Part shown: in pieces, positions 1-64,000 of the stretch
How positions within the stretch are numbered: position 1 is the stretch's first letter
Layout: each line of letters begins with the position of its first letter
NCBI GenBank assembly: GCA_008933735.1
Contig: WBUL01000003.1
Span: forward strand, 235,019-299,018
DNA: 64,000 nucleotides
Origin: Anaerolineae bacterium
Lineage (GTDB): Bacteria; Chloroflexota; Anaerolineae; Aggregatilineales; J027
Direction: 5' to 3'
Notes under the pieces: generated by a model
The model's database searches: none
Seen by the model: only the letters and a program-made list of their open reading frames with translations
What the model was told of the DNA's origin: nothing
Position numbers and translations under genes: made by a program

Positions 1-367
1 TCCGCACAAATAATCCTGAATTGGGGCCACACAGTGCCACATCCAGGTACGCGCAGTCAATGGCATTCTGCTCTGTTGGGAAGATAAAAATGATATATCT
101 GCCATTTTGAAGAAGATCATTTCGAGATTTTGTCGGTGGCAGTAGATGTCCCTGCTCAATGACAGGAAGCTGCCGTGCTAAGGTTGAATCGGACACAAGG
201 GCAACTTCCGTCGATTCGTCCCTGCGCCACTGACGCGCCTTACGATAGGTATCCCCCTGAACCTCTGTCACTTCATAAATCTTACCATTTGCGATAAACA
301 ACACCCCGACAGGCAGCGAGGCGGTTTTCACAACAGGCAGTTTGGTGAGATAGTTGCTCCAGTTCAT
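1..367 (-). CDS. Hypothetical protein, partial (runs off the left edge)
   Basis: Manual translation gives an open frame from ATG at 367 (MNWSNYLTKLPVVKTASLPVGVLFIANGKIYEV...) to the window edge. G-rich SD-like stretch upstream. Divergent from the 440 gene. Confidence 0.55.
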   Translation of the reverse strand, partial: MNWSNYLTKLPVVKTASLPVGVLFIANGKIYEVTEVQGDTYRKARQWRRDESTEVALVSDSTLARQLPVIEQGHLLPPTKSRNDLLQNGRYIIFIFPTEQNAIDCAYLDVALCGPNSGLFVR

Positions 368-439
368 CTACCCCCGACTTTCTGACTAACACGCTATGAC
401 ACCTTGTTACACTCAGTTTAGCATGATAAATTTCTAACC

Positions 440-2044
440 ATGAAACGATTGTTACTACTTTTTTTCACTGCTGTCTTTTTCATTGCAGCCTGCCAGGACA
501 ACGGGCAGCCAACCAGGACTGAACTCCGCATCGAATTGCTGGATGGCAACGTCCGGCGTACCTACATTTCTGAAGAGCGTGTGTCGGTTGATGAATTTCT
601 GCGACAAGCCAACATCGAAATTGGCGATTTAGACCGCATCGAGCCCTCCCGGTTTACCCAGCTCGAAGATGGGATGACCATCACCATCGTGCGGGGGTCG
701 GAAGAAACTACCTGTTATGAAGAAGACTATTCGTTTGAAACCCGTCGTATCCCGACCGATTCCCTGAATCCAGGCGAAGAGGTGATTGGACAGGCAGGGG
801 AGAATGGCGTCCAGCGCATTTGTGAACGCTGCATTTTTGAAAACGGCGTCAGAACAACCTGCTCTGTAACCTCGCAAACCCCGATCAAAGAAGCGGTTGA
901 GCAGATTATTTATTACGGCACAGGTGGGGTTGATGTCCCGATTCTGTTTGAGGGTAAGCTGGCTTACCTCTCGAATGGGCAGGCCTGGTTTATTGAAGGA
1001 AATACGCGCAACCGCCGCGCTTTGACCACTGAAGGTTTGCTCGATGGCCGTGTTTTTGAGTTATCCCCCAATGGGCGGCAGTTATTATATACACGCTTTA
1101 CCGACGACAAAGAAGACCTGGAATTTACAAACGAACTCTGGGCGATTCTGGACACAGGCAGCCCCAGTCCGGTACGTTTGCTGCCGGATAATGTACTTAC
1201 AGCACAGTGGATGCCTGGTGAAAGTTTTTCTGTGAGCTACTCCACCGCGAATCCGACCAATACCTTTCCGGGTTATGAGGCATACAATGATGTCTACATT
1301 ATGCGGATCAACAGCCAGACCGGGCAGTCGATTGATTTTCGGAATGTGGTGGAGGAAAACGCACTGGGCGCGTACTCGTTCTGGGGAACCCGCTACAAAT
1401 GGGCACCTGATGGAACACGACTGGCTTGGTCGCGGGCGGATAGTATTGGGCTGGTTAACCTGGATGATGGAGAATATGTCACCCTGCTTTCCTTCCCGGA
1501 ATTTGCCCCGGCTTTGAGCGCAAATTGGGTCTGGCAGCCGGAAATTCAATGGTCGTATGATGGCCGCTGGTTGATTACAACAGTGCACGGCGCTCCCTAC
1601 AGTACCGAATCGGCGGAGAATTCGATCATCTTTGATATGGCCGTCATCGCGCCAGATACGGGATTGCTGCTGGATAAATTCCTGCCCCGCACGGGAATCT
1701 GGGCGACCCCACGCTTTTCACCAATACGGCAGGACGCCGCTGGTTTTCCGGATTTTGATATTGCCTATCTGCAAGCCCGCGACCCCTTAAACAGCCTGGG
1801 GGGAGAATACGACCTGATGGTTGCAGACCGGGATGGCAGTAATCCGCGCAAGATTTTTCCGCCAGATGGACGCCCCGGGATTCGTCCCTTTAATGAGAAA
1901 AATACGGACTTTGTGTGGAGTCCCTCTGGAACGCACGTGGCTTTGATTTATCAGGGAAATCTGTGGATTGTTGAAGTCCTGTCCGGGCTGAATCAGCAGA
2001 TCACCATTGACGGACAAGCCTCTCATCCACGCTGGACAAACTAA
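440..2044 (+). CDS. Lipoprotein with ubiquitin-like (DUF348-type) and G5 domains plus a TolB-like beta-propeller
   Basis: Lipobox FIAAC. 'VDEFLRQANIEIGDLDRIEPS...LEDGMTITIVR' resembles DUF348. 'GEEVIGQAGENG...EAVEQIIYYGT' resembles G5. Repeated LSPNG/WAPDG/WSYDG/WSPSG propeller motifs. Confidence 0.8.
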   Translation: MKRLLLLFFTAVFFIAACQDNGQPTRTELRIELLDGNVRRTYISEERVSVDEFLRQANIEIGDLDRIEPSRFTQLEDGMTITIVRGSEETTCYEEDYSFETRRIPTDSLNPGEEVIGQAGENGVQRICERCIFENGVRTTCSVTSQTPIKEAVEQIIYYGTGGVDVPILFEGKLAYLSNGQAWFIEGNTRNRRALTTEGLLDGRVFELSPNGRQLLYTRFTDDKEDLEFTNELWAILDTGSPSPVRLLPDNVLTAQWMPGESFSVSYSTANPTNTFPGYEAYNDVYIMRINSQTGQSIDFRNVVEENALGAYSFWGTRYKWAPDGTRLAWSRADSIGLVNLDDGEYVTLLSFPEFAPALSANWVWQPEIQWSYDGRWLITTVHGAPYSTESAENSIIFDMAVIAPDTGLLLDKFLPRTGIWATPRFSPIRQDAAGFPDFDIAYLQARDPLNSLGGEYDLMVADRDGSNPRKIFPPDGRPGIRPFNEKNTDFVWSPSGTHVALIYQGNLWIVEVLSGLNQQITIDGQASHPRWTN

Positions 2045-2047
2045 TTC

Positions 2048-5000
2048 ATGCAAAACCGCTGGCTTTTTTTCTGGGTAAGCGGGCTGGTTGCTGTCATCGC
2101 TTTTGGCGCCTGGCGGGCAGCGATCAGCCACTACGAAGTCAAAACACGTGGGTTTGAGCTGGCGACCCGCGAGGAAAACGTGCCCTATCGTCTGCCGTTG
2201 GCGGGTGTAAATGTTGAACTCACACAATATGATGACCCTTCGGCAGAACTGCAAAAAATCGCTGAACTGGGATTTGTCTGGATCAGGCAGCCATTTTTGT
2301 GGTCAGAAATCGAACCTGAACCCGGAAGGTATCAGTGGGCACTTTACGACAAAATTGTTGAGGCGGCAGCCGCGTTTGATGGCGAACTGAAAATTGTTGC
2401 GCTGCTGGATAGTACACCGCAATGGGCACGGCATCCTGATGCCTTTGGACATCCCTTTGCTCCCCCCGCCAGTCCCGCTGACTATGGCGCATTTGCCCGT
2501 GCAGTGGCCGACCGTTACGGCGACCAGATTGATTTTTATCAAATCTGGGATGAACCGAATATTGAAGAGCACTGGGGCAACTTAAATCCGCGCCCGGCAT
2601 TGTATGTGGCAATGCTGGAAGCCGCCTACAAGAATATTCATGCGGTTGATCCAGTGGCAATGGTCATTGCGGCTGCCCTGGCCCCGAATGTCGAGGATGG
2701 GCCGGACAACATTAATGACCCGGATTATTTGCGGGCGATTTATGAACTTGGCGGCAAAGCTTATTTTGATGCAGCGGCGGGGAAACCATACGGATTCAAT
2801 AGCCCCCCAAATGACCGCGCTGTTGACAAGGACACACTTAATTTCTCACGGTTGATCCTGCTGCGTGAGGAAATGGTGCAGCAGGGCGACGGCGACAAAC
2901 CCCTCTGGGGCAGCAACTGGGGCTGGAATGCGCTGCCCGAAAGCTGGACAGGTCCCCCGTCGATCTGGGGGCAGGTCTCTTTTTCAGCTCGCTTAAGCTA
3001 CACAAAACAGGCCCTTGAGCGGGCGCAGCAAGAATGGCCCTGGGTTGGTGGGCTGATCTTGCAACACTGGCAGCCAGATGCCCCACCCGATGATCCCATT
3101 CAGGGTTTCGCTGTCTCACCGCAGGCCGATCAATGGCAGGGTGTCGTCCCTGACCAGGTTGCGATGCATCCGGGTTTATATCCGGCGGTCAATCCCTACG
3201 CAAGCTATGAAGGTGACTGGGAATTTGGCGAGCTGGGCGCAGATGCAGGGCCTGATGCTGCACAAAATACAATTACCATTCAATTTGAAGGGACCGAATT
3301 TGCCCTGTCCGTGCGGCGCGGCGATTATCTCTCGTATCTGTTAGTCACGATTGACGATGAACCCGCTAATGCCCTGCCTCGGAACAATGACGGCGATGCT
3401 TTTATCGCGCTGACATCGCAAAAACGCGAACCCGCAATTGATTTAATCATTGCAGCGGAAAATCTGTCTCCTGGCCCCCATACCGCCGTAATTATCCATC
3501 GTCCTGAACTGGGCGATGACCAATGGCCCATCGTTGGGTTTGCGGTGGCGGCACAGCCCGACATCAGCAAACTGCCTCAGAACCTCGCCTTGGGAGTGTT
3601 GGCTGGCGCCCTGCTGACGATGACTTTGGCTGGGCTTCGTCTGCCCTGGGGAAACATCCGGCTTCCTTCTGCCGCCAGCTTGCGAAACATTGGAGATATG
3701 GCGCTGGGGCTGCTGTTTTCCACGATTGTCATGGGGGGCACACTGCTCACCTGGCATGAGACCATCACAGCAGCACTTCGTCGTGATCTGCCCACGCTGC
3801 TGGCGACTCTTGCGACATCGTCCATCCTGTATTTTTCACCCTCAACCTGGATCACATTAATCGCAATCATAATTCTGGGTGTGGTCATTTTCAGCCGTCC
3901 CTGGGTCGGGGTGCTCCAAATCCTGTTCTGGGCGGCGTTTTACACTTCAACCACGGATGCGCTTTTCCGTACACTGGCGACGGTCGAGGTTATGCTGGGC
4001 ATTACGACTGCCGCCGTTTTTGCGCGTTGGCTGTACGACTACAGCCGGACAAAGGGTGCGTTGGCTGTCCGGCTGCACCCCCTTGATCTGTGTATGCTTG
4101 CCCTGGTCGGTCTGGGTTTCCTTTCGCTGACATGGAGCGATCTGCTGCCGGAAGCACTGCGCGAACTGCGCGTGATGCTGGTGGAACCTGCTGTGTTTTA
4201 CCTGCTGGTCCGTCTGCTTCGCCCGGATAAACGCGACGTGGCTTTTCTTGCTGAAACCCTGCTGTTTACTGGGTTCATGCTCTCGGCAGTAGGACTGGTA
4301 CAGTTTTTTGTCACAGAAACCGCCGTTGTAGTCGCTGAAGGCGGGACACGACGCCTTGCCAGTGTTTACGGCTCTCCAAACGGTCTGGGATTAATGTTGG
4401 GGCGGTGCTTGCCGTTCGCGTTGGCCTACTTGATTGTTCCCGTTGGTGAATGGCGCAAAATCCTGGCGCTTATTAGCGGTGCGACGATGCTTATTGCGCT
4501 GGCGCTGAGTCAGAGCGTGGGGGCAATTTTGTTAGGTGTTCCGGCGGCGTTTGTGGTTGTGATTCTGGGTTGGCGCGGCAAAAAAGCTCTTCCGATCCTG
4601 GGAGGGCTGGCAGCAGCAGGAGCATTTGCCCTGATTCCGCTGTCCCGGCTCATTCCCCGCCTGCGCCAGATCACAGATTTTGAAAACAACACGACTGTTT
4701 TCCGTGTCAATCTATGGCGCAGCTCGTTACAACTCATTCAAGATAGGCCAATCACCGGTGTTGGGTTAGACCAGTTTCTGTATACCTACCGCAGCCGTTA
4801 TATTTTACCAGAAGCGTGGGCTGACCCCGACCTCTCTCATCCGCATAACTTACTGCTGGATTACTGGGTACGGTTGGGGATGTTGGGTGTACTGTTGGGT
4901 TTAATCACACAGGTTTTTTTCTGGAAACAGGCGCTGCACATTTACCAAAAAGTACGTCATACCGATCCCCTGTGTTTTGCCCTGGTGTTGGGTGCGATGG

Positions 5001-5116
5001 GCGCGATGGCGGATGTGCTGGGGCATGGTCTGGTCGATATGGCCTTTTTTAATATTAATTTGAGTTATGTCTTTGCCATCTTACTGGCGATGGTGATCCA
5101 CCTCGATCAGAACTAG
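2048..5116 (+). CDS. Fusion of a clan GH-A (GH5/GH39-like) TIM-barrel domain, a beta-sandwich domain and an O-antigen ligase/polymerase (Wzy_C) membrane domain
   Basis: N-terminal anchor. 'WIRQPFLWSEIEPEPG', 'QIWDEPN'. Many C-terminal TM helices with 'YGSPNGLG', 'LSQS', 'PITGVGLDQF', 'HPHN'. Confidence 0.8.
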   Translation: MQNRWLFFWVSGLVAVIAFGAWRAAISHYEVKTRGFELATREENVPYRLPLAGVNVELTQYDDPSAELQKIAELGFVWIRQPFLWSEIEPEPGRYQWALYDKIVEAAAAFDGELKIVALLDSTPQWARHPDAFGHPFAPPASPADYGAFARAVADRYGDQIDFYQIWDEPNIEEHWGNLNPRPALYVAMLEAAYKNIHAVDPVAMVIAAALAPNVEDGPDNINDPDYLRAIYELGGKAYFDAAAGKPYGFNSPPNDRAVDKDTLNFSRLILLREEMVQQGDGDKPLWGSNWGWNALPESWTGPPSIWGQVSFSARLSYTKQALERAQQEWPWVGGLILQHWQPDAPPDDPIQGFAVSPQADQWQGVVPDQVAMHPGLYPAVNPYASYEGDWEFGELGADAGPDAAQNTITIQFEGTEFALSVRRGDYLSYLLVTIDDEPANALPRNNDGDAFIALTSQKREPAIDLIIAAENLSPGPHTAVIIHRPELGDDQWPIVGFAVAAQPDISKLPQNLALGVLAGALLTMTLAGLRLPWGNIRLPSAASLRNIGDMALGLLFSTIVMGGTLLTWHETITAALRRDLPTLLATLATSSILYFSPSTWITLIAIIILGVVIFSRPWVGVLQILFWAAFYTSTTDALFRTLATVEVMLGITTAAVFARWLYDYSRTKGALAVRLHPLDLCMLALVGLGFLSLTWSDLLPEALRELRVMLVEPAVFYLLVRLLRPDKRDVAFLAETLLFTGFMLSAVGLVQFFVTETAVVVAEGGTRRLASVYGSPNGLGLMLGRCLPFALAYLIVPVGEWRKILALISGATMLIALALSQSVGAILLGVPAAFVVVILGWRGKKALPILGGLAAAGAFALIPLSRLIPRLRQITDFENNTTVFRVNLWRSSLQLIQDRPITGVGLDQFLYTYRSRYILPEAWADPDLSHPHNLLLDYWVRLGMLGVLLGLITQVFFWKQALHIYQKVRHTDPLCFALVLGAMGAMADVLGHGLVDMAFFNINLSYVFAILLAMVIHLDQN

Positions 5117-5118
5117 AC

Positions 5119-5148
5119 TTGCCGTGATCCCAACCCCCTGCATACAAT
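5119..5148 (+). promoter_or_regulatory. Putative sigma70-type promoter for the macrodomain gene
   Basis: TTGCCG-N18-TACAAT upstream of GAGG and the ATG at 5171. Confidence 0.35.
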
Positions 5149-5170
5149 ATCCCCAAGAGGAAGTGCGGCG

Positions 5171-5722
5171 ATGGAAACCAGCCTGAATCATGTTACATTG
5201 AAACTCATCCAGGGCAACCTGACCGAACTGGTGGTTGATGCTATCGTCAATTCCACGACGACAGACTTTGATTTGACGCTGGGCACAGGTGAGCAGATTC
5301 TCCGTAAGGGCGGGATGAGCATTCGGGCGGCTGTGCAGCAGCATATTCCGGGTGAGGAAGGACAGTCGGTTTTAACGACCGCCGGAAATCTGCCCTCAAG
5401 ATATGTCATCCACGCTGTTGGCCCCCGGATGGGCAGCGGCAATGAGCGCGGTAAACTCGCCAGCGCAGTCTGGAATACCCTTAAGCTGGCAGTACAGCAT
5501 CAGCTAGCCTCAATCGCCTTCCCACCGATTTCCATTGGCGCACTGGGCTATCCCGTTGAAGGCTGCGCGACCGTCATGGCACAAAAAATCGTGGATTTCA
5601 CGTTTGAAGATACCGTCCCCCTCAAGACCATCATTGTCTGTCTGGAAACCGCCTCCACTTTCCACATTTTTGAGCAGGCGTTTCGACGAGAAGTTGAAAC
5701 TGCCCGTGCAGACGCCCCCTAA
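5171..5722 (+). CDS. Macrodomain protein with degenerate active-site motifs
   Basis: 'QGNLTELVVDAIVN', 'TTAGNLPSRYVIHAVGP', 'SIAFPPISIGALGYP'. Confidence 0.85.
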   Translation: METSLNHVTLKLIQGNLTELVVDAIVNSTTTDFDLTLGTGEQILRKGGMSIRAAVQQHIPGEEGQSVLTTAGNLPSRYVIHAVGPRMGSGNERGKLASAVWNTLKLAVQHQLASIAFPPISIGALGYPVEGCATVMAQKIVDFTFEDTVPLKTIIVCLETASTFHIFEQAFRREVETARADAP

Positions 5723-5728
5723 TCGCTC

Positions 5729-5757
5729 TTAGCGAAAACAAACTCCTGTGTTAAACT
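5729..5757 (+). promoter_or_regulatory. Putative extended -10 promoter for the UXS-ligase-GtrA-GT4 unit
   Basis: TTAGCG-N17-TAAACT with a TGn extension. AGGAG RBS before GTG 5786. Confidence 0.35.
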
Positions 5758-5785
5758 TCTTTGGTTTTGACTGTAGGAGTGTAAG

Positions 5786-6742
5786 GTGCGTGTTTTAATT
5801 ACAGGCGCAGCAGGCTTCCTGGGATCGCACTTGTGTGATCGGTTTATACAGGAAGGTCACACCGTTGTGGCGATGGACAACCTGATAACAGGATCGACCA
5901 AAAACATTGAACATCTCGCGGGCAACGAACAGTTCTCGTTCATCAAGCATGATGTTTCTAACTATATTTTTGTCCCTGGGAAAATCGATGCGGTCCTGCA
6001 TTTTGCCTCACCTGCCAGCCCGATTGACTATCTGAGATACCCCATCCAGACCCTGAAGGTCGGCGCATTGGGAACGCATAACGCCCTGGGAGTAGCTCTG
6101 GAAAAAGGCGCGAGGTTCCTCCTGGCTTCCACTTCCGAAATTTATGGTGATCCGCTGGTGCATCCGCAGAAAGAAGATTACCCCGGCAATGTCGATTCGA
6201 TTGGCCCGCGCGGGGTGTACGACGAAGCCAAACGATTTGCCGAAGCCCTGACGATGGCTTACTACCGTACCCATCGACTTCAAACCCGGATTGCCCGTAT
6301 TTTTAATACGTTCGGCCCCCGGATGCGCCTCCATGATGGGCGGGTTGTTCCCACCTTTATCCGGCAGGCATTGCAGGGTGAGCCGCTGACTGCCTACGGA
6401 GATGGGCGGCAGACCCGCAGCTTTTGTTACGTCGCCGATTTGATTGAAGGGATTTATCGCCTGCTCAACAGTGATTTTGCTGACCCGGTCAATCTCGGCA
6501 ATCCCAATGAAATGACCATCGTGCAGTTCGCTGAGATTATTAATCGGCTAACCGATAATCCCGGCGGCATCGTCTTTGAGGACAAACGCATCGAAGGCGA
6601 CCCACAAATTCGCCAACCCGATATTAGCCGGGCGAGAAATGTCCTCGGTTGGGAGCCCAAAGTTTCGCTGGAAGAAGGTCTACAGATCACCATTGAGTAC
6701 TACCAGAAAACTGGTGTCAACAGCACTGATACCACCGCGTGA
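5786..6742 (+). CDS. UDP-glucuronate decarboxylase (UDP-xylose synthase)-family NAD-dependent epimerase/dehydratase
   Basis: [51 protein letters not shown]. Confidence 0.9.
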
Positions 6743-8165
6743 GGCGGTTCTGGCGGCGATCACAGGCTTAGCGGCAGCGCTGCTGCCTCTGCCAGTCTTT
6801 GCCGTTTTGCTGGGCGGCGGCCTTTTGGGGATGGTGATTCTCGTTGAACCCGTTCTTGCGCTGGTTGTTACCCTCAGTATTGCCCCGCTCAAAACTCTGA
6901 TCGAAACCGAAGCTCCTCTCCAGCTCCCTTTAGATGTTGGACAGATCACGCTGTTTATTTTTGTCGGTGTCTGGATCTTACGCCGTGTGGCTGACAGAGA
7001 ACGCCATTTCTACTATCCGAAACTGCTGCTGTTTGCCATCGGATATTTTCTGCTGATGGCCTCGTTCAGCCTGTGGGGTGCCTATTCAACATCCGCCTTC
7101 ATGACCGAAATGCTTAAGTGGGCACAAATTCTCCTGCTGGTATTCCTGGTAGCGAACACACAGCGTTGGCAATGGGCATTGTTTGGCGTTGTGCTGAGCG
7201 CGGTGCTGCAAGCGGTCATCGGGCTGTGGGAATTTACAGGTGGGTCAGGTGCTGCCCATCTCTGGATACTGGATTACCGTTATTTTCGTGCTTTCGGAAC
7301 CTTCGGACAGCCGAACCCGTTTGGGGCTTTCATGGGAATGGTACTGCCGTTAGCGCTTGGTACGGCCACAGGATACGGTTGGTCGGCCTATACTGCGAGA
7401 AAATGGGAACCCCTCTGGTTGGCGCTGCTTTATGCTGGCCTGAGTCTGGTGATTCTGGCGGCGCTGTTGGCCTCCTGGAGTCGCGGGGCCTGGCTCGGAT
7501 TTCTTGGGGCAGGATTGGTCATGGCGCTCTTCTTCCCGAAAAAACGCTATTATGGGCTGCTGGCAGTAGCGGTCATGAGTGTGGTGTTCCTGGGGTTGTG
7601 GCTGGGTGGTGTTCTGCCTGCCAGTTTGACAGCGCGTCTGACGAACTTCAGCCAGGATTTCACGGGTTTTGGCGATGTTCGCGGCGCAGTCATCAGCGAC
7701 GAGAATTTTGCCGTTCTGGAACGCCTTGCACACTGGCAGGCAGCAGTGGAGATGGCGAATGCTCATCCACTCGTCGGGGTCGGTTTTGGCAATTACGAAA
7801 CCGCTTACCCATCCTTTGGGCTGGCGAACTGGCAAAATCCGCTCGGCCACGCGCATAATTACTACTTAAATGTGCTGGCAGAAACGGGCCTGATAGGATT
7901 TCATAGTTATTTCATAATGTGGGGCTTGATAATCCTGCAAAATTGGCGTTTACTAAAAATGCCGACACCCTGGCAGCAGCGCGGTATAGTTGTGGGTCTG
8001 CTCGGTGTCTGGACATATATTGCCATTCATAGTTTCTTAGACAAACTGTATGTCAATAATCTTTTTCTGCATGTTGGTGTGATGCTGGGCATCCTCGCGG
8101 TATTGAATCAGGAGATGTTTGTTGACCACGCTCAAAACAGCGACTCGAAGTGTGAATCCTGCTGA
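6714..8165 (+). CDS. O-antigen ligase/polymerase (Wzy_C) family membrane protein
   Basis: Many TM segments. [34 protein letters not shown]. Start reassigned to GTG 6714, which overlaps the upstream gene end. Confidence 0.85.
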
Positions 8166-8688
8166 CCGGTTCATCCTGTGGATTGCGGGGTTTTTTGGCC
8201 CCAAAGCGAAGGAAGTGGAACGCTTCCTCAAGTTTGCACTGGTGGGGACATTTGGTGCTGTGGTGGATTTTGCGACGCTGAATGTACTGCAATTTGTCAT
8301 TCTTGTTCCCGTTCCTCCCTACCAGAATACAAAAATCGCAAGTGCCACCGGCATCGCCTTTTGTGCGGCAGTGCTCAGCAACTTTGTCCTGAACCGTTAC
8401 TGGACGTATCCTGACTCGCGCTCGCGGAGTATGCGGCGTCAGTTAGCGCAGTTTTTTCTGATTAGCATTGTCGGGTTGGTTTTCCGACTGATCTTTGTGA
8501 GTGTCAGCTACAAATATCTGGGGGACTTCAGCGCAAGCTTACTGGAAAGCCTTTCCATCAATGCGGATTGGGGCGAAGAAGCGATCTTCCAGCTTGGCAC
8601 TAACGAGGCTCAGGCAATTTCCATTGTGGTCGTGTTATTCTGGAACTTTTTTGCCAACCGCTATTGGACATACAACGATGTTGAGTGA
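8119..8688 (+). CDS. GtrA family lipid-linked sugar translocase-like protein
   Basis: 'RFLKFALVG..GAVVDF', 'SNFVLNRYWTY', 'WNFFANRYWTY'. Confidence 0.9.
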   Translation: MLTTLKTATRSVNPADRFILWIAGFFGPKAKEVERFLKFALVGTFGAVVDFATLNVLQFVILVPVPPYQNTKIASATGIAFCAAVLSNFVLNRYWTYPDSRSRSMRRQLAQFFLISIVGLVFRLIFVSVSYKYLGDFSASLLESLSINADWGEEAIFQLGTNEAQAISIVVVLFWNFFANRYWTYNDVE

Positions 8689-9818
8689 TCGGGATTGATT
8701 ATACCGCCGCCTACGAACAGGGCGCGGGCATTGGGCGGCTGGTGCGGCAGTTAATTCATGCCCTTGCCGTCGAAGATTCAACCACTCCCTATAAACTGTT
8801 TGTCGCGGGTGCAGCTTCCGCGCAACTCCCTCCCGCCCCCGGAGCAAATTTCCGCTGGTATCCAACCCGCGTGACGCCGCGTTGGTTTTCCAGGCTGTGG
8901 TTTCGGGCGCGGCTGTACTGGCCGATTGAGTTTTTTATTGGGTCAGTAAAACTCTATCATGCGACGGACTTTACGCTTCCCCCGACATTCCCCGGCACAA
9001 AAACCATTCTCACTGTGCATGACTTATCGTTTGTCCGCTCCCCGGATACCCTCCCGCACGCGCTGAAAACCTATCTTGATCATGCCGTACCCTGGTCGGT
9101 CACACGGGCGTCGCATGTGCTGGCTGATTCTCAAGCTACCAAAGATGACCTGATTGAGCTTTACGGCACCCCTGCGGAAAAAATTACCGTGCTGCTCAGC
9201 GGGGTGGATGCACGCTTTGAACCCATCTCCGATTCAGGGCGCATCCAGGCGGTGCGGGCGAAATATAAAATTCCTGATGGCCCTTATATTTTTTCGATTG
9301 GCACGGTGCAGCCACGCAAAAATTATCCACGCTTGGTGCAGGCGTTGCATCAGCTAGGAAAAAATTTTTCACATGTGAATCTGGTCATTGCAGGGGGGAA
9401 AGGCTGGCTGGACAGCCCTATTTACGACACCATCCGGCAGTCAGGCATGACCGAACGGGTACACTTCACCGGATTTGCCGATGACCGCGATATTCCCGCC
9501 CTTTACAGTGCCGCTACTTTAACCGCTTACCCGTCGCTGTATGAAGGCTTCGGATTTCCAATTGTTGAATCAATGGCCTGCGGCACCCCTGTGATTACAA
9601 GCAATGTGTCATCCATGCCGGAAGTGGCTGGAAACGCGGCGATTCTGGTGAATCCGTATGATGTGGATGCCCTGAGCGATGGGATTCGCGTGCTATTGAC
9701 GGATACCAGCCTTCGGGCGACACTTATTGAACGAGGCTTACAGCAGGCCAGCCGCTTTACCTGGCAAAAAGCGGCCCTGGAACTCAAAGAAATTTATCAG
9801 CGTGTGATGGAAAGTTAA
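8685..9818 (+). CDS. Glycosyltransferase family 4 (GT-B)
   Basis: TVHDL, PRKN, 'PSLYEGFGFPIVESMACG' (EX7E motif). Confidence 0.93.
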   Translation: MIGIDYTAAYEQGAGIGRLVRQLIHALAVEDSTTPYKLFVAGAASAQLPPAPGANFRWYPTRVTPRWFSRLWFRARLYWPIEFFIGSVKLYHATDFTLPPTFPGTKTILTVHDLSFVRSPDTLPHALKTYLDHAVPWSVTRASHVLADSQATKDDLIELYGTPAEKITVLLSGVDARFEPISDSGRIQAVRAKYKIPDGPYIFSIGTVQPRKNYPRLVQALHQLGKNFSHVNLVIAGGKGWLDSPIYDTIRQSGMTERVHFTGFADDRDIPALYSAATLTAYPSLYEGFGFPIVESMACGTPVITSNVSSMPEVAGNAAILVNPYDVDALSDGIRVLLTDTSLRATLIERGLQQASRFTWQKAALELKEIYQRVMES

Positions 9819-9822
9819 AACA

Positions 9823-10287
9823 ATGCAGTCGAAACCGATTTCCGCCTCCCGAATCACCTTGAGTCAGATGATGGGGCCGCAGGATACGAATTCGTATGGC
9901 AATGTGCATGGCGGGATCATCATGAAACTGGTCGATGAGGCAGGTGCGATTGCCGCGATGCGCCATGCCCAAAAACCGGTTGTGACAGTCGCCGTTGATT
10001 CGATGACTTTTAAGGAGCCGATTCGGATTGGTGACTTGATCATCGTGAGCGCGGAATTGACCTACGTGGGTCGAACCTCCATGGAAGTTCGGGTTGAGGT
10101 TCGCGCAGAACATCCGATTCACGGCTCTGGACGAATCACCAATTCGGCATATCTGGTTTACGTCGCTCTGGACAGCGATGGGAGGCCAGGTGAGGTGCCG
10201 CCCCTGCTGCTGGAAACTGAGGACGAAAAACTACGCTGGGAAGCCGCCCGTGAACGCCAGCAGCGCCGCAAGCTGACGAAAGGATAA
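9823..10287 (+). CDS. Acyl-CoA thioesterase (hotdog fold, YciA-like)
   Basis: 'DTNSYGNVHGG', 'VTVAVDSMTFKEPI', 'VGRTSMEV'. Confidence 0.9.
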   Translation: MQSKPISASRITLSQMMGPQDTNSYGNVHGGIIMKLVDEAGAIAAMRHAQKPVVTVAVDSMTFKEPIRIGDLIIVSAELTYVGRTSMEVRVEVRAEHPIHGSGRITNSAYLVYVALDSDGRPGEVPPLLLETEDEKLRWEAARERQQRRKLTKG

Positions 10288-10291
10288 AGTC

Positions 10292-11416
10292 ATGACGGAT
10301 AAAAGAGACTTCCTGCCTGACCTCGGAGATCGGAAATCCACCTTGCTGGATTTGCTCAATCAGTCCGGGGCACGTGCCGTGCTGCGAAAACCGCGTGTGG
10401 ATTTAGGACTGGCGGAGCAGCTTCCATATCCCTTTCTGGCGATGGTTAAGCAGGTCGAAATGCGTATTGCCCTGATGCTGGCAGTCATTAATCCGGCGAT
10501 TGGCGGTGTGCTGCTGATTGGCCCGCGTGGGACAGGCAAAACCACCTGTGTTCGCAGTCTGACCGGTATCCTGCCTGAAATGGAAATGGAAGATGTCACT
10601 GCCGACCCCGACCCAACCGGAAAATTTCCAACTTACTGGGATACGGTAAAAATCGTCGAACTTCCCCTTAATGCCCGCCTGGAAGAAGTCGTCGGCGGGA
10701 TTAACGAGCGAATTTCCATCCAGCAGAATCGGGTCAAGCTGGAACCGGGGATTCTCTCGCGGGCAAATCGCAATCTGCTCTACATTGATGAAGTGAATCT
10801 GCTGGATGACCATATCACGGATGCTATTCTGGATGCCGCAGCACAGGGGAGTTTTACAGTCCGGCGCGGCGCGATGGCGGGCACTTTTGAGGCGAGATTT
10901 GTGCTGATTGGCTCGATGAATCCCGAAGAAGGACGTCTTCGCCCGCAAATTATGGACCGGTTTGGTCTGCGGGTGCCGGTGCGCGGCCTGACCGACCCGC
11001 AAGATCGTCTGGAAGTTTACCAGCGTGTCCGGGAATATCGGGAAGACCCACGCGGTTTTGCGGCAAAATGGGCGGATGTTACCAATGATACCCGCGAGCT
11101 CGTGGGAGCGGCTCGTGAACTGCTCAAACAAACGGTGATCCATGATGACGCTATTGAATTGGGTTTGCGCCTGGTCAACGACCTGGATGTAGACTCACAC
11201 CGCGCCGAATACACGATGTTTGAAGCCGCCCGCGCTCATGCAGCCGCCGATGGGCGGGATGTGGCCGACGTGGATGATCTACGGGTTGTAGCACCCATGG
11301 CTTTGCGTCAGCGCCGCAGCCAGTTCATGGTGGACTTTTTCAGGCGGCAGGACGAGGAAGACGACCATATCCGTCACACCATCGACCAGATGTTAGGTGA
11401 AAAACATGCCAGCTAA
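10292..11416 (+). CDS. Magnesium chelatase subunit I-like AAA+ ATPase
   Basis: 'YPFLAMVKQ', 'GGVLLIGPRGTGKT', 'LYIDEVNLL', 'GSMNPEEGRLRPQIMDRFGL'. Confidence 0.88.
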   Translation: MTDKRDFLPDLGDRKSTLLDLLNQSGARAVLRKPRVDLGLAEQLPYPFLAMVKQVEMRIALMLAVINPAIGGVLLIGPRGTGKTTCVRSLTGILPEMEMEDVTADPDPTGKFPTYWDTVKIVELPLNARLEEVVGGINERISIQQNRVKLEPGILSRANRNLLYIDEVNLLDDHITDAILDAAAQGSFTVRRGAMAGTFEARFVLIGSMNPEEGRLRPQIMDRFGLRVPVRGLTDPQDRLEVYQRVREYREDPRGFAAKWADVTNDTRELVGAARELLKQTVIHDDAIELGLRLVNDLDVDSHRAEYTMFEAARAHAAADGRDVADVDDLRVVAPMALRQRRSQFMVDFFRRQDEEDDHIRHTIDQMLGEKHAS

Positions 11417-12080
11417 GCGGCATCCTCTTTACAGGGCGCGTCACTGGCTGATTGTGCTGTGGCTGGCCGCGTTCGCGTTTTACCATATGGCCTGGTCTGC
11501 TCATAAAACCGCCTTTGCGACGCAGAATGCCTTTGACCTCGCTGAACAGGTCAGCATCCATCCCGCCATTCGTGCTGAATCGCCGACCCTGCGTACGTCA
11601 GGGCTCCTGCGGCTGTCCATTCCCCTGATGGCTTTTGGGATCGCGCTGACGGGGTTGTTGTATGAAGACATCCGATGGCGCTGGCGCTGGCGTGGATTGG
11701 CTTTGCTGGTGGCACTGCGAGCTATCCCTCCAGAGAGTGATCTGCGTCCGATCAGCGATTTGCCGGATAAAGCGAATGCATTCCAACTTGCCCTACTTAC
11801 CGCATTAGGACTCATTCTGGTATTGGCGACCCTTCCACAGCCCATCAGGGTATGGATGCAGCGCCATCTGTCGGCTGTAGAGGCAGGTCTCTGTTCGCTG
11901 GCCCTGGTGCTGCCAATGATAGGGTTAGAGCGGGCACTCCGGCTGTGGAATGAATTGAATTTAGAAGTTAGTCTCGGCGGTGGGGCGGTGCTCTATGTGG
12001 CCGCGCTGATCGGAATTGGTGCGTTAGTGCTTAGACATTTAAAAGCAAACGACCCCGTTTTAAGCGAGGCCGTGTCCTAA
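11406..12080 (+). CDS. Hypothetical integral membrane protein
   Basis: About 6 hydrophobic segments. Overlaps the end of the upstream gene. Confidence 0.65.
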   Translation: MPAKRHPLYRARHWLIVLWLAAFAFYHMAWSAHKTAFATQNAFDLAEQVSIHPAIRAESPTLRTSGLLRLSIPLMAFGIALTGLLYEDIRWRWRWRGLALLVALRAIPPESDLRPISDLPDKANAFQLALLTALGLILVLATLPQPIRVWMQRHLSAVEAGLCSLALVLPMIGLERALRLWNELNLEVSLGGGAVLYVAALIGIGALVLRHLKANDPVLSEAVS

Positions 12081-12092
12081 AACACAGTAGGA

Positions 12093-12335
12093 TTAACCAG
12101 TCATCCGTTCGTCGATGTATTTGACCGCTTCGCCAACGGTGGTAATAGCCTGGGCTTCTTCGTCCGAAATTTCGCCGCCAAATTCTTCCTCGAACGCCAT
12201 GATAAGTTCAACAAGGTCGAGGCTGTCTGCTTCCAAATCCTCGCGGAAGTTGGCGTTCAGCGTGACCCGATCTCGTTCCACGCCCAGCAGATCAACGATA
12301 ATGTCAGTCACACGCTCCTGTGTGTTGGAAGCCAT
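12093..12335 (-). CDS. acpP: Acyl carrier protein
   Basis: '[21 protein letters not shown]' phosphopantetheine motif. GGAGG RBS. Confidence 0.96.
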
Positions 12336-12409
12336 CTGTTTTTTCCTCCAGAAAATTGTTGTCGTACCATTGTACAGGGTTTGCTATATTCGCTATAAGG
12401 CAAGCGCTG

Positions 12410-12453
12410 ATTATATCGCAACATTTCAAGCGTTGTCACTAATCAGTTAGAAT
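12410..12453. promoter_or_regulatory. Overlapping divergent promoters of acpP and fni
   Basis: Minus strand GTGACA-N18-TATAAT (12439-12410). Plus strand TTCAAG-N17-TAGAAT (12425-12453). Confidence 0.35.
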
Positions 12454-12478
12454 AGCCAGTTTAAAGGAACACTTCTGC

Positions 12479-13507
12479 ATGTCAAAAGTCACGGAACAGC
12501 GCAAGGAAGAACACATTAGCATTAATCTGGAGCAGAATGTCCAGTTCCCAACCCTGACCACCGGCTTAGAAAACTATCGATTTCTTCATCGTGCGCTGCC
12601 AGAACTCAACCTGAGTGAGATCGATACTTCCGTAACCGTCTTCGGGAAAAAACTGCGTTCACCGCTGTTCATGTCCTCCATGACAGGAGGTACAGATCGC
12701 GCCAGCAAAATTAACCGCAACCTGGCACAGGCCGCCCAGCAGTATGGACTAGCAATGGGGGTCGGGTCGCAGCGTGCTGCGATTGAAAATGTCGCCCTGG
12801 GGGAAACTTTCTATGTCCGTGATCTTGCCCCGGACATTCTGTTGTTTGCCAACCTTGGCGCGGTGCAGTTGAACTATGGCTACGGCGTGGATCACTGCCG
12901 CAGAGCCATTGACATCATTGGAGCAGATGCACTTATCCTGCATTTCAATGTGCTCCAGGAAGCGGTTCAGCCAGAAGGGGATACCAATTTCCGGGGCCTG
13001 ATTGATCGCGTGGCCGAAATCTGCGCCAAGCTACCTGTTCCCGTAATAGCAAAAGAGGTGGGATGGGGGTTCTCCGAAGCGGATGCCAGACTGCTTGCCG
13101 AAGCAGGGGTCAGCGCGATTGACGTGGCAGGTTCCGGGGGAACTTCCTGGAGTGAAGTCGAATATCATCGCGCCCCAACAGCCTTTCATGCTCAGGTGGC
13201 ACGCAGTTTCGCGGATTGGGGCATCCCAACGGCGGACGCCATTGAGTATGTCAGAAAAGCTGCTCCTGACATGATCGTTTTTGCCAGTGGTGGTTTGAAA
13301 GATGGCATTGATGTCGCCAAATGTGTGGCCCTGGGAGCGACTCTGGCGGGTATGGCGGGTCCTTTTTTGAAAGTGGCTGACCAGTCCGTTGAGGCAGTCT
13401 GTGAATTCGTCGAAATTACCCAGCGCCAGTTGGAAATTGCTATGCTTTGTTCGGGCGCGGCCAAACTGGATGAACTTGCACAAATTCCTCTTATAAAACA
13501 CCCCTGA
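12479..13507 (+). CDS. fni: Type 2 isopentenyl-diphosphate delta-isomerase
   Basis: 'RKEEHI', 'SSMTGG', 'GVGSQR', '[12 protein letters not shown]', 'KEVGWG', 'GSGGTSW'. Confidence 0.95.
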
Positions 13508-13520
13508 TTATTCCAGTTGC

Positions 13521-13549
13521 TTGACATCCGTTCTCAAATGCGCTACCTT
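13521..13549 (+). promoter_or_regulatory. Sigma70 promoter of the LacI/xylan locus
   Basis: TTGACA-N17-TACCTT immediately followed by an operator. Confidence 0.6.
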
Positions 13550-13553
13550 TAAA

Positions 13554-13569
13554 TTGAAAGCGTTTGCAA
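13554..13569. promoter_or_regulatory. LacI-family (cre-like) operator 1
   Basis: TTGAAAGCGTTTGCAA, a quasi-palindrome with central CG near the predicted transcription start. Confidence 0.7.
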
Positions 13570-13671
13570 AAAAGCAAGCACATTTGTGACAGCATATCTG
13601 TGCGTCACGATTAATCTTTGTCGTAAGATCGCTGTTGGTGCGATGGAAGTGTATTCTTTTTTTAGTCCTGC

Positions 13672-13691
13672 TTTTGCAAACGCTTGCAAAA
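13672..13691. promoter_or_regulatory. LacI-family operator 2
   Basis: TTTTGCAAACGCTTGCAAAA, a near-perfect palindrome about 120 bp from operator 1. Confidence 0.7.
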
Positions 13692-13710
13692 TAGTTTGAT
13701 AGATTAGCTG

Positions 13711-14733
13711 ATGAACAAAAAGCTCGATCCAAGTGTTACCATTCTGGATGTTGCCCGCGAAGCTGGGGTTTCCTACTCCACGGTGTCGCGCGTGCTGAGT
13801 GGATACGAGTTTGTCAAAGAAACTACCCGCCAAAAAGTCATGGAAGCCGTTGAACGGCTTGGATACGTGGCTAACCAGCAGGCCCGGAGTCTGGCGGGTG
13901 GAAAATCCCGAGTCATCGGGCTGCTCGTTCCCGGCTTAGACAACGGCTATATTGGCGAAATTGCGCGGGGTATTGACGAAGAGCTTTCCCGCTTTGAATA
14001 TGACCTCCTGCTTTACACCACCCATCGAGACAAAGGCAAAGAAGCGTCATACTCGGTCAGATTAGCCAAAGGACTGGCGGATGGGCTGTTACTGGTTGTC
14101 CCTTTTCTGACCAATACCTACACTGAAACCCTGAAAGCACAGAACTTCCCCTATGTTCTGATCGACCAGATTGACCCCGCTGCCCAGAGTTCTTCCGTGG
14201 AATGTACGAACTGGCAGGGCGCTTACGACCTGACCCGTTACCTGATTGAACTGGGGCATACCCGCATCGGTTTTATCACGGGACTGATGGGGCTGCGAAA
14301 TGCGGTAGATCGGTTAGAAGGCTACCGGGCAGCGCTGCTTGACAGCGGCATTCCTTATATTCCTGAACTCGTGCAGGAAGGCGATTACTGGAAGGATGGT
14401 GGATATCAGGCCGCCAGTAAACTCCTAAACCTTGCAAAACGTCCAACGGCTATTTTCGCGTCCAATGATCTTTCAGCGTTTGGCGCGATGGAAGCTGTCC
14501 GCACACACGGTTTACACATCCCCAATGATATTTCGATTGTTGGCTTTGATGATATTCCTCAGGCGTCGCTTGTTTATCCACAGCTTACTACCGTCAGACA
14601 ACCACTTGACCAGATGGGACGGGTTGGCGCACGCCTATTGATTGACCAGATCGAAGACCCGGAACGTCCCTTGCGTCAGGTTGTCCTCTCAACACAGTTA
14701 ATTGTCAGGGATTCCTGCCGTTCCCTGAAATAA
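13711..14733 (+). CDS. LacI family transcriptional regulator
   Basis: '[20 protein letters not shown]', 'ARSL', 'PTAIFASND', 'DISIVGFDD'. Confidence 0.95.
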
Positions 14734-14814
14734 GAAGGAGGTATCACTATCGATTAGGATCATTTTTACATCCAGTAAATCGTCTGTAGTTTGAATCTTA
14801 AGGAGTTTTTTACC

Positions 14815-16101
14815 GTGAAAAAGAAATTAGCAGCGATCCTTACGCTCACATTCGTCGTTGCTTTATTGATTTCCTCAGGCGTGGTTTCTGCACAGGACAA
14901 GGTCACGATCAACTGGTGGCACATTAACACCAACACAGCAGAACGTGATTTCTGGGATAAAGTTGCTCAGGACTATATGGCCGCGAATCCCAATATCGAA
15001 ATCGAAATTACAGTTCTGGAAAATGAAGCTTTCAAAACGCGCCTGGTGACCGTGATGCAGGCGAATGATCCCCCGGATTTGTTCCAGAGCTGGGGCGGCG
15101 GCGTCCTGTGGGAATTTGCCAGAGCAGGGCTGTTACGGAATATCGCCCCTGAACTGGAAGCCAATAACAGCGAATGGAAGAATTCCTTTGCGGCCCAGGC
15201 AGCGCTGGATCTTTTCAGCCTGGATGGTGAATACTACGGCGTTCCGTGGACATGGGGCGCAGTAGGTATCTTTTATAACAAAGCCCTGTTTGCAGAAGCA
15301 GGTCTCGACCCGGAAAATCCCCCTGCCACCTGGGAAGAATTCCTGGCGGCAGTACAGCAGCTTAAAGATGCCGGCATCACCCCTATTTCAGTAGGCGAAC
15401 TGGAAAAATGGCCGGGTCATTTCTGGTGGGTCTATCTGGCGATCCGTCTAGGTGGCGAGGAAGCTTTCCTTAACGCCTATAACCGTGAAGGCGCTTTTAC
15501 GGATGAACCCTTTGTCCAGGCAGGCGAATATCTCAATCAGCTTATCGAACTTGAACCCTTCCAGGAAGGTCATCTGGCGATGGGCTATGGAGATGCGGCC
15601 GGCATGATGGGACGTGGTGAAGCGGCTATGGAATTGATGGGACAATGGTCGCCCGGTACCCAAAGATTCTTCTGCGACTGTGAGGGGCTTGGCGAAGATC
15701 TCGGTTGGTTCCCCTTCCCGGATGTTCCTGAGGGCGCAGGGGATGCAGCGGATGTGCTCGGCGGGGGCGACGGTTTTGCAGTGGGCAAAAATGCGCCTGA
15801 TGAGACAATCGACTTTCTGCGTTATATCACCAGCGTGGATGTGCAGGCTGCCGCCGCCGATGTGTGGGTCGTGCCGGTGGTTAAAGGCGCGGAAACAGCT
15901 ATTGCAGATGATCCCATCCTGATGAAAATCATCGAAGCGCGTAACAATGCGCCGTACTTCCAGCTTTACTATGACCAGTTCCTGCCTCCGGCAGTCGGTC
16001 AGACGGTTAACGATGCCGTCGAAGCACTATTCACACGGGCTGCCTCGCCTGAAGAAGCGGCCGCACTCATCGAAGAAGCAGCTTCCTTCGAAATGGATTA
16101 A
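14815..16101 (+). CDS. Carbohydrate ABC transporter solute-binding protein (family 1), probably xylo-oligosaccharides
   Basis: GTG 14815 after AGGAG. Signal peptide ...VSAQD. 'PPDLFQSWGGG', 'YNKALF', 'PPATWEEF'. Confidence 0.9.
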   Translation: MKKKLAAILTLTFVVALLISSGVVSAQDKVTINWWHINTNTAERDFWDKVAQDYMAANPNIEIEITVLENEAFKTRLVTVMQANDPPDLFQSWGGGVLWEFARAGLLRNIAPELEANNSEWKNSFAAQAALDLFSLDGEYYGVPWTWGAVGIFYNKALFAEAGLDPENPPATWEEFLAAVQQLKDAGITPISVGELEKWPGHFWWVYLAIRLGGEEAFLNAYNREGAFTDEPFVQAGEYLNQLIELEPFQEGHLAMGYGDAAGMMGRGEAAMELMGQWSPGTQRFFCDCEGLGEDLGWFPFPDVPEGAGDAADVLGGGDGFAVGKNAPDETIDFLRYITSVDVQAAAADVWVVPVVKGAETAIADDPILMKIIEARNNAPYFQLYYDQFLPPAVGQTVNDAVEALFTRAASPEEAAALIEEAASFEMD

Positions 16102-16114
16102 CAGAACACAGACG

Positions 16115-16170
16115 AGAAAGGTGTGGGGTTTGTTTGGTTCCCAACCAGTGACACAGACCCTCACCTTTCT
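16115..16170 (+). other. Intra-operonic stem-loop after the binding-protein gene
   Basis: AGAAAGGTG...CACCTTTCT inverted repeat. Confidence 0.55.
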
Positions 16171-16203
16171 ACGCCCATGTAATAGTCAATAGTGTAGCAA
16201 AGA

Positions 16204-17175
16204 GTGCGTATCATGTCTGCGACCAGATTTAGAGTGCTGCCCCGCAATACCCAGCCTCATGCTGCCTCCATCAATTGGAATCAGCGTTTTGACAAGCTGT
16301 TCACCATTGCGCTGTTTACGATTCCGGGGTTTTCAATTTTTTTGACCTTTCTGCTGATCCCAATCACACTCACGGCGCGGTACAGCCTGTATGAGTGGAA
16401 AGGCTTTGGGGACCTGACCAGCGAAAACTATGCGGGTTTAGGCAATTACCAGCGCCTTTACGAACATGATGTTTTTCATCAGGCGGTCGAACACACTTTT
16501 ATCATCATGGGGCTGTCGCTGCTCATCCAACTCCCACTGGCATTGGGGCTGGCACTCCTGGTCGGTCGTGGTGAACTCCCTGGACGGCGTTTTTTCCGCA
16601 CACTGCTTTTTATCCCGTATGTCTTCTCCGAAGTCATCACGGCGCTGATCTGGCAGTATGTCTATCATCCACGAAACGGGCTGGCAAATTATACTTTTGA
16701 GAAAATCATTCCTGGCTTTGAATCCATTCCCTGGTTGGGGGAACGAGAATATGTTTTGTACGCTATTTTTGCGGTGCTGACCTGGAAGTTCTTTGGCTTC
16801 CATATGCTTCTTTACATGGCTGGCCTGCAATCGATTCCCAAAGACCTGGAAGAAGCCGCCCGGATCGATGGTGCCGGGGAATGGAATGTGCTGCGTTTTG
16901 TCACACTTCCTTTAATGGGCAGCACCATTCGCCTGACCGTTTTCCTTTCCATTCTGGGGTCGTTCCAGCAGTTCGTGATTGTGAACGTGATGACCAATGG
17001 CGGGCCTTTTTACGCGAGCGAGGTCATGGGAACTTACCTGTATAAATTTGGCATTCAACGATTCAATCTGGGCTACGGGAGTGCCATTGCGGTGGTGTTA
17101 TTCTTCACGACCCTGATTTTCTCGATCCTCTACCAGCGCTTTGTGATGCGTGCTGAACAAGAGATTGCCCGCTAA
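16204..17175 (+). CDS. Carbohydrate ABC transporter permease
   Basis: EAA motif 'LEEAARIDGA'. TM helices. Confidence 0.93.
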   Translation: MRIMSATRFRVLPRNTQPHAASINWNQRFDKLFTIALFTIPGFSIFLTFLLIPITLTARYSLYEWKGFGDLTSENYAGLGNYQRLYEHDVFHQAVEHTFIIMGLSLLIQLPLALGLALLVGRGELPGRRFFRTLLFIPYVFSEVITALIWQYVYHPRNGLANYTFEKIIPGFESIPWLGEREYVLYAIFAVLTWKFFGFHMLLYMAGLQSIPKDLEEAARIDGAGEWNVLRFVTLPLMGSTIRLTVFLSILGSFQQFVIVNVMTNGGPFYASEVMGTYLYKFGIQRFNLGYGSAIAVVLFFTTLIFSILYQRFVMRAEQEIAR

Positions 17176-17187
17176 AAGGAGACCCCG

Positions 17188-18018
17188 ATGCGAAAATCCG
17201 CTGTGATTAAACTTGTCAAATATGTCATCCTGATCACGGTCTGTACGGTGCTGATGAGCCCTGTTGTCGTGGCGATCCTGGGTAGTATGCGGACGACAGG
17301 GGATTTTACGGAACGACCCTTTGGCCTGCCAACCGAAGGCATTTACTGGCAGAACTACACAAACGTGCTGAAAAACGAAATGTTCTGGAAATCCTTTCAG
17401 AGCAGTGTGTTGATTACTCTGGGGGTAACACTACTGGTCACCAGCCTGGCAAGCTGCCTCGCTTTTGTCTTCAGCCGAATATCCTTTTTGGGGCGAGGAC
17501 TGCTGTTTAACATTCTTTCCTTTGGGCTGCTGTTCCCGCTGGTAGTTGCCATCCTGCCCATTTTTATCCAGGTACGTTCCCTGGGCCTGATTAACAGCTT
17601 ATGGGGGGTGATTCTTCCGCTGGTGGCCTTCGGGCTGCCAGGAAGTGTGATTATCCTGCGAGGATTTTTTGTTGCCATTCCATCCGAGTTGGAGGACGCA
17701 GCCTACATTGACGGTTGCACGACCATTGGTTTTTTCTGGCATATTCTTTTTCCGATGGCACGTCCAGCCATCACCGCAGTGGCCACAATTCAGGTGATCG
17801 CTGCATGGAACGAATACTTTCTGCCCCTGGTGGTACTCAATGACTCAAATAAATGGCCGCTGCCACTAGGGATAATGCAGTTTCGGGGACAATATGGCGC
17901 GGATACGGCAGGTATTATGGCCTATGTCACCATCCTGATCATCCCGGCGGTGATTTTTTACCTGTTCATGGAACGGCATATTGTAACGGGGCTGACGGGC
18001 GGCGAACTCAAAGGATAA
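17188..18018 (+). CDS. Carbohydrate ABC transporter permease
   Basis: 'ELEDAAYIDG', 'WNEYFLP', C-terminal 'GELKG'. Confidence 0.93.
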   Translation: MRKSAVIKLVKYVILITVCTVLMSPVVVAILGSMRTTGDFTERPFGLPTEGIYWQNYTNVLKNEMFWKSFQSSVLITLGVTLLVTSLASCLAFVFSRISFLGRGLLFNILSFGLLFPLVVAILPIFIQVRSLGLINSLWGVILPLVAFGLPGSVIILRGFFVAIPSELEDAAYIDGCTTIGFFWHILFPMARPAITAVATIQVIAAWNEYFLPLVVLNDSNKWPLPLGIMQFRGQYGADTAGIMAYVTILIIPAVIFYLFMERHIVTGLTGGELKG

Positions 18019-18104
18019 CGTACCGATCTGTAATCGAAAATAATGCTCAACCATACTGTGCTCAGTATTGGGTGGCACTTTGCGCTCATAGAAAGGGTTC
18101 AAGA

Positions 18105-20447
18105 ATGACGATCTACACCCGAGAAGGGGTCGAGGAAAAGGTGAATTCCCTGCTTGCCCAGATGACGCTGGATGAAAAACTGGCGCAGTTGGGCGGCACC
18201 TGGGTCACAAGTTTAATTGATGAAAAACGTGAGTTCTCGGAAGCCAAAGCCCGGCAGAAAATCATGCATGGGATCGGGCACATTTCGCGGATTGCCGGAG
18301 CATCGCTGCTGTTTCCCCCACAAAACGCGGCGCTGGCAAATGCCATTCAAAAATTCCTGCTGGAAAACACCCGCCTGGGAATTCCTGCTGTTGTCCATGA
18401 GGAAAGCTGCGCGGGGTATCTTGCTCGTGGGGCAACCGCTTTTCCACAGGCAATTGGCATGGCGGCAACATGGGAGCCCGAACTCATTGAAACAATGGCT
18501 GAAGTGATTCGTACCCAACTGCGGGCGGCTGGCGCCCATCATACCCTCGCGCCGGTGTTGGACGTGACCCGTGATGCCCGTTGGGGGCGGGTCGAAGAAA
18601 CGTTTGGCGAAGACCCCTATCTCGTGTCCCGCATTGGCACAGCGTATATTCGTGGCCTTCAGGGTGATGATTTGCGACAGGGGGTCGCTGCAACGGCCAA
18701 ACATTTCCTTGGGTATGGGGTTTCCGAAGGGGGATTGAATTGGGCGCCTGCACATATTCCCGAACGTGAGCTGCGTGAGATATTCCTGGTGCCGTTCCAT
18801 GCGGCCATTCAGGAAACCAGGGTGGCTTCGATCATGAATGCCTACCAGGAATTGGACGGCATACCCTGCGGCAGTTCAAAGGAAATCATGGTCGATTTGC
18901 TGCGCGGCGAGCTCGGTTTTGATGGTCTCGTGGTTTCAGATTATTTCACGGTAGATATGTTTGTGGCCTATCATCGACTTGTAAAAACCAAAGCCGAAGC
19001 AGCACGGTTGGCTCTAGAAGCGGGCATAGACATCGAACTGCCTGCGGTTGACTGTTACGGTGACCCCCTCAGGCAGGCGGTCGAGCGCGGTGACGTGGAC
19101 ATGAATCTGATTGATACCTCAGTGACCCGTGTCCTGCGGAATAAATTTGAACTTGGCCTGTTTGACAACCCCTTTGTCGATGAAGGCAGCGTGATTGAAG
19201 TTTTCAACACGCCGGAACAGTGTGATTTGTCCCTCAAAATCGCCCAAAAATCTATCGTCCTGTTGAAAAACGATGATGAGCTTCTGCCGCTTTCGCCTGA
19301 CACCGAATCAATCGCGCTCATTGGGCCGCATGTGGACAGCATCCGTCTGCTGCAAGGGGATTATCATTACCCCTCCCATCTCGAGGGTGTCATCACCGCC
19401 GAACTGAACAAAGACGCCCCGAACCCAATGCAGGATTTAAGCCAGATCAATATTGATGAACATTTCGTCCCATCCGTAACCGTGCTGGAAGGGATCAAAT
19501 CGGCGGTTTCGCCCCAGACGAAAATCTATTACGCACACGGTTGCGATGCTGTCAAAACGGATACTGCTGGCTTCGCTGAGGCGGTTGACGCAGCAAAGAA
19601 GGCAAAGGTCGCGGTGGTTGTCGTGGGCGAAAAATCCGGTCTGGCAAAAGGATGCACGGTAGGCGAATCCATTGACCGGGCTGACGTAGGACTGCCAGGT
19701 GTCCAGCAAGGTCTGGTCGAAGCCATCGCTGCAACGGGAACGCCTGTTGTAGTTGTTTTGATCAATGGCCGCCCGCTCTCGATCCCCTGGATCGCTGAAC
19801 ACATTCCTGCTGTGATTGATGCGTGGTTACCCGCCCAGGAAGGCGGCACCGCCATTGCGGATGCCCTCTTTGGCAGGGTCAATCCGGGTGGCAAACTCCC
19901 GATGTCTTTCCCCATCAGTTCCGGGCAAATTCCGGTCTACTACAACCATAAGCCCTCTGGTGGGCGTTCTCACTGGCAGGGTAACTATGCTGATTTAAGT
20001 GCTCGCCCCCTGTTCCCCTTTGGACATGGCTTGAGCTACACCCGCTTTGAGTACAGCAATCTGCAAATTTCGCCTGTCCAGACCACCGCCCATGACACGA
20101 TCACGGTCAGTGCTCAGGTAAAAAATGTTGGGCAGCGTGCCGGAGATGAGGTTGTGCAGTTGTATTTACACGACCCGATTGCCACCGTGACACGGCCTGT
20201 TAAAGAACTCAAAGGCTTTAAACGGATTACCTTACAGCCAGATGAGCAAAAAACAGTGATTTTCCATGTCCCTGTGGCGCACATGGCCTTTTATAACCGT
20301 CAGATGAACTATGTGGTTGAACCCGGAACCATTGAGGTCATGGTAGGCAGTTCGTCAGAGGATATTCGTCTGGCCGGGGCATTTGAAATCTCAGGCGTGG
20401 TTACGTCTGTGAATCCGGTTTTTAATACACAGGTGGAAGTCCAATGA
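18105..20447 (+). CDS. GH3 beta-xylosidase/beta-glucosidase (cytoplasmic)
   Basis: 'TRLGIP..HEE', 'RDARWGRVEETFGEDP', 'KHF', 'VVSDY', 'GESIDR', C-terminal FnIII-like domain. Start reassigned to ATG 18105. Confidence 0.93.
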   Translation: MTIYTREGVEEKVNSLLAQMTLDEKLAQLGGTWVTSLIDEKREFSEAKARQKIMHGIGHISRIAGASLLFPPQNAALANAIQKFLLENTRLGIPAVVHEESCAGYLARGATAFPQAIGMAATWEPELIETMAEVIRTQLRAAGAHHTLAPVLDVTRDARWGRVEETFGEDPYLVSRIGTAYIRGLQGDDLRQGVAATAKHFLGYGVSEGGLNWAPAHIPERELREIFLVPFHAAIQETRVASIMNAYQELDGIPCGSSKEIMVDLLRGELGFDGLVVSDYFTVDMFVAYHRLVKTKAEAARLALEAGIDIELPAVDCYGDPLRQAVERGDVDMNLIDTSVTRVLRNKFELGLFDNPFVDEGSVIEVFNTPEQCDLSLKIAQKSIVLLKNDDELLPLSPDTESIALIGPHVDSIRLLQGDYHYPSHLEGVITAELNKDAPNPMQDLSQINIDEHFVPSVTVLEGIKSAVSPQTKIYYAHGCDAVKTDTAGFAEAVDAAKKAKVAVVVVGEKSGLAKGCTVGESIDRADVGLPGVQQGLVEAIAATGTPVVVVLINGRPLSIPWIAEHIPAVIDAWLPAQEGGTAIADALFGRVNPGGKLPMSFPISSGQIPVYYNHKPSGGRSHWQGNYADLSARPLFPFGHGLSYTRFEYSNLQISPVQTTAHDTITVSAQVKNVGQRAGDEVVQLYLHDPIATVTRPVKELKGFKRITLQPDEQKTVIFHVPVAHMAFYNRQMNYVVEPGTIEVMVGSSSEDIRLAGAFEISGVVTSVNPVFNTQVEVQ

Positions 20448-21631
20448 CTCGGTTATTGATTGTGTTCTTGATAGGACTTTTGGTACTGCCTATGGTTTCT
20501 GCACAAGAATCAGGTGCGTTTTATACCGGAACTTATCAAAATGTGCTGGCTGAGTGGGGTTTGAGTAAAGCGGAAATTCAGACACGCATTGACCAGGCCT
20601 GGCAGCAGCTCTTTTACGGAGATGACAGGAACGAGCGGGTGTACTATCCGGTTGGGGAGGACATGGCCTACATGCTGGATGTTGCCAACAAGGATGTCCG
20701 CTCAGAGGGCATGTCTTATGGCATGATGATCGCCGTTCAACTGGACAAACAGGAAGAATTTAACCGCCTGTGGAAGTGGGCTAAAACTTACATGTATAAT
20801 GGCGAAGGCAGCGCCTATGAGGGTTTCTTTGCATGGCACTGCCTTCCCGACGGAACCCAAATCGATGTAAATCCCGCTTCGGATGGCGAAGTCTGGTTCG
20901 TGACCGCCCTGTTTTTTGCGGCAGGGCGCTGGGGCAATGGCGACGGCATCTTTAACTACACCGCAGAGGCCAACGCCATCCTTCGTACCATGCTCAGCGA
21001 AAAGATGTTCGATCCAGAGACCAAGCAGGTCGTATTTGTTCCGGGGGGGGTCACAGGAACGTTTACCGATCCTTCCTATCACCAGCCGCATTATTATGAA
21101 TTGTGGTCACGCTGGGCAACAGAAGATAATGAATTTTGGGCTGAAGCCGCTGCCGCCAGCCGCGCATTCTGGCAGACTACTGCTCACCCCGTTACGGGTT
21201 TGATGCCCAACTACGCTCAATTTACGGGCGAGCCTCAACCCTGGGGCGATTACGGGGACGTATTTTACGCAGATGCATGGCGCAACGCAATGAATGTCGC
21301 AGTGGATTATGCATGGTTCGCGGCTGATCCCTGGCAGGTTGAGCAGAGCAATCGCTGGCTGGAATTTTTCTACGGACTGGGAATCGGGCGGTACAACACT
21401 AAATTTATGATTGATGGGACACCGGTTGCCCCACAGCACCGCTCCACCGGACTCATTGCCATGAACGCGACCGCCAGCCTCGCCGCCACCACCGAACATC
21501 GCTGGGAATTTGTTGAGGAATTCTGGAACACACCCGTTCCTGCCGGGCAGTGGCGCTACTATGATGGGCTGCTATATATGCTGGCCCTGCTGCATCTGAG
21601 TGGCAACTTCCGTATTTATGAACCCTCCTAA
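20444..21631 (+). CDS. GH8 xylanase/oligoxylanase with signal peptide
   Basis: 'DVRSEGMSYGMMIAVQLD', 'PASDGE', 'FTDPSYH', 'DAWR', 'RYYDGLLYMLALLHLSGNF'. Confidence 0.92.
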   Translation: MTRLLIVFLIGLLVLPMVSAQESGAFYTGTYQNVLAEWGLSKAEIQTRIDQAWQQLFYGDDRNERVYYPVGEDMAYMLDVANKDVRSEGMSYGMMIAVQLDKQEEFNRLWKWAKTYMYNGEGSAYEGFFAWHCLPDGTQIDVNPASDGEVWFVTALFFAAGRWGNGDGIFNYTAEANAILRTMLSEKMFDPETKQVVFVPGGVTGTFTDPSYHQPHYYELWSRWATEDNEFWAEAAAASRAFWQTTAHPVTGLMPNYAQFTGEPQPWGDYGDVFYADAWRNAMNVAVDYAWFAADPWQVEQSNRWLEFFYGLGIGRYNTKFMIDGTPVAPQHRSTGLIAMNATASLAATTEHRWEFVEEFWNTPVPAGQWRYYDGLLYMLALLHLSGNFRIYEPS

Positions 21632-21649
21632 GTTACAGGCTCTCCTTGG

Positions 21650-21674
21650 GGCGGGTGGTCGCCTTCCACCCGCC
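21650..21674. terminator. Hairpin between convergent operons (likely terminator)
   Basis: GGCGGGTGG-N7-CCACCCGCC followed by TTGTTTT. Confidence 0.65.
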
Positions 21675-21688
21675 TTGTTTTCCCGTCG

Positions 21689-23167
21689 TTATAAGACCTG
21701 CTGCACGGCAGCTTTCCAGCCTGTATAGAGAGCTTCGACCTGCGCCTTATCCAACGCCGGACGATATGTCTGAAACTGGTGCGGCAGATTTTCCAGATCA
21801 TGCAGCGAGTCACAGATCCGCATTCCCAGCATCCCTGACATGACGGCTCCCAGCGCCGAAAGTTCCGGCAGACTGGAGGCACGTACCGTAAACTGTGTCA
21901 TGTCCGCCACAAATTGCATCAGAAAAGGGTTGTTGACCATTCCCCCATCGCCATGTATGTGCTGAAGGGTGACACTGGCATCGGCTGCCATCAAATCCAG
22001 GACATCTTTTACCTGGTAGGCAATCGATTCGAGAGCCGCCCGCACGATATGATTCTTAGTGCTGGCAGGCGTCAGACCAACAATCGCACCTTTCGCGTTG
22101 GGCTGCCAGTAGGGAGCGCTTAACCCAACAAAAGCGGGTACCAGATACACTCCGCCATTGTCCGCAACCGCTGCTGCCAGCCTTTCCGTTTCCTGAGGAG
22201 TTTCAATAAGCTGCATCTGGTCACGCAGCCAGGCTATCGTCGCGCCCGTAAAGTTAATGATGCCTTCAAAAGCATAAGTTGGTATCCCTTGATGCACCCA
22301 CCCGATGGTGGTCACAATGCCACTGGGGGACAGCCGCATGGTTTTGCCGATATTCAGCAGCACGGACGATCCGGTGCCAAATGTGACTTTGGCGCTGCCA
22401 GGGGTAAAACACCGTTCTGCGAACAGAGCCGCCTGGGAGTCTCCCATCACACCGCAGATGGGGATGACTTGTTTCAGCAGGCCGTCCAAATCGGTTTCGC
22501 CAAATACCGCGCTGCTTTCCCGTACTTCTGGCAGGGCCTGAAGCGGAACCTCAAATAACTCGCAGAGTTCTTCACTCCAATGGAGACGGGTAATATCATA
22601 CAGCAGCGTGCGGCAGGCGTTCGTTGAATCGCTGGCGAACACGTGTCCGCCCGTCAGCCGATAAATCAGGTAGCTGTCAATGGTACCAAGCAGCGCCTCG
22701 CCAGCATCAAGTTTTTGCTTAAGTTCAGGATGATGGTCAATCCACCATTTGATTTTTGAAGCCGGGAAATAGGTATCAATTTTAAGTCCGGTTAATTCCA
22801 GTACATAGTCGGCAAGCCCGGCCCGGATCAGTTCTGTACAAATGGGTTCGCCCCGGCGGCACTGCCATACAATCGCTTTTTGCAGGGGTTTTCCCGTCGT
22901 TTTTTCAAAAATGACAATCGTTTCACGCTGATTTGAAATGCTCAGACACAGCAGGTCGTTTTTGAGGTTTTCATGCCGACCGAGTAACTGCGTAAACGCT
23001 TTGAGGGTGTTCTGATAAATTTCCTCGGCGTCATGCTCCACCCAACCAGGCTGCGGATAATACTGCTGATGTTCTACCGAAATTTTGTCCAGTAGTTCAC
23101 CCTGGGTACTGAACAGCATGGCTTTGGTGGCTGAGGTACTCTGGTCAACAGCGAGAATTGTGGTCAT
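21689..23167 (-). CDS. FGGY/glycerol-kinase-family sugar kinase, probable apulose kinase
   Basis: 'AVDQSTSATKA', 'SNQRET', 'GDSQAALF', 'TFGTGS', 'VPAFVGL'. Adjacent to a split transketolase. Confidence 0.85.
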   Translation of the reverse strand: MTTILAVDQSTSATKAMLFSTQGELLDKISVEHQQYYPQPGWVEHDAEEIYQNTLKAFTQLLGRHENLKNDLLCLSISNQRETIVIFEKTTGKPLQKAIVWQCRRGEPICTELIRAGLADYVLELTGLKIDTYFPASKIKWWIDHHPELKQKLDAGEALLGTIDSYLIYRLTGGHVFASDSTNACRTLLYDITRLHWSEELCELFEVPLQALPEVRESSAVFGETDLDGLLKQVIPICGVMGDSQAALFAERCFTPGSAKVTFGTGSSVLLNIGKTMRLSPSGIVTTIGWVHQGIPTYAFEGIINFTGATIAWLRDQMQLIETPQETERLAAAVADNGGVYLVPAFVGLSAPYWQPNAKGAIVGLTPASTKNHIVRAALESIAYQVKDVLDLMAADASVTLQHIHGDGGMVNNPFLMQFVADMTQFTVRASSLPELSALGAVMSGMLGMRICDSLHDLENLPHQFQTYRPALDKAQVEALYTGWKAAVQQVL

Positions 23168-24117
23168 GCTTGCCTCTCCATCTGAAGCAGTTGGCGTGCG
23201 GTTTGTGCCAGACCTTCCGCCGAAATACCATAATGGTCAAAAATCTCAGATTGGCTGCCCGTGACAGTATATTCGTCAGGAATACCGACTATTTGGAAGG
23301 GCAGGCAAAAGCGGTGACGCAGTAGGAGTGAGGCACAGGTTTCGCCCAGCCCGCCGCAAACGCTGTGTTCTTCAACTGTGATAATAGCCCTGGTTTCGCG
23401 TGCTGCTTTGAGCAGGGTTTCAGTATCAAACGGTTTTAAGGTATGCATACTGATAACACGGCAGGAAATATCTTCTTTTTCCAGGATCTGTGCCGCTAAC
23501 AGCGCCCGTGTTACGGGTTCGCCTGTAGCGATCATGGTGACATCGTGCCCCTCGTGAATTGTGAGCGCCCTGCCGATTTCAAATTTCGTGTCCAGGGGAT
23601 GCAGGTGATACATCGGCTTTTTACCAAATCGCAGGTAAATCGGACGCGGGTGGTTGATTGCGGCTTGGACGGCCTCACGGGTTTCAAAATTGTCTGCTGG
23701 GGCCACAATATCAATATTGTTGATGGTCCGCAGCGCGGCGTAATCATGCAGCGAATGGTGGGTTGAACCCAGGGCTCCATAACTGACACCGGCGCTGATA
23801 CCGACAATCTTGACCGGATTATCCGAGTACGCTACGTCATTTTTGATCTGTTCCAGTGCCCGTGTTGTCAGAAAACATGCCGGGGAAACCGCGAACACTT
23901 TTTTCCCAGCGGAAGCCAGCCCCGCCGAAACTCCGACCAGATTCTGTTCGGCAATCCCCACTTCGATAATCTGGTCAGGGAGAGTTTGCCCGAAAGGGAC
24001 GAGCTTGGCGGATCCGCGTGAATCGCTGGTCACGACCAGGATATTGTGATCCTGCATCGCCAGCTCCAGCAGGGTTTCCGCAAACACATCTTGATTCGAT
24101 TGGCCCAGTTCCATCAC
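23164..24117 (-). CDS. Transketolase C-terminal subunit (probable apulose-4-phosphate transketolase B)
   Basis: 'EVGIAEQN', 'GSTHHS', 'TVEEHS'. Confidence 0.9.
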   Translation of the reverse strand: MMELGQSNQDVFAETLLELAMQDHNILVVTSDSRGSAKLVPFGQTLPDQIIEVGIAEQNLVGVSAGLASAGKKVFAVSPACFLTTRALEQIKNDVAYSDNPVKIVGISAGVSYGALGSTHHSLHDYAALRTINNIDIVAPADNFETREAVQAAINHPRPIYLRFGKKPMYHLHPLDTKFEIGRALTIHEGHDVTMIATGEPVTRALLAAQILEKEDISCRVISMHTLKPFDTETLLKAARETRAIITVEEHSVCGGLGETCASLLLRHRFCLPFQIVGIPDEYTVTGSQSEIFDHYGISAEGLAQTARQLLQMERQA

Positions 24118-24950
24118 ACCGCCGCCTTTACCTGTTCTGCTGACAGATTCAATTCCTGTATTGCCTGCTGGTATTCCGCATCATTCGGGACTTTATGATG
24201 CCATTTGACGGCGTCTTCCATAAAGCTGACCCCCTTGCCCTTCACCGTGTGTGCAATGATCAGATTGGGCTTGCCTTTTGCAAAAGGCACCTGCCCAAAA
24301 ATCTCCACGAGCGCTGCAATATCATTCCCATCAACGTGCCGCACCTCATAGCCAAACGCCTCGAATTTATCTTCCAAAGGCTCAAGACTGTTGACTTCTT
24401 CTGTTCGCCCGGTGATTTGCAGGGTATTGCGGTCAATGATGACAACAAGATTATCCAGTTTGTAGTGGGAAGCGGTCATAGAGGCCTCCCAGCTCGACCC
24501 TTCGGCCAGTTCGCCATCACCAAGTAAGGTAAAGACGCGGTAGCTGCGCCCATCTTTTTTACCAGCAATCGCGGTTCCCACGGCCATTGAAAGACCGTGC
24601 CCCAATGCTCCTGTATTTTGCTCAATGCCGGGAACTTTACGGGTGGGATGCCCGATAAAATGCGATTTATACCGATTTAGAGTATAGAGTTCTTCTCTGG
24701 GATAAAACCCCTTGTCCGCCAATACGGTGTACAACGCTTCCACCGAATGACCTTTACTCTGGATATAACGGTCACGGTTCGGGTCCGTGAAATTTTGCGG
24801 AGAGATGTTCATCACATGGTTGTAAAGCACGTTTAAAATATCAGTGCAGGAGAGGCTTCCGGCGGTATGGCCTGCCCCGCCGTGTTTGATAATATCCAGA
24901 ATCGTTTTCCGATATTCCACCGATTTCAGTTTTAACGCTCGAATGTCCAT
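24114..24950 (-). CDS. Transketolase N-terminal subunit (probable apulose-4-phosphate transketolase A)
   Basis: 'GHTAGSLS', 'SKGH', 'TGALGHG', ThDP motif 'GDGELAEG...DRN', 'KGKG'. Confidence 0.9.
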   Translation of the reverse strand: MDIRALKLKSVEYRKTILDIIKHGGAGHTAGSLSCTDILNVLYNHVMNISPQNFTDPNRDRYIQSKGHSVEALYTVLADKGFYPREELYTLNRYKSHFIGHPTRKVPGIEQNTGALGHGLSMAVGTAIAGKKDGRSYRVFTLLGDGELAEGSSWEASMTASHYKLDNLVVIIDRNTLQITGRTEEVNSLEPLEDKFEAFGYEVRHVDGNDIAALVEIFGQVPFAKGKPNLIIAHTVKGKGVSFMEDAVKWHHKVPNDAEYQQAIQELNLSAEQVKAAV

Positions 24951-24974
24951 AAAGCCTCTCTGGTTGCTGTTCGT

Positions 24975-25394
24975 TTATGCAGGCTGAACTACACCTATCG
25001 TGAGCAAAATGCAGGCCCAGGTACGCTGTTCGCCCGTTGCGATGACCAACGCCGTATTGACGGAACGTGCTGCTTCATAAAATGGAAATCGCCCTAATCT
25101 TTGGATTTCGACTCCTGGCAGAATATCCCGATATTCCTTAAAAATCGCAGGCTCGGAACCGTCGTCCGGAGCAATTCCATGTGCCGCTTCAACGGGTATC
25201 GCCGAAGCAATTACACGCAGAACGTCGGTTACGGTGAGCAAACCCGGCGCAAGGTTCAGGTAGACATGCTCGGCGGCAGGATTTGTACCCGTGCTGTGCG
25301 GGTAGTTACCATCTGAAATAAGCACCTGCGATCCATGTCCGGCAGATGCCAGGGCTTTCAAAATATCGGGGTGGATAAGTTGTGAACGAAGCAT
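24975..25394 (-). CDS. RbsD/FucU family sugar mutarotase
   Basis: 'ALASAGHGSQVLISDGNYP', 'RFPFYE', 'IATGE'. ATG 25394 after AGGAG. Confidence 0.88.
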   Translation of the reverse strand: MLRSQLIHPDILKALASAGHGSQVLISDGNYPHSTGTNPAAEHVYLNLAPGLLTVTDVLRVIASAIPVEAAHGIAPDDGSEPAIFKEYRDILPGVEIQRLGRFPFYEAARSVNTALVIATGEQRTWACILLTIGVVQPA

Positions 25395-25416
25395 GTTATT
25401 CTCCTGATTTTGCAAG

Positions 25417-25441
25417 GGGGAGCAGGAGAACCCTGCTCCCC
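25417..25441 (-). other. Stem-loop downstream of the binding-protein gene
   Basis: GGGGAGCAGG-N5-CCTGCTCCCC. Confidence 0.6.
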
Positions 25442-25466
25442 TTGAGATGAGAAGAAATACGTACTG

Positions 25467-27311
<1,845 letters not shown>

Positions 27312-27386
27312 TTACCTTTCATTTGGTCTAAGTCTTTTCGATAGGTAAAAGCATTTCATTCTCGTTTGGTGCTCCACCTCCTCTCG

Positions 27387-28442
27387 TTAAATAACATTCC
27401 GTTCCTGTAAACGGTGCTGCAACTGGTCAATGATGACCGCCAGAATAATCACAATGCCGGTAATAACGGTCTGCCAGAAGGAACTTACCCCTTCGATGAT
27501 CATGCCGTTGTTCAAAACGCCAATTACAAAAGCGCCGATAATCGTGCCGCCAATTGTGCCGCGCCCGCCGGAAAGCGAGGTGCCACCCAGCACCACTGCT
27601 GCAATCGCATTGAGTTCAAAACTCTGGCCTGTAGCAGGGTGGGCAGAGACCAACTGCGAGGTGATGATCAACCCAACAACGGCCGAGCAAAAACCCGAAA
27701 TGACATAAGCCACCAGCGTGACCACTTTGACCCGTACCCCGGACAATCGTGCTGCTCGTTCATTGCCGCCAATGGCATAAATCTGCCGCCCGAAAGGTGT
27801 CTTAGTAGCGATAAACGTTGCAAAGAGAGCCAGCGCTGCCATAATCCAGATGGAGTAGGGAAGGTCGAGGATTTCCCCTGTTCCCAGCTTCGGAAAGCCC
27901 GTGTTACCCAACTCAGGGTCGCCAATCAGGTTAGGAAAGGTCGCCCCATTGTTACGCAGCAGGGCAAGCCCCCTTGCGATGTACAGCGTTCCCAGAGTTG
28001 CAATAAATGGTGCAACACTGAACCGCGTGACCAGCACGCCGTTAAACGCGCCTACAGCCATCCCTACGAGCAGCGTGAGAAACATCACGATCCACACATT
28101 AAAGTAAATGACGACCCCGAACATCGGCAGGATAATGCCCTCGTTAATCAGGCCCCCGACCACCATGCCGCATAACCCGACGACCGATCCGACGGACAGA
28201 TCAATGCCGCCTGTCAAAATCACGAAGGTCATGCCGATACCGAGGATAGCGTTAATGGCGACCTGTTTAGTCAGGATGATCAGATTGTTCGTCTGGAGAA
28301 AACTATCCGAGTACACAGCAAAGAACCCGAACAGGATAATCAGGGCAATAAACGCCCGGAGCTGGAAAAGAATGGCTTGAATCGGGGTTCGTCGCTGCCC
28401 GGCGGCTGCGCTGGCAGGCGCTTTGGTTGTAACGCCTTGCAT
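27387..28442 (-). CDS. Monosaccharide ABC transporter permease (RbsC-like)
   Basis: 'ILTGGIDLSVGS', 'GRQIYAIGGNERAARLSG', 'ELNAIAAVVLGGTSLSGG'. Confidence 0.93.
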   Translation of the reverse strand: MQGVTTKAPASAAAGQRRTPIQAILFQLRAFIALIILFGFFAVYSDSFLQTNNLIILTKQVAINAILGIGMTFVILTGGIDLSVGSVVGLCGMVVGGLINEGIILPMFGVVIYFNVWIVMFLTLLVGMAVGAFNGVLVTRFSVAPFIATLGTLYIARGLALLRNNGATFPNLIGDPELGNTGFPKLGTGEILDLPYSIWIMAALALFATFIATKTPFGRQIYAIGGNERAARLSGVRVKVVTLVAYVISGFCSAVVGLIITSQLVSAHPATGQSFELNAIAAVVLGGTSLSGGRGTIGGTIIGAFVIGVLNNGMIIEGVSSFWQTVITGIVIILAVIIDQLQHRLQERNVI

Positions 28443-28447
28443 AGTTC

Positions 28448-29986
28448 TTACACTCCTGTCTTTATTAACTCGTGACCAATCACCGAAGCCTCTACCAGCG
28501 CTTGCTCAGTAGCCTCCAACCGGCTCATTTCCGCCGTGATGCGCCCTTTTGCCATAACGAGGATCCGATCCGCCATCGCCATGACTTCCTTGAGTTCGGT
28601 TGAAACGAAGATAATGCCCAGCCCACGCTTAGCGAGTTCGGACATAATGCTGAAAATTTCTGCCTTCGCGCCCACATCAATCCCGCGTGTGGGTTCGTCC
28701 ATCAGCAGGAGTTTAGGCGAAGTCAGCAGCGCCTTGGCAACCACGACCTTCTGTTGATTGCCACCGCTTAAGGAACTGATCAGATTCTGTGGATTAGAAA
28801 CTTTAATCGCCAGCTCCTTGATCAAGCGGTCAACATTGGCTTTTTCTTTCGCGCTGGAAAGATAAAATCGCGCCAGATAATTTCTCAGGCTGGCAAGCAG
28901 CATGTTGTGTGATACCGAAAGTGTCTGGACGAGCCCTTCACGCTGACGATCTTCGGGGATGAGCATCATGCCTGTTTGGATACGCTGGTTGATAGCCGCT
29001 TTCATTTCCACTTTTTGACCGGCCAGCCAGATTTCACCTCCCGCATGAGGATGCAGCCCCATCAGCGTTTCAAAAAGCTCCGTCCGCCCTGCGCCCATTA
29101 ACCCATAAATACCCACGATTTCTCCGGCACGCAGCGAAAATGAGACATGGTCAAGCAGATAGGCCTGCACTTTACCGGGACGTTCCAGGGTCAGGTTTTC
29201 AACCCTCAGAATTTCCTCACCAAAGTCGTGCTTGGGGGGCGTGTAGGAAACGGCAGTATCGTGCCCCACCATACTCTGAACAATCCAGCGCAGGTTGACC
29301 TTTTCCATCGGGGATTCCGCCACAAGTTCTCCATCGCGCAGAACGGTGACATAATCAGCAATTTGCAGAAGTTCATCCAGTTTGTGGGAGATATAGACGA
29401 TGGATACCCCCTGAGCTTTCAGTTCCTGAATCACACGGAACAAAATCTCGACTTCTGAGGTGCTGAGCGCTGAGGTCGGCTCATCCATAATCAGGATTTG
29501 CATCTCCTGAGACAGTGCTTTTGCAATTTCGACAATTTGCTGCTGTCCAATGCGGAGATTGGCAACCAGGGTACGTGGGTTAATGGGCTGTTCCAGGCGT
29601 GCCAACAACCCTGCCGCACGCTTTTCCTGCTCCCCGTGTTTAATTACCATGCCGCCCCGCGTAATCTCGTGTGCCATGTGAATGTTTTCACTGACACTCA
29701 GATTCGGGAACAGATTCAATTCCTGATAAATAATACCGATCCCCAGTGATTCTGCCTCGCGAGGCGACTTAGGCGCGATTTCTTTCCCATTCAGCAGCAG
29801 GGTGCCGTCGGTATACTGCTCCACGCCCGCCAGGATTTTCATCAGGGTAGATTTGCCTGCCCCGTTTTCCCCGATCAGGGCATTGACCTTGCCCCGATAG
29901 ATGTTGAAATTGACTTCATCCAGAGCAACGGTGCCGGGGTAAATCTTGGTAATTTTTTCGGCGCGTAAAATGATGTCGTCCATCAC
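28448..29986 (-). CDS. Monosaccharide ABC transporter ATPase (RbsA-like, two NBDs)
   Basis: 'GENGAGKSTL', 'MDEPT', 'LSGGNQQK', 'DEPTRGIDVGAK'. Confidence 0.95.
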   Translation of the reverse strand: MMDDIILRAEKITKIYPGTVALDEVNFNIYRGKVNALIGENGAGKSTLMKILAGVEQYTDGTLLLNGKEIAPKSPREAESLGIGIIYQELNLFPNLSVSENIHMAHEITRGGMVIKHGEQEKRAAGLLARLEQPINPRTLVANLRIGQQQIVEIAKALSQEMQILIMDEPTSALSTSEVEILFRVIQELKAQGVSIVYISHKLDELLQIADYVTVLRDGELVAESPMEKVNLRWIVQSMVGHDTAVSYTPPKHDFGEEILRVENLTLERPGKVQAYLLDHVSFSLRAGEIVGIYGLMGAGRTELFETLMGLHPHAGGEIWLAGQKVEMKAAINQRIQTGMMLIPEDRQREGLVQTLSVSHNMLLASLRNYLARFYLSSAKEKANVDRLIKELAIKVSNPQNLISSLSGGNQQKVVVAKALLTSPKLLLMDEPTRGIDVGAKAEIFSIMSELAKRGLGIIFVSTELKEVMAMADRILVMAKGRITAEMSRLEATEQALVEASVIGHELIKTGV

Positions 29987-30618
29987 CCCTGCACCTCAAC
30001 AATAACGGGCACAATTTCGATATTACTGCGGTCTACCAGCGAAAATGCACCGTGAAACTTGAGGGTTTTTCCGTCGATGTTTTGCAGATCAATCGAACCA
30101 ATGACTCCTTCAATCACCCGGTCTTTAAGTGCCGATGACACATCGGCGAATTCGGTCTGATTGACAAAATCATTAAAATTAATAAACCCTACCGCATCAC
30201 GCAGTGCATTGTTACGGCGGGGAATCACCGGGCCAGTGAGAATGCTGGCGTCTGACTGTCCATCGTAGGGCGCAAAATCCAGTGTGATTCGACCGATACG
30301 GAGTTCTTCGCTGTAAGCAATTGCTTTTGCTTCACCATAAATCATAAAACTGTATTCGCCTGTGCCGGAGCGGTGTCCGTATGTCTGAATAGCCGTGTTC
30401 TGGTTAGCATCAATCTGTTGAAGTAGTTGTGTGACTTCGACAGCCTCATCCTGGAAAGTCGGGATGAGTTTGCTGTCCCAGATGCTGTCCACATATTTGG
30501 CCGCGTTGAATCCCGCTTTGGCCTCCTCATCTTCGTCAATAGAACGAATGGTTGCGATCTTGCAGGCAGAAAACATGGGAACAAGCAGAAGCACCATTAC
30601 AAAGTATTTCAGTCGCAT
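29983..30618 (-). CDS. DUF2291 family lipoprotein
   Basis: Lipobox MFSAC. 'ALRDAVGFINFNDFVNQTEFA', 'IVPV'. Confidence 0.85.
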   Translation of the reverse strand: MRLKYFVMVLLLVPMFSACKIATIRSIDEDEEAKAGFNAAKYVDSIWDSKLIPTFQDEAVEVTQLLQQIDANQNTAIQTYGHRSGTGEYSFMIYGEAKAIAYSEELRIGRITLDFAPYDGQSDASILTGPVIPRRNNALRDAVGFINFNDFVNQTEFADVSSALKDRVIEGVIGSIDLQNIDGKTLKFHGAFSLVDRSNIEIVPVIVEVQG

Positions 30619-30620
30619 TT

Positions 30621-31571
30621 CTAGCCCAAAAGCCTCTCAGCAGTAAAATTGTCGGTGATAAGGACGTTAATCCATTGCCCCGCCAGTGCACCGCGAATCG
30701 CCTGGGTTTTACGCTGCCCCCCCGCGATGCCAACAGTCCGCTCGATATTCCGAAGCTGCTCCAGACTCATGCCAATCACCCGGTCATTCAGGGGGGTTAC
30801 GGCTGGATTCCCATCGGCGTCAAAAAAGCGGAGGCAGATGTCGCCTACGGCTCCAACCTTCCTTAAGAGTTCCAGGGCTTCGGGTTCAAATATATTGCCA
30901 CTGCTCGCCAGGAGCTTGGAAGGCTCAACCGCACCAATACCCACCAGTGCCAGCGTAACGTGGTCAAACAGGTCAACCGCCGCTTTCACAAACGGCTCAT
31001 TCAGCAGGATTTGACGTGATTCGACTGACCCAACAACCCCTGGCGCGGGCAAAAAGATCGCTGTCCCCTGAATCAGCTTTACCAGTCGCTCAGTCAGCCG
31101 TGTCGCATGGACTTCTGCCGCCGGATTGCCGACCCCGCCCAGGATTTGCACGACCTGCGTCTCCAACTTCCGATTCAGGGGGTGCATGGCATCAACCATC
31201 TGGAGGAGCGTGGCACTCCATGACGAAATGCCCACGATTTCATTTTTCTTGAGCGTATTTTCCAGGTAAAAAGCAGCGGCGGAGCCAAGACCCCGCAAAA
31301 TAGATTCGTCTTCGTCCTCGGCGCAGTGAGCCACGATAACTTCTTTTAACCCATAGGCTTTTTGCAGGGCTTCTTCGAGGTGGGTATACACACCAGCAGG
31401 CAAGCTGACCGCAATACGGACGATTTTTTCATCCTCTGCCCGTTTGAGAAGACGCGAAACCGTTGCTTGAGAAATATCCATTTGTTTGGCAATTTGAGAC
31501 TGCGTGAGGTGGAGTTCGTAGTAGTGGTGTGCCACCTTCGCCATCAGGCGAAGTTCTTCTAAACGGGGCAT
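30621..31571 (-). CDS. SorC/DeoR-family sugar-binding transcriptional regulator
   Basis: 'HYYELHLTQSQIAKQMDISQATVSRLL', 'GAVGDI', 'IAGG..K..AI', 'LITD'. Likely start ATG 31571. Confidence 0.92.
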   Translation of the reverse strand: MPRLEELRLMAKVAHHYYELHLTQSQIAKQMDISQATVSRLLKRAEDEKIVRIAVSLPAGVYTHLEEALQKAYGLKEVIVAHCAEDEDESILRGLGSAAAFYLENTLKKNEIVGISSWSATLLQMVDAMHPLNRKLETQVVQILGGVGNPAAEVHATRLTERLVKLIQGTAIFLPAPGVVGSVESRQILLNEPFVKAAVDLFDHVTLALVGIGAVEPSKLLASSGNIFEPEALELLRKVGAVGDICLRFFDADGNPAVTPLNDRVIGMSLEQLRNIERTVGIAGGQRKTQAIRGALAGQWINVLITDNFTAERLLG

Positions 31572-31601
31572 TCCCAAAGTATCCTTAAGAAAAATTTTCA
31601 T

Positions 31602-31635
31602 CTGAATAAATATTCAGCATTGAAATTCTATTCAG
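31602..31635. promoter_or_regulatory. Two tandem SorC-type operator boxes (TGAA-N6-TTCA)
   Basis: CTGAATAAATATTCAG (31602-31617) and TGAAATTCTATTCA (31621-31634) directly upstream of the regulator. Confidence 0.6.
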
Positions 31636-31693
31636 ATAAAATAATGATACTTCATTCTTTTGAGAGAGTCAAGCAGTTTGGGAATAAAAATTC

Positions 31694-32152
31694 TTACTCG
31701 GACAGGAGTTGTTCGGCTTCTCGCAGCGCATCACCGGCGGTCAAGACCATCCGCACCCCTCGGTCAATGACATCGGGCGGAATTTCGGTGCGCGGATTCT
31801 CGCATTCTGCCTGCCACAAACGCACCGCGTCTGCCAGTTCTACTGCCGCCGTGCGAAGTTCCATTCCAATTGGCTGGTCATCCGAAAAACGTTCCGGCGA
31901 AATGATCTCATATTCCGTACCACACTGCGCGGTTTCCCCTCTGGAAATTGCTCCCCAGACGGCATCCATGCTGGTATGCAGTTGGCGAAGCTGTTCAAAT
32001 CCCGTTTCATAGGCCTGTCGTTCTTCCAGCGACAAGGTTGGGGGGAAATTTATTATAGTAGCGGAGGGAGGGATAACTTCCTTTCTATTTTCTTCATCAG
32101 AACAGGCGGCTAAGACACCACAGATCAGGAATACCAGAACGATTTGTCTCAT
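31694..32152 (-). CDS. Hypothetical lipoprotein
   Basis: Lipobox LAAC. Helical domain with two further Cys. Overlaps the hemW stop. Confidence 0.7.
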   Translation of the reverse strand: MRQIVLVFLICGVLAACSDEENRKEVIPPSATIINFPPTLSLEERQAYETGFEQLRQLHTSMDAVWGAISRGETAQCGTEYEIISPERFSDDQPIGMELRTAAVELADAVRLWQAECENPRTEIPPDVIDRGVRMVLTAGDALREAEQLLSE

Positions 32153-33303
32153 TTTTTCTCCGGTAAAAGTGCTTGAAAGACACGATTACTAATTAACCGC
32201 GCCCGCGAGGTAAGGGTAAGGATATTGTCTCTTTCCTCAATCAACCCCTGGGTTTTAAAGTTTTGGATGACTGCTCCGTAGTGCGACTCCAGACTTTCGC
32301 CAAATCGCTCCTCGAAATAGGCACGCGACAGCCCCTCTTTAAGCAGTCGCAGCCGCAGCATGGCGGTTTCAAAGATTTCCTCATTGCGGTCAATCTTGAC
32401 AATGGACTGGTTCGCTGCGGTGCGCGGGTATTCCATCACAGCGGTTTGCCTGCTCAGACGCTCGATGTACTTCTCAGGCCGCATCACATTGACCGTCCGA
32501 TGCCCCCCAGCGTACCCATGGGCACCTGCGCCTATACCCAGATATGGCAGATTGTACCAGTATTGCAGGTTGTGCAAACTGGGTTTCCCCCAACTGCTGA
32601 TCTCATATTGTTCAAATCCGGCTTTACCTAGAATCTCGGTAGCGGAATCATACATGTCGGCGGTCAGGTCATCATCCGGCGCGGGCAGTGCACCATATTT
32701 TATCTGGCGGGCAATCTCTGTGCCGGACTCCACCTGCAAAGCATAGAGCGAAAAATGGGTAGGTTGCAGGCTGAGGGCGTGTTCAAGGGTTTGCTGCCAC
32801 AGGATCAGTGTCTGATGCGGAATACCGTAGATTAAATCCAGACTGATATTGTCGAATCCGGCCTGCCGCGCCATGCGGATGCTGTTGGCGGTCTCATGAT
32901 TCTGATGGTCACGCCCAAAAAGAGACAGCTCCGAATCGTGTGCCGACTGCATCCCCAGGCTCAAACGGTTGATGCCCAATTCGCGCAGTTCATCACAATA
33001 ACGCTGCGTGACCGCCCCCGGATTCGCCTCAAGTGTAATTTCTGGACATTCTATTACGTCAAAGGAGTTCTGTACGGCATCTAAAATTTGTTTCAACTGC
33101 TCGGCGCTGAGCAGGTTGGGGGTACCCCCTCCCAAATAAATGGTATGGACTTTTTCGCCGTGTGTCAGCCACCGAATTTCCTTTTGAATGGCGTCTACGT
33201 AGGCATCTTTCAGGTGGTCGAGATTCGTATAGATGTTAAAGGCGCAATAGGTACACCGCTCACGACAGAAAGGAATGTGAAAATACAAGGACAAAAATTG
33301 CAT
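32149..33303 (-). CDS. hemW: Radical SAM heme chaperone HemW (HemN-like)
   Basis: 'YFHIPFCRERCTYCAF' (CxxxCxxC), 'GGGTP', 'EANP', 'YEISSW', 'HNLQYW'. Confidence 0.88.
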   Translation of the reverse strand: MQFLSLYFHIPFCRERCTYCAFNIYTNLDHLKDAYVDAIQKEIRWLTHGEKVHTIYLGGGTPNLLSAEQLKQILDAVQNSFDVIECPEITLEANPGAVTQRYCDELRELGINRLSLGMQSAHDSELSLFGRDHQNHETANSIRMARQAGFDNISLDLIYGIPHQTLILWQQTLEHALSLQPTHFSLYALQVESGTEIARQIKYGALPAPDDDLTADMYDSATEILGKAGFEQYEISSWGKPSLHNLQYWYNLPYLGIGAGAHGYAGGHRTVNVMRPEKYIERLSRQTAVMEYPRTAANQSIVKIDRNEEIFETAMLRLRLLKEGLSRAYFEERFGESLESHYGAVIQNFKTQGLIEERDNILTLTSRARLISNRVFQALLPEKK

Positions 33304-33420
33304 CTTAATGATCGCTCGCCTATAATGATCTGAGAGGAAGTTTAAAAAATTCTGAACTTTCCAGTCAAGGTAGCACGCCCCAATGATTCATCTGCAATTT
33401 TTTGTATCTGTCGAGGTATT

Positions 33421-35322
33421 ATGGTAGACACAAGGCGGTTTGCACGGGAAGCCGACAAGAGTTTGTTAGGAGTAAACAAGGCTCTTCAGGCAAATTCGAT
33501 TCTACAGAATCGGTATCGGATTGAAGGCGTTCTCGGTGTGGGAGGCATGGGGTCTGTTTATCAGGCTCGTGATTTACAATTCCCTGATGCGAAACGCTAC
33601 GTAGCAGTCAAGGAGATGCTGCACCATACGAATGACCCGCAACTGCGGGAGATGGCGCTGCGAAACTTCGAACGCGAAGCGAATATCCTGGCTGGTTTGA
33701 ACCATCCTGCTATTCCTGCCATCCACGACTATTTTTCCACCAACGAGCGTGCTTACCTGGTGATGGAATACATCAACGGGAGTGACCTTGATACGGTTAT
33801 CAATCGTCACGAAGGCTTTTTGCCGGTGACCCAGGTACTGCAATGGGCAATCGAATTATGTGATGTCCTGGCTTATCTCCATAACAGCGAACCACCCATT
33901 ATCTTCCGTGATATTAAACCGTCTAACGTCATGATCGATGTACACGGGCGGCTGCGTCTCATCGACTTCGGAATCGCCAAACATTTCGAGCCAGAAACCA
34001 AAGGTACCATGATTGGGACCGAAGGATATGCCGCGCCGGAAAGCTATCGGGGGCTGGCTTCACCCTCCAGCGATATTTTTGGGGTAGGGGCGACCCTGCA
34101 CCATGTATTCACCCGGCATGACCCGCGCCTTGAACCGCCTTTTACCTTTGCCGAACGTCCTATTCGTGATGTGAACCCGGAGGTGCCGCCTGTAGTGGAA
34201 GCCATTGTGATGAAATCGCTGGCTTTCTCGCCGGAAGAACGCTACCCCACCGCGGACGCGATGAAAGAAGCCCTCAATACCGTCCTGACCAGTGGTCGGG
34301 CCAACATCCTGACCATTGCCGCAGCGGATGAGGACTGGGGCACCCTGGAGGGGACATCCGGCATCGAGCCGCGCTGGAAGGTCAAGGTAGAAGATGAGAT
34401 CCGTTCTACCCCGGTAGTGCTCGAAGGCCTGGTCTTCACCACCGCCTATGACAACAACCTGTACGCAGTGGACATCGAAAAAGGCGAGATCAAATGGAAG
34501 TTTGCGACGGATGACTCGCTGGCGTCCTCCCCTGCCATATATGAACAGGAAAGCATGGTCATTTTCGGTTCAAAGGACTACAACCTCTATGCCGTCGATG
34601 CCCGCACAGGCCGCAAGAAGTGGTCATTCCAGACGATGGGGCCGATTTACTCCTCGCCAACCGTTAAACACGGGCATGTGTTTTTCGGCAGCGACGATGG
34701 GATGCTGTATGCGCTGCGGGCTTCTACGGGTCGGCCTGCCTGGAAATATCCCATTCAAGACCCCATTCGCTGCCGTCCGGCCGTGACGGACGAGCGCGTG
34801 ATCTTCGGAACCAAAAGCGGGGAACTCTACTGCCTGGATTTAAGTGGACAGATGAAATGGCGCTTCAAGGCACGCCGCGAAATCATTTCCTCGCCGCTGG
34901 TTGTGGAGGGGTTGGTCTTTTTTGGTTCGATGGACGGGCAGGTTTACGCTGTTGATATGGAATCCAGTTGGGCGGCCTGGAAATTCCAGACCAACAAACC
35001 GGTGGTCTCGTCACCCAGTTACGGAGACGAGCGCATTTATATTGGGTCCGTCAGTGGTATAATGTACGCGTTGGATTTCAGCACAGGCAAAGAGCGCTGG
35101 GCATTTGATACAAAAAATCAGATCACATCATCGTCGGTGTTTTTCAACGGCAACCTGTATTTTGGTGCCAATGACCGCAAACTTTACTGCCTGGATGCCA
35201 AAAGAGGCAAAGAGCGCTGGTCATATGAAACAGGCAATATCGTTCCGGGTTCTCCATATGTTGCAGATGGCATTGTCTATATTGGGTCCGCCGACCAACA
35301 TCTGTATGCGTTTAAGGCCTAA
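33421..35322 (+). CDS. Hanks-type Ser/Thr protein kinase with C-terminal PQQ-like beta-propeller repeats
   Basis: GVGGMG, VAVKE, FRDIKPSN, DFG, GTEGYAAPE. About eight 'SSP..vyfGs.D..lYAvd..tG...W' repeats. No TM segment. Confidence 0.95.
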   Translation: MVDTRRFAREADKSLLGVNKALQANSILQNRYRIEGVLGVGGMGSVYQARDLQFPDAKRYVAVKEMLHHTNDPQLREMALRNFEREANILAGLNHPAIPAIHDYFSTNERAYLVMEYINGSDLDTVINRHEGFLPVTQVLQWAIELCDVLAYLHNSEPPIIFRDIKPSNVMIDVHGRLRLIDFGIAKHFEPETKGTMIGTEGYAAPESYRGLASPSSDIFGVGATLHHVFTRHDPRLEPPFTFAERPIRDVNPEVPPVVEAIVMKSLAFSPEERYPTADAMKEALNTVLTSGRANILTIAAADEDWGTLEGTSGIEPRWKVKVEDEIRSTPVVLEGLVFTTAYDNNLYAVDIEKGEIKWKFATDDSLASSPAIYEQESMVIFGSKDYNLYAVDARTGRKKWSFQTMGPIYSSPTVKHGHVFFGSDDGMLYALRASTGRPAWKYPIQDPIRCRPAVTDERVIFGTKSGELYCLDLSGQMKWRFKARREIISSPLVVEGLVFFGSMDGQVYAVDMESSWAAWKFQTNKPVVSSPSYGDERIYIGSVSGIMYALDFSTGKERWAFDTKNQITSSSVFFNGNLYFGANDRKLYCLDAKRGKERWSYETGNIVPGSPYVADGIVYIGSADQHLYAFKA

Positions 35323-35337
35323 GCAAGAGAGATAAAC

Positions 35338-36363
35338 ATGAACATCCTGCGACGTATCTTTGGAGTAGAAGCCCCGCCGCCTGCGGAGGTAACCGCGCCA
35401 CCCGCTGAAACGGCTGAAACAAAACCGTTGGATCCACTCGAAGGCCCCACCGCGCCGTTACTCCATGACCGGGTGAGTGAAGAGTCGATCAAAACGGTGG
35501 AGGTCGAGCCAGTCCTTGCTTCCACCAACATCCTGGATGGGCACACCCGGAAGCTGCCGGAGTTAGATGAAGCCGTAACCGGACGGAATGGCCGCCGTAT
35601 TACCTACGGCATCAAGACCGATGTCGGGCAGGTGCGCCAGAACAATCAGGACGCGGTTTTGTCGTTCCTGGCAACTTTTGACAGCGCCGAACGGCAGCCA
35701 GAGTTTGGGTTATTTGTCGTTGCCGACGGCATGGGGGGACATCATGACGGCGAAAAGGCATCGTCACTGGCAGCACGTGTGGTCGCACGCCATACATCAT
35801 CCGAAATCTACCTGCCGATGCTCAAGAACGAAGAGTCAGACGCCGATCGTCCCACGATTGCCGAAGTGCTGCGGCAGGCGATCCAGAAAGCGAATGAAGA
35901 AGTTTCCGTTACCGTTCCTGAAGGGGGAACAACCGTTACCGCTGTCGCCATTATTGGTGACCTGGCTTATATTGCCCATGTTGGCGACAGTCGGGCTTAT
36001 ATTATCACGCAGGATTCTATTGAGCAGGTGACACGTGACCATTCGCTGGTACAGCGTCTCATTGAACTTGACCAGTTAACCCCGGCTGAGGCGGCTGACC
36101 ATCCTCAGCGTAATGTGCTTTACCGGGCAATTGGGCAAAATGAGCATGTCGATGTGGACGCCATAACACGGCGGCTGACTGCCAACTCGCGTCTTCTCCT
36201 GTGTTCAGATGGGCTCTGGAATCTCATTCCTGAAGAAGAAATTCGTAATACGGTCATTGGTTCGCCGTCGCCCCAGCAAGCGTGTGAAACACTCGTAAAA
36301 CTCGCCAATGCAAGAGGCGGCCCGGACAATATTTCAGTTATTCTCATCAAAATACCAGAATAA
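35338..36363 (+). CDS. PP2C/Stp1-family Ser/Thr phosphatase with a Pro/Glu/Thr-rich N-terminal extension
   Basis: 'DVGQVRQNNQD', 'VADGMGG', 'HVGDSR', 'CSDG', 'GGPDN'. Confidence 0.95.
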   Translation: MNILRRIFGVEAPPPAEVTAPPAETAETKPLDPLEGPTAPLLHDRVSEESIKTVEVEPVLASTNILDGHTRKLPELDEAVTGRNGRRITYGIKTDVGQVRQNNQDAVLSFLATFDSAERQPEFGLFVVADGMGGHHDGEKASSLAARVVARHTSSEIYLPMLKNEESDADRPTIAEVLRQAIQKANEEVSVTVPEGGTTVTAVAIIGDLAYIAHVGDSRAYIITQDSIEQVTRDHSLVQRLIELDQLTPAEAADHPQRNVLYRAIGQNEHVDVDAITRRLTANSRLLLCSDGLWNLIPEEEIRNTVIGSPSPQQACETLVKLANARGGPDNISVILIKIPE

Positions 36364-36371
36364 ATACGAAC

Positions 36372-37850
36372 ATGGACGCTTCACAGGACTTATACGCCAT
36401 ACTTGGCACCAAAGCAGACGCTTCGCAGGATGATATTCGGGCAGCTTACCGCACGCTGGCACGGCGCTTACATCCCGACGCTAATCCCAATCCAGGCGCA
36501 GCCATTCAGTTCCGGGAAATTGCCGAAGCTCATGAAACCCTGGGCAGCCCCGAAAACCGCCGCAAGTATGATAATTTACGGAAACGTCTGGCCGCTGAAC
36601 CGAACTATTTTGTGACGGAAGTAACGTCCAGCAAACGGGTGCTTCCAATTCTTGGCGAACCCCAGGTGGTTTACGTTTTACTTCAACTCACCGCCCACAA
36701 GGATTTTCAGGGACAGCAAAAGCGGGTTGCGCCGTTGAACCTGGCCCTGGTGCTGGATCGCAGTACCTCGATGAAAGAGGGCGGGCGGTTGGATCGCGTC
36801 AAAGTGGCAGCGCATCAGATTATTGACCAGCTTGGCCCAGCGGATTTTCTCAGTCTGGTGTCTTTCAGCGACCGTGCCGAGGCGCTGATCAAGGCAGAGC
36901 ACGTGACAGAACCGACCGCGTTAAAGGCGCTGGTTAATCTGATGACTCCTGGCGGCGGCACTGAAATCTTCCAGGGGTTGGAGCAGGGCTTCGAACTGGT
37001 TGAAAAAAATCTGAAACCCGATTATGTGAATCACATCATCTTGTTGACAGATGGGCAAACCTTCGATTCAGAACTCCTGAGCCTGGATCTGGCAGATCGC
37101 GCCGCCAAAATCGGCATCGGCATTAGCGCGATGGGCATCGGTGACGAGTGGAACGATGCGTTTCTGGATTCACTGGCTTCTAAGACGGGGGGAACCTGCG
37201 CTTATATTAATTCCCCTGGGGCAGTGGTCAAATTCCTGAATGAACGGGTTCGCAGCCTGGGCGCTTCTTTTGCCGAGCGCATCACCGTTTCGATTGCTCC
37301 TGATCCGGATGTGTCTGTGGAGTCAGCGTTTAAACTTATTCCGGCTCCCCAGCCTATCCCAAGTGACGAGCAGCCGTTGCATCTGGGAGCTCTGGAGGCT
37401 TCGCGCTCGATCACGCTTCTGCTGCAATTGCAAATGAGCAAGGATCTGAAAGAGGGCCCCCGCAGTCTGATCCGGTTGTGTGTTACTGGTGATATTCTTT
37501 ATCCTAAACGCCCTGGTTACCAGGTGGTGGTGGATTTACCCATCCAGGCGGCTCAACATCCTGAGCCCGAAGAACCGCCGCGTGCACTGCTGGACGCGCT
37601 GGGCAAATTGACCCTCTACCGTCTTCAGCAGAAGGCGGAAGAAGCCATTAAAGTTGGGAACTATGCGGAAGCAACCCGTCAACTCGAAAATTTTGCGACC
37701 CGCGCCCTGGCTGTTGGGCATGAAGACCTGGCGCGTACTGCCATGCTGGAAGCCAACCGCGTCCAGACCACTAAAATGCTGTCCGAAGAAGGGCGTAAGA
37801 CAATGAAATTTTCAACCCGTATGCTGCTGCTCCCGGAGGGTGAGGGGTAA
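36372..37850 (+). CDS. DnaJ-domain + von Willebrand A domain protein
   Basis: J-domain 'DLYAILG...HPD...RRKYD'. MIDAS 'DRSTS', 'GGT', 'LTDG'. Helical C-terminus. Confidence 0.9.
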   Translation: MDASQDLYAILGTKADASQDDIRAAYRTLARRLHPDANPNPGAAIQFREIAEAHETLGSPENRRKYDNLRKRLAAEPNYFVTEVTSSKRVLPILGEPQVVYVLLQLTAHKDFQGQQKRVAPLNLALVLDRSTSMKEGGRLDRVKVAAHQIIDQLGPADFLSLVSFSDRAEALIKAEHVTEPTALKALVNLMTPGGGTEIFQGLEQGFELVEKNLKPDYVNHIILLTDGQTFDSELLSLDLADRAAKIGIGISAMGIGDEWNDAFLDSLASKTGGTCAYINSPGAVVKFLNERVRSLGASFAERITVSIAPDPDVSVESAFKLIPAPQPIPSDEQPLHLGALEASRSITLLLQLQMSKDLKEGPRSLIRLCVTGDILYPKRPGYQVVVDLPIQAAQHPEPEEPPRALLDALGKLTLYRLQQKAEEAIKVGNYAEATRQLENFATRALAVGHEDLARTAMLEANRVQTTKMLSEEGRKTMKFSTRMLLLPEGEG

Positions 37851-37853
37851 TTT

Positions 37854-38387
37854 ATGAAAGTATGTCCGGCTTGCCAGTTTCATAACCGGGAAGGGTTGTA
37901 TTTTTGCGATGATTGTGGCTCCCCCTTGTTTGGGGATCAGGAGGAAGTCACCATTACCGTACCATTTACCCAGAAGCTGAATAATAATTCGGCACCACCA
38001 GCGGTTATCCAGGAAATCAAAAACGTTACGCCTGTCGGTACGACCGTATTAAAGTCCACAACGGTGCTGGTAGTGAAATTTAAGCAGGCGGGCCAGGAAG
38101 TCCGTCTGGAACCACAAACTGAAATTGTATTTGGGCGGTCTGATAGTACCAGCCAAACCTATCCTGATCTGGATTTGACACCCTATGGCGCATTAGACTG
38201 CGGGGTTTCTCGCACCCATGCCGCCATCCGTCGCAAGGACAACTCGCTCATGCTGGTGGACTTAAACAGTACCAACGGAACTTTCATCAATGGGCAGCAG
38301 ATTCCCCCCGAACAACCGCATATTATCCGGGATGGGGATGAAATTCAATTTGGCAAACTCGTAGCGAATATTTACTTCAAGTCATAA
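37854..38387 (+). CDS. Zinc-ribbon + FHA domain protein
   Basis: CPAC...CDDC. FHA residues 'FGR', 'SRTH', 'STNGT', 'DGDEIQFG'. Confidence 0.93.
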   Translation: MKVCPACQFHNREGLYFCDDCGSPLFGDQEEVTITVPFTQKLNNNSAPPAVIQEIKNVTPVGTTVLKSTTVLVVKFKQAGQEVRLEPQTEIVFGRSDSTSQTYPDLDLTPYGALDCGVSRTHAAIRRKDNSLMLVDLNSTNGTFINGQQIPPEQPHIIRDGDEIQFGKLVANIYFKS

Positions 38388-38402
38388 ATAGGAGAAAAAT
38401 TC

Positions 38403-38642
38403 GTGCTAACAGTCTACGTCCATATCGATGGGCTTGAAACCACACTCATGGAAATCGAGGAAATGCCCAAGCCTACCGACACGATCATTATCGGGCGTAA
38501 CCCGCGCCGCCGGGACGGGAAAGATGCACCCTACATGCTGCCCGAAGCCAATATGGTCATTTTCCCAGTCCATCGCCTCATGTTCATCGAGGTTATGCCG
38601 ACGGGGCAAGAAGAAGAGATTGCGACCTTCATTCGTGAGTAA
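38403..38642 (+). CDS. Small hypothetical protein (79 aa)
   Basis: AGGAG RBS and GTG start. Fills the operon gap with 15 and 12 nt spacers. Confidence 0.8.
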   Translation: MLTVYVHIDGLETTLMEIEEMPKPTDTIIIGRNPRRRDGKDAPYMLPEANMVIFPVHRLMFIEVMPTGQEEEIATFIRE

Positions 38643-38654
38643 GGAGCGCAGACA

Positions 38655-39407
38655 ATGACAGTGCAGCTTCCACGGACGGCACCCAAAGAGGCCAAACGGA
38701 TTCTGGTTGTCGACGATGAGCCGCGCATGATAGGGTTCATTCGTATGAATCTGGAATTGGAGAATTTCCAGGTCATTGAAGCCCATAACGGACTGGAAGC
38801 GCTGGAAATGATCCGCACACAGATTCCTGATCTTGTGCTGCTGGATATTATGATGCCCAAACTGGATGGGTACGAAACCTTACGAATGCTGCGAGAGTTT
38901 TCCACCATCCCCGTCATCATGCTGACCGCAAAAGGGGAAGAGGAGGATATCGTACACGGTCTGGAACTGGGTGCGGATGATTACATCCCTAAACCTTTCA
39001 GCCCGCGTGAACTGACCAGCCGTGTGCGAGCCGTGCTGCGACGGGCAGAAATGCCAACTGCCACTACAGAAAAGGCTGTTTTGCGGATTGATGATCGCCT
39101 GAGCGTGGATTTCAACCGTCGTGAAGTAATTGTCAATGGGGAGCGCATTAAACTTCGCCCCACAGAATACCGTCTGCTGTTTCATCTGATTGAAAATGCA
39201 GGCTGGACCGTGCCTCATGAGCAAATTCTGGCAAAGGTATGGGGATACGAATATCGGGACGAGGCCCATTACGTTCGTCTCTACGTGAACTATCTAAGGG
39301 AAAAGATAGAGGAAGACCCCGCCAATCCCAAGTATGTTCTGACTGAACGCGGCGTGGGGTATCGTTTCGTGGATTTCCGACGGCAGGAACAGGCTGGGGA
39401 AGGATAA
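38655..39407 (+). CDS. OmpR/PhoB-family response regulator (no cognate histidine kinase nearby)
   Basis: 'ILVVDDE', 'LLDIMMP', '[10 protein letters not shown]', winged helix 'TERGVGYRF'. Confidence 0.95.
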
Positions 39408-39413
39408 GCAGGC

Positions 39414-39941
39414 ATGGCAAACTTATACAAAATCATTGTGACCGGGCCATTTAGCTGCGGCAAGACAACGTTTGTCAGCACGATCTCAGAAATTCCGGTG
39501 GTCAGCACTGAACGGAAAATTACGACCGAAGATCGGGGCGTGAAGGCTGAGACGACCGTTGCCATGGACTATGGACGGGTAACCCTGGATGGGCGCGTGC
39601 TGCACTTGAATGGCACGCCAGGGCAGGCCCGCTTTGATTTTATGTGGGAAATTCTGGCCCATGAAATGAATGGTTTTATTGTTCTGGTGGACAGCACCGA
39701 TCCGCCGTCTTTTCCGGATGCCAGTGAGCTCATCAAGTTGTTCTCAAAAATGAAACAGGTTCCCTATCTGGTGGTGGCAAATAAAGCTGACAAAAGCGGT
39801 GCGGTAAGTCTGGGGCAAATCCGGCGTGAGATGGAAATGGATGAGAATGTCACCGTCATGCCCTGCGACTCGACCAGCAAATCCAGTGTGCGGCAGGTCT
39901 TACTGCAAGTGATCGAACTGATTGAGCGCAGCCGCCAATAA
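39414..39941 (+). CDS. MglA/CvnD-like small GTPase
   Basis: G1 'GPFSCGKTT', 'TTVAMDYG', G3 'GTPGQARF', G4 'NKAD'. Confidence 0.9.
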   Translation: MANLYKIIVTGPFSCGKTTFVSTISEIPVVSTERKITTEDRGVKAETTVAMDYGRVTLDGRVLHLNGTPGQARFDFMWEILAHEMNGFIVLVDSTDPPSFPDASELIKLFSKMKQVPYLVVANKADKSGAVSLGQIRREMEMDENVTVMPCDSTSKSSVRQVLLQVIELIERSRQ

Positions 39942-39961
39942 TAGATTGATAAAAAAATCTC

Positions 39962-39998
39962 TGAAAAGGCGCAGGGTCTCCCCATCGCGCCTTTTTCA
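39962..39998 (+). terminator. Rho-independent terminator ending the kinase operon
   Basis: TGAAAAGGCGC...GCGCCTTTTTCA. Confidence 0.65.
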
Positions 39999-40063
39999 TT
40001 TCGCAACTTCTCCCTCTTGTACCGCGTATACAACTATAGACAAACTCATAGGAGGGAAGAAAC

Positions 40064-40489
40064 ATGCCCAGTGCACCCCGTTTTGATCCGATGAAAGAAC
40101 TCGCAAACCTACGCGACCAGGTCAACAAGGTTATTGGCGACACGATTGGCTCATCCGGTTTTTTACCAGTGGACATTTATGAAACCGAGGATTCCGTCGT
40201 TATTGTAACGGCGCCGCTGCTCGGCTTAAAAACCGAAACGCTGGATATTGCTATCACCGAAGGTCACCTCACGATTTCCGGCGAAACAGCCAACCCGCTT
40301 GAGGTAGACGACCGCCAGTACCTTCGTCGTGAACGTAAATTTGGGGCGTTTTCTCGCTCTGTTCCGGTTTCCAGTGTGGTGGATCCGGAAAAAGCACGGG
40401 CAGAGTTCAAAAATCAGGTTCTGACGATCTACCTGCCCAAACTCGAAATCAGCGGCCCGAAAGTCATCAAGGTTAAACCGGTGGTTTAA
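40064..40489 (+). CDS. Hsp20/alpha-crystallin small heat-shock protein
   Basis: 'PVDIYET', 'LTISGE', 'RERKFGAFSRSV', 'VLTIYLPK'. Confidence 0.93.
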   Translation: MPSAPRFDPMKELANLRDQVNKVIGDTIGSSGFLPVDIYETEDSVVIVTAPLLGLKTETLDIAITEGHLTISGETANPLEVDDRQYLRRERKFGAFSRSVPVSSVVDPEKARAEFKNQVLTIYLPKLEISGPKVIKVKPVV

Positions 40490-40492
40490 TCT

Positions 40493-40524
40493 CCCCTTCT
40501 CTCATTGATGATGCCGGGAAGGGG
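40493..40524. terminator. Hairpin between convergent hsp20 and SDR genes
   Basis: CCCCTTCTC...GGGAAGGGG followed by a T run. Confidence 0.5.
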
Positions 40525-40528
40525 GTTT

Positions 40529-41296
40529 TTAAAATGTGCTGGTCAGTCCTCCGTCTACCACCAGCACCTGTCCGGTCATATAACGGCAGTAAGAAGAAGC
40601 AAGAAAAACTGCGGTTCCCGCAACATCTTCGGGGTACCCGCCGCGCCGCAGGGGGATTTTGCCCCTGCCAATGTACCAGTCTTGGAATTCTTCTGAGACC
40701 GTTAATCCGTCCTCTTCCAACATGGGTGTAATTAAGAATCCGGGTGCAATGGCATTCACCAGAATGTTGTATTGGCCTAGTTCGACAGCCATGGACTTGG
40801 TAAAGGCGATAACAGCCCCCTTGGTCGCATTGTACGATCCAACCCGCCCACGAGAAGCAAATCCGGCGATGGAGGAAATCGTGATGATGCGTCCATAGCG
40901 TTTTTCCACCATGTGCGGCGCCACCAGCTTTGACCCCATATACACGGCTTCCAGATTGACCGCCACCACCCGCCGCCAGGATTCGAGATTGTCTTCCAAA
41001 ATTGTGCCGTACAGGGCTATTCCTGCATTATGAACGAGGACATCAATTTTGCCTTTCCAGGACAGGAGATCCGCCACCGCAGCGGCATAAGCGTCATAGT
41101 CGGTGATGTCCAGCGGGTAGGCTCTGGCCTCACCCCCGCTGGCACGTATTTCAGCCTCAACCGCTTTCACTGTCTCGGCATTGATTTCCAGCAGCGCGAC
41201 CGCCGCGCCTTCCTGGGCAAATTCCAGGGCGATGGTTTTGCCTAACCCCTGCCCCGCGCCGGTCACAATCGCTACCTGCTTTTCCAGCAGTCCCAT
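40529..41296 (-). CDS. SDR family oxidoreductase (paralog A)
   Basis: TGAGQGLG, YNATK, 'VDGG'. Confidence 0.93.
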   Translation of the reverse strand: MGLLEKQVAIVTGAGQGLGKTIALEFAQEGAAVALLEINAETVKAVEAEIRASGGEARAYPLDITDYDAYAAAVADLLSWKGKIDVLVHNAGIALYGTILEDNLESWRRVVAVNLEAVYMGSKLVAPHMVEKRYGRIITISSIAGFASRGRVGSYNATKGAVIAFTKSMAVELGQYNILVNAIAPGFLITPMLEEDGLTVSEEFQDWYIGRGKIPLRRGGYPEDVAGTAVFLASSYCRYMTGQVLVVDGGLTSTF

Positions 41297-41301
41297 ACCG
41301 C

Positions 41302-42021
41302 TTAATTCCTCTGCTTCCGAAGACCACGTTCAAGTGCCTGTCGAATTTCATCCTGAAATTCGGAAATATCCGCTTCCATCGCTGTCCGTGCGGCGTCGGA
41401 GTCATGCCGTTTTATGGCTGCCAGCAGCGCCCGATGATGGCGATTGGGATCTTCCCAGTTGTTGTCGTAGACCTGCTCTTTAACTTTGCGGAAAACCTCG
41501 CTGAAAGAGTTGAGCAGATATTCCAGCAGCGTATTCCTCGCGGCCTGCCAGATCTGAATATGGAACTGGTGCTCAACCCTCACATAGGCTGTAGTCTGAT
41601 CAACAGTTTTCTGCATTTCATCAAGTGAGGTTCTCAGACTTTCAATATCTTCTTCATTGGCCCGTGCCGCCGCTAATCCTGCCGCCTCAACTTCCAGCAT
41701 TTTGCGTATTTCAACCAGGTCCTGTGCCAGGGAGCCTAGTCTCCCAGCCCGCAGCAGGGCCAGCAGCACCTGTGGGTCGGTCTGATTCCAGGCGTGGAGA
41801 GGGCGTACAAAAGTACCTCGCCCCTGCTGAATTTCGACCACCCCTTTGTTTCTCAAAAGTTGGGCGGCCTCGCGTATCACAATTCGACTAACTCCAAACT
41901 CTTCTGCCATTTTGTTTTCCGAGGGTAAGCTCATACCGGGCGGATATTCGCCGTCTGCGATCTGCATTAATACCTGGCTTGATACCTCCTGGGGCAGTCG
42001 TTTCTGAATTAATTTCACCAC
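41302..42021 (-). CDS. GntR family (FadR/FCD) transcriptional regulator
   Basis: 'LPSENKMAEEFGVSRIVIREA', 'GRGTFV', FCD 'FH..I..AARN', 'HR'. Confidence 0.93.
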   Translation of the reverse strand: MVKLIQKRLPQEVSSQVLMQIADGEYPPGMSLPSENKMAEEFGVSRIVIREAAQLLRNKGVVEIQQGRGTFVRPLHAWNQTDPQVLLALLRAGRLGSLAQDLVEIRKMLEVEAAGLAAARANEEDIESLRTSLDEMQKTVDQTTAYVRVEHQFHIQIWQAARNTLLEYLLNSFSEVFRKVKEQVYDNNWEDPNRHHRALLAAIKRHDSDAARTAMEADISEFQDEIRQALERGLRKQRN

Positions 42022-42052
42022 TTGCGAAGTTCTCCAAGTCTCGTTAAATTAG

Positions 42053-42072
42053 TATCATATGATGATATGATA
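42053..42072. promoter_or_regulatory. Palindromic putative GntR operator in the divergent promoter
   Basis: TATCATAT-GATG-ATATGATA, which contains the perfect palindrome ATCATATGAT. Confidence 0.55.
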
Positions 42073-42120
42073 ACATATCAAATATTAATTTGAACTAACT
42101 TTATATAAGGATAAGGTTTT

Positions 42121-42894
42121 ATGGGTTTATTAGACAAGCAGGTAGCGATTGTGACCGGCGCGGGGCAGGGGTTAGGCAAAACCATCGCCCTGGAATTTGC
42201 CCAGGAAGGCGCGGCGGTCGCGCTGCTGGAAATCAATGCCGAGACAGTGAAAGCGGTTGAGGCTGAAATACGTGCCAGCGGGGGTGAGGCCAGAGCCTAC
42301 CCGCTGGACATCACCGACTATGACGCTTATGCCGCTGCGGTGGCGGATCTCCTGTCCTGGAAAGGCAAAATTGATGTCCTCGTTAATAATGCCGCTATTG
42401 CAATTTATGGCACAATTCTCACGGATACATTAGACGCCTGGCGCAAACAGATCAGTGTCAATCTGGAAGCCGTGTATATGGGGTCAAAGCTGGTGGCGCC
42501 GCACATGGTGGAAAAACGCTATGGGCGCATTATCAGTATCACCTCTATCCAGGGATTTGCCTCAAGCGGCGACTGCGGGGCATATAATTCTGCCAAGGGG
42601 GCAATCATCGCCTTTACCAAGTCCATGGCCGTCGAACTGGGTCAGTACAACATTCTGGTGAATGCTGTCGCGCCAGGTTTCATGCGGACCCCGATGTCGT
42701 TTGTCAATGGCGTGGATGAAACAACCACACCAGACTTCATTGAGTGGTATGTAAACCGGGGCAAAGTCCCGCTGAGGCGCACAGGTTACCCCGAAGATGT
42801 GTCAGGTACTGTTGTTTTTCTCGCCTCCAGCTACTGCCGTTACATGACAGGTCAACTGCTGGTGGTTGATGGGGGATTAATGAGTACGTTTTAG
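42121..42894 (+). CDS. SDR family oxidoreductase (paralog B)
   Basis: TGAGQGLG, NNAA, YNSAK. Confidence 0.93.
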   Translation: MGLLDKQVAIVTGAGQGLGKTIALEFAQEGAAVALLEINAETVKAVEAEIRASGGEARAYPLDITDYDAYAAAVADLLSWKGKIDVLVNNAAIAIYGTILTDTLDAWRKQISVNLEAVYMGSKLVAPHMVEKRYGRIISITSIQGFASSGDCGAYNSAKGAIIAFTKSMAVELGQYNILVNAVAPGFMRTPMSFVNGVDETTTPDFIEWYVNRGKVPLRRTGYPEDVSGTVVFLASSYCRYMTGQLLVVDGGLMSTF

Positions 42895-42917
42895 CTTTTT
42901 GTTGGAGGGAAAAAATT

Positions 42918-44249
42918 ATGAGTCGCGTTTCTCGTCGTCATTTTCTGAAGATGTCCGCAGCGCTGGGAGCCGGGTTAGGATTTTCCCGCTCTCTGCCTGC
43001 CTTCGCCCGGAATGTCCGCCTGCAAGATACTGAACTGCTGATGTGGTGGTGGGGAGAGCAAGAGCTCCCTGGTTTACAACAGTTCGTCGATGACAGCATT
43101 GCTGCTTACACGGATGCCAGAATCGAGGCTGTATTGCAGGATACCTCTGTTGTCATTTCGCAGTTCCAGACCGCTTCTGCCGCTAATGAAGCCCCGGATA
43201 TTCAATACCTTTGGAATGGCATTTACCACATGGAAAGTGTCTGGTTTGGCTATCTTGAACCCCTCAACGGGCTGGTTGATCAGACCGTACTGGATGTCTC
43301 GACGCCAACCCTGTTGAGCAATTACGGAGGCAATGTTTATCGCGTGGGCTGGTATCCACTGCCAATGGTCTGGTACTACAACAAGGAGCTGTATGATCAG
43401 GCCGGGTTAGATGCAGATAACCCGCCCAAAACATGGGACGAATTTCTGGATGCCTGCGACAAACTGAAAGGGGCGGGAATTGCCCCAGTGGGTGGCGGCA
43501 TCCAGGACGGCTTCTGGGGTGAATGGTACCTGGGGCATGGTCTGGTACAAAATCTCGATTCCGTCGGCGAAGCCCTTGATCTGTTCATTGGCGAAAGAGA
43601 CTTCCGCGAGCCCAAATATCACGAATTCTGGACCAAACTGGAAGAACTGGTCTCACTTGGTTTCATTAACGAAGAAATGAGTTCGCTGGAACTTTACCCA
43701 GGCATTGACCTGGTCGTGACAGGTCAGCTTGCGATGGGCGAGTCGATTGGGTCGCGGGTGCCCGCAGATAATGCTGCCTTGAATGGCAACCTCGGCGTCA
43801 TGGTGATGCCTGTGTATGGGACAGGGGCGCTGGCGGGCAAACCGATTCTTGATGTGCAGGGTCTGGGGATTTCCTCCCAGAGCGACAACAAAGAAGCGGC
43901 GGCAGCTTTTCTTGAATTCTTACACAGCCCTGATCGTCTGACGGCCTTCTGGGAAACCACCCAATGGATGCCAAGCAACACCGGATGGGATGCCAGTGTC
44001 ATTGAAGATCCGGTCGTGAAATTCATGTGGGATAACTGGAATCTGGGAGAAAATATCCCCTATATCTCGAACCTTGTGCCAGGGCAGTTCTACACCGATG
44101 CTCTGCTGCCTAATGCCCAGGAGATCATTGCAGGCAACCGCACGGGCGAGGAAGCAGGCGAGGTAGCCGCTCAGGTCGTTGAGGACTGGCGTGCCTTTAA
44201 CCCGGACTTGCTGGAAAACTATCAGACGTGGGGCGAAGACCTGCGCTAA
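42918..44249 (+). CDS. Tat-exported carbohydrate ABC solute-binding protein
   Basis: 'SRRHFLK' twin-arginine signal. 'YNKELY', 'PPKTWDEF'. Confidence 0.9.
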   Translation: MSRVSRRHFLKMSAALGAGLGFSRSLPAFARNVRLQDTELLMWWWGEQELPGLQQFVDDSIAAYTDARIEAVLQDTSVVISQFQTASAANEAPDIQYLWNGIYHMESVWFGYLEPLNGLVDQTVLDVSTPTLLSNYGGNVYRVGWYPLPMVWYYNKELYDQAGLDADNPPKTWDEFLDACDKLKGAGIAPVGGGIQDGFWGEWYLGHGLVQNLDSVGEALDLFIGERDFREPKYHEFWTKLEELVSLGFINEEMSSLELYPGIDLVVTGQLAMGESIGSRVPADNAALNGNLGVMVMPVYGTGALAGKPILDVQGLGISSQSDNKEAAAAFLEFLHSPDRLTAFWETTQWMPSNTGWDASVIEDPVVKFMWDNWNLGENIPYISNLVPGQFYTDALLPNAQEIIAGNRTGEEAGEVAAQVVEDWRAFNPDLLENYQTWGEDLR

Positions 44250-44256
44250 ACGCTGC

Positions 44257-44281
44257 GAGGGCAGGTCACCGACCTGCCCTC
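44257..44281 (+). other. Perfect stem-loop after the binding-protein gene
   Basis: GAGGGCAGGTC-ACC-GACCTGCCCTC. Confidence 0.65.
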
Positions 44282-44294
44282 CCTCTGACCGCTT

Positions 44295-45173
44295 ATGATC
44301 CGTACACGCAACCCGATTGTTCCCTATCTTTTTGTCACGCCGCTGATCGCGCTGCTGGTCTTTATTTTTGGCTACCCACTGGTCAAGATTTTCGACTTCA
44401 GCTTTCGGCGCATTCGTGGGATTACCGGCCCCTGGGTAGGCAGAGAAAATTATGATCTGATCCTTGACCATCCGCTTTTCCGCGAAGCGGTTAATCACAA
44501 TTTGCAGCTTTTGATTGCCGTTCCGATTCTGATTTTCCTCTCGCTGCTGATTGCTGTTGTCCTGTTTGACCAGGTGAAAGGCTGGCGCATTTATCGCACC
44601 ATCCTGTTTATCCCCTACATCCTTGCTGTGCCTATTGTTGCGGTGGTGCTGAAAAACTTTTTGCAGTTTAACGGCCCCTTCAATGAAACCCTCCGTTCTG
44701 TGGAATTGGATGCCCTGGCGGTGGACTGGATCGGGTCGCCGGATTATGCCCTGTGGACGGTGATGGGGGTGATTATCTGGCGGGAATTGGGGTTCGGCAT
44801 CATTTTAATGCTCTCCCGTCTGTTGAGTTTAGATCAGGAAACATTAGAAGCGGCGGAACTGGATGGAGCAGGCTGGTGGCAGCGTTTTTTCTATGTCATC
44901 CTGCCTCAGATGACCGGAGTCATCGAATTTTACTTCGTGGTCAGTCTCATCACGATGATTGCAGCCGTATTTTCCTACATCTACATGATCGGCAGAGGCG
45001 GCCCCGGCACTTCCACGATGGTGCTTGAGCTGTACATTTACAACTTCATCACCCGTAACTCGCTCCCAGGGATTGCGTCGGCAGTATCGGTGATGTTGTT
45101 CCTGGTGACGACGGTACTTATCTTGATTTTGTTCTGGCTGCGGCGTGGGGCGCGGGAAAGGGAAGTCGGATGA
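44295..45173 (+). CDS. Carbohydrate ABC permease
   Basis: 'LEAAELDGA' EAA motif. Confidence 0.92.
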   Translation: MIRTRNPIVPYLFVTPLIALLVFIFGYPLVKIFDFSFRRIRGITGPWVGRENYDLILDHPLFREAVNHNLQLLIAVPILIFLSLLIAVVLFDQVKGWRIYRTILFIPYILAVPIVAVVLKNFLQFNGPFNETLRSVELDALAVDWIGSPDYALWTVMGVIIWRELGFGIILMLSRLLSLDQETLEAAELDGAGWWQRFFYVILPQMTGVIEFYFVVSLITMIAAVFSYIYMIGRGGPGTSTMVLELYIYNFITRNSLPGIASAVSVMLFLVTTVLILILFWLRRGAREREVG

Positions 45174-46009
45174 GCACAATCCGCAAAAGATTCACGATGG
45201 GCACGGCAGCGCGTCATACCCTGCTGCTGTTTTTTACGCTGCTGGCACTCGGCCCCTCGTTTTTCATGATTATGACTTCTGTCAAAACCAAAGATGAGTA
45301 TGTCTTCGACAAAATTGGTCTGCCGGACAAAATCGTGCTGCAAAATTTTGAAGATGCGCTGGTGGACAACGATTTCCTGCTGTGGATGCGGAACAGCACT
45401 ATTTTAGCCGTCGGGTCAGTCGTATTAAGCACTGCGGTGGCGTCGTTAGCCGCCTTCGCCATTGCCCGGATGCAGTTTTTCGGGCGCGACCTGCTGCTGT
45501 CAATCAGTACCTCTCTGATGATTATCCCGCCTGTGGTGATGATTGTGCCGCTGTTTGTGCTGTATACCCGGCTGGAGCTTATCAGCACCTTTCATGGTGT
45601 GATTCTGATTTACGCTGGTTTGATTACCCCTTTTTCGGTGTACCTGCTGGTGAGCTTTTTCCGTACCCTGCCCGGTGAAATTCTGGAGGCAGCTTTGATC
45701 GATGGGGCGACCTCACTGGGAGTGCTTTGGCGTGTCGTGCTGCCAATGTCCCTCCCTGCGCTGCTGACGCTGTTTGTAGTCAATGCGCTGTATGTGTGGA
45801 ACGATCTGCTGATTGCCCTCATCTTTCTGCAAAGCGACGACAGCCGGACGCTGATGGCGGGAATCAGTGTCTTTCAGGGCCGTTATAACAATCAAATTCC
45901 ACTGACGATGGCCGGGATGCTGATGGCGAGTCTGCCCATGTTGATCCTGTATATTTTGTTCCAGCGCTACTTTATTCGAGGACTGGTCGCAGGGGCGCTC
46001 AAAGGGTAA
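45170..46009 (+). CDS. Carbohydrate ABC permease
   Basis: 'LEAALIDGA', 'WNDLL', 'GALKG'. Confidence 0.92.
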   Translation: MSTIRKRFTMGTAARHTLLLFFTLLALGPSFFMIMTSVKTKDEYVFDKIGLPDKIVLQNFEDALVDNDFLLWMRNSTILAVGSVVLSTAVASLAAFAIARMQFFGRDLLLSISTSLMIIPPVVMIVPLFVLYTRLELISTFHGVILIYAGLITPFSVYLLVSFFRTLPGEILEAALIDGATSLGVLWRVVLPMSLPALLTLFVVNALYVWNDLLIALIFLQSDDSRTLMAGISVFQGRYNNQIPLTMAGMLMASLPMLILYILFQRYFIRGLVAGALKG

Positions 46010-46023
46010 AAGGAGTTTTATTG

Positions 46024-46794
46024 ATGGGAGAATTGGACGGACGTATCACCATTATTACCGGAGCCGGACGCGGCATCGGTTTTGGCATCGCCGAGCGGCT
46101 GTGTAAGGCCGGCGCCGAAGTGATTGTCGCTGAAGTAAACCCGGAAACGGGGCAGAGAGCAGTTAAAGCGCTCACGGAGGCCGGATATAAAGCCTGGTTT
46201 CATGAAGTGGATGTCCGCAAGCCTGACAGCGTTGAAAACCTCGTCAAAGCCGTTGTAGACCGATATGGACGGATTGATATTCTGATTAATAACGCCGGTC
46301 TCGCCAAAATCGGCCCTTCAGAAACCTTCCCACTTGAAGATTGGTACCTCCAGATTGATGTCATGTACAACGGTGTATTCCTGTGTATGCAGGCCGTTGG
46401 TCGGGTGATGCTGCAACAGGGCAAAGGGGTCATTCTGAACATCAGCTCTATTGGAGGTTTGGGCGCGTGGCCGATGCGACAGGCATACAACAGTGCCAAG
46501 GCAGGGGTCATCAGCCTGACGGAGAACATCGGGTGTGAATGGGCACGGCGGGGTGTGCGCGTGGTCAGCGTTGCCCCTGGTGTAACCCGCACCGACATGC
46601 TTCAGCAAATGGTAGACGAGGGAATCGCGACCCTCACTAAATACAATGATCGAACCCCGATGGGGCGTGTGGGCGAAGTAGACGAAATCGCTAAGGTGGT
46701 GCAGTTCCTCGTCAGCGACCGCGCCAGTTACATTACCGCTACTACCGTGACCGTCGATGGCGGTTGGGTTGCGTGGGGTAATTTACCCGTGTAG
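46024..46794 (+). CDS. SDR family oxidoreductase
   Basis: TGAGRGIG, NNAG, YNSAK, 'VDGGW'. Confidence 0.93.
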   Translation: MGELDGRITIITGAGRGIGFGIAERLCKAGAEVIVAEVNPETGQRAVKALTEAGYKAWFHEVDVRKPDSVENLVKAVVDRYGRIDILINNAGLAKIGPSETFPLEDWYLQIDVMYNGVFLCMQAVGRVMLQQGKGVILNISSIGGLGAWPMRQAYNSAKAGVISLTENIGCEWARRGVRVVSVAPGVTRTDMLQQMVDEGIATLTKYNDRTPMGRVGEVDEIAKVVQFLVSDRASYITATTVTVDGGWVAWGNLPV

Positions 46795-46804
46795 GAGCAA
46801 AACC

Positions 46805-47572
46805 ATGCAATTTCATGAAAAAGTTGTGGTCATTACCGGAGCAGGACGCGGCATCGGATACGCGCTGGCGGAGGCCTTTACTGAGGAAGGCGCCAGAGTC
46901 GTGATTGCTGAAATTAACCCTGAAACGGGCGCTGCCGCCGCACAGAAACTCAGCGCACATTTCACCCAGGTCGATGTCAGCAGTGCTCCGGCGGTCAAAC
47001 AGGCGGTGAATGAGGTTGTCAAAACACACGGGCGAATCGATGTGTGGATTAACAACGCTGGAATCGCGCATAAGGGCATGGCAGTTGATCTGGAACCCGA
47101 AGATTGGGACGCAGACATAGGGGTGATGCTCTCCGGTGCGTTTTACTGTGCCAGATATGCGGGGGAAGTCATGCTCAGGCAGGGGAGCGGCAGTATGGTG
47201 AATATCGCCTCTGTGAACGGCCTGTTCGCACAAAAAGCGCGTGCACCCTACTGTTCCGCCAAAGCGGGCCTTATCATGCTCACAAAAGTGCTGGCTTCAG
47301 AATGGGGGGCACAGGGCGTGCGGGTCAATGCGGTCGCACCGGGAATCTTCATGACTGAACTGGTGCAGCAGGGTATTGATCAGGGCATCGTCAAAAAAGA
47401 AACCTACTTCAGCCGCATTCCGATGGGGCGGATGGGTGAAATGAATGAGCTTATTGAGGCCGTTAAATTTTTAGCAGGCGATGAGGCCTCCTTTGTGACG
47501 GGTGAAGTCCTCCGGGTTGATGGTGGTTGGACGGCTTATCACCTGTTTTATCCATTTGAGGAAGCATTTTAA
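46805..47572 (+). CDS. SDR family oxidoreductase
   Basis: TGAGRGIG, NNAG, YCSAK. Start ATG 46805 after AGGAG. Confidence 0.93.
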   Translation: MQFHEKVVVITGAGRGIGYALAEAFTEEGARVVIAEINPETGAAAAQKLSAHFTQVDVSSAPAVKQAVNEVVKTHGRIDVWINNAGIAHKGMAVDLEPEDWDADIGVMLSGAFYCARYAGEVMLRQGSGSMVNIASVNGLFAQKARAPYCSAKAGLIMLTKVLASEWGAQGVRVNAVAPGIFMTELVQQGIDQGIVKKETYFSRIPMGRMGEMNELIEAVKFLAGDEASFVTGEVLRVDGGWTAYHLFYPFEEAF

Positions 47573-47598
47573 TAAATTCTTCTCAGGAGCAAATTGAC

Positions 47599-48444
47599 AT
47601 GGCAGAAAACTTACTGGCTTTAAATGCGGTTCCGCACGGCCTTGACCATCCTGAAGGGGTGGCCTGGGGGCCAGATAAAAAAGTGTATGCTGGTGGGGAA
47701 GCGGGGCAGGTATACCGGATTGACGTTGAAAACAATACCTGTGAAACCTTTGCCAATACAGGTGGATTCGTCCTGGGCATGGCGCATGACGCTGCCGGGA
47801 ATGTTTACGCCTGTGACATGGGCCGCGCAGAGGTTGTCAAAGTCACGCCGGATGGGAAAGTTTCAACGTATTCAAACGGGAACGCCGACCAGAAAATGCG
47901 TGTTCCCAATTACCCCGTTTTTGATGCGGCAGGCAATCTTTACGTGTCCGATTCAGGGGAGTGGGGCAAGCAGAATGGCTTTATCTGGCGGGTGAAACCC
48001 GGCGGCACGACAGAAATCTGGGACACCAGCGCGAATGGCTATACCAATGGGATGTGCCTGGGGCCGGATGGGAAATCGCTGTATGTGGTTGAGTCCTGCC
48101 CACCCCTGATCTCCCGCGTTCCGATCAGCACCGATGGTTCTGCTGGGGAACGTTCCATTGTGGTTGAACTGCCACGCAACGTGCCGGATGGGGTGGCGTT
48201 TGATGTGCAAAACAATCTGTATATCTCTCTCTATAACCCGAACATCATCTATCGATACAGCGGCGGCAAACTGACCGTCTTGTATGATGACTGGGAGCAG
48301 TTACTTTTGATCGCCCCCACCAACATCGCGTTTGGCGGGGCGGATATGAAAACACTGTTCATCGCCAACCTGTGCGGTTGGAATATCGTCAGTGCAGCAA
48401 TGGATATTGCGGGTCTGCCGGTGAAGTACCCGTCATTGGGTTAG
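47599..48444 (+). CDS. SMP-30/gluconolactonase family protein
   Basis: 'HPEG', 'PNY', 'TNG', 'PDG', 'PTNIAFGG'. Confidence 0.9.
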   Translation: MAENLLALNAVPHGLDHPEGVAWGPDKKVYAGGEAGQVYRIDVENNTCETFANTGGFVLGMAHDAAGNVYACDMGRAEVVKVTPDGKVSTYSNGNADQKMRVPNYPVFDAAGNLYVSDSGEWGKQNGFIWRVKPGGTTEIWDTSANGYTNGMCLGPDGKSLYVVESCPPLISRVPISTDGSAGERSIVVELPRNVPDGVAFDVQNNLYISLYNPNIIYRYSGGKLTVLYDDWEQLLLIAPTNIAFGGADMKTLFIANLCGWNIVSAAMDIAGLPVKYPSLG

Positions 48445-48896
48445 GGTTTCGACTGGAAAAGCTCAATGATGATTCCATCCGGGTCTTTCATATAAACTGC
48501 CCAACCGCCCTCGTTTGGCCCTTCATCCAGATAAACGGGTTCGGTAAAAAATTCGACGCCTGCTTCTTTGAGGCGGGTGTACAGGCTTCTTAGATCATCC
48601 ACGAAATAGGCGATATGGCTGCTGCCGGGGTTATTCGGCGTTGTGATCTTCTGCCGTTCGCCACGTGGATGTTTGTATTCAAAGAGTTCTAAGGTGTGGG
48701 TTGTGCCGGGGATTTGCAGCAAAACCGCATGGACGACACAGTCAGGGATGCCGACGATGGTACGAAAATACCGGTTGGTAACCTCAGGGCGGTCATGGAT
48801 CAGTTCAAATCCCAGCAAATCCCGGTAAAACGCCAGTGACTGCTGCATATTGGAGACCGAATAACTCGTATGATGTGCGCCGATAATTGTTCCCAT
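48441..48896 (-). CDS. VOC (glyoxalase-like) family protein
   Basis: 'HHTSYSV', 'LELFEY', 'HIAYFVDD', 'DPDGIIIEL'. Confidence 0.9.
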   Translation of the reverse strand: MGTIIGAHHTSYSVSNMQQSLAFYRDLLGFELIHDRPEVTNRYFRTIVGIPDCVVHAVLLQIPGTTHTLELFEYKHPRGERQKITTPNNPGSSHIAYFVDDLRSLYTRLKEAGVEFFTEPVYLDEGPNEGGWAVYMKDPDGIIIELFQSKP

Positions 48897-48922
48897 GAAA
48901 ATCTCCTTGATTGGATGATTAA

Positions 48923-49816
48923 ATGAAAAGTATTGTTCTCATTGCCCTAGCGGGTCTTGGTTACAGCACCCTGCCGATTTTTAGCGTTGCCCTGAACGAT
49001 TATGGTGTCGGAACCTGGGCACAGGTGCTGATGCGGCTGGTACTGATGACTGTGTTTCTTGCCATCGTGACCATCAGACTCCGGCCTGCCATTGACCGCC
49101 GTCAGCGTTTTTTCTTCTTCATGAATGGTTTCTTCATTTTTGCAGGCTTTGTAACCTATTTGCTGTCGCTGGAGCTAGGTACACCGCCCGCCAAAGCCAT
49201 TCTCCTGGTCTATATCTATCCGATCTTCACCATTCTCGTCGGTGGGTTCCTGCTTCATGAACCCATGACCCCGCCAAAAATCGTGGCGGTGGCGGTGGGG
49301 GTTGTCGGTGTCGCCCTGACCTTCGAGTTCTGGAAAATTGAGAGCCTGACCGAATTTAAGTCTGGCGATATTCTCGCGCTGCTGAACGGCATCCTGGCGG
49401 GCAGTATTGTCCTGGTTGGGCGTTACGCGCATCAGCATCAACCACCCTTCGTGACTCTGCTTTGGTCATTTATTTACGCCCTGGTCTGGCTCACGGCAGT
49501 ATCGATTTTTTTCACCGTGACTGCGGGCTTCGGAGAAGTTCTGGACGCGGTGACCTTTACCCTGTCACCCGCATCTATTTTTTTCCTGCTTGGCATGGTC
49601 ATTTGCGGCACGATTCTACCGTATCTGTTCCTTTATACCGGACTCAAGCATGTGCCATCGGGAACAGCCAGTGTACTGATGTTGTTAGAACCCGTTGGCG
49701 TGTTTGTCCTGTCGGCGATTTTCTTGCGGCAAACCATCGGCCTGTGGCAGCTCATTGGTGGTGCCGCCATTCTCGGTGCTGGGCTCATCGCCAGCGCCAG
49801 AGCCGCTGCCGGCTAA
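48923..49816 (+). CDS. EamA/DMT family transporter
   Basis: About ten TM segments in two repeats. 'LYTGLKHV..GTASVLMLLEPV'. Confidence 0.88.
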   Translation: MKSIVLIALAGLGYSTLPIFSVALNDYGVGTWAQVLMRLVLMTVFLAIVTIRLRPAIDRRQRFFFFMNGFFIFAGFVTYLLSLELGTPPAKAILLVYIYPIFTILVGGFLLHEPMTPPKIVAVAVGVVGVALTFEFWKIESLTEFKSGDILALLNGILAGSIVLVGRYAHQHQPPFVTLLWSFIYALVWLTAVSIFFTVTAGFGEVLDAVTFTLSPASIFFLLGMVICGTILPYLFLYTGLKHVPSGTASVLMLLEPVGVFVLSAIFLRQTIGLWQLIGGAAILGAGLIASARAAAG

Positions 49817-51867
49817 GATTTTGCGGTTTGTAACGTGCTTTTCGACCACGTTTCACGCTGGCGCAGTTCCTCAAGCGGGATATGACAGTGCAGCGCGTGG
49901 GTTTCACTAACCTGTTGAAGCGGCGGCGGGACATCTTCACAAATCTTCCCCACTTTCCAGGGGCAGCGATTGGCGAAGGGGCAGGCGGTTTTGCGCGAGC
50001 CTGTTCCCTCAGCCGCATCACTCCGCACAGTGGGCACCAGCCGTGACTCGGTATTCACTTCGGGTACTGCTGACAGCAGCATATGGGTGTATGGATGAAA
50101 CGGCGGCGAGTACACCTCTTCGACCTGCCCGTACTCGCACAATTCGCCCAGATACAGCACACCAACGCGATGCGCCAGCGACCGTACCACTGCCAGATCA
50201 TGCGAAATAAACAGATAGGCGATCTGGCGTTCGGCTTGCAGTGCTCGCAGCAGTTCCAGGATGCTCGCCTGCACCGACACATCAAGTGCCGAGAGAATCT
50301 CATCGCACAGCATCAGTTTAGGATTTGCCGCCAGCGCACGCGCAATCGCCACGCGCTGACGTTCCCCACCGGAAAGCTCACCTGGGTAACGCCGCACATA
50401 GGTTTTGTCCAGCCGTACATCGTCCAGCAGTTGTTCAACCCGATTCCGCAGCTCCTTACCACGCAGATGGAAAAAGATTTCCAGGGGGCGCCCAATAATT
50501 TGCAGCACAGGCTGGCGTGGATTCAGCGAAGCGTCCGGGTTTTGCAGCACTAATTGAATATCCCGTCGTAAATCCTGGGTGCGAGCGCCGACTTTTCCGG
50601 CGATAGCCTGGTCATCGAATGTTACTTTGCCAGAGGGAGGTCTTAACAGCCCGGCAATTGTGCGGGCGATGGTTGATTTGCCGCTGCCGGATTCCCCCAC
50701 CAGTGCAAATGTTTCACTGGGACGTATATCAAAACTCACGTCCCGCACGACGAGTTTCGCTACAGGATTGGCAAACAGACTGGCACGATGATATTCATAC
50801 GCACAGTTCAAATCATCCACCTGTAACAACGGCGCTCCTTTTGGGGCAGAAACAATTTCTGGCTGGGGAAGTTCTTCGACAATTTCTGTGGCTAGCTGCG
50901 GCACCTCTGACCAGCGCCAGCAGGCAACCTGATGATTTTCCGCTGCGGTGACGAGGTTTTGCTTATCAGAAAAACACGATTCGTGCGCGAACAGGCAGCG
51001 CGGCGCGAAGCGACAGCCAGGAGGAAGCTGGTCACGCTGCAAATAGCCGCGCAGGAGGATTCTACGACGCTGGCGCGGCACACGAACACTGGGTACGGAG
51101 GCGATCAGGCCGCGTGTATAAGGATGACGCGGGTTGCGGAACAACTCTCCAGTCGGCGCCTCCTCCACCAATTCTCCGGCATACATGACTCCTACCCGGT
51201 CACAAATGGTGGCGACCACACTCAGGTCATGGGTTACATAGACCATTGCCATGCCCTGTTCCTGCCGCAGATGCATGAGCAGTTCCAGAATCTGCGCCTG
51301 GGTAGTGACATCCAGACCGGTTGTCGGTTCATCAAGGACCAGCAAATCCGGACGACATGCCAGAGCCATCGCAATAATGACGCGCTGCTGCTGCCCACCA
51401 CTGAGTTGATGGGGATACTTTTGTGCAGTCTTTAGCGGATCAGGCAGGCGGACATGAGCCAGCAAATCCAGGACTCGTTCCTGACGCTCTCCGCCGGAAA
51501 CCCCATGTGCGGCCAGCACCTCATTGATTTGCCTGCCCACCCGCATTCCCGGACTGAGAGTGGTGGTGGGATTCTGGGGCACAAGCGCAATCCGTTTCCC
51601 CCGGATACGGCGCAGGGCTGAACCAGGCAGTTTTAAGATATTTTGCCCATCAAAACACACCTCAGCGTTTTTGTCGATCCGGCTGTTCGGGCGGCGATAA
51701 CCCAGAAGCGTATAGGCGGTGGTTGTTTTGCCGCAGCCGGACTCGCCAACCAGTCCCATAGCTTCGCCGGGCATCACTTTAAAGGACACATGACTGACCA
51801 CATTGACCCATCGGTTCTGATTCCAGAAATCAACAGTCAGATTTTCAACTTCCAGCAGAGGATTCAT
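49813..51867 (-). CDS. Opp/Dpp-type ABC transporter ATPase (fused D+F)
   Basis: Two Walker A motifs 'GESGCGKT' and 'GESGSGKS', LSGG signatures, and Cys-rich 'HPYT...C.F..RC' tails. Confidence 0.93.
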
Positions 51868-51873
51868 AGTCGT

Positions 51874-52722
51874 CTACCCTGATGCCGCGCCCTGTGACCG
51901 GCCAATCCAGCGGGCCAGCCCGTCGGTGAACAGATTCAACCCGATCACTAAGCCTGCCAGCGCTCCGGCTGGCGCAAAAACCACCATCGGCACGACAAAA
52001 ATTGCGGCGCGGTTTTCGGCAATCATCAGTCCCCATTCCGGCGTGGGTGGACGCACCCCGAATCCCAGAAAACTCAACGATCCAATAAAAATGGGAGCGT
52101 AGCCCGCCCGCACACCAAATTCAACCAGCAGCGCCCCAATTGCATTCGGAGTGAGTTCGCGCCATACAATCGAAAACACCGACTCGCCCCGTGCACGGGC
52201 AACCGTGACAAAATCACGGGTGACAAGGTCAATGGCGACGGCACGGGCGATACGGGCGGTACGCGGCGCGTATACCACCGCCACTACCATGATCAACAGC
52301 CGCGTATCACCGCTTAATTCTGATCCGGCAGCCGCGATGATGAGAAGGGCCAGCACCAGAAACGGGATTCCAATCAGCGCGTCAAAGGCACGCATCAGGA
52401 GTTGGTCAAACCAGCCGCCGACCAGTCCACTCAGCAAGCCGACCAGCCCGCCAATGACGGTTGCTACCAGCGTGCTGCTGATGGCAAGAATGAGTACATC
52501 ATCCGCCCCCAGCACCACCCGACTAAAAACATCTCGTCCAAGCTGGTCGGTACCAAAATAATGATCATTGCTTGGCTTGGAAAACGGGATTCCCACCCCT
52601 ATTTTGTTGTGGGTATAAGGTGCCCAGTAACGCGCCGTGATCGCTACCGTCAGATAAAAGGCTAAAATCATCATGCCGATGATTAAGGTGGGCGGCAAAC
52701 GGCGTAACCATGATATGACCAT
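51874..52722 (-). CDS. Opp/Dpp-type ABC permease (C)
   Basis: 'FGTDQLGRDVFSR', 'LSFLGFG..PPTPEWG'. Confidence 0.92.
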   Translation of the reverse strand: MVISWLRRLPPTLIIGMMILAFYLTVAITARYWAPYTHNKIGVGIPFSKPSNDHYFGTDQLGRDVFSRVVLGADDVLILAISSTLVATVIGGLVGLLSGLVGGWFDQLLMRAFDALIGIPFLVLALLIIAAAGSELSGDTRLLIMVVAVVYAPRTARIARAVAIDLVTRDFVTVARARGESVFSIVWRELTPNAIGALLVEFGVRAGYAPIFIGSLSFLGFGVRPPTPEWGLMIAENRAAIFVVPMVVFAPAGALAGLVIGLNLFTDGLARWIGRSQGAASG

Positions 52723-53678
52723 CAGCCCGTCCTTAAGCGTGGATTCAAAACAATGGACATTACATCGGCAAACAGATTGGCCGCGATATACACCGTCGAA
52801 ACCAGCAGGGCAACGGCTTCAATGGTGGGTGCATCGCGCACAAAAACGGACTGCACCAACAGGCTGCCCAGTCCTTGAAAGGCGAACACCTGCTCCACCA
52901 CGACCACCCCACCAATTAAATAGGCCAGATTCAGCGCCATCGTGTTCAGGGCAGGGGCAGCGGCGTTTGGCAGGGCATGGAATAGGATTACCCGATAGCG
53001 TGGCAGCCCCTTTAAAATCGCCATTCGTATATATTCCGATTCCAGGACTTCTATCAGGCTGTCCCGCAGCAAACGAATAGAGTAGACTGACATGACGATG
53101 GTCAGTGTCACAGCAGGCAGCGTCGTTGAATTTAATATTTCTTTCAGGGTTTCGGCGCGTTGAATCTGTGACAGCACGGGCAAAAGAGACCATTTGACTG
53201 CAAACCCGTAGATCAGAACCGTCCCAATCACAAATTCTGGCATCGCCAGCCCAACCAGATTCACCAATGAAATCACGCCGTCGGGGAGTCGGTCACGATA
53301 CAGGGCAGATATAGATGCCAGGAAAATTGTGACCGGGACGTACAGCGCGAAAGCATATACGCCAAGGATAGCCGTATTTTTCAAACGCGGTTTGATAGAA
53401 TCCGCGACCTGGCGTTCTTGACTCTGATCCACCAGGGAGACCCCAAAGTCTCCCTGGACTGCCCCTTTGAGCCACAGCCAGTACCGCTCATGCAACGGAC
53501 GATCCAGCCTCAGACGATCACGGAATGCTTGTTTCGATTCCTCAGTGGCTTCCCTCCCCAGCACCCGGGCCGCAATGTCCCCCGGTAAAATTTCGGCTGT
53601 CCAGAAAATAAAAACGGAAACGGCCAGCAGCGTTAAAACAGCCAGCACCATCCGCGATAGGATTAAACGAATAATCAT
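52722..53678 (-). CDS. Opp/Dpp-type ABC permease (B)
   Basis: 'PGD', 'GDFGVS', 'HALPNA', 'LNPRLR'. Confidence 0.92.
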   Translation of the reverse strand: MIIRLILSRMVLAVLTLLAVSVFIFWTAEILPGDIAARVLGREATEESKQAFRDRLRLDRPLHERYWLWLKGAVQGDFGVSLVDQSQERQVADSIKPRLKNTAILGVYAFALYVPVTIFLASISALYRDRLPDGVISLVNLVGLAMPEFVIGTVLIYGFAVKWSLLPVLSQIQRAETLKEILNSTTLPAVTLTIVMSVYSIRLLRDSLIEVLESEYIRMAILKGLPRYRVILFHALPNAAAPALNTMALNLAYLIGGVVVVEQVFAFQGLGSLLVQSVFVRDAPTIEAVALLVSTVYIAANLFADVMSIVLNPRLRTG

Positions 53679-53742
53679 AAAGAGGTTTATCCTATAAATT
53701 AATCTTCACATGATCATATAATATGATTATTTAGGGCGCAAA

Positions 53743-53777
53743 TTTTCCTTGCCCCCGGTTCAGGAGGGCAAGGAAAA
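53743..53777 (-). terminator. Stem-loop/terminator after the family-5 binding-protein gene
   Basis: TTTTCCTTGCCC-N11-GGGCAAGGAAAA. Confidence 0.65.
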
Positions 53778-53787
53778 CAGGGAGAAG

Positions 53788-55338
53788 TTACCGTTCACAT
53801 GTAACTCTACGCATATCCATGCGGGAAAGCTGTACATGCGGCTGGTAGCCTTCGCAGTTTGCGCTGACCGCTGCAACAATCTGCTGGAAGGCGGGAATGA
53901 TTGCGCCACCTTCTTCAGTCAGCATCTGTGCCGCCTGGCGATAAAGGTCAGCCCGCGTTTCCGGGTCGGGTTCGGTGTTGGCAGCGTCAAGAATCTGATC
54001 GTAATCGTCGCGGTACCAGTGTGTTTCGGGATACTGGGCGTTGGAACGGTAGGCAATTGCCAGCGCTTCGCCGGGGGGACGTGCCAGCCATCCTGAACCA
54101 ACAAATGGCTGCTTGAGCCAGACGTTATCCCAGTGATCGGAAGCAGGGCCGATAATCAAATTGACCTCTACACCAATTTCCGCCATCTGCTCCTTAAAAA
54201 CCTGCCCCAACGCGGTTGCGCCCGGAATATATTCCGAGGTGTAAAAATCAATCTTGAGGGGATTATCGTCTGTGTATCCGGCTTCAGCGAGCAGGGCCTT
54301 TGCCCCGTCCACATCCTGCTGCTGTGCTTCGCTGCGCCATGCAAAAGGCGAGGTCGGCGGAATCGGGTTGTCATCGCCAATGACGCCGTAACCCAGCAGC
54401 ACGGTGTTGATAATTTCCTCACGATCCAGCCCCATTTTGATCGCGGTTCGCACACGAACATCGTCAAACGGCGGGGTATCGACCCACATCGCCAGCACCA
54501 TCGAGGTAGCCGGACCGGTCGCAATTAATTCCACATTCGGGACATTTTGCAGCGCCGGAATGATCGAAAAATCGACCTGCTGGGCAATATCAATTTCACC
54601 AGAGAGCAGGGCTGCGCTCATCGTGGCGGCTTCCTGAATCGCCACAAATTCGAAGCACTCAGACAGCGGCAGGCCTTCTTCCCAGTAGTTGGCGTTTTTC
54701 TCGAAACGATACGGTTCACTGGCCGGGTCAAAATCAACTGCCACAAATGGCCCGGTTCCGACAGGCGTCAGACGCAGCGTATCCCCTGTCGCCCCGTCAG
54801 GAACAATCCAGGTGTTTTTGGTGGTAATCAGGAGCGGCAGTTCCACCACAGGCGCGTCCAGCGAGAATTTCACCGTATGATCATCGACCGCCTCAATTCC
54901 ATCCGGATTCAGAAAGGCCAGCGTTGCGGCAGCTTCCGAACCATTGGCAGGATCAATCAGACGTTTGAAGGTGTATACCACATCATTCGCCGTGAAATCC
55001 TTGCCATCATGCCACTTCACGCCCTGGCGTAAAGTAAATGTCCATTCCGTCGCATCTTCGTTGGATGCCCAGCTCTCCGCCAATTCGGGACTCACCTGGA
55101 AATTGCTGTCCACATCCATCAGGCGATTATAGACCATGCCCACCATAATCGAATTCTGTGTATTGGGCTGGTTAATCGGGTCGAGGTTGAGCAGTTCGCC
55201 GCCTTTTTCGACACCCGCCACGCGGATGCAGTCGGCTTGATAAGCGGGTTTCGCGCTGGTTGGCATCACCGCCATCAGGAGCGCCACAATCATGGTGATC
55301 AACGTGAACAGGCGAATAACTCTAGTTGCCAGTTGCAT
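53788..55338 (-). CDS. ABC solute-binding protein family 5
   Basis: Signal peptide. 'LAESW', 'LRQGVKWHDG', 'GTGPF', 'PFDDVRVR'. Confidence 0.92.
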   Translation of the reverse strand: MQLATRVIRLFTLITMIVALLMAVMPTSAKPAYQADCIRVAGVEKGGELLNLDPINQPNTQNSIMVGMVYNRLMDVDSNFQVSPELAESWASNEDATEWTFTLRQGVKWHDGKDFTANDVVYTFKRLIDPANGSEAAATLAFLNPDGIEAVDDHTVKFSLDAPVVELPLLITTKNTWIVPDGATGDTLRLTPVGTGPFVAVDFDPASEPYRFEKNANYWEEGLPLSECFEFVAIQEAATMSAALLSGEIDIAQQVDFSIIPALQNVPNVELIATGPATSMVLAMWVDTPPFDDVRVRTAIKMGLDREEIINTVLLGYGVIGDDNPIPPTSPFAWRSEAQQQDVDGAKALLAEAGYTDDNPLKIDFYTSEYIPGATALGQVFKEQMAEIGVEVNLIIGPASDHWDNVWLKQPFVGSGWLARPPGEALAIAYRSNAQYPETHWYRDDYDQILDAANTEPDPETRADLYRQAAQMLTEEGGAIIPAFQQIVAAVSANCEGYQPHVQLSRMDMRRVTCER

Positions 55339-55428
55339 AAATCTAATTCTCCTTCACTCAACACACCTATTCAAAACAGTTATTGTCGCTAGAAACACGC
55401 CTCCCTTCCTTCAGACATATCAGACCGA

Positions 55429-55439
55429 TGGTCATACCA
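55429..55439. promoter_or_regulatory. Putative FadR-type operator upstream of the Opp/Dpp operon
   Basis: TGGT-CAT-ACCA palindrome next to an AT-rich promoter-like stretch. Confidence 0.4.
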
Positions 55440-55471
55440 GAATTATAAATTATATTTTATAAGATTTCTAA

Positions 55472-58247
<2,776 letters not shown>

Positions 58248-58619
58248 TTAGACGAGTTTGGTAAGGTCATCCGCTGCACGCTTCATATCCAGGAAAATAA
58301 GCCCCAATTTCGCGTTTTCGCGTACCAGGGTGGTCAACACAGCTTCTTCGCCAACGGACATCAGGATAACATACCCATTGTCACCGCGAATATAAACCTG
58401 GTCAAGCTGCCCACGACCGAGCTCGCTGGCAATACGTTCACCCAGGGACAGCATTGCCGCAGACATCGCCGATACTCGATCTTCTTCGATACCGGCCGGC
58501 AGCGCGGACGCCATAATCAGACCATCAATACTGACGACTGCCGACGCCTCAATATCAGGAGTGCCAGAAGCCAGGTCTCTTAGACGGTCAACCATTAATT
58601 CTGTACGTGATTTCGCCAT
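58248..58619 (-). CDS. Roadblock/LC7 (MglB-like) protein
   Basis: 'ASAVVSIDGLIMAS', 'DRVSAMSAAMLSLGERIASEL', 'KLGLIFLDMK'. Confidence 0.92.
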   Translation of the reverse strand: MAKSRTELMVDRLRDLASGTPDIEASAVVSIDGLIMASALPAGIEEDRVSAMSAAMLSLGERIASELGRGQLDQVYIRGDNGYVILMSVGEEAVLTTLVRENAKLGLIFLDMKRAADDLTKLV

Positions 58620-58780
58620 TTAAATGCGCTCCTTAATTAGCCACTCCTAGCCCCCTGCGACCAGGAATAAATTGTCCCGTGTCAAGAATACAATCAAAAA
58701 AAGTATACTGTACCCCAGGGTTGACTGCAAGCAATCATAGCGCAACCCATTTCCGATTTCCAGAAAAAATTCACATCTGC

Positions 58781-59809
58781 CTAATTTTCACGCTTGACCC
58801 AGTGCTCCCAATAGTACAAAAGTACCTCAGCCCCCGCTTCGTCCCAGGGATAAATCCCCGTTCCACTGAGTTTTTTCTTGACCTGTGGGGAGCGTTTTTC
58901 AGCTTCGTCCACCCCCTTCAGCGCAGTTGGGACATTTTCCACTGCCGGATCATGGGCGAATTCCGCCGCGTAGGTTGGCAGGGCGGCAACATATTTGATA
59001 TCAATCTGCAACTCGTTCAGCAGATCCGCATAGGTTTGGATCTGATAGCCCAGCCAGCGCTCGTAGTCGAGTTCGGTCGTTAGACCGCTGGCATGTGCCA
59101 TTAATACGACTTCATTAACATTGAGCAGCACCCTCCGCTTATATTCCTGACTCCAGGTCAGTTCATTCGCGGGGGAAATACCCATCGGCACATCCGGGTC
59201 TGCCGGAATCCGGTCAGGCGGCACCGTGATCGATAAAGGAATGCGAGGGCCAATTGCGGTTCTTAAGTCGCGTAGCAGGGCGATAAAGTCCTCACTATTA
59301 TCCGGCACTGATCGTACCTGGAGATGGATTCCATCAAATCCCAATTCAATGATGGCACGCTCCGCGAAGGCCAACACCTGCCCTGTTGCGTTCGCATCAA
59401 GAAGCTGATCGTAATCCATAATCAGCCAGACGTAAAGTTTGATCGTGCTGCTTTTGTTGCGAAAGCGCTGCAAAAAATTCTGGGTGTACGGCAGCTCAAT
59501 GTATTCTCCGGTCAGTCCGTGCCAGCGGTTGGTTTGTACATAGGCTGCTGTAACCCGGTGTCCTTCCAACAGCCGAACCAGTTCGGTGACATCTTCAATG
59601 GGGCGATCCTGCTGTGTCCAGACCGCCGTGAGCCAGGTACGGTTATCGTTGGCGGGTTCATCTTCGGTAAAAAACTCGATCACCCGCGGGGCAAGCAAAA
59701 TCACCGACGTAATAGCCGCAACCAACCCGGCCAGCCCAAAAAACCAGATAATAAAGCGAGGAATTTCACTTCCTGGTTGGGTCACATGATGTCGACGTGA
59801 CTTGCTCAA
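58781..59809 (-). CDS. Membrane-anchored GH18-like TIM-barrel protein lacking the catalytic residues
   Basis: N-terminal TM helix. 'GFDGIHLQVRSVP...FIALLRDLR', 'VVLMAH', 'ALPTY', 'GIYPW' match the GH18 scaffold. Confidence 0.6.
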   Translation of the reverse strand: MSKSRRHHVTQPGSEIPRFIIWFFGLAGLVAAITSVILLAPRVIEFFTEDEPANDNRTWLTAVWTQQDRPIEDVTELVRLLEGHRVTAAYVQTNRWHGLTGEYIELPYTQNFLQRFRNKSSTIKLYVWLIMDYDQLLDANATGQVLAFAERAIIELGFDGIHLQVRSVPDNSEDFIALLRDLRTAIGPRIPLSITVPPDRIPADPDVPMGISPANELTWSQEYKRRVLLNVNEVVLMAHASGLTTELDYERWLGYQIQTYADLLNELQIDIKYVAALPTYAAEFAHDPAVENVPTALKGVDEAEKRSPQVKKKLSGTGIYPWDEAGAEVLLYYWEHWVKREN

Positions 59810-60234
59810 AATATCTTCTCCCAGAGGGGCGGCCCCATGAACAGCAAACCGATCACTGCTGCCGTCAAGGTCATCAGCAGAACCGACCCCGCCGCCACAT
59901 CCTTCGCCACCTGCGCCATCGGATGATATTCTGAACCGATCATATTGATAGTGGCCTCAAGAGCAGCATTCACAAATTCCGCGAATCCATTCAGGGCAAT
60001 CACCAGAATGATAATTGACCATTCTACCGTGCTCAGTTCCAGCCAGTAAGCAAATCCGAATACAATCAGCGTGGCAAGCATTTGAAGGCGCACATTTTTA
60101 GCATAGCGCAGCATATGGAGAATCCCCGCCAGCGCGTAGCCGAAACTCTGGATGCGATTTGGACTTACGCGCTCACTGTAGGCTTCCGGGTCGATGTGCA
60201 AGGTCGAATAGATGTGGTCAGCGACTTTCTTCAT
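59806..60234 (-). CDS. dgkA: Diacylglycerol/undecaprenol kinase
   Basis: 'SFGYALAG', 'EFVNAALE', 'AKDVAAGSVL'. Follows ybeY. Start reassigned to about 60234. Confidence 0.88.
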   Translation of the reverse strand: MKKVADHIYSTLHIDPEAYSERVSPNRIQSFGYALAGILHMLRYAKNVRLQMLATLIVFGFAYWLELSTVEWSIIILVIALNGFAEFVNAALEATINMIGSEYHPMAQVAKDVAAGSVLLMTLTAAVIGLLFMGPPLWEKIF

Positions 60235-60724
60235 CGTCATCATGAATGTAATCGGGTACTTCCAGGTGTATTCCGAGCGATTCCAAGATCCTGCGCTGCG
60301 CCGCCCACATAGTTTTCTGGGCATCAGGCGTATGATGATCATAACCAAGCAGATGCAGGGTGCCGTGCACTACCATCAGACTCACGTCATCCTGCAAACT
60401 GCGCTGTTCCTCGGTCGCCCGCTGTGCGACATACTCAAGACTGATCACAAGATCTCCCAGATAGCCGCCGGTTTCTTCCGCCATTTCCGGCGGCATGGGC
60501 GGTGCCGGGAAAGCCAGGACATCGGTCGGCGCATTTATTCCACGATATTTAAAGTTCATCTCCCGCATATAGGTATCGGTGCACAGGACAATCGTGAGCA
60601 TCACGCCGTCGGGCGCGTTTTCGCTTTCCAGCACTTTTTTCGCCGCGTTTTCCACATGCTCATGCTGGATGCTGTTCTCCCCTACAAAATCAGCCTGAAG
60701 TTGCAGAAGCACTGTATAGCTCAT
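60218..60724 (-). CDS. ybeY: rRNA maturation endoribonuclease YbeY
   Basis: 'PTDVLAF', 'LGDLVIS', 'HGTLHLLGYDH'. Confidence 0.95.
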   Translation of the reverse strand: MSYTVLLQLQADFVGENSIQHEHVENAAKKVLESENAPDGVMLTIVLCTDTYMREMNFKYRGINAPTDVLAFPAPPMPPEMAEETGGYLGDLVISLEYVAQRATEEQRSLQDDVSLMVVHGTLHLLGYDHHTPDAQKTMWAAQRRILESLGIHLEVPDYIHDDDEESR

Positions 60725-63033
60725 TTACCACCGCCCTCGTCTTTGGAGACATTCGTATCAACCAGGTTTTCATCCACGAGGTCTTCCGGCTCATCAATTG
60801 ACATAAGCGGCTTTTTGTCCATTTGCTGCGTCACGGCACTTTTCGGTTTTCTCGCGTCGTTGCTGCCTTCCAGATGTTTGACAATACCTGAAGCCAACTG
60901 GGGGGCTTCTCCGTTGGCGGTTGTTTTGCGGATCTTATATGCAATGCGCGGGTGATACATGGCCTGAAGAGTCTGGATGAAAATATTACGGATGGTTTTT
61001 AAGTCGTTCAAAGTCAATCCGCTGTCGTCAAGCTGACCTTCGCTCAGACGCAGTTCAAAAATGTGATTCACAATGCCTTCAATTTCTGCTTTGGAAGACG
61101 GCCCGACTGAACGAGTCGCGCTTTCACACCCATCCGCCAGCATCATAATCGCCGTCTCGCGGGATCGTGGGGCGGGGCCAGGATAGGTGAATTCGTCAAT
61201 ATTAACTTGAGACTCATCCCCGACTTTTTCCACTGCCTGATTGTAAAAATGCAGCACCTGGGTTGTGCCATGATGCTCCAGAATAAAATCCCGAATGCGG
61301 CTGGGCAGTTTATGCCGCCGTGCCAGTCGGTCACCCTCTACCACATGCCCGATAATGACTTTGGCGCTCTGGTAGGGATCGTTTAAATCGTCGTGCGGGT
61401 TGATACCACCTGTCGTGTTTTCCGTGAAATAATACGGGTTGAGAATTTTGCCAATATCGTGATACATCGCAGCCACACGGGCAAGCTGAGCATTGGCACC
61501 AATCGACTCAGCCGCGATTTCCGAAAGATTCGCAACCTGCAAGCTGTGTTGATAGGTACCAGGGGCTTCGCGCAGCAGACGCCGCAAAAGAGGATGCTTG
61601 GAATCCTGTAGTTCGATCAGTTTCAGATTGGTGGTCAGATTCATGGCAGCCGTGATGAAATAAAGGGCAACCAGCGCAATCCCCGCCGCAAACAACCCGT
61701 TAGCTATCCCGACAAATCCCCGGGTCAGCAGCACAGAGGCGGCAGGGATATTTTCCTGAAGCAGCCCGAAAACCATCACAATGAAAAAATTCGCAACGCC
61801 GACCAGCACGCCTGCCGTAAAGTAGCTGTTCAGGCGTTCAACACGATGCAAACTGAGGGTCCCTGTCAGGCTGCCAATCAGAATAAGCGCCGCAAATTCA
61901 ACCGCGTGTTCTTCTGGTTCAATGCTCCCTACCAGCAGCGCCAGGATACTCACATTGATAATGGCGACTTCTGGCCCGATCAGACTGGTAAGGATCAACG
62001 CAAGCGCCGCAGCGGGATACAAATACGGCTGATTTGCCCCTTCACTGCCAAACAGATGCACACCCCAAAGGAAAGTGAGAAACAAGACCGCCATAAGCAC
62101 GAGGTTCCGTGAGTCGTGCAAGACTGCTGGCTTGAAGCGGTCAAGATAGGCGATGAACACGACTGAAGTCAGGCACATTGCCAGAAAACTCGCCAGCAGC
62201 ACCTGAACCTGCACATCTGACCTTTGCAGCAGCCCAAACTGGCGCAGCGCTTCCATGTCCAGGTCGGTGACAATGTTGCCGGCACGGACGATCAACTGCC
62301 CTTTTTCAAAGCGCCGTTCCTGAATGCTTACCCCTTCCGCTGCCTGGCGCTGACGTTCCAGGGTGGCTTCTTCGTTGTAGAATGTGTTTGGTTGAATAAG
62401 ATCTTCCGCAATAGCGATCACAAGCTGGCTTTCTTTGTCCGAAAAGCGGCTGGCAACGTTGTTTACCAGGTACCCGCGTACTGACTCGAGGTTATCAATG
62501 CGGATGTCCGTCCGCATGGTTTCTTCGACAAGAGTCACCACTTCCTGGCTGATCAGAGTCCAGCGGGTTTCGGGTAAAGCCAACACTTCGCGCCAGATCG
62601 TCTCGCTGACGGAAACATCTTCCAGATAGTTTAAATCCTGTACCTGATGATCTTCTGTAGCGTAATCGTCATGCCGGATCTCATTGATGTAATTGGTCAC
62701 CGCCGGCGCCAGACGGATCTGCCGCCGTGTAACATCCGGGTCTGGATCATAGACAGGGACAACCGCATCAATGGCGTCCTGTTTTTCCTGTTCGGTGAGG
62801 ATGTCGCTATTATAGGCGAGGCTGCGCGGTGCCAGCACATCTCGTGTCGCCACTTCGCCGACCTGGAAGTCGATCCTATCGCCGGTTGCAAACAGGGTTT
62901 CGAAGGACAGCGCCGCCGTACCCAGCAGTAGAAAGGCAGCAATTACGCTGGCAACCGTCAGGCGGCGTGCCCATACCTGAAACTGTGCCTGATGGTCAAG
63001 GGACAGCCGGCTCGTCAAAAAGGTAAACATCAC
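60721..63033 (-). CDS. 7TM-HDIG phosphohydrolase (PgpH-like cyclic-di-AMP phosphodiesterase)
   Basis: Extracellular domain and 7TM region. 'APGTYQHS', 'YHDIGK', 'HHGT', 'YPGPAP', 'LADGCE'. Confidence 0.9.
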   Translation of the reverse strand: MMFTFLTSRLSLDHQAQFQVWARRLTVASVIAAFLLLGTAALSFETLFATGDRIDFQVGEVATRDVLAPRSLAYNSDILTEQEKQDAIDAVVPVYDPDPDVTRRQIRLAPAVTNYINEIRHDDYATEDHQVQDLNYLEDVSVSETIWREVLALPETRWTLISQEVVTLVEETMRTDIRIDNLESVRGYLVNNVASRFSDKESQLVIAIAEDLIQPNTFYNEEATLERQRQAAEGVSIQERRFEKGQLIVRAGNIVTDLDMEALRQFGLLQRSDVQVQVLLASFLAMCLTSVVFIAYLDRFKPAVLHDSRNLVLMAVLFLTFLWGVHLFGSEGANQPYLYPAAALALILTSLIGPEVAIINVSILALLVGSIEPEEHAVEFAALILIGSLTGTLSLHRVERLNSYFTAGVLVGVANFFIVMVFGLLQENIPAASVLLTRGFVGIANGLFAAGIALVALYFITAAMNLTTNLKLIELQDSKHPLLRRLLREAPGTYQHSLQVANLSEIAAESIGANAQLARVAAMYHDIGKILNPYYFTENTTGGINPHDDLNDPYQSAKVIIGHVVEGDRLARRHKLPSRIRDFILEHHGTTQVLHFYNQAVEKVGDESQVNIDEFTYPGPAPRSRETAIMMLADGCESATRSVGPSSKAEIEGIVNHIFELRLSEGQLDDSGLTLNDLKTIRNIFIQTLQAMYHPRIAYKIRKTTANGEAPQLASGIVKHLEGSNDARKPKSAVTQQMDKKPLMSIDEPEDLVDENLVDTNVSKDEGGGK

Positions 63034-63467
63034 GACAGCAGTTCGCGTACCACCTGGCTGACGAGTTTGCCATCCGCCTGACCTTGCAACCGTGTCATAA
63101 GCTCTTTCATCACGCTGCCCGTATCTTTTGCGGAGGTGGCTCCTACCGTAGCAATGACTTCTTTGGCCATCACTTCAATGGCTGCCCGATCTAACTGGGC
63201 AGGCAGGTAGGACTCGATCAGGTTCAGTTCGTTTCGGGCTTCTATCGCATCCCGTCCGGCTTTTTCCATGTCCGCAATCGTTTCCAGACGGCTTTTCGCC
63301 TCCTTTTTCAGAATGCCGATCACGTCCTGTTCGGTCAGTTCTTTACGGCTGTCTACCTCCGCCTGTTTGAAAGCCGCTGTCATCAGGCGCAGCGTACTTC
63401 GTTTGAAGGCATCTCCAGATTTCATGGCCTCTGTCAAGTCCGCCATGATCTTTTCTCGAATCGTCAT
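63030..63467 (-). CDS. yqeY: GatB/YqeY domain protein
   Basis: 'AMKSGD', 'YLPAQL', 'G.VMK', 'ADGKLVS..VRELL'. Confidence 0.92.
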   Translation of the reverse strand: MTIREKIMADLTEAMKSGDAFKRSTLRLMTAAFKQAEVDSRKELTEQDVIGILKKEAKSRLETIADMEKAGRDAIEARNELNLIESYLPAQLDRAAIEVMAKEVIATVGATSAKDTGSVMKELMTRLQGQADGKLVSQVVRELLS

Positions 63468-63477
63468 GAATTATCCC

Positions 63478-63825
63478 CTACTTACAAAACATTGGGCCAA
63501 GATCATCCCCCGCCAGCAGATGAAGATGTGCGTGAAAGACCTCCTGCCGGGCATCTCTGCCGTTGTTCATAATCAGCCGAAATCCGTTTTTCAGTCCGGC
63601 TTGCTCGGCTATTTTAGCCGCCACCATCATCATATGTCCGGCGATACGGGCATTGTCTTCGTCAGAAAAATCATAAGCATTGACCAGCGGCTTACGCGGG
63701 ATAATCAACACATGAAACGGCGCGACGGGACGAATATCTCGAATCGCCACCACTATCTCGTCTTTGTATACAAATTCACCCGGCAGTTCCCCGTTGATGA
63801 TTCTGGTAAAAACGCTGTCAGACAT
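63478..63825 (-). CDS. Histidine triad (HIT) nucleotide-binding protein
   Basis: 'F..II.GE.P', 'DIRPVAPFHVLIIP', 'QEVFHAHLHLLAG'. Confidence 0.93.
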   Translation of the reverse strand: MSDSVFTRIINGELPGEFVYKDEIVVAIRDIRPVAPFHVLIIPRKPLVNAYDFSDEDNARIAGHMMMVAAKIAEQAGLKNGFRLIMNNGRDARQEVFHAHLHLLAGDDLGPMFCK

Positions 63826-64000
63826 ACACCCTCGCTTTCATGACATCGCCGTGCATCACGTCGCCCTCTGTTAAATATACGAGTTTTGTCGGCGTAAGGG
63901 TATTGGTTAAAACTTCAGGATGGGTAGTTTCCACCCGAATATAGTTATCCGTGAATCCGGTATGCAGGAATCCCGCCTCACTAGCACCGCGCACTCCTTC
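63818..64000 (-). CDS. mtaB: C-terminal fragment of a probable tRNA methylthiotransferase MtaB (runs off the right edge)
   Basis: Manual translation ...GFLHTGFTDNYIRVET...KARVYV*. G-x-T-x-NY-x-RV tail motif and position before HIT-yqeY. Confidence 0.6.
   Translation of the reverse strand, partial: EGVRGASEAGFLHTGFTDNYIRVETTHPEVLTNTLTPTKLVYLTEGDVMHGDVMKARVYV

Follow-up and report, generated by a model that had tools for sequence, protein, structure and literature searches.

A putative Chloroflexota counterpart of ArnA/ArnB, the archaeal phospho-threonine switch

An earlier note on the 64-kb window (the whole stretch of DNA analysed) described seven co-oriented genes at 33421-39941 with 3-15 nt gaps, closed by a terminator and encoding a defined domain set with intact catalytic motifs. 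The ORF read-out of the window, Pfam matches, motifs read from the translations and RNA folding agree with this description, including the coordinates. The listed gene content stands, but its order is corrected here, as the J-vWA gene precedes the Zn-FHA gene. The + strand thus reads kinase, PP2C, J-vWA, Zn-FHA, small ORF, OmpR and GTPase, with successive gaps of 15, 8, 3, 15, 12 and 6 nt.

33298-33326, + strand: promoter-like site TTGCAT-17 nt-TATAAT in the hemW/kinase gap (read from sequence)
33421-35322, + strand: kinase gene, 633 aa; soluble Hanks-type Ser/Thr kinase (residues ~30-295) with a C-terminal PQQ-type beta-propeller (residues ~320-633) (Pfam, NCBIfam)
35338-36363, + strand: PP2C gene, 341 aa; Stp1/IreP-type phosphatase with a ~90-aa Pro/Ala/Thr-rich N-terminal extension (Pfam, NCBIfam)
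36372-37850, + strand: J-vWA gene, 492 aa; J domain (1-73), beta-sandwich (80-108/301-394) split by a vWA domain (122-298), and four-helix bundle (404-484) (AF2, Foldseek, VIA)
37854-38387, + strand: Zn-FHA gene, 177 aa; ArnA-like adaptor with an N-terminal CxxC-x10-CxxC zinc ribbon, Thr-rich linker and C-terminal FHA domain (Pfam, alignment)
38403-38642, + strand: small ORF, 79 aa, GTG start; Chloroflexota-restricted family, predicted to fold as a small Sm/LSm-like beta-barrel; acidic tail with F-x-R-E/D at its end (alignment, AF2)
38655-39407, + strand: OmpR gene, 250 aa; OmpR/PhoB-family response regulator with an intact receiver, locally orphan (Pfam Response_reg and Trans_reg_C)
39414-39941, + strand: GTPase gene, 175 aa; small Ras-superfamily GTPase of the MglA family, G3 motif GTPGQ, lineage-specific duplicate (Pfam, motifs)
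39963-40001, + strand: intrinsic-terminator-like hairpin, GC stem between an A-run and a U-run (RNA folding)
40064-40489, + strand: Hsp20/alpha-crystallin small heat-shock protein gene (Pfam PF00011, E 2e-11)

All seven proteins look soluble, because none contains a hydrophobic 19-mer above Kyte-Doolittle 1.38. The kinase, which lacks a transmembrane segment, combines a Pkinase domain (Pfam, E 1e-40; K/RD/DFG/APE motifs intact in the translation) with a propeller (PF13570, E 1.8e-77; PQQ_2, E 6e-56). Streptomyces AfsK, which is linked to DivIVA, has the same architecture, a soluble Hanks kinase with a PQQ-type beta-propeller after it. The label "AfsK-like" given earlier is apt for this architecture but not as an equivalog assignment, the kinase scoring 240 bits against the NCBIfam AfsK equivalog model with its cut-off of 1300. 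The flanks examined show no connection to DivIVA, pili or gliding genes, and the parallels with AfsK and with polarity systems are weak. The phosphatase (PF00481, E 8e-17) exceeds the cut-off of the Stp1 model NF033484 (236.6 bits; cut-off 230) and retains the metal-binding Asp motifs in its translation.

The J-vWA protein matches Pfam DnaJ (E 3e-20) and VWA (E 2e-18), with intact HPD in the J domain and MIDAS DxSxS...T...D in the vWA domain. Its AF2 model (pLDDT 85.9) comprises a split beta-sandwich, the vWA domain and a four-helix bundle. Foldseek matched this model to 4fx5, a structure of unknown function (E 4.6e-25), and to ArnB (8s05_A; E 1e-23, TMt 0.66), and VIA-align gave Z 26.1 over 390 aligned residues for 4fx5 and Z 21.9 at rmsd 5.0 for ArnB, with 366 of 381 ArnB residues aligned. 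These two were the only whole-length matches at rmsd <=5; ITIH1 (6fpy_A) aligned over 322 residues at rmsd 8.0, and most remaining rows covered ~150-185 residues, corresponding to the vWA domain alone. By sequence profile against the PDB, ArnB was the best non-J match (E 2.9e-17), in the vWA domain only. The vWA protein is thus predicted to have the ArnB fold. The MIDAS residues are kept in 32/32 vWA-protein sequences and HPD in 25/26 J-bearing orthologs. Among candidate acceptor residues of the helix bundle, the ortholog alignment shows T443 (31/32), T482 (32/32) and S471 (31/32) to be nearly constant, and T435 (28/32) and T467 (24 T and 4 S of 32) less so. ArnB phosphosites are reported to sit in the C-terminal bundle, where the ArnA FHA domain reads them (PMC6509490, PMC12852372); the conserved Thr residues here may instead have a structural role.

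Three nucleotides downstream, the Zn-FHA gene encodes a protein with an FHA match (E 3e-20), an intact GR...SR.H...N motif and a weak double-zinc-ribbon (DZR) match. The four ribbon cysteines and the pThr-binding residues G94, R95, S119, R120, H122 and N141 are present in 32/32 orthologs. The ribbon cysteines (C4/C7/C18/C21) have spacing identical to those given for ArnA (C21/C24/C35/C38; PMC12852372), namely CxxC-x10-CxxC. In sequence, GarA/OdhI/FhaB-type bacterial proteins (E 1e-6 to 1e-7) are closer to the FHA domain itself than the ArnA FHA domain is (5a8i, E 9.6e-5).

The 79-aa protein matches no Pfam or NCBIfam model, and wherever a source names one of its 2286 homologs, the name is "hypothetical protein". 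It models as an Sm-like barrel: the AF2 model (pLDDT 84.4) has five strands, Foldseek placed LSm/Sm proteins on top (E 0.03), VIA-align gave a best Z of 6.9 with mostly LSm/Sm proteins in the upper rows, and the Atlas rows were Sm_like (TM 0.61-0.65).

The OmpR regulator has intact DD/D/T/K receiver residues and falls short of the NCBIfam cut-offs with the models it fits best, scoring 236.6 bits for RpaB (cut-off 330) and 219.9 for MtrA (cut-off 300). Its identity across the order is 70-92%. Orthologs of 65-71% identity lie at unrelated sites in 4/4 complete genomes of other classes, with no histidine-kinase families among the neighbours at the two such sites scanned, and the regulator is, to judge by sequence, an ortholog of a phylum-wide orphan regulator. 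The earlier observation that it has no histidine kinase is correct locally: the 64-kb window contains no HisKA domain, and of the genome's 53 HisKA matches, those closest to the window lie ~7 kb ahead of its first position and 4 kb past its last.

The GTPase, matched by Pfam ATP_bind_1, Arf and Ras, retains GxxxxGKT, GTPGQ and NKxD, and G1, G3, G4 and R55 are invariant in 7/7 sequences. GTPGQ, with Thr for the usual Asp, is described as the G3 motif of MglA groups 2-5 (Wuichet and Sogaard-Andersen 2014; PMC4316618), which upholds the earlier view of the protein as MglA-like. Its profile against the PDB resembles solved Thermus MglA over the full length (1.3e-10), although Arl8 scores slightly higher (3.7e-12); Sar1 as best match was ruled out by the same search. 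Unlike MglA, the cluster GTPase has no adjoining Roadblock/MglB gene, the nearest being 18 kb off. A paralog of ~49% identity is sited elsewhere in 41/41 genomes, and the cluster type (>=64% identity) occurs in about 22-24 of the 41; the latter is a recent duplicate of the former. The universal paralog adjoins a DUF4388/PATAN gene, a neighbourhood known for some members of MglA groups 1 and 5 (PMC4316618).

Gene order was surveyed at 20 loci of the order, one of which is cut by a contig end, leaving 19 complete. The first six genes, kinase to OmpR, keep their order and strand in 19/19 complete loci from eight families; the six-gene arrangement is therefore conserved far beyond chance. The earlier note had named a gene order not kept in relatives as grounds for refutation, and this check came out in favour of conservation. 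Full-length kinase orthologs (45-86% identity) head the cluster at all 20 order loci and at a further 12 from other classes or families. Of 20 loci taken from outside the order, in other families and classes, 11 carry a five-gene core in the same order, consisting of the soluble Hanks kinase with PQQ propeller, PP2C, the vWA protein, the Zn-ribbon-FHA protein and the ~80-aa protein; a twelfth lacks only PP2C. This core is syntenic in several Chloroflexota classes. The J domain on the vWA protein was gained within Anaerolineae. OmpR lies directly 3' of the small ORF in 22/23 Anaerolineae loci with the small ORF (19 in the order, 3/4 in the class), whereas the GTPase follows OmpR in 9/19 complete order loci and follows the cluster at 0/12 small-ORF loci of other families and classes. 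Hsp20 is directly 3' of the cluster in 10/19 complete order loci and in 3/3 class loci with the OmpR gene. The unit is layered, with a phylum-wide five-gene core, OmpR joined within Anaerolineae and the GTPase most recent, and its inheritance looks vertical. The proposed writer/eraser/reader set survives as a conserved kinase, PP2C and FHA cassette with a vWA protein; the idea that all seven genes form one self-contained unit does not.

The kinase gene and the divergent hemW, kept in 11/20 order loci, are separated by a 117-nt gap. Within it, the TTGCAT of the promoter-like site falls below the -35 threshold of the consensus scan. RNA-library contigs from two studies begin nearby, at 33346 and 33352, and 32800-33333 has no RNA-contig cover in 2/4 runs, which together give a weak hint of support for this site; hemW is also covered in one of the 4 runs. 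At the other end, 39942-40010 folds into a GC stem followed by UUUUUCAUUU at -20.8 kcal/mol (z -4.4; 0/200 shuffles as stable), and the consensus scan listed no terminator after the GTPase gene. Contigs end before the hairpin in 1/4 runs and cross it in 2/4; the downstream hsp20 probably forms a separate transcription unit. At least half of the sampled words were found in 15 RNA-labelled runs from 7 studies. Each internal junction is bridged in at least 3 of the 4 runs (4 studies), and a single 4254-nt contig covers five junctions, all as assembled contigs, from which strand, ends and a single transcript are not readable and in which DNA carry-over is possible.

The closest known system is the archaeal ArnA/ArnB module, which the earlier note did not name and which makes its claim that nothing of the kind had been characterised too strong, although none has the full composition. 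In Sulfolobus acidocaldarius, as here, a Zn-ribbon-FHA gene adjoins a vWA-protein gene, and ArnB shares with the J-vWA protein the split beta-sandwich, MIDAS-bearing vWA domain and C-terminal four-helix bundle in a whole-length structural match. Both systems combine a Hanks-type kinase with a Ser/Thr phosphatase: the Sulfolobus module uses kinases ArnC and ArnD and phosphatase PP2A and regulates the archaellum (PMC12852372, PMC6509490). They differ in that the locus here is bacterial, has no archaellum, encodes kinase and phosphatase in the same operon, has PP2C in place of PP2A and a PQQ-propeller kinase in place of the OB/TPR kinase ArnC, and adds an Sm-like subunit, a fused J domain, OmpR and the GTPase; its FHA sequence is also closer to bacterial FHA proteins.

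We consider it fairly probable (about 0.6) that the locus is a bacterial equivalent of ArnA/ArnB, the archaeal phospho-threonine switch, and that it has descended vertically in Chloroflexota and was enlarged in Anaerolineae. From the observed gene content, synteny, folds, motifs and RNA-library presence, we infer its interactions and physiological output as follows. The propeller of the soluble kinase would sense a cytoplasmic cue. The Zn-ribbon-FHA protein would grip the vWA protein, loosely through the ribbon and tightly through FHA-pThr contacts, and PP2C would reset the switch. The Sm-like 79-aa protein could be a fifth obligate subunit or an output adaptor. In Anaerolineae the J domain, with its HPD, may bring DnaK/Hsp70 to the complex or to a MIDAS-bound partner, the co-transcribed orphan OmpR is likely the transcriptional output or a second kinase target, and the neighbouring sHsp gene is a third gain; these gains together would indicate a response to nutrients or to stress/proteostasis. 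The MglA-family GTPase would be a late, optional accessory. Against this reading, fold similarity is no proof of function, the interactions and phosphorylation are putative, and the J domain, OmpR and GTPase were added within the lineage, so that adjacency is what links them functionally to the core.

The vWA protein might alternatively act mainly as an Hsp70 co-chaperone whose MIDAS/sandwich binds a client and whose J domain passes it to DnaK, tuned by kinase, PP2C and FHA, with OmpR and Hsp20 forming a heat or proteotoxic-stress regulon. The near-constant HPD, the frequent Hsp20 neighbour and the divergent hemW are in its favour, but in other classes the core occurs without the J domain, OmpR or an adjacent Hsp20 (loci L113-L117, L130), so chaperone coupling is derived, and dnaK and grpE are absent from the flanks examined; we regard this explanation as doubtful. 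Slightly less credible is adjacency without joint function, in which core, OmpR, GTPase and Hsp20 are independent and share only a transcript or neighbourhood. The unrelated sites of OmpR orthologs in other classes, the variable presence of GTPase and Hsp20, and a strong promoter-like site within the kinase gene (35036-35063, 10/12 matches in the consensus scan) fit this, whereas the near-constant placement of OmpR after the small ORF in Anaerolineae, at a 12-nt gap in the window, does not.

The earlier proposal of one seven-part switch, in which filament growth or gliding would depend on an AfsK-like kinase that controls a polarity GTPase, transcription and the DnaK machinery, seems improbable. 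It draws on the tight spacing of all seven genes before the terminator-like hairpin, an OmpR/GTPase junction bridged in 4/4 RNA runs, and the MglA-family traits of the GTPase and its paralog; the restricted distribution of the GTPase, its universally kept paralog, the distance to Roadblock/MglB, and the low AfsK score with no DivIVA, pili or gliding link count against it. Least credible by far is a TerY-P-like anti-phage or stress-defence cassette with extra parts. The vWA, PP2C and Hanks kinase triad is the TerY-P theme (PMC11090510), and several PADLOC kinase models, PD-T4-6 and mad6 among them, match the kinase, but these matches are limited to the generic catalytic domain, and PADLOC gave 0 matches for the vWA, FHA, 79-aa and GTPase proteins and only a weak one for PP2C. 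The kinase here bears a propeller in place of the C-terminal Zn ribbon/OB fold described for TerY-P (PMC11090510), and one full-length ortholog per genome, phylum-wide synteny, housekeeping flanks, even composition and the absence of effector nuclease and mobile genes around the locus point to vertical, single-copy inheritance outside a defence island. The defence alternative raised earlier is not borne out.

Two further systems share parts of the locus. The Sec23/Sec24 COPII core also combines a trunk (vWA), beta-sandwich, helical domain and Zn finger, and the title of PDB entry 8s05 describes ArnAB as an archaeal ortholog of that core (8s05; PMC12852372). Foldseek matches of the J-vWA model to Sec23/Sec24 reached E 1e-11 to 1e-13 at a TM of only 0.35-0.39; a gelsolin domain is absent here, and membrane or GTPase binding is without support. 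Deinococcus radiodurans DRA0331-DRA0334 is likewise a bacterial operon of vWA, STPK, FHA and KI-FHA-PP2C proteins. Its kinase is transmembrane and its PP2C carries its own FHA domain, and neither a J domain nor an Sm-like protein, OmpR or GTPase is reported for it; antagonism of FHA and PP2C on the kinases was demonstrated there experimentally (bioRxiv 10.64898/2026.01.23.701218).

The best-supported reading of the cluster is a bacterial ArnA/ArnB-type phospho-threonine switch, all of whose interactions we infer. A writer, an eraser and a fifth small subunit would be encoded together with the switch, and in Anaerolineae a J domain would wire it to Hsp70, with further connections to an OmpR orphan regulator and, in some families, an MglA-type GTPase. 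On this reading, a single operon of a vertically inherited bacterial version of ArnA/ArnB would encode the kinase, the phosphatase and an additional obligate small subunit, and this version would therefore offer a compact system for learning how such switches act.

Seven ORFs lie on the plus strand at 33421–39941, separated by gaps of 15, 8, 3, 15, 12 and 6 nt, at the places proposed for them in the earlier note. The domain content given there was borne out by Pfam and NCBIfam, and the translations show intact catalytic and binding motifs. The first gene encodes a Hanks-type kinase carrying a C-terminal PQQ-type β-propeller, and the second a PP2C scoring above the Stp1/IreP cut-off (236.6 vs. 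230 bits). These are followed by genes for a J-domain-vWA protein, a Zn-ribbon-FHA protein, a 79-aa ORF without a family match in Pfam or NCBIfam, an OmpR-type regulator and a GTPase. No membrane-span-like segment was found in any of the seven proteins. Because a consensus terminator scan did not pick up a hairpin 3′ of the GTPase gene, the stretch was folded directly, giving a GC stem with a U-run behind it (–20.8 kcal/mol, z –4.4). An Hsp20 gene begins 122 nt 3′ of the seventh gene. The flanks consist of sugar-metabolism and housekeeping genes, and composition is even. Features at the 5′ side and within the kinase gene are as follows.

32149–33303, minus strand: hemW-like radical-SAM gene, divergent, 5′ of the kinase gene
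33298–33326, plus strand: promoter-like TTGCAT-17-TATAAT, read in the 117-nt gap 5′ of the kinase gene
35036–35063, plus strand: sigma-70-like TTTATA-16-TATAAT with TG, 10/12 matches, the strongest of the region

The –35-like TTGCAT overlaps the start codon of the hemW-like gene, which is also found divergent beside the cluster in 11 of 20 loci from the window's own order and in one further locus of the class. The site at 35036–35063 lies inside the kinase gene, in its 3′ part and 5′ of PP2C, and may be an internal promoter or a chance match.

Comparison with relatives shows which parts of the cluster belong together. One full-length ortholog of the J-vWA protein (43–90% identity) is present in 37 of 40 relatives, covering eight families of the order; in the remaining three (G004, G013 and G040) the match is split or cut by a contig end. 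For synteny, 20 of the 40 loci were fetched, with long contigs chosen, and the proteins of the window were mapped onto them; one of these loci breaks off with its contig behind gene three. The first six genes, kinase through OmpR, retain order and strand in all 19 complete loci, followed by the GTPase gene in nine and directly by Hsp20 in ten. In a sample of the phylum, 112 of 301 genomes have a match at E ≤ 1e-30, and 20 further loci were fetched. Kinase-PQQ, PP2C, vWA, Zn-FHA and small ORF are collinear in 11 of these, and a twelfth lacks only PP2C from this core; in six of the twelve (L113–L117 and L130) the vWA protein lacks a J domain. The remaining eight loci hold vWA/PP2C/kinase/FHA cassettes that are paralogous and lack the small ORF. 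An OmpR gene stands behind the cassette in 22 of 23 Anaerolineae loci having the small ORF, and after the core in none of the eight core loci outside the class. From these counts, the cluster reads as layered: a five-gene core, then fusion of the J domain, then capture of the OmpR gene and, last, insertion of the GTPase gene. In one relative (locus L025, 10558–12464, minus strand; genome G032) kinase-PQQ is present as two overlapping pieces, residues 1–475 and 473–633, which points to a frameshift or a misassembly. In other classes (L131, L132, L120 and L121), up to three or four further paralogs of the vWA-sandwich-bundle type occur per genome; since these lie, often in tandem, beside PP2C, kinase and FHA genes of their own and without the small ORF, ArnB-like cassettes are multi-copy in other Chloroflexota classes.

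In an AlphaFold2 model (pLDDT 85.9), the J-vWA protein begins with a J domain and two N-terminal strands, continues with a vWA domain and a β-sandwich to which the two strands belong, and closes with a four-helix bundle. Foldseek ranks 4fx5, a Catenulispora vWA protein without known function, first (E 4.6e-25) and Sulfolobus ArnB 8s05_A second (E 1e-23, TMt 0.66), followed by the ArnB paralog 5a8j (E 2.4e-19) and, lower down, by Sec23/24 (E 1e-11 to 1e-13, TM 0.35–0.39). In VIA, 4fx5 (Z 26.1, rmsd 4.4, 390 aligned) and ArnB 8s05_A (Z 21.9, rmsd 5.0, 366 of 381 residues aligned) are the only structures aligned over the whole length at rmsd ≤ 5; ITIH1 6fpy_A aligns over 322 residues at rmsd 8.0, the pilus tip protein 6to1 over 288 at rmsd 17.1, and other rows of similar Z cover about 150–185 residues, the vWA domain alone. 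The predicted fold of the protein is that of ArnB by model, Foldseek and VIA alike. With a sequence profile, ArnB is the best PDB match outside the J domain (E 2.9e-17), over the vWA domain only. The MIDAS residues of the vWA domain are conserved in 32/32.

As described in parts of PMC6509490 and PMC12852372, ArnA is a zinc-ribbon and FHA protein and the partner of ArnB; its ribbon contacts ArnB at the sandwich and the bundle, its FHA domain recognises the bundle's phospho-threonines, and the state of the pair is set by the kinase ArnC and the phosphatase PP2A. The Zn-FHA gene of the cluster, 3 nt 3′ of the vWA gene, encodes an N-terminal CxxC-x10-CxxC ribbon and a C-terminal FHA domain, an architecture and ribbon cysteine spacing like those of ArnA (ArnA cysteines as given in a part of PMC12852372). 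The ArnA FHA is matched at E 9.6e-5, ranking behind FHA proteins of the GarA/OdhI type. The four ribbon cysteines and the phospho-threonine-binding G-R, S-R-x-H and N residues are present in 32/32 orthologs across classes. By its sequence, this protein would be a suitable FHA partner for such a switch, with ribbon, phospho-threonine-competent FHA residues and adjacent gene. The kinase would phosphorylate the vWA protein in its helix bundle, to which the FHA domain would then bind in a phosphorylation-dependent manner; candidate residues T435, T443, T467, S471 and T482 are conserved in 24–32 of 32 (T482 32/32, T443 and S471 31/32, T435 28/32, T467 24 T plus 4 S).

The 79-aa ORF co-occurs strictly with the core, and not with the GTPase or the regulator. 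Its family comprises 2286 proteins without a Pfam domain, all of those named by the sources being called "hypothetical protein" and coming from Chloroflexota. The model (pLDDT 84.4) is a five-stranded barrel with no N-terminal helix. The matches listed by Foldseek are nearly all LSm/Sm proteins, weak at E 0.03 or weaker, and the top VIA rows are mostly LSm/Sm with Z ≤ 6.9, where Z < 8 may mean a common arrangement only. A protein atlas returned only Chloroflexota hypothetical clusters and Sm_like structural rows, and a search for fused or longer forms gave one weak 173-aa match (E 4e-7) and no informative fusion. The modelled small ORF is likely an Sm-like barrel.

The J domain (PF00226, E 3e-20) has the HPD motif in 25 of 26 J-bearing orthologs and makes the Anaerolineae form a testable link between Hanks-kinase signalling and Hsp70. 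A canonical DnaJ is ruled out (TIGR02349, 65.7 vs. a cut-off of 377). At one locus (L031, 7989–9479, minus strand) the J-vWA ortholog has K-A-Q in place of HPD; its J-like region is otherwise retained, and so are its MIDAS residues.

OmpR is the best-conserved gene of the locus, at 70–92% identity within the order, and its receiver and winged-helix domains (Pfam) make it an OmpR-family member. Against the best family models it scores 236.6 for the RpaB equivalog (cut-off 330) and 219.9 for the MtrA equivalog (cut-off 300), and is therefore neither. Orthologs of 65–71% identity lie at unrelated sites in four of four complete genomes of other classes; no histidine-kinase family is found among the neighbours at the two sites scanned (L139 and L140), nor a HisKA domain within the 64-kb window, so that no cognate histidine kinase stands beside the regulator in either setting. 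It is therefore an orphan regulator found phylum-wide, which was relocated behind the cassette in Anaerolineae. Conserved throughout the phylum at 65–92% identity, it is a candidate site for cross-talk of Ser/Thr with two-component signalling.

The cluster GTPase (64–96% identity among copies) is found in about 22–24 of 41 genomes, and a paralog of about 49% identity in all 41. In part of PMC4316618, the G3 motif of the MglA family is described as having Thr in place of the conserved Asp, with GTPGQ in groups 2–5. The motif G67-T68-P69-G70-Q71 is invariant in seven of seven aligned GTPase sequences, so that the cluster GTPase has the MglA-family G3. The best profile matches to solved structures are Arl8 (3.7e-12) and, over the full length, Thermus MglA (1.3e-10). 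Sar1 is the best single-sequence PDB match (E 1.9e-7); a link to Sar1 was dropped because Arl8 and MglA outrank it with the profile. In the families that have it, the MglA-type GTPase is the third testable link of the Anaerolineae form. No MglB/Roadblock gene adjoins the cluster GTPase; the genome has three Robl_LC7 genes, one of them in the window.

58248–58619, minus strand: Roadblock/LC7 (MglB-like) gene, PF03259 E 1.3e-17

This gene, which has a CTP synthase gene on one side and a no-family ORF on the other, lies 18 kb 3′ of the cluster GTPase and may serve the GTPases as a partner in trans. Elsewhere in the same genome, outside the window (L133, 5977–7467; G000:C1), the universal GTPase paralog directly adjoins a 300-aa DUF4388/PATAN and MarR-like protein; about 1.5 kb off, on the other strand, is a gene for a ClpB-type AAA+ chaperone, with a 423-aa ORF without a family between.

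The ArnA/ArnB-type reading was weighed against others. The earlier note had joined all seven genes in one polarity switch around an AfsK-like kinase. The kinase does share the kinase-plus-PQQ architecture of AfsK; the likeness ends there, with 240.2 bits for the equivalog NF053615 against a cut-off of 1300, and the GTPase is patchy and recent, which together weaken the single seven-part switch. The same note's alternative, a TerY-P defence cassette, is the weakest of the readings. According to part of PMC11090510, the TerY-P kinase carries a C-terminal zinc ribbon or OB fold, against the PQQ-type propeller of this one. PADLOC gave nothing specific for the proteins of the locus. PADLOC-DB includes TerY-P models, and the vWA protein matched zero PADLOC families at E ≤ 0.001. 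A bolder reading, which we regard as a long shot, takes the Chloroflexota module as a bacterial Sec23/24-core-like (ArnAB-type) complex gated by the Hanks kinase, which in Anaerolineae would be a platform for a dedicated MglA/Arf-like GTPase and Hsp70, with an Sm-like subunit, possibly RNA-binding, and the orphan OmpR as read-out. If true, this would be a prokaryotic vWA/β-sandwich/helical "coat-core" protein working with a small GTPase.

According to PMC12852372, ArnA/ArnB is so far archaeal and its downstream mechanism still unknown. A bacterial vWA/kinase/FHA/PP2C operon has already been studied in Deinococcus (bioRxiv 10.64898/2026.01.23.701218, in part), and this kind of system is therefore already known; with the modelled ArnB fold, the probable Sm-like subunit, the fused J domain and the OmpR regulator, the present cluster stands as a variant of it. 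A full-text literature search, with most subscription journals outside its reach, returned no article dealing with this Chloroflexota cluster.

As filamentous bacteria, Anaerolineae abound in sludge and digesters. Each of 15 RNA-labelled runs from seven studies (sludge, bioreactor, wastewater and aquatic) contains half or more of the words sampled from the locus. Four runs from four studies were examined in detail, all as assembled contigs, which prove no single transcript, strand or end. The kinase/PP2C, PP2C/vWA and OmpR/GTPase junctions are bridged in four of four runs, vWA/FHA, FHA/small ORF and small ORF/OmpR in three, and GTPase/Hsp20 in two; one contig of 4254 nt covers 35070–39323. Two runs (X2 and X7) have no cover 5′ of 33334 (32800–33333), and contigs begin at 33346 and 33352, which fits, as a hint only, a transcript start near the promoter-like site. 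Run X7 is also without cover at 39815–40091, again a hint only. Within 33891–40375, contigs of different studies show consistent single-base differences (run X10 throughout, for example), and therefore come from closely related strains of this organism in several habitats.
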